From: Tubiluchus corallicola
Lineage: Eukaryota; Animalia; Priapulida
Reading direction: 5' to 3'
DNA length: 16,598 bases
NCBI GenBank assembly: GCA_030141605.1
Contig: JAQGDQ010002049.1
Location: 1 to 16,598 of the forward strand
The notes beneath the pieces were generated by a model, which had not been told where the DNA came from, made no database searches, and worked only from the letters and a program-made list of their open reading frames with translations. How positions within the stretch are numbered: position 1 is the stretch's first letter; the number at the start of each line of letters is the position of its first letter. This document shows positions 1-16,598 of the stretch, piece after piece. The position numbers and the translations under genes are program-made.

Positions 1-524
1 CAGAACTATAAAATCACTAGTCAGTCACAAACCAGCATGGACCCAACAGATGTTAATAATTGTCATATCTATCATTTTGTAACTGGTGCTAGTCTGCGTC
101 TTGTCATGTTTACCGTTTTGTAACTGTACCAGTCTGCGTGTTGACATGTCTACTGTTTTGCAACTGGTGCTAGTCTGCGTGTTGACATGTCTACCGTTTT
201 GTAACTGGTACTAGTCTTCGTGTCTTGTCATGTTTACTGTTTTGTGTAACTGGTACTAGTCTGCATCTTGTCATGTTTACCATTTTGTAACTGGTACTAG
301 TCTGCGTCTTGTCTTGTTTACCATTTTGTAACTGGTACTAGTCTGCGTGTTGACATGTCTACCGTTTTGTAACTGGTGCTAGTCTGCGTCTTGTCTTGTT
401 TACCGTTTTGTAACTGGTACTAGTCTGCATCTTGTCATGTTTACCTATTTTGTAACTGGTACTAGTCTGCGTGCTGACATGTCTACCGTTTTGTAACTGG
501 TACTAGTCTGCGTCTTCCTACTGT
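1..524 (-). repeat. Partial inverted copy of the 41-bp-minisatellite element (~11 units plus unique flanks)
   Basis: 1-65 is the reverse complement of 5761-5825. The units are the reverse complement of the 3757-5765 array. The end, cttcctactgt at 524, matches acagtaggaa at 3745. Confidence 0.93.
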
Positions 525-1068
525 ATTAAATCACAGAGATTATGAGAACATATAAGAATGATTTTACCAAAGATAAGGTCGACCCTTTCTTCATACTGTA
601 TTAGATCACAGATAATAGGCTCCTCTGTCTACATTTATGCATCATAACCTCTTACTTAACTCACAATAGTAGTGTCAATGGTAGAATTAAATCAATATCA
701 GTGATCAGTTCAGTGAAAGTCAAAGAAATAATCAAAATCAGTTCACGTTAATTCTCATAATTCCGTATAAGCATTTGAAAAGGTTCGTGAACATGGCATC
801 TCAAACTAATTACAAATTTATTAGTCAAATGCGAAAGTAACTCACATTTAGAACTGCAGCTCTAGTGTAGATATTTATGGCAAATATTTATCAATAATTT
901 ACAGCTAATGTTTTGCACTAACTGTGATTCACACCTCTCCATTAAATGAACGGACTTGGCGTTGCTTAAATTTAGATGCTCAGCACAGATTGCAACCACT
1001 TTCAAGATTACGCAATGTTTTCATAATACCAAAAAGTGCTAAATTAGTAACTTAAATACGCTACTTAC

Positions 1069-3507
1069 CATCTCTTCGAGGCACAACAGGTGGTGGCGGA
1101 CTCTGAAAATAAAACTGCTTGGTCGGAGATAAATGACGAGGCATTCCGTGCAGGAATTCTGGGGAGATGTCATCCGTATGGCTCTGAGGAGCACGCCGTC
1201 TGCTGGACGCTGGGGTGCCGGCTCGAACTTCGATGCTCGTCACGAATCTTCCCCCGTCAGATTGGATGTTGTACTTGAAGTCGGAAGCGTTTGCCGAGCT
1301 CCGAAATCCTTCTGGCGGCTCGACGGGCGTCGAGGTGCTGAACCCCAGCGAGGACGAGGTCGGACTAAAATTTGGCGGTGGCAACACCGACAGAAGGTCG
1401 TCCATTCCGCTGCTTGCGACGATCGCGTTTGCACCGACGCGCCGAAAAGCTGACGAATCTCCGACCGTTGAGACTATGTTAGGGGATGGCTTCACTCGCA
1501 CAGGTTTCACAGGTTTGTCGTAAACGTGATTACCGGAATGAATGCTCATGTCCGGATCGGTCGCGACCGGGAAGGCGATTTCCGTCGTTTTGCTCGGCTC
1601 AGCGTCGACGTTAGTATCTCTTTCTACCGGTACGAATCTGTTCTTTTCCGCTGCTTTTTCCGCAATTTCTTTGCTGAACCGCGAGCCTCTGTACTTGCCG
1701 GGGTAATTGTACACTGTGTTTCGGTCCGGAGACGAGTCGACGTCGCTGCCACTACTGCTGCTTTGGTTGGTGTTTGTGTTAACAGCGTCGGTTTTGTACG
1801 GAGAACTGGGCAGGCTGTTTCGTTGTTGTTGCTCCTTTAATCGTTTCTCTCTCGCCTGAGCAGCGGCCATGATTGCATCAGCTAGTACTGTGCTATTCGC
1901 CTCTTTCCCGCTGCACGTTCTGAGCACCTCTAATGCCCCTGCGCCATACTCCACCTGCTTCTCCGTAATCTCGCCGTGCACGTGATTTCGGGAATTTTCT
2001 TCCCTGTTTATTCTGTTTCGGTTTTGGACGACATCGTCGCCCTCCGGAGCCCGGGATGTGCTTATCGACCGCTGCCTGCCCTGAACGAAAGCGGGCGTTG
2101 ACGGATCGGGTTTTGAGCTGGATCCGAAAGACTGCGATCGAGACACGGGCACACCACGCATCTTATTAGACTGGTTATAGTTACTCTCGACATCGCTGTT
2201 GTCGTAATCCGGCTTGGGAATGAACACTTCATCATCCCCATTCATATCACTTCTTGGAGGCTTGCGAGGTGAAGCGGGTAGTGGATGAACGTGGTTAACA
2301 GGTGGTGTCGACAGTGGATGAACTTGGTTAACAGGTGGTGTCGATAGTGGATGAACTGGATTAACAGGTGGTGTCGACAGTGGATGAACTGGATTAACAG
2401 GTGGTGTCGACACTGGATGAACTGGATTAACAGGTGGTGTCGACAGCAGATGAGCGTGGTTAACGGGAGCAGTGTCAGCCGTACGCTGAGTGAAATTACG
2501 AGGCAAAGAGTTCGTATAATATCGATCACCCCCCGAAATGTCGAAAGCAATGATGTCGCTGGCAGCGTAGTGGCTGCTTTTAACGTTCTGCACGCCCAGG
2601 TCCCATTCCGCCTCCGAGTCGGAATCTTGTGAATTCTGGGATTTTTTTGAACAAGGAAAGCAGGCTCGGGGTTTTTCGTCCGTAATATAATGCTTATACG
2701 CCGTAGAATTTACATAACCGTCATTGGTGACGAATTTATTTAACTGTCGCTCGGGTGAATTCTTCGGAGTTTTGTCAAGGTCCACAGATGAACAAAGCTC
2801 GTCCATTTCTTTGCTTAGCTCCTCCATTTCGCAACTGATCATTTCTATATCGTCCACCGAACTTTCTTTCAAATGCAAGTCACTCAAGCGATCGGACAGC
2901 GGAGTAATGTCGGAAGAAATGCTGATTGGTCTTTTTCCCTGTTGACGCCGAGATTCTGAAGGCACGCCTGCTTGCTTTGGAAGCCCGGAATTGTGCAGTC
3001 CGGGCTGCTGCGGCGGACGTTTCATGGGTCGAGCGTATTGCACATTGGGATTCCTGGACGGCATTGCAGGAAGGCTCTCCGTCGATTTGTACAAATCACT
3101 AGGACCAACTCTTGAGGATTTTTGAGATTCAACCACCGGACTACTTGCTGTAAAATCGGGGATGGCCACGTTCGCTTCCTGCTGGTCCTTCAAGTTTGGA
3201 GAACTTGCGTACTGCTTGTTATTGTACATTTTCCGGCGTGCGTATCGACTGGGCACGCTCTGCTTCAACTTGTCGACAAATTTAGCAAACGGTGCATTAG
3301 ACTTGGCATTTCCAGTATTTCCACCAGGCGGAGCCGCTTCCTCGCCCTGCCGGTGAAATATGTCTTCCAGTTCCTGAGCAGTGATACGTCGTGCAGCCGG
3401 CCGCGAGCGAATGGAGGCAGTCTTTTTGTCATCGTCCTGCTGCATGGGAGGGATACTTCGAACTGATCCGCTCTGCAACGACTGACGTTGATTTTGTAGA
3501 CTAGCGG
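1069..3507 (-). CDS. SHANK: SHANK large proline/serine-rich exon (813 codons)
   Basis: Extends the 805-aa ORF. Acceptor cttttag at 3508-3510 is in frame with the upstream phase-1 exon. A consensus donor G|GTAAGT at 1068 lies before the ORF-track stop. Contains PPxxF motifs and a C-terminal PPPPVVPRR. Confidence 0.9.
2280..2470. repeat. Coding 33-bp tandem repeat (~5.5 units) encoding LSTPPVNPVHP
   Basis: Unit agtggatgaactggattaacaggtggtgtcgac occurs five times, plus a degenerate copy, inside the large exon. Confidence 0.95.
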
Positions 3508-3589
3508 CTAAAAGAAAAAAGAATTTATCACTAAGACGGATTAATTTTACGCTAACGACCAGAATAGTGTTAGTGAATTAAAAATCCTA

Positions 3590-6071
3590 CAATTAAAAAA
3601 CAGGGAAAAAGAACGAACGGGAACACGGAAAATCACCAGGAACGACTAGTACTAGTGAAGTAATTTTTGGGGGGTTTTTTGTTTATACTACTTATACGTT
3701 GAAAAGATACAAGTACGTAGAGAAAACACAGAAGCATACCAAAGACAGTAGGAAAAGACACAGACTAGTAGCAGTTACAAAATGGTAGACATGACAAGAC
3801 ACAGACTAGTACCAGTTACAAAATGGTAAACATGACAAGACACATGACCAGTAGCAGTTACAAAATGGTAGACATGACAAGACACAGACTAGTACCAGTT
3901 ACAAAATGGTAAACAAGACAAGACACAGACTAGCACCAGTTACAAAATGGTAGACATGACAAAACACAGGCTAGTACCAGTTACAAAATGGTAAACATGA
4001 CAAGACGCAGACTAGTACCAGTTACAAAATGGTAAACAAGACAAGACACAGACTAGTACCAGTTACAAAACGGTAAACATGACAAGACACAGACTAGTAC
4101 CAGTTACAAAATGGTAAACAAGACAAGACACAGACTAGCACCAGTTACAAAATGGTAGACATGGCAAAACGCAGGCTAGTACCAGTTACAAAATGGTAAA
4201 CATGACAAGACGCAGACTAGCACCAGTTACAAAACGGTAGACATGTCAACATGCAGACTAGTACCAGTTACAAAATGGTAGACATGTCAACACGCAGACT
4301 AGTACCAGTTACAAAATGGTAAACATGACAAGACGCAGACTAGTACCAGTTACAAAATGGTAAACAAGACAAGACGCAGACTAGCACCAGTTACAAAACG
4401 GTAGACATGTCAACACGCAGACTAGTACCAGTTACAAAATGGTAGACATGTCAACACGCAGACTAGTACCAGTTACAAAATGGTAAACAAGACAAGACGC
4501 AGACTAGCACCAGTTACAAAACGGTAGACATGTCAACACGCAGACTAGTACCAGTTACAAAATGGTAAACATGACAACACGCAGACTAGTACCAGTTACA
4601 AAATGGTAAACATGACAAGACGCAGACTAGTACCAGTTACAAAATGGTAAACATGACAAGACGCAGACTAGCACCAGTTACAAAACGGTAGACATGTCAA
4701 CACGCAGACTAGTACCAGTTACAAAACGGTAGACATGTCAACATGCAGACTAGTACCAGTTACAAAATGGTAAACAAGACAAGACGCAGACTAGCACCAG
4801 TTACAAAACGGTAGACATGTCAACACGCAGACTAGTACCAGTTACAAAATGGTAAACAAGACAAGACGCAGACTAGCACCAGTTACAAAACAGTAGACAT
4901 GTCAACACGCAGACTAGTACCAGTTACAAAATGGTAAACATGACAAGACGCAGACTAGTACCAGTTACAAAACGGTAAACATGACAAGACGCAGACTAGT
5001 ACCAGTTACAAAACGGTAAACATGACAACACGCAGACTAGTACCAGTTACAAAACGGTAGACATGTCAACACGCAGACTAGTACCAGTTACAAAATGGTA
5101 GACATGACAAGACGCAGACTAGTACCAGTTACAAAATGGTAAACATGACAAGACGCAGACTAGTACCAGTTACAAAATGGTAAACATGACAAGACGCAGA
5201 CTAGCACCAGTTACAAAACGGTAAACATGACAAGACGCAGACTAGTACCAGTTACAAAATGGTAAACATGACAAGATGCAGACTAGTACCAGTTACAAAA
5301 CGGTAAACATGACAAGACGCAGACTAGTACCAGTTACAAAACGGTAGACATGTCAACACGCAGACTAGTACCAGTTACAAAATGGTAAACATGACAAGAT
5401 GCAGACTAGTACCAGTTACAAAACGGTAAACAAGACAAGACGCAGACTAGCACCAGTTACAAAACGGTAGACATGTCAACACGCAGACTAGTACCAGTTA
5501 CAAAATGGTAAACATGACAAGACGCAGACTAGTACCAGTTACAAAATGGTAAACATGACAAGACGCAGACTAGTACCAGTTACAAAACGGTAAACATGAC
5601 AAGACGCAGACTAGTACCAGTTACAAAACGGTAGACATGTCAACACGCAGACTAGCACCAGTTACAAAACGGTAGACATGTCAACACGCAGACTAGTACC
5701 AGTTACAAAACGGTAAACAAGACAAGACGCAGACTAGTACCAGTTACAAAATGGTAAACATGACAATTATTAACATCTGTTGGGTCCATGCTGGTTTGTG
5801 ACTGACTAGTGATTTTATAGTTCTGGATTTCTCCCTTGTGCTTTTATCTGCTGTCCTTCTGTGTTTTCCCTATGTGCTTAAACCCTTTCGGTGTTTATAA
5901 GCTTTTTACGTACGAATGATACAAACAAAAAACTCCCAAAAAATCAGTTCAGTAGTTCTAGTAATTGCTGGTGATTTTTCCATTTTTTTGTCATTTTTTT
6001 CTTGAAGTGAAGAACTATAGTGGCAGCCAGAAACATAGAGCATGTTCTTCTTTTTCCTTGTTTTTTAATTG
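3590..6071. mobile_element. Foldback/MITE-like element with imperfect long terminal inverted repeats and an internal 41-bp minisatellite
   Basis: caattaaaaaacagggaaaaagaac (3590) is inverted at gttcttctttttccttgttttttaattg (ends 6071). 3627-3688 is an imperfect inverse of 5919-5981. No TSD or coding capacity seen. Confidence 0.65.
3757..5765 (+). repeat. 41-bp minisatellite, ~49 units (cagactagtaccagttacaaaatggtaaacatgacaagacg)
   Basis: Head-to-tail units with a few recurring variants and no unique spacers. Confidence 0.97.
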
Positions 6072-6084
6072 CCCTTTCTTTATA

Positions 6085-6730
6085 CGCTCTTCTCTCACTT
6101 ACCGCGGGTGTTTCGTTCCAGGCCCACCCGCAATAAGTGAATTTCCGCAAAGTAGGGACGCTATACTTATTTTAGTAGTTATACATTACTTTAAGTCTTT
6201 ATAAACTCTCCCCACACTCTTATACATAACCCTTTCCCATTCCCTTAATAACTTTTCCCATACTGTACATGTACTTTTTAAAAAACTTTACTTAAATGTT
6301 CATAAAAATGTTCACAATCAGCCAGTCGTGTGTTGTGTACAATCTCACGTCGGCAAGTAGCATCTCAAGCGGGCGCAAGTACTACATTTCGTTTTTGGTG
6401 TGTAGTCATCCGCTGAATAAATACACTATTTACTGGTAATTTTACTGGTAAATGGCAATTTTTTATGATTTATAATATTCTTTTAATGTTAGAATTAATA
6501 TTTTTAATATATTTTTATACATTTTGTGATTTTTTTATGCAAAATTCATGAAATCTATACATTACTGTACAATACGTACTACGCATGTGCAAAAATACTT
6601 TAGACGGAGTACCGCAAAAACCCGCGAAACAGAGATAATACCGCGATAAATATTTTACATTAATATTTTTGAAAACCCGCAAAACAGCGAGTCTGCGATG
6701 AACGAACCGCGAAGTAGTGAGGGAACACTG
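6085..6730. mobile_element. Tigger/pogo-like MITE with degenerate left TIR
   Basis: Right end gaaccgcgaagtagtgagggaacactg|ta. Left end ta|cgctcttctctcacttaccgcgggtgtttcgttcc is a decayed inverse. TA flanks and AT-rich interior. Confidence 0.6.
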
Positions 6731-6904
6731 TACAAAGATTTTATTATTCGTGAGTCAAACAAGAGCAGTAAGAATGTTGAGAAAAAAACACAAGGTAAAG
6801 TAGAAATACCGACAAGAACCATCATCTTCTGCTAAGCAATTTCCATTCAGTTAAAAATGCTATTTTTAGATTAAAAATTAGCAAAACATCATGGAAAAAT
6901 TTAC

Positions 6905-6994
6905 CCATCTCCGACAACTTGCTTGTTATTGAACTTCCGCGAGCTCGACCAACAGAAAGTGAAGTGGAAGGATCGCGCATAGGTGGTCTGGGAC
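6905..6994 (-). CDS. SHANK: SHANK exon, post-PDZ motif (GPRPPMRDPSTSLSVGRARGSSITSKLSEM)
   Basis: 90 nt, phase 1-1. Acceptor ttcacag, donor gtaaat. Resembles the PPxRxPxTxL segment that follows SHANK PDZ domains. Confidence 0.88.
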
Positions 6995-7798
6995 CTGTGA
7001 AAATACAATTAGATAAATATAGTAATTAGTAATTAGTAAATCTGTGTAAAAAAAGAATGAAAAATGTTAACAAATAGATTTGCTTTGAATTTTACGCATC
7101 TTGGATTCTGATTTGTTTACTCTCAACCATAACAGATGCATCCTATATGTTCTTATAATAAATCCGCAGAAAATTGTTTTTGTGTTTTGTTTCTCTCGGA
7201 AGGCTCGTAGAGAAAACCAGAAAACATGTCGTCAAATTAAACTAGTTTATTATGCGAGAATTCTACAACACAAAAGTGTGAAGGAACGCGAAATGTTTAC
7301 AGTAAATGTGACAATCTGGAAACGTGAAAGGGTGAAAGCGTATCTGAGAATACGAGAATACGAGGATACAAGAGAATAAACTCCAGCAGCCAGAAACTTG
7401 TATTACAATTGTAAAAACTCCTATTTTCAAATTCCTGGTAGCAGCCATTTTGCATTGGGTTATTTCTGCTGCCAAGCCCAGATCTTCGCCAGGAAAAGCC
7501 ATATCCTGGATTTAAACATAACTTCAACGTATCCTTGCAATGACCGTAGTAACCAACATTTGTGCGGTTGCTAAGTATTTTGTAAAAATGCGACAAAAAA
7601 CGGAGGCTGACTTTAACAGTTATTTTCTCAAGGTTGTTTTTCAGTGTGCAGCCTGCACCTCAACTTCAACGTGGATTATCTCAGCTTAGAAATAACATAG
7701 AGCGATGAACTTGGTATCAAAATGATCCTCATGAAATGGAGATTCAGGATGTTTGAATAACTAGAAAGGTTAATTGAAGACTTATGGACGATTTTGCT

Positions 7799-7829
7799 CA
7801 GCAAACACACATATGTGTTTGCTGCTAGT
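7799..7829 (+). other. Hairpin followed by CTAG|T, possible Helitron-type 3' terminus
   Basis: cagcaaacaca-cata-tgtgtttgctg is a perfect 11-bp stem followed directly by ctagt. No 5' end identified. Confidence 0.35.
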
Positions 7830-8021
7830 TACAGACCTACAAGACTCTGATGATGGTGTTTATAAATGAAATGAAATCTCAACTGTTCTCATACGTTAAG
7901 CATCATGTTTGACTTTTTGATAAAGTTGAGATTTACCTGACGTGCAAGTACGTCACAAACGATATAAATTTACCCATTATCAACACTGAAAAGATTATTA
8001 TTCACCAGCTAGGCTACATAC

Positions 8022-8169
8022 CGAACTTCCGCTTGAGGGGTAACGTCATGGTTTTTGTATTCTTGTCTAAAGTGACCGTGACGACCTTCAACGCTACCAG
8101 ATCCCCAGAAGCTTGGATCAGCTGTACGACTCTCTCGTGTGACGCCGTGCACACATCTTCGCTATTTAT
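8022..8169 (-). CDS. SHANK: SHANK exon, PDZ end (INSEDVCTASHERVVQLIQASGDLVALKVVTVTLDKNTKTMTLPLKRKF)
   Basis: 148 nt, phase 0-1. Acceptor cgtag, donor gtatgt. PDZ alphaB His (SHERVV) and LKVVTV. Confidence 0.93.
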
Positions 8170-8656
8170 CTACGAGCAAAACACGTTGTTCAAGTTATCG
8201 GAAAGTCTCTTGCAAAAGAAACTTTAAAGCACTCTTCATAAACAAAGCTTACAAATGCCCGTTGAAATTTCACAGCACCTACACACAACACACTGCCTCG
8301 GGTTCTCACATTAGCAGTAATGCCGCATTAAAGTTGTAAATTTAAACTCTCACAATGACCACTAGGTGAAGTGATTTGACGCTAAGTCGTTTGAAACAAG
8401 TTTAGATAACATTGTGTAAAGTTCTAAAAAAAGTAATCAGAGCATTCGTACCGCATTCTTTGCTAACTAAGGAAAAGTTTAAACTGCTTTATCTCGTCAA
8501 TAAGATTAAAAATATTGAAGAGCCTGTATCATTTTACCAGGAAGACACCGGAAAGGTGAGTCAGAGATATTTTATCAGTTGGCGCAAACATTGTAAATTT
8601 CGAATTACAGATGGCGCTGCTTAATAGACTCAATCTGGGATGAAAGTGTTTTGTCC

Positions 8657-8818
8657 CAATTAACCGACTGAATCAATTAACCGATTGAATCTATTAACCG
8701 ATTGAATCTATTAACCGATTGAATCAATTAATCGATTGAATCTATTAACCGATTGAATCTATTAACCGATTGAATCTATTAACCGATTGAATCTATTAAC
8801 CGATTGAATCCATTAACC
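8657..8818 (+). repeat. 17-bp minisatellite (ctattaaccgattgaat) x ~9.5
   Basis: Direct tandem units. One inverted degenerate unit at ~8619-8635 suggests the array sits in a TA-flanked MITE at 8608-8826. Confidence 0.92.
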
Positions 8819-9095
8819 AACAGATGTAGCATATAACTACTATAGAAGTATGAGTCATCACTCATTTATTTAAGATACAATGCAAAGGCTTGAAATGAAT
8901 TTTAGAAACAAGTCTGTCGAAATTCCTATGTGCCGGAGTAAAAGTTGCCAGCGACTTCTGAATTCCGCTTCACACGAACAACGCTCTCCCAAATCGTTTT
9001 CAACAAAACGCAGTCCAGTATCATAAAACTCGAACACGATTACGCGTCGCACTCGTCCCCAATTAAAACAAGCCATTTAAACCGGGAAAACTTAC

Positions 9096-9220
9096 TTCAA
9101 GGATGAAATCTCCAGGTCGGAGACCAGCTTTCCAAGCTATCCCTTCCTTGTCCACGTCATCTAAGTACTGGAGAGCAGGAAATTGTTCGTTTGGGGTAAA
9201 ACTCACGTTTCCTCCCATGC
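9096..9220 (-). CDS. SHANK: SHANK exon, PDZ middle (CMGGNVSFTPNEQFPALQYLDDVDKEGIAWKAGLRPGDFILE)
   Basis: 125 nt, phase 1-0. Acceptor ttttag, donor gtaagt. SHANK-type FTP...FPALQYL and AGLR.GDF motifs. Confidence 0.95.
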
Positions 9221-9704
9221 CTAAAATAAATACACACTTTACATGCAGAAGGAAAACATGTACGAATATTTCATGAATGCAAATGTAATTTTTTTATGGA
9301 TGCATTTTAGTCAGTTTCAAAAGTTATATAATGGCCCACGACTGTTAATAGATAAAAAACTGCATACATTATAAACAATTTTATACACGTATAAAATTGA
9401 TATTATACGCGTTCACGTAAATGAATTACAATCTAGTATAAAATATAATAGCACTGTTTTGTATAAGCACAGTATGTGTTGTATAGACACAATATAAAGT
9501 AGTTATGTTAATAATTAAACACTAGAAGCCGCCGTTACTGTTGTAAGGCCTTTTGGAGTACAGACGTTGATTACAAAATTTCAAAGTGTGGAAGAGTGCA
9601 AGCCGTGTGTAAATGACGTGAAAGAAGACAACGTACTTGGATAAAAATAAATGAATACACGGAAAAAACAATACATGAGAATCTTTTAAGGAGTGTCATT
9701 AAAA

Positions 9705-9922
9705 ACTACTAATAATAACAACGACGACGACGACGACGACAACAACAACAACATTAGCAGCAGCAACAACAACAACGACAACAACATTAGCAGCAGCAAC
9801 TACAACAACGATGACAACAACAGTAGCAGCAACAACAACAACGATGACAACAACAGTAGCAGCAACAGCAGCAACAACAACGACGACAACAATGACAAAG
9901 ACGACAACAGCAACAACAACAA
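9705..9922. repeat. Compound trinucleotide microsatellite (AAC/GAC/AGC)n
   Basis: Visible directly. Intronic, and the source of the spurious poly-N/D ORF. Confidence 0.95.
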
Positions 9923-10047
9923 ACTAAAAAACTGACGGCTGGGCACTGTTCGCAATTACAGCACCTAAATTTGGTGCATCGTTACCTTGAACCAAATATA
10001 AAAAATGCATAAAAAAGTTAAGGTCATTAATTATATGAAGTATTTAC

Positions 10048-10188
10048 ATTTGGCACCGCGAAGCACAAATCCAAAACCCTTGTTCCCCCGCTGCAACACG
10101 ACGGTTCTCACGTGGTTCTTTTCCCGCCCTTTCACTAGCGCAGACAGTTCCTCCTTGTTAAGAACGACCGACTCGTCTTCGTCGGAAC
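10048..10188 (-). CDS. SHANK: SHANK exon, PDZ start (GSDEDESVVLNKEELSALVKGREKNHVRTVVLQRGNKGFGFVLRGAK)
   Basis: 141 nt, phase 1-1. Acceptor ttgcag, donor gtaaat. GFGF carboxylate-binding loop. Confidence 0.93.
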
Positions 10189-10310
10189 CTGCAAAGTACA
10201 AAATGATCAGCCTGGCAACTTTTTACACACAAAACAAGCTGATGTTTGCACAAGCTAATGCTATGTTTTCAGAGCAATATTGATTATTAGTTAAGCTAAT
10301 TAATTAAAGT

Positions 10311-10735
10311 TGTTGGCATCGTTCTGTCTCGGAAGACAATGGAGTGTGCGCCAAGAGAGTCAGTTGTTGATCATATTGATGGAGCTGCAGCGTCGACTGT
10401 GGCTGAGCAATGCGATCCTTGAACGTTTCCAGGGTGCACGCCTGGGCAAGGTGTATGGAGATCCTGAGTTGCCCAGACAACAGGAACCCCCTCTCTTCCT
10501 CCTCGGTGTAGTCCAAAGGAAAGCAGAGCGATACGTTTGGCACCAGGTTGGCTGCAGGAGCTGCCGGAGTCAGTGAGCATGCTGCACTGGTCCGCCTTCG
10601 GGGCTCCACTCCTGATTTGGAAGGTTTACTCCACTACACATGGCCGTTGGGTCGCTTGACCTCCTCCGCCCTCTAGCCGTTGGCTGCTTGTGCAGCTCCT
10701 CCGCCTAGTGTCGAGATACAGTGTGCGCATCCCGC
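10311..10735 (-). mobile_element. Non-autonomous RTE-related SINE-like retroelement, GC-rich, 425 bp, with 12-bp TSD
   Basis: TSD attaattaaagt at 10299-10310 and 10736-10747. The minus-strand 3' end ccattgtcttccgagacagaacgatgccaaca resembles, from memory, AviRTE-like RTE 3' ends. GC-rich island in an AT-rich intron. Confidence 0.75.
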
Positions 10736-11153
10736 ATTAATTAAAGTAAAATGACATTTACTGATAAACTACAACGGCAATCATATTTGCAACGGCTGTA
10801 ACATAGCGAGCATCCTTCAATCGTAGCTGTTGGTACCAACTTTGAAAAACATTTTTTGTACAGCAGGTAAAAAGTCACAGTACCAGAGGTACCTATCTTA
10901 TTTAGATTGCACACATGTGCAGAGATTTTCGTGTTTAAAAACTTCTCTTGAATGTTAAGGCTGGTTTAAACTTTTGAGGTTTTACACTGTGAAATTATGA
11001 GCTATAATAGTCGCAGTCAAACAAGGAGGCAAAGGTGTATGTATTCAATATCTTATTTTCTACTTTTGCAAACATGAAGTTAATTAGTTTGCCATGAACC
11101 AGTCAAACAATTTCTATTTGCTTATTTTTCAGATAAGACACTATGGTTGATCG

Positions 11154-11643
11154 TTAACCGAGCCACTGGGGGGGGGCAAGCCAGCCCAACTCGGTGACGG
11201 TCCCAAGCCCGGATAAATAGGGAGGGTTAGGGTCAAGAAGGGCATCCGCCTGTAAAAACTGTGCCAAAACCTTCTATGAATGAGTCGGTGAGACTTAAAG
11301 GGAAAGTCCACAAAGAAGTGGTCAGACCTGCTCTAATCTATGCGCTGGAAGCAGCTTCTCTAAAGAAGACCGAAGAGAAGAAAATGGGTGTGGTGGAGAT
11401 GAGGATGTTGAGATGGATGGTGGAAATAACAAGAAGAGATAAAATTAGAAATAATAATATCAGCGGAACAGTAAAAGTTGTGGAAGCCTCGCAAGATTGC
11501 GATGGTATGGACACCTGAAAAGAAGAGTCGGTGAAGATCATGTGGGAAGGGAGGACATAAATGAAGAGATGGTCAACAACAGGAATGCGTGGAGAAGACT
11601 CATTCACAACGGCGACCCCGCATAGGGAAAAGCTGGGAAGAAG
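11154..11643 (+). mobile_element. Internally deleted RTE-clade non-LTR retroelement with 5' twister ribozyme, copy 1 (more decayed)
   Basis: 19-bp TSD with 2 mismatches (aagacactatggttgatcg 11135-11153 / aagactctacggttgatcg 11644-11662). (GAA)n tail. RTE C-terminal relics VVRPALIY..E, EMRMLRW...TRRDKIRN, RLRWYGH and WRR..GDP*. Near-identical to 14244-14740. Confidence 0.92.
11155..11228 (+). ncRNA. Twister ribozyme (type P1), degenerate copy
   Basis: UAA-CCGA-GC-[CACUG..CGGUG]-ACGG UCCCAAGC CCGG-AUAAA-UAGG-GAGGG. Core loops are intact, but P2 (11160) and P4 (11197) each have a mismatch. Confidence 0.8.
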
Positions 11644-12040
11644 AAGACTCTACGGTTGATCGCTGCATCAGAAATTTTTAGGAAGGATCCGCTGATTTCG
11701 CATAAATATAATCTGGTCAAAAACTGTAAAAAAATTTCCAGTGGTTTAATGCATTTGGGATAAATCGTGTAAAATAGAAATGGAAAGGCGAAAAACAAAA
11801 CGCTTGGCACCTGCTCACATGAGTGACATTCTCAATGGGCAACATTAAAACTCACAACCGTTTTGCAAATATCTATGTGGTTATCTTTACACATGCACTT
11901 AGCCTAACCTCCAATAATGCAAATGTAATCAATCCACCTAAGTCTTGTGTTTAAATAAGCTTGAAGGTGACTAAAGTTACTTGCAACTTCAGCAACATAC
12001 AACCCCACCCCCTCCCCTACAAGATGCTGATCTCGCCTAC

Positions 12041-12145
12041 CCTTTTTTGTCCTCATCTTCACTTCCTGGACGCAGTCTTTAGGGAACCAGCCCTCCTTGT
12101 CGTCGAGTTTTCCTTCCCAGAATCCTCCTTCGCCGACGCTCAGAA
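12041..12145 (-). CDS. SHANK: SHANK exon, SH3 C-half (VLSVGEGGFWEGKLDDKEGWFPKDCVQEVKMRTKK)
   Basis: 105 nt, phase 1-1. Acceptor ttacag, donor gtaggc (donor slightly less certain). SH3 WEG...GWFP motif. Confidence 0.92.
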
Positions 12146-12173
12146 CTGTAAAAGGGAACATTTAAACAATTAT

Positions 12174-12387
12174 CAAGGATGAGAATGACAAATTGCAAAA
12201 AACTCACTCTGAAACAGGCCGGGGGTTTTGGGGCCGGCTAGGCCCCTAATGGGGTTGAGAGGCAAAGTCCCCATGGGGGTTCAAGGGGTCGAAGCAACAA
12301 ATAGCAATTTTGTGACCATAGAGAGCCTCTAAGTGGACTTAAAATATCAATTACTTTGTTTCATGAATAATGTAAAATACCCAACTA
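12174..12387 (+). mobile_element. Truncated copy (left 214 bp) of the CAGGG-TIR element at 15037-15545
   Basis: caaggatgagaatgacaaattgcaaaaaac...aaaatacccaacta aligns to 15037-15234. Confidence 0.88.
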
Positions 12388-12400
12388 CGTAAGAACATAC

Positions 12401-12547
12401 CTTGAACAAACTCCCCCAAGGATAGTTCAATTTCTCCTTCCGAAGTGGGTTTGTGAGGTTTGACACAGACGAACGTACGACCAGGCATGGCCGAATACAG
12501 TCTCTTCCTGTAACTGCCCGACGGGGACGCTGAAAGCTTGCTAATTT
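12401..12547 (-). CDS. SHANK: SHANK exon, SH3 N-half (EISKLSASPSGSYRKRLYSAMPGRTFVCVKPHKPTSEGEIELSLGEFVQ)
   Basis: 147 nt, phase 1-1. Acceptor ctgcag, donor gtatgt. The ORF track shows a different, spurious frame here. Confidence 0.93.
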
Positions 12548-12797
12548 CTGCAGTAAAGATAAAACAATGAACAAGTGAGAAATGACATTAGCGGTTGATG
12601 AAACTACACAGGTATGTGATGTGGCACAGCGGTCTAAATACTGGCAAAACAGTGAAGATATCAGAGACTGCTTACATGGTTGGTAGTTGTTGTCAGACCA
12701 ATTTCAAAAAAGCCAAGTATTCTAACCTATTACTATTTTTAGCAACCTTTCTCTTTCTTTCCACCTGCTTACATACTTCTTTCTCTTTTGTCTCCCC

Positions 12798-13029
<232 letters not shown>

Positions 13030-13179
13030 TCAGTCCCATCCTCTCTCTGTGCATCGTTGCCTTCTCCTCTCCACCTTTTTGCATACCTATGCGGGTATTT
13101 ACTCTCTCTTATAGCATCGCCCTTTGTCCCTCCTAAAAAAAACTAACACTACCCTAAAACAACAACTCAAACAACATAC

Positions 13180-13407
13180 CTGTATGATTTAATGGACTTC
13201 CCGGCTCACTGTTAGTCATTGGATGAATAACAGACGACGTGTCAGACAAACTCAGACTTGACCCCGATGAAAATGGAATCAATGTTCTTACTGACTGACT
13301 AGGACTGGGAGTTCTCCCTGGCCACAAGCTTCCAGGAGAACCAGAGTCACCGGCGGAAGTGTTGTTACGACGTCGATTACTGTACTTGGGCATCTCCCGG
13401 AACGGAA
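13180..13407 (-). CDS. SHANK: SHANK exon, ANK-SH3 linker (VPFREMPKYSNRRR...PLNHT)
   Basis: 228 nt, phase 1-1. Acceptor tttcag, donor gtatgt. Starts with the conserved VPFRExPxYxxRRR. Confidence 0.92.
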
Positions 13408-13618
13408 CTGAAACACAAAATCACAAACACTTTACGTAACTTACGTCTGCTCATTATAGGTAATCGACTTATGAACTATGCAATTTACAACTGCTCAACT
13501 TTACGAACCGGTAACAACGAAATTAATTAGTCATATACAACTAATTATAACTCATCTCACATTCTACTTTTTTAAGCAAATTAATTTTAACTCGCAATCC
13601 GTTTTGATAAATTCAAAA

Positions 13619-13916
<298 letters not shown>

Positions 13917-14041
13917 TTACGTGTAGGAGTGTAACTGGTCGTAACCGATTGTGGCCGAAAGCCAATGACTATTTCTACAGTTTAGTCTTAAAAATGTGTC
14001 TAGCTCTGACATAAATGATTGCAGCTCGATAAAAAACTCAC

Positions 14042-14186
14042 CAATATCGTTGACAGAATGTCGCTCAATCACTTCGGCGAGGTCCAGATTGCCAGCAATG
14101 ACCGCCACCTGGTAGGGAGTTTGATTCGCAAAGTTCTTGGCGTCTTTATCGGCACCACGAAACAACAGCATTCGCGCACAGCTATC
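14042..14186 (-). CDS. SHANK: SHANK exon, last ankyrin repeat (DSCARMLLFRGADKDAKNFANQTPYQVAVIAGNLDLAEVIERHSVNDI)
   Basis: 145 nt, phase 0-1. Acceptor ttttag, donor gtgagt. Close match to SHANK ESCARVLLFRGA...VAIIAGNFELAEVI. Confidence 0.95.
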
Positions 14187-14240
14187 CTAAAATGAAGTAG
14201 CGTGAAATTGATATCATTTCAGGTAACTAATACTGACAGC

Positions 14241-14322
14241 AATAACCTAGCCACTGGGGGGGGGGGGAGGCAAACCAGCCCAACTCAGTGCCGGTCCCAA
14301 GCCCGGATAAATAGGGAGGGTT
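14241..14322 (+). ncRNA. Twister ribozyme (type P1), apparently intact; predicted cleavage U14243^A14244
   Basis: UAA 14243-45; P2 CCUA 14246-49 / UAGG 14312-15; pseudoknot GC 14250-51 / GC 14301-02; P3 CACUG 14252-56 / CAGUG 14286-90; P4 CCGG / CCGG around loop UCCCAAGC; L1' GAGGG 14316-20 pairs with loop 4. The core GCCGGUCCCAAGCCCGGAUAAA is the same as the rice twister core as I recall it. Confidence 0.9.
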
Positions 14323-14740
14323 AGGGTCAGGAAGGGCATCCGCCTGTAAAAACTGCGCCAAAACCTTCTATGAATGAGTCGGTGAGACTTAAAGGTAAAG
14401 TCCATAAGGAAGTGGTCAGACCCGCTCTAATCTATGGGCTGGAAGCAGCTTCTCTAAAGAAGACAGAAGAGAAGAAAATGGGTGTGGTGGAGATGAGGAT
14501 GTTGAGATGGATGGTGGGAATAACAAGAAGAGATAAAATTCGAAATAATAATATCAGAGGAACAGTAAAAGTAGTGGAAGCCTCGCAAGATTGCGATGGT
14601 ATGGGCACCTGAAAAGAAGAGTCGGTGGAGATCATGTGGGAAGGGAAGACATAAATGAAGAGATGGTCAACAACAGGAATGCGTGGAGAAGGCTCATTCA
14701 CAACGGTGACCCCGCATAGGGAAAAGCTGGGAAGAAGAAG
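14244..14740 (+). mobile_element. Internally deleted RTE-clade non-LTR retroelement with 5' twister ribozyme, copy 2 (better preserved)
   Basis: Perfect 17-bp duplication aatactgacagcaataa (14229-14245 / 14741-14757). gaagaagaag tail. RTE 5'UTR-type motif gtcaggaagggcatccg..taaaa joined directly to RTE ORF C-terminal relics. Confidence 0.94.
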
Positions 14741-14819
14741 AATACTGACAGCAATAATCAGAATGGGATATTTTGTTAATGACGATGACGTTGATGGTGG
14801 TGATAACAACGATCATTAC

Positions 14820-14936
14820 CTGATTGTTTATGCAGCAAACGTGGAGAGGCGTGTTGCCGCTGCCGTTCCTTGCATTCATGTCGGCACCGTAGAATAGTAG
14901 CAAATCCAAGTGCTGTGCATAACCGTGCTTGCATAC
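14820..14936 (-). CDS. SHANK: SHANK exon, ankyrin repeat (VCKHGYAQHLDLLLFYGADMNARNGSGNTPLHVCCINNQ)
   Basis: 117 nt, phase 0-0. Acceptor cag at 14937-14939, donor gtaatg at 14819. Ankyrin GNTPLH motif. Confidence 0.95.
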
Positions 14937-15036
14937 CTGCGCGAAACAGTGCTTTAATAACAGGCAACCATATTATGCTTGCACAAGCAAATAACAAATC
15001 GAATTCGCAACATGCACATATATTACAGGCAATTTA

Positions 15037-15545
15037 CAGGGATGAGAATGACAAATTGCAAAAAACTCTGAAACAGGCCGGGGGTTCAGGGGCCGCGTAG
15101 GCCCCCAATGGGGTTGAGGGGCAAAGCCCGCTTGAAGCCAGCAACAAATTGCAATTTTGTGATCATAGAGAGCCTCTAAGTGGACTTAAAATATCAGTTA
15201 CCTTGTTTCATGCATAATTTAAAATACCCAACTATCAAGGATACATGATACCTAATTGTCTCAAAAACGTCTAAGTACTGGCCGCTCCTATGCAAAAGTA
15301 TATAAAAACTGTCTGCAATTGACTCAAATAACTCCGCACAATTGATTCTATATTTTTATACGTAGAGATATACACGTGGTTATGCCTATGTACGTGATGT
15401 AAACAAAGTGACGGCCTGCCAACTAGCGGCCAGCTTGTGAAATAATGTACTGGGTCCGTAAAAATTTTCTCAACGAATTTACGCGATTTACAAAAATGGC
15501 ACTACTGGTCTTCCAAAAACTCGGAATTCCACATTCTCATCCCTG
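15037..15545. mobile_element. Non-autonomous TIR DNA element (hAT-like CAGGG ends), 509 bp
   Basis: 14-bp perfect TIR cagggatgagaatg / cattctcatccctg. Flanked by a 20-bp direct duplication with 1 mismatch. A second partial copy starts at 12174. Confidence 0.85.
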
Positions 15546-15750
15546 CATACATTACAGGCAATTTAACATGCTAACATAGTGAACAATAAGCAATCTTGCA
15601 ATGTAATTCAGCGTAGCAGCACCAGATTCAAACATTAAGCCAAGCATTCAGTTTACAATCACAGAATACTCCACGGAACAAACTTACAACTGATACGCGC
15701 CCATATCTTTCATCCCTACGTAAATTACTTTGCGCAAAGGTTCAGCTTAT

Positions 15751-15885
15751 GAATTCAATTCAATTCAATTTATTTATTAACTCCTCAAGAATTAACAAAA
15801 TACAGTATTAGGAATACATGCAATATTATGTAACAAAGGAGAAGGGCAGTGAAGAACCCGGAGGTTATCTAGTCAGCCACCCTTA
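15751..15885 (-). mobile_element. Possible short 3' fragment of a CR1/L2-type LINE or SINE
   Basis: The minus strand ends in aataaataaattgaattgaattgaattc, a simple-repeat tail, with a weak GC stem-loop upstream. No TSD found. Confidence 0.3.
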
Positions 15886-16030
15886 AATAGCTAGGATTAA
15901 GTAAAATTAATTTTGGCACCGTTTTCAATTTAAATTTGAATTCTGTTGACGTGACGTAATTGGCAATTAACTGATGGGAAACGCAATACTGTAATACGAA
16001 ATACGCAATACGAACATTATAATTTAAATA

Positions 16031-16454
16031 CCGTATTTTCCCATGTATAAGAGACCCTTGTGTATAAGAGACCCCTTCAATTTTTAGGCAAAAATTCTGG
16101 AAAAAAGTTTTTTGGTAATGAATAACTTTATTCATCATAGAAATCATTAAATTCCTCATCACTCTCATCAAAAATATCAACTGGAGTCAGACCTTCAGCA
16201 ATTCCAGCCAGTTCATCATCAGAGGAGTCACTCTGCTCAAAAATGGCATTGTCCTCTGTGCCGTCCATGGCATTGGAGATGCCACACTTCTTGAAAGATT
16301 TAATAATGACCTCTGGCTTTACACCATTCCATGCCTTGAGGACCCAGCTGCAGACTTCTCCAAGGGTTGGCTTACTCCCATGTATAAGAGACCCCCTATT
16401 TTTAAAGTGAAAATTCTGAGCAAAAAAGGGTCTCTTATACATGGGAAAATACGG
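16031..16454 (-). mobile_element. Internally deleted pogo-family (Tc1/mariner superfamily) DNA transposon, 424 bp
   Basis: 27-bp perfect TIR ccgtattttcccatgtataagagaccc / gggtctcttatacatgggaaaatacgg. TA TSD at 16029-30 and 16455-56. Subterminal tgtataagagaccc repeats. Relic transposase C-terminus WVLKAW...IIKSFKKCGISNAMDGTED with an acidic tail. Confidence 0.93.
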
Positions 16455-16598
16455 TAACCAAAAATTTACAATTCTAAAATACTGTGAATATGCGAAACAA
16501 ACAAAATAAAAATAGAAAATGAAAGTTTATCAAAAAAAAATTGTAGAAACCTGACCCAGTTAACACGCTAAAACGATGCACAAAATACAGCTTACTAG

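Follow-up and report, generated by a model that had tools for sequence, protein, structure and literature searches.

Published experiments demonstrate that inverted intronic sequence pairs of the length considered here are able to drive exon circularisation or exon skipping (PMC4617980, PMC10901737). The closest circular case is the exon-2 circRNA of Drosophila laccase2, which is driven by inverted DNAREP1_DM repeats and for which both the circle and the pairing have been shown (PMC4617980). The laccase2 repeats belong to an abundant transposon family, match each other at 75% over 106 nt and 69% over 272 nt, flank a 490-nt exon within introns of more than 9 kb, and are not conserved across related species (PMC4617980). 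The same report states that an inverted repeat of ~500 nt supports co-transcriptional circularisation and that longer exons circularise better; many exons with flanking complementary repeats nevertheless fail to circularise (PMC4617980). Competition between pairing within an intron and pairing across introns is known to control circularisation (PMC5731806, a review citing Zhang et al.; PMC7038940), and of the duplexes captured in one study 78.9% are confined to a single intron, with 7.9% bridging one exon (PMC13019944). Exons that can be skipped are mostly short (PMC13019027).

Exon skipping is the outcome described for TBXT, where an inverted AluY/AluSx1 pair, 1,448 bp apart, surrounds an exon whose loss keeps the frame, and where both the skipping and its phenotype were measured (PMC10901737). 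Designed inverted pairs in mouse Tbxt also gave exon skipping, the active pairs being 220-297 bp long; in the insRCS2 mouse a 220-bp piece of intron 6 was inserted reversed into intron 5 at the CRISPR target site, and tails were ~10% shorter (PMC10901737). Among SHANK genes, exon 21 of mouse Shank3 (Shank3b; 2,257 bp) is the largest exon, carries the Homer site, lies between the PDZ and SAM domains and is spliced out of many transcripts; its loss shifts the frame and truncates SAM, and the text of the two papers names no repeat-driven cause (PMC4113141, PMC11328446). A rodent circ-Shank3 has been reported in a paper whose text does not name the exons (PMC10476535). Circular RNAs with rolling-circle ORFs, i.e. 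of a length divisible by three and stop-free in the host reading frame, are common (14% of human circRNAs in one dataset), and their products are often degraded (PMC9242994). In the literature searched, mostly open-access main texts, no paper was found that unites a minisatellite, inverted flanking introns, circular RNA and back-splicing, and no circle from the SHANK proline-rich exon was found by title; supplements may name one.

The window, i.e. the whole stretch of 16,598 nt of Tubiluchus corallicola DNA analysed here, contains an intron-rich gene on the minus strand, ten modelled exons of which fuse to 1,228 codons with 0 stops. Its Pfam domains follow the SHANK/ProSAP order: ankyrin repeats in two exons (14042-14936; Ank, E 2.3e-7 and 1.2e-3), SH3 in two exons (12041-12547; SH3_2, E 9e-5) and PDZ in three exons (10188-10048, 9220-9096 and 8169-8022, together 8022-10188; PDZ_6, E 2.8e-6). 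Against PDB, all ten matches of the PDZ exon are SHANK1/3 (best E 6.3e-13), and the best four matches of the SH3 exon are SHANK1/2/3. The identification of the gene as SHANK, made earlier by a sequence-only reading, is supported by these domains and structures and by one protein relative, P0002. Downstream of the PDZ exons lies an exon of 90 nt, phase 1-1 (6905-6994), and after it the large exon (1069-3507), of 2,439 nt and phase 1-1, which lies between PDZ and the expected SAM domain. The splice sites of the latter are canonical (GTAAGT at the donor; TTTTAG, behind a long pyrimidine tract, at the acceptor), and it is read in a single stop-free frame of 812 codons. It carries two PPxxF motifs, at residues 709 and 730 of 812, both conserved in P0002, together with a 33-bp coding tandem repeat (2280-2453; 11 aa x 5.3) which is absent in that relative. 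PPxxF being the Homer consensus (PMC13502648), the exon appears, from its sequence, to be the proline-rich region of a SHANK with two candidate Homer motifs.

Of 21 matches to the large exon, P0002 is the one broad relative (E 1.8e-56, 42% identity), whereas the other 20 cluster around the 11-aa repeats (query 317-485); on inspection, P0003 and P0004 proved to be unrelated. The homologue search returned one of 2,430 candidates for residues 1-345 (P0002), one of 14 candidates for the PDZ exon, and none among 7,974 longer candidates. P0002 extends ~390 residues further and ends in a SAM domain (SAM_1, E 1e-4). The SAM domain of the present gene is expected beyond the window and is seen in this relative only; by analogy with P0002, the product after loss of the large exon is predicted to keep the downstream linker and SAM. 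The resemblance to mouse Shank3 exon 21 extends to size rank, Homer site and location, yet the equivalence is positional, as there is no full-length vertebrate-type match to the large exon. The two also differ in that loss of the present exon is predicted to keep the frame, judging by its own phases, since the next exon lies beyond the window.

When the exon is repeated four times head to tail, 0 stops occur in the coding frame, compared with 88 and 168 in the other two, and the back-splice junction codon is G|CC (Ala). The length, phase, open frame and junction which had been described for this exon are thus reproduced, and it shares with rolling-circle ORF circRNAs a length of 3n and a stop-free host frame. 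The "endless ORF" that was drawn from these properties is correct as arithmetic but carries little information, because any symmetric coding exon yields a stop-free circle. Seven of the ten modelled exons are frame-symmetric, six of them in phase 1-1, so that symmetry is the norm for this gene and is ruled out as a sign of design.

The large exon is flanked by two copies of a 41-bp minisatellite in opposite orientation. Copy A (1-524) opens with a non-repeat head (1-66), truncated where the window begins, which is followed by 11 units (60-516) and a 10-nt tail, whereas copy B (3745-5825) consists of the 10-nt tail, 49 units (3755-5766) and the head (5760-5825). Tandem Repeats Finder gives 11.0 and 49.0 copies for the two mutually reverse-complementary arrays, and the gaps to the splice sites are 544 nt (A side) and 237 nt (B side), in close agreement with the ~11 and ~49 units and the ~540 and ~240 nt first reported. 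The window opens inside the head of A, and positions 1 and 5825 are therefore limits of the comparison rather than proven element ends. The heads are identical at 66 of 66 nt, and the tail is common to both copies (ending at 524 in A and at 3745 in B). In their best local alignment, A (1-516) and B (5314-5825) agree in 498 of 511 columns (~97%), with a longest perfect stretch of 131 nt, which is far beyond chance. The agreement extends to unit order: A corresponds, unit for unit, to units 39-49 and the head of B (5314-5825), and units 1-10 of A differ from units 39-48 of B by 17, compared with 27-59.5 in the other 38 registers. None of 20,000 permutations reaches 17 (minimum 20). A 22-nt pattern from the 41-bp unit has 0 matches in metagenome and viral contigs, Rfam gives 0 matches, a related-locus scan with alignment A1 gave 597 pattern matches with 0 confirmed, and an atlas comparison (best score 0.82) was uninformative.

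Two further features of the locus had been overlooked in the sequence-only reading, namely inverted arms around B and a 75-bp unit at 513-612. The latter, ~1.3 units of a second tandem family, extends the tail of A and is not found beside B: it includes a 25-nt direct repeat (513-537/588-612), and A retains ~100 nt of the family past the shared tail, where B has the tail only. The family is abundant elsewhere in the genome (depth 24,600 vs 202 in run X1), and its head-to-tail joint, from 573 to 525 with 26 letters between, occurs in runs X2 and X3. The arms appear to belong to an older palindromic element. The left arm (3575-3744) begins ~70 nt upstream of the acceptor, and the right arm occupies 5826-6071; they match as 3587-3757 vs 5835-6071, with 122 of 160 positions identical over 5835-6012 and 27 of 29 at 6044-6071, at an alignment score of 111 (best of 500 shuffles, 50). 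The end of the left arm (3575-3617) is found elsewhere in the genome too, with loose ends at 3574-3580 and 3609-3617 in X1, X2 and X3. The tail side of A has no arm. No target-site duplication is evident by eye at 3575-3590 and 6071-6082, where the termini are uncertain, and a continuation of the right arm beyond the neighbouring MITE was ruled out, the match being just 11 nt.

The locus thus shares with laccase2 a single exon, with canonical splice sites, closely flanked by ~500 nt of reverse-complementary sequence in both introns. It differs from laccase2 in that the pair is an apparently low-copy minisatellite segment matching at 97% and the exon is 2.4 kb long with an upstream intron of 3.4 kb; it is also set apart by multi-register pairing and an internal competitor, features known from the DNA sequence and predicted folds. 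The computed net energy of the A-B duplex is -675 kcal/mol when anchored at the head and -509 when anchored at the tail, in energy models which, on kilobase RNAs, leave out kinetics, proteins and pseudoknots. In the minimum-energy fold of 1-6100, 502 pairs join A to B in the head-anchored register, and 4.8 kb is looped out. A very stable cross-exon duplex in several registers is therefore predicted, as had been proposed; in the most stable register, however, the partner of A is the distal part of B, which begins ~1.8 kb rather than 240 nt from the acceptor. The arms of B form a predicted duplex of their own (net -71 vs +23 +/- 8 in 100 control intron pairs). When the nascent intron is folded as it stands before A exists, the arms contribute 126 pairs; the stem they make has B inside it and runs across the pairing of A with B. 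The arms may thus act as an intra-intron competitor; in the predicted folds they pair first, and the A-B duplex, about ten times stronger, prevails at equilibrium. On the transcript strand, adenine makes up 40% of copy A and 17% of copy B, so that A-to-I editing of the duplex, if it occurs, would be expected to concentrate in copy A. Motifs of the MBL/QKI type, 1-5 per intron flank by their general consensus, were set aside as an uncontrolled count.

The explanation that we favour, and hold with moderate confidence, is that A and B are recent local inverted copies whose transcripts form a duplex, and that some low-level skipping or back-splicing follows incidentally, without having been selected as a switch. 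In this sequence of events, whose RNA part is a prediction from folding, the arms of B would be the first to pair, leaving B in the loop and promoting normal splicing. Should the upstream intron still be attached when A is made, A could pair with B in many registers, over up to ~500 bp. This pairing would loop out 3.2-4.8 kb and could lead either to back-splicing of 1069 to 3507 or to skipping from 6905 to the next exon, the donor of exon 6905-6994 being the would-be 5' partner. Splicing is co-transcriptional, and neither the circle nor the skipped product is possible if the upstream intron has already been spliced out by the time A is transcribed. The main product would stay the full-length linear mRNA. 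The parts of this account differ in strength: the duplex probably forms at times, the chances of a detectable circle or skipped mRNA appear evenly balanced, an adaptive role is improbable, and translation of an endless circle is very improbable indeed. The effect could exceed a low level, because a 97%, 500-bp duplex is much stronger than the laccase2 pair. As in TBXT, an inverted pair surrounds an exon whose loss (here by prediction) keeps the frame; the predicted loop here is 3.2-4.8 kb, as against an Alu spacing of 1,448 bp in that gene (PMC10901737). The architecture is of an ordinary, known type which, if active, would work like laccase2 or TBXT. Unusual about it are how strong the pair is, that it probably arose locally and recently, that it comes with its own competitor, and that exon loss is predicted to be in frame.

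The same pair may be read as a regulated switch. It would then yield a 2.4-kb circSHANK in abundance, an in-frame isoform with PDZ and SAM but neither PPxxF motif, or both, and this output would have a biological role. The predicted duplex, very strong and in several registers, is what such a switch would use; the reported effects of ~500-nt repeats and of exon length on circularisation agree with it, mouse Shank3 exon 21 indicates that this class of exon is skippable, and circ-Shank3 offers a rodent parallel. We nevertheless consider it unlikely. The arms of B compete inside the intron, which is where most captured duplexes lie, repeat-flanked exons often do not circularise, the splice sites are of consensus type, and most modelled exons of this gene are symmetric anyway. 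The copying event also appears young, since the divergence between A and B (13 in 511 columns) is close to that between the window and nearby contigs of other haplotypes, i.e. 11 differences in 499 (X1 record 8) and 15 in 324 (X2 record 9). A young and possibly segregating copy could in turn constitute an allele-specific switch, whereby carriers would make substantial amounts of an in-frame PDZ-SAM SHANK uncoupled from Homer, together with a stable 2.4-kb circle, at a level set by the race between the arms and A and by unit number. This is more doubtful still; if true, nature would have repeated the engineered inverted-copy mouse of Tbxt in a core synaptic scaffold gene, with repeat length as the tuning variable.

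Even at a modest level, an effect of the pair on splicing would mean that one local copying accident changed a conserved synaptic scaffold, and did so in frame, unlike the skipping of mouse exon 21. If alleles lacking the insert exist, or if the unit number varies, the effects of duplex length and of intra-intron competition on skipping and back-splicing could be compared in nature. An inert pair would be informative as a negative, in that an essential exon would be seen to tolerate an inverted pair of unusual strength around it.

As to the origin of the copies, a recent local inverted copy is likelier, on sequence grounds, than an abundant transposon, because A follows the last 11 units of B in order and contig depth hints at few copies of the head. 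Relative to flanking single-copy contigs, the depth is 0.4-7x for the head and 35-176x for one 41-bp unit, of which the window alone holds 60; contig depth is not copy number, undercounts tandem units and serves here as an order-of-magnitude hint only. The head depth differs by run (0.4-0.7x in X1, 2.6-5x in X3, 0 in X4, the last omitted from the ratios as it has no flanking contig), whereas that of the neighbouring MITE is 260-7,000x the flanking contigs in X1, X2 and X3. In the simplest reading, a longer precursor at site A, composed of head, 41-bp array and 75-bp unit, would have been copied in reverse into the centre of the older palindromic element in the upstream intron, e.g. by templated repair of a break, and A would then have lost ~38 units beside its tail. 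The insRCS2 allele, an inverted copy of neighbouring intron sequence at a cut site, has the same origin as that proposed here (PMC10901737). A third, low-copy master locus is an alternative source. The copying direction requires two steps, the copy and the contraction of A, which counts against it. The head-side end of A, with any microhomology or target duplication, lies beyond the window.

Independent insertion of a small, low-copy transposon family with central tandem repeats, whether HINE/DINE-like or a MITE with an internal satellite, made neighbours by local hopping, would have the same RNA consequences as the favoured explanation. The layout of head, array and tail is the same in both copies and the unit number alone varies, as in Cg_HINE, DINE-1 and miDNA4-MITE, where a short satellite-like array of variable unit number lies between fixed flanks (PMC7492417, PMC9659126); satellites within MITEs and Helentrons are already known (PMC9659126). 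The inverted arms of B, with an arm end that recurs in the genome, point the same way, as does the head depth in X2 and X3, which permits more than two copies. The arms are, however, a degenerate form of the MITE/foldback arrangement in which arms enclose an array, they are present at B only, and A has none on its tail side. The inner segment is without a terminal inverted repeat (13 of 40 positions match), and the neighbouring MITE is covered about a thousand times more deeply than the head. Comparison of 3700-3780 with 5760-5860 revealed no 11-12-bp sub-terminal inverted repeat (at most 1 mismatch), the 3' palindrome is lacking, the head folding at -1.0 kcal/mol, and the 5' flanking microsatellite was not found; HINE membership was rejected on these grounds, for ends which may be incomplete. 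The earlier description of the circle as TE-driven does not fit the unit order and depth, which suggest a low-copy local duplicate, nor the missing Helentron/HINE ends. A small transposon family is thus an unlikely source, which keeps some weight as the depth is rough and differs between runs.

Returning to the two copies as such, both appear to be genuine. In each of two studies a contig (X2 record 9 and X3 record 17) has its start at 5760, immediately past the last position at which A and B differ (5759), as is expected if two versions of the junction exist. No RNA set is listed among the four sequencing runs, which carries no information on expression. S1 may be the source sample of the window, in which case only X2 is independent; X2 was treated as DNA, as one of its contigs extends 11 nt past the acceptor into the intron. 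One contig, X1 record 1, fits from 5821 and the 21 letters to its left do not, which could reflect an allele without the head of B or a variant head. An assembly error that duplicated one copy and joined it wrongly is exceedingly improbable: the window begins within the head of A, none of the contigs listed spans either array and the X1 mismatch could be taken in that sense, but A has its own substitutions and indels (units 2, 7 and 9) and a flank which differs from that of B (the 75-bp unit), the contigs of two studies start exactly where A/B agreement begins, contigs of X3 and X2 connect the head to the right flank of B, and those of X1 are collinear between the arrays, over 571-2375 and 2417-3744. 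In the large exon itself, seven of the eight differences between the window and the DNA contigs are silent (one, in the split first codon, was read by hand), which shows the exon to be under constraint as ordinary coding sequence.

The DNA next to copy B (3745-5825), one of the two inverted 41-bp minisatellite segments around the large SHANK exon, holds very abundant repeats. A MITE-like element, presumably Tigger/pogo-like, occupies 6083-6732, and is marked by loose ends at 6090 and 6732, where contigs of the sequencing runs stop fitting the window; its depth in these contigs, an order-of-magnitude hint and not a copy number, is thousands of times that of single-copy sequence. Record 9 of run X2, treated as DNA, has a depth of 21.9 both at 5760-6082 and at 6767-6782, and seems to lack this element, which may thus be polymorphic. 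Another repeat of very high depth begins at 7180-7220; each of the four runs shows loose ends ahead of 7180.

Other repeats, some of them probably mobile DNA, are dispersed along the window. An element with perfect 31-nt terminal inverted repeats (16029-16456) contains a weak DDE_1 remnant (Pfam E 0.052), and is likely a deleted DNA transposon. Two direct repeats, 11155-11647 and 14243-14741, share 94.6% identity over 499 nt and look like pieces from the 3' end of a non-LTR retrotransposon, which we take to be RTE, a label without Pfam support. A second direct pair (12167-12387 and 15030-15234) is 83.7% identical.

Within the large exon, a 33-bp coding repeat (2280-2453) adds five STPPVNPVHPL-like units to the protein. 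Its length may vary, since the X1 contigs break there, and it is absent from the relative protein P0002. The open reading frame of P0002 runs unbroken from the large-exon region to the SAM domain. Provided that the contig encoding it is genomic, that species would lack the intron that follows position 1069.

A G+C-rich intronic stretch (10307-10633, minus strand) carries a 109-codon open frame, for which the Pfam search gave no match and the PDB search only a chance-level hit; the stretch may be part of a gene or serve as an alternative exon. A 75-bp tandem family, abundant in all four runs, has a diverged edge at 513-612, where X1 carries a 9-nt insertion after 603. Other introns contain a 17-bp minisatellite and AAC and CT microsatellites (8659-8818, 9717-9922, 12802-13025 and 13620-13911).

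Follow-up and report, generated by a model that had tools for sequence, protein, structure and literature searches.

The window (the whole 16,598-nt stretch of DNA analyzed) contains two plus-strand copies of one short retroelement, which we conclude is probably a high-copy, internally deleted RTE derivative that is predicted to be freed from host transcripts by a twister ribozyme and is likely copied in trans by a full-length relative. Copy A lies at 14244-14740 (497 nt) and copy B at 11156-11646 (491 nt); no third copy was found in the window. Judged from its sequence, the element is an internally deleted (SIDE-type), or bipartite, non-autonomous LINE derivative of RTE type. The first-pass annotation had described a non-autonomous RTE derivative, and this is borne out both by a head in common with a full-length relative (locus L002) and by the C-terminal ORF remnants of the element.

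Structure of the element

In each copy a twister-P1 match is followed by an RTE-type leader, an ATG, three C-terminal ORF pieces, and a (GAA)n tail, and each copy has its own target-site duplication (TSD). The features of copy A, all on the plus strand, begin with a head at 14244-14324, which starts from the AA of the predicted cleavage product and holds P2, P3, P4, both pseudoknot partners, and G14316. Next comes a 45-nt 5' leader (14325-14369) that is common to the related loci L001, L002, L003, and L004. The ATG and three more codons (14370-14381) lead into a large in-frame deletion, the junction being placed by mapping onto the protein P0015. Beyond it lie ORF remnant 1 (14382-14587), which corresponds to P0015 residues 841-909 at 75% identity; remnant 2 (14585-14647; residues 914-934), behind a small frameshifting deletion; and remnant 3 (14648-14719; residues 965-986 and the stop codon), behind a deletion of about 30 codons. 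A short 3' UTR and a (GAA)4 tail close the element (14720-14742). Because three separate segments of P0015 are kept, we count three deletions. What had first been read as a single direct jump from the leader to the end of the ORF is thus an ATG with three codons, followed by three deletions.

Copy B (11156-11646, plus strand) is built as copy A. The two are 94.6% identical, differing by 21 substitutions and by 6 nt in the length of a G run, and apart from those 6 nt their alignment is free of gaps. It follows that all deletion junctions are common to both copies. Together with the comparison of flanks, this upholds the earlier claim of a second copy with the same junctions and its own TSD; the copy had been placed at 11154-11643, but its start is 11156 and its end 11646. 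The G run lies in the P3 loop (14256-14267 in A, 11162-11168 in B) and counts 12 in A and 7 in B, with one to four additional Gs seen elsewhere.

The twister head

Both copies match the Rfam twister-P1 model (RF03160) in cmscan, copy A at 14239-14324 with 57.7 bits (E 6e-11) and copy B at 11151-11230 with 42.6 bits (E 1.3e-6). The covariance model thus finds the predicted ribozyme over its whole length (model positions 1-68 of 68) in A and in B, but both scores fall below the gathering score of 67.2, in an alignment with a weak P1 and a long P3 loop. Helix pairs were read by script, as MAFFT misplaced the 5' strands of L002 and L003. In copy A all pairs are formed in P2 (4/4), P3 (5/5), and P4 (4/4), and the loop UCCCAAGC, the UAA and GAGGG catalytic loop, and both pseudoknot partners are present. 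The complete twister fold that had been reported at the start of the element therefore stands as regards P2, P3, P4, the pseudoknots, and the catalytic residues, but not as regards P1, where two of four pairs form. We take G14316 to be the general-base G, an assignment made from twister structures. Copy B has one mismatch in P2 and one in P4, and its P1 consists of two wobbles only. Minimum-energy folding, which does not model pseudoknots, gave alternative structures and did not recover the full twister; these folds were weighed neither for nor against the ribozyme. Among five related sequences, which make a thin test, P2 differs on both strands between elements.

According to the available text of PMC11662667, twisters tolerate flaws in P1, P2, and P4, and do not tolerate them in the pseudoknots and catalytic residues. 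Given these tolerances, both copies are predicted to be able to cleave, copy A more surely, and the predicted site of self-cleavage in A is U14243/A14244.

Ends and insertion signature

An exact 17-bp repeat lies on either side of copy A (14229-14245 and 14741-14757, plus strand). Its terminal AAs coincide with the end of the GAA tail and with the start of the element, so the true TSD is 13-17 bp long; the repeat that was first called a perfect 17-bp TSD is exact over 17 bp, but its two end AAs are ambiguous. For copy B the left TSD runs from 11135 to 11155 (core 11141-11153) and its partner from 11644 to 11664 (core 11650-11662), so that the duplication measures 13 bp if one mismatch is allowed, or 21 bp if three are. 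When 1000 random pairs of flanks were drawn from the window, an exact repeat of at least 13 bp arose in two, the longest being 15 bp, and none reached 17.

Both copies begin with AACC, as predicted for the product of cleavage. The U that precedes the cut (U14243 in A) and the P1 5' strand (14239-14242) lie within the left TSD and are host target DNA, not element. The available text of PMC6007223 gives the signature of RTE insertions as a T run near -10 of the TSD and a TSD start that matches the tail repeat, and this signature is present in all three insertions examined (A, B, and one in L001). In 3/3, TTT falls between positions -13 and -8 relative to the start of the TSD, against a background of 8-12% of positions; the sample is small, and the TSD start of B is ambiguous.

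Parent protein and ORF remnants

With segment 14370-14588 as query, 92 of 120 candidate proteins were matched, the best of them at 73-79% identity and with full-length proteins included. The remnants are 75-78% identical to the C-termini of P0004 (962 residues) and P0015 (987 residues), both of which are single frames with Exo_endo_phos and RVT_1 domains and belong to clusters whose named members come from decapod crustaceans. All three remnants lie C-terminal of RVT_1 (P0015 571-804), so the reverse transcriptase and the endonuclease are gone, and the remnants have no Pfam match. A single ORF with an endonuclease ahead of a reverse transcriptase is seen in P0004, P0015, and L002 (962-1019 residues). 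A search of the PDB found no RTE structure, the best matches being L1 ORF2p and R2. The name RTE is our assumption from the architecture, the leader, the tail, and motifs, and the protein matches are themselves unnamed or "uncharacterized".

The ATG lies 18 nt past the leader motif in the element and 20 nt past it in L002, where it opens the long ORF. Together with remnant 1 it forms an 80-codon frame (14370-14612) that is open in both copies. In relatives the N- and C-terminal stretches of the ORF both contain VRLK, and these are candidate look-alikes for the large deletion.

Relatives of the element

Exact or near-exact patterns of the head were found nowhere in the viral contigs, and the strict form was also absent from the metagenome contigs. 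A loosened pattern gave two loci in metagenome contigs, two in genome contigs, and none in viral contigs, and all four (L001-L004) match twister-P1. In L002 the twister and leader precede an endonuclease-reverse transcriptase ORF of 1019 residues that is 42.6% identical to P0015. Since L002 pairs the head with a full ORF, we conclude that an autonomous element naturally has this head at its 5' end.

L001 carries, at 3945-4254, a distinct twister-headed element of 284 nt with a GT-repeat tail and a 13-bp TSD that ends right before AACC. The body of this element has no match to the RTE proteins compared, and a headless copy of that body lies at about 809-981 of the same contig. L003 and L004 are short contigs titled as bacterial genomes; they contain twister-headed RTE sequence, are identical around the head, and are probably animal DNA within those assemblies. 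In both, three short repeats of the head's first bases lie ahead of it.

Abundance of the deleted form

Among 24 sequencing runs compared, three runs of one sample contain 73-79% of the words of the element, and contigs were mapped for four of the 24 (X1, X4, X5, and X7). None of the 24 is listed as RNA, which carries no information on expression. In X1, which may be the source of the window itself, summed contig depth is 546,000-1,221,000 on the element and 150-207 on its flanks, and it is roughly level from head to tail. Summed contig depth is no copy number, but the data point to thousands of mostly full-length copies.

The figures for loose contig ends refer to the six rows listed per run, beyond which there were 444 and 95 further rows. 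Against copy A in X1, 19 contigs end at 14244 with an agreement of 0.47, which implies that their upstream sequences are unrelated; this is the sole 5'-terminal row among the six listed. Among the rows listed, 35 contigs diverge behind 14742. Against copy B, seven contigs end at 11156 and 43 behind 11647 among the rows listed, and a row of 17 at 11168 reflects the length of the G run. Copies preceded by T would show their 5' end one base earlier. The prediction that 5' ends gather at the cleavage position agrees with these rows, among which 14244 is the best-supported 5' loose end in X1 and is joined by 11156 of copy B.

Some contigs depart from the element at the third deletion. In X1 four leave behind 14646 and six rejoin before 14649, and in X4 the count is 10. 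Read by eye, these contigs encode the first and last parts of the 30-codon stretch lost at deletion 3, in a form near P0015, and because they carry this sequence we conclude that an undeleted relative is present in X1. Undeleted sequence was seen at this one of the three junctions. In X4, which comes from another study, contigs bridge deletions 1 and 3, the flanks are not covered, and depth rises towards the 3' end, a profile that was not taken as a sign of RNA. One X4 contig leaves at 14514 into the sequence of the 30-codon gap, several single-contig joints skip other parts, and further deletion derivatives of the element exist. X5 and X7, from other organisms, have mainly the twister and leader in common with it. 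No empty-site allele was found among the joints listed.

The deleted form is thus present in multiple dispersed copies with their own TSDs and many unrelated flanks. The two TSDs, the common junctions, and the contigs that bridge junctions in X1 and X4 support the earlier suggestion that the deleted form is what moves.

Proposed mechanism and alternatives

We propose that the element spreads in four steps. First, a sense-oriented copy would be transcribed as part of some Pol II transcript. The twister would then fold with a dispensable P1 5' strand supplied by upstream host sequence, and it is predicted to cleave between U and AA to leave a 5'-AACC end. An RTE protein would bind the kept 3' end and the (GAA)n tail, nick the target about 10 bases downstream of a T run, and prime reverse transcription. 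In the resulting insertions the TSD borders directly on AACC, and what spreads is the form with all three deletions.

The differences between A and B within the ORF-derived part (14370-14716 and 11276-11622) raise another matter. Of 15 differences, 11 are synonymous in the RTE frame, where 4.05 would be expected (P 1.8e-4) or, with CpG strata, 4.8 (P 7.8e-4); the test is post hoc and has two copies only. In the other two frames the synonymous differences number 0 and 3. This excess is at odds with a non-coding element that simply decays neutrally. It would be expected if the 80-codon frame from the native ATG were under selection, or if copies of the element traded sequence with coding RTE copies, and the in-frame junction of the large deletion with the ATG and the frame left open in both copies are in keeping with this. 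However, the excess, most of it on the side of A, occurs before the frameshift and also persists past it (4/5), where the RTE frame is untranslated. At 14410, 14482, and 14488 the majority in the runs differs from the RTE proteins and the minority alleles give the RTE residue, and because the majority departs at these positions, protein constraint on a master copy is disfavored. Nor does any of 11 protein matches span the fused frame from end to end. We therefore regard selection or exchange as rather unlikely; moreover, either adds to the explanation by twister release and copying in trans and does not replace it.

A second alternative accepts a deleted RTE mobilized in trans, but holds that the twister is a relic, with the 5' end determined by an internal Pol II promoter within the head or leader. 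Transcription of bipartite LINEs is very probably carried out by Pol II, and LINE 5' ends drive transcription, as stated in the available parts of PMC5786205, and conservation of the leader in distant elements would suit a promoter. Yet in A, B, and L001, and in the top 5' loose-end rows listed, the 5' end coincides with the bond predicted to be cut, and precisely what would be lost on cleavage is missing from the element. The catalytic positions are also intact, and P2 has changed on both sides between elements. A relic twister thus appears improbable, and release by an active one is preferred.

The first-pass annotation had called the element a "retrozyme-like SINE", and neither word fits. 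It has no Pol III head (no tRNA, 5S, or 7SL match and no B box, with one A-box-like string inside the ORF remnant), which removes it from the Pol III SINEs and agrees with the claim in the same annotation that a tRNA head is missing, as do a negative tRNA search and Rfam scan. A retrozyme would be a ribozyme-bounded unit that spreads by way of circular RNA, and the element shares with retrozymes that it is non-autonomous, bears a ribozyme, and is flanked by TSDs. In the available text of PMC7761336, however, retrozymes are defined by hammerheads and circles, whereas here each copy has a single 5' ribozyme, a twister and not a hammerhead, and copies are not tandem. The Rfam scan found no second ribozyme at the 3' end that could free a circle and no hammerhead in the window; the 3' end and tail are LINE-derived, and no tail-to-head joint occurs among the rows listed, beyond which copy A has five more. 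We consider a retrozyme very improbable. That A and B arose when a single decayed LINE fragment was duplicated locally as DNA, as their spacing of 3 kb and their same orientation might suggest, is refuted by unrelated flanks, different TSDs, a thousands-fold depth, and the many unrelated flanks at both ends.

Relation to known systems

The closest precedent for the head is Perere-3, an RTE-clade element of Schistosoma mansoni whose 5' end carries T-variant twisters, with any NAA being cleaved according to the available text of PMC8501958. As described there, Perere-3 resembles the present element in its 5' twister-P1, its start at AA, a TSD that abuts the cut and supplies the P1 5' strand, its short-repeat tail, and its unspecific targets. 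It differs in being described as autonomous, with an endonuclease-reverse transcriptase ORF, whereas the present element has lost both domains; no mention of internal deletions was found in the main text of that paper.

Ribozyme-headed elements with internal deletions are known from Drosophila, where the available text of PMC3414825 names them SIDEs. The R2 SIDEs and R2/R1 SIDEs likewise have a 5' self-cleaving ribozyme that an internal deletion has brought next to the 3' end of a LINE, are not Pol III elements, and are moved in trans, as the present element probably is. RIME and NARTc, cited in the available parts of PMC3414825 and PMC5786205, can be grouped with R2 SIDEs as close systems. 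In contrast, the ribozyme of the R2 SIDEs is HDV-like and the elements are rDNA-specific and rare, whereas the present element has a twister, is dispersed and very abundant, and keeps three ORF pieces.

Bipartite non-autonomous RTEs are common, as reported in the available text of PMC5786205 and PMC7245038, and the former links the bipartite habit of RTEs to 5' ribozymes. RTE-N families, RTESINE1/2, WALLSI3, and Bov-A, as described in those parts, share with the present element RTE 5' and 3' ends and a lost ORF; unlike it, they are mostly UTR pieces for which no twister is named. Compared with the bipartite RTEs described, the present element has four parts and still contains about 340 nt of coding sequence. 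Retrozymes, in the available text of PMC7761336, are likewise non-autonomous retroelements with a small ribozyme, but they are bounded by hammerheads and have circular RNA, and the present element has no bounding hammerheads. The same source, citing work in preparation, already reports the conservation at RTE 5' ends of twisters that are truncated yet active.

No paper on a twister-headed non-autonomous RTE was found in a literature search that covered few subscription journals; such families may be recorded in Repbase, in Dfam, or in the supplements of PMC8501958. As far as sequence comparison goes, the parts (a twister on an RTE, bipartite RTEs, and ribozyme-headed SIDEs) are each known separately, and what appears to be new is their combination.

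Genomic setting of the two copies

The surrounding gene lies on the minus strand and comprises ankyrin and SH3 exons, a PDZ-like exon (recognized by eye; this piece has no Pfam match), and a long low-complexity exon. From this order of exons, we presume the gene to be Shank. Copy A is antisense within an intron between two ankyrin-repeat exons (14187-14819, minus strand, with splice sites read from the sequence), which without the insertion would be 121 bp long, and copy B is antisense between the SH3 and PDZ-like exons. Both of two copies are therefore antisense, which is no evidence of an orientation bias. Since both lie antisense in introns, the host pre-mRNA would not contain their sense RNA and would not be cut by them, and A and B are probably passive inserts.

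The window also contains other repeats. A 41-bp satellite occurs at 60-516 (11 copies) and 3755-5766 (49 copies), in opposite orientations that flank the long coding exon. A 33-bp tandem repeat (5.3 copies, 2280-2453) lies inside the minus-strand frame 1061-3577 and encodes 11-residue repeats, and a 17-bp tandem repeat (9.4 copies, 8659-8818) is partly self-complementary and has chance miRNA matches. The minus-strand frame 16128-16526 matches DDE_1 weakly (E 0.031), has an inverted repeat at 16368-16460, and is probably the remnant of a DNA transposon.

Implications for RTE evolution

We tentatively hypothesize that RTE derivatives headed by a twister make up a class, widespread and unnamed, of short promoter-free elements that could reach SINE-like abundance without Pol III, the cleavage site being rebuilt each time from the target; this is possible, although we would not call it likely. 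The 284-nt element of L001 would be a second, unrelated example of the proposed class. In the boldest form of the hypothesis, if true, sequence trading with coding RTEs or a selected 80-codon frame would explain the synonymous bias.

The finding would join two published lines, namely twisters on RTE 5' ends and the shedding of short non-autonomous derivatives by RTEs. It would also be a concrete example of what Kojima suggested, namely that RTE, Ingi, and R2 yield such derivatives on account of a 5' ribozyme. Thousands of near-identical copies with differing flanks would lend themselves naturally to testing whether spread is decided by target sequence and orientation, and the family could further be used to test whether sense intronic copies are purged for cutting host pre-mRNA. 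In what it has kept, the element marks a minimal set of RTE cis signals for mobilization in trans.
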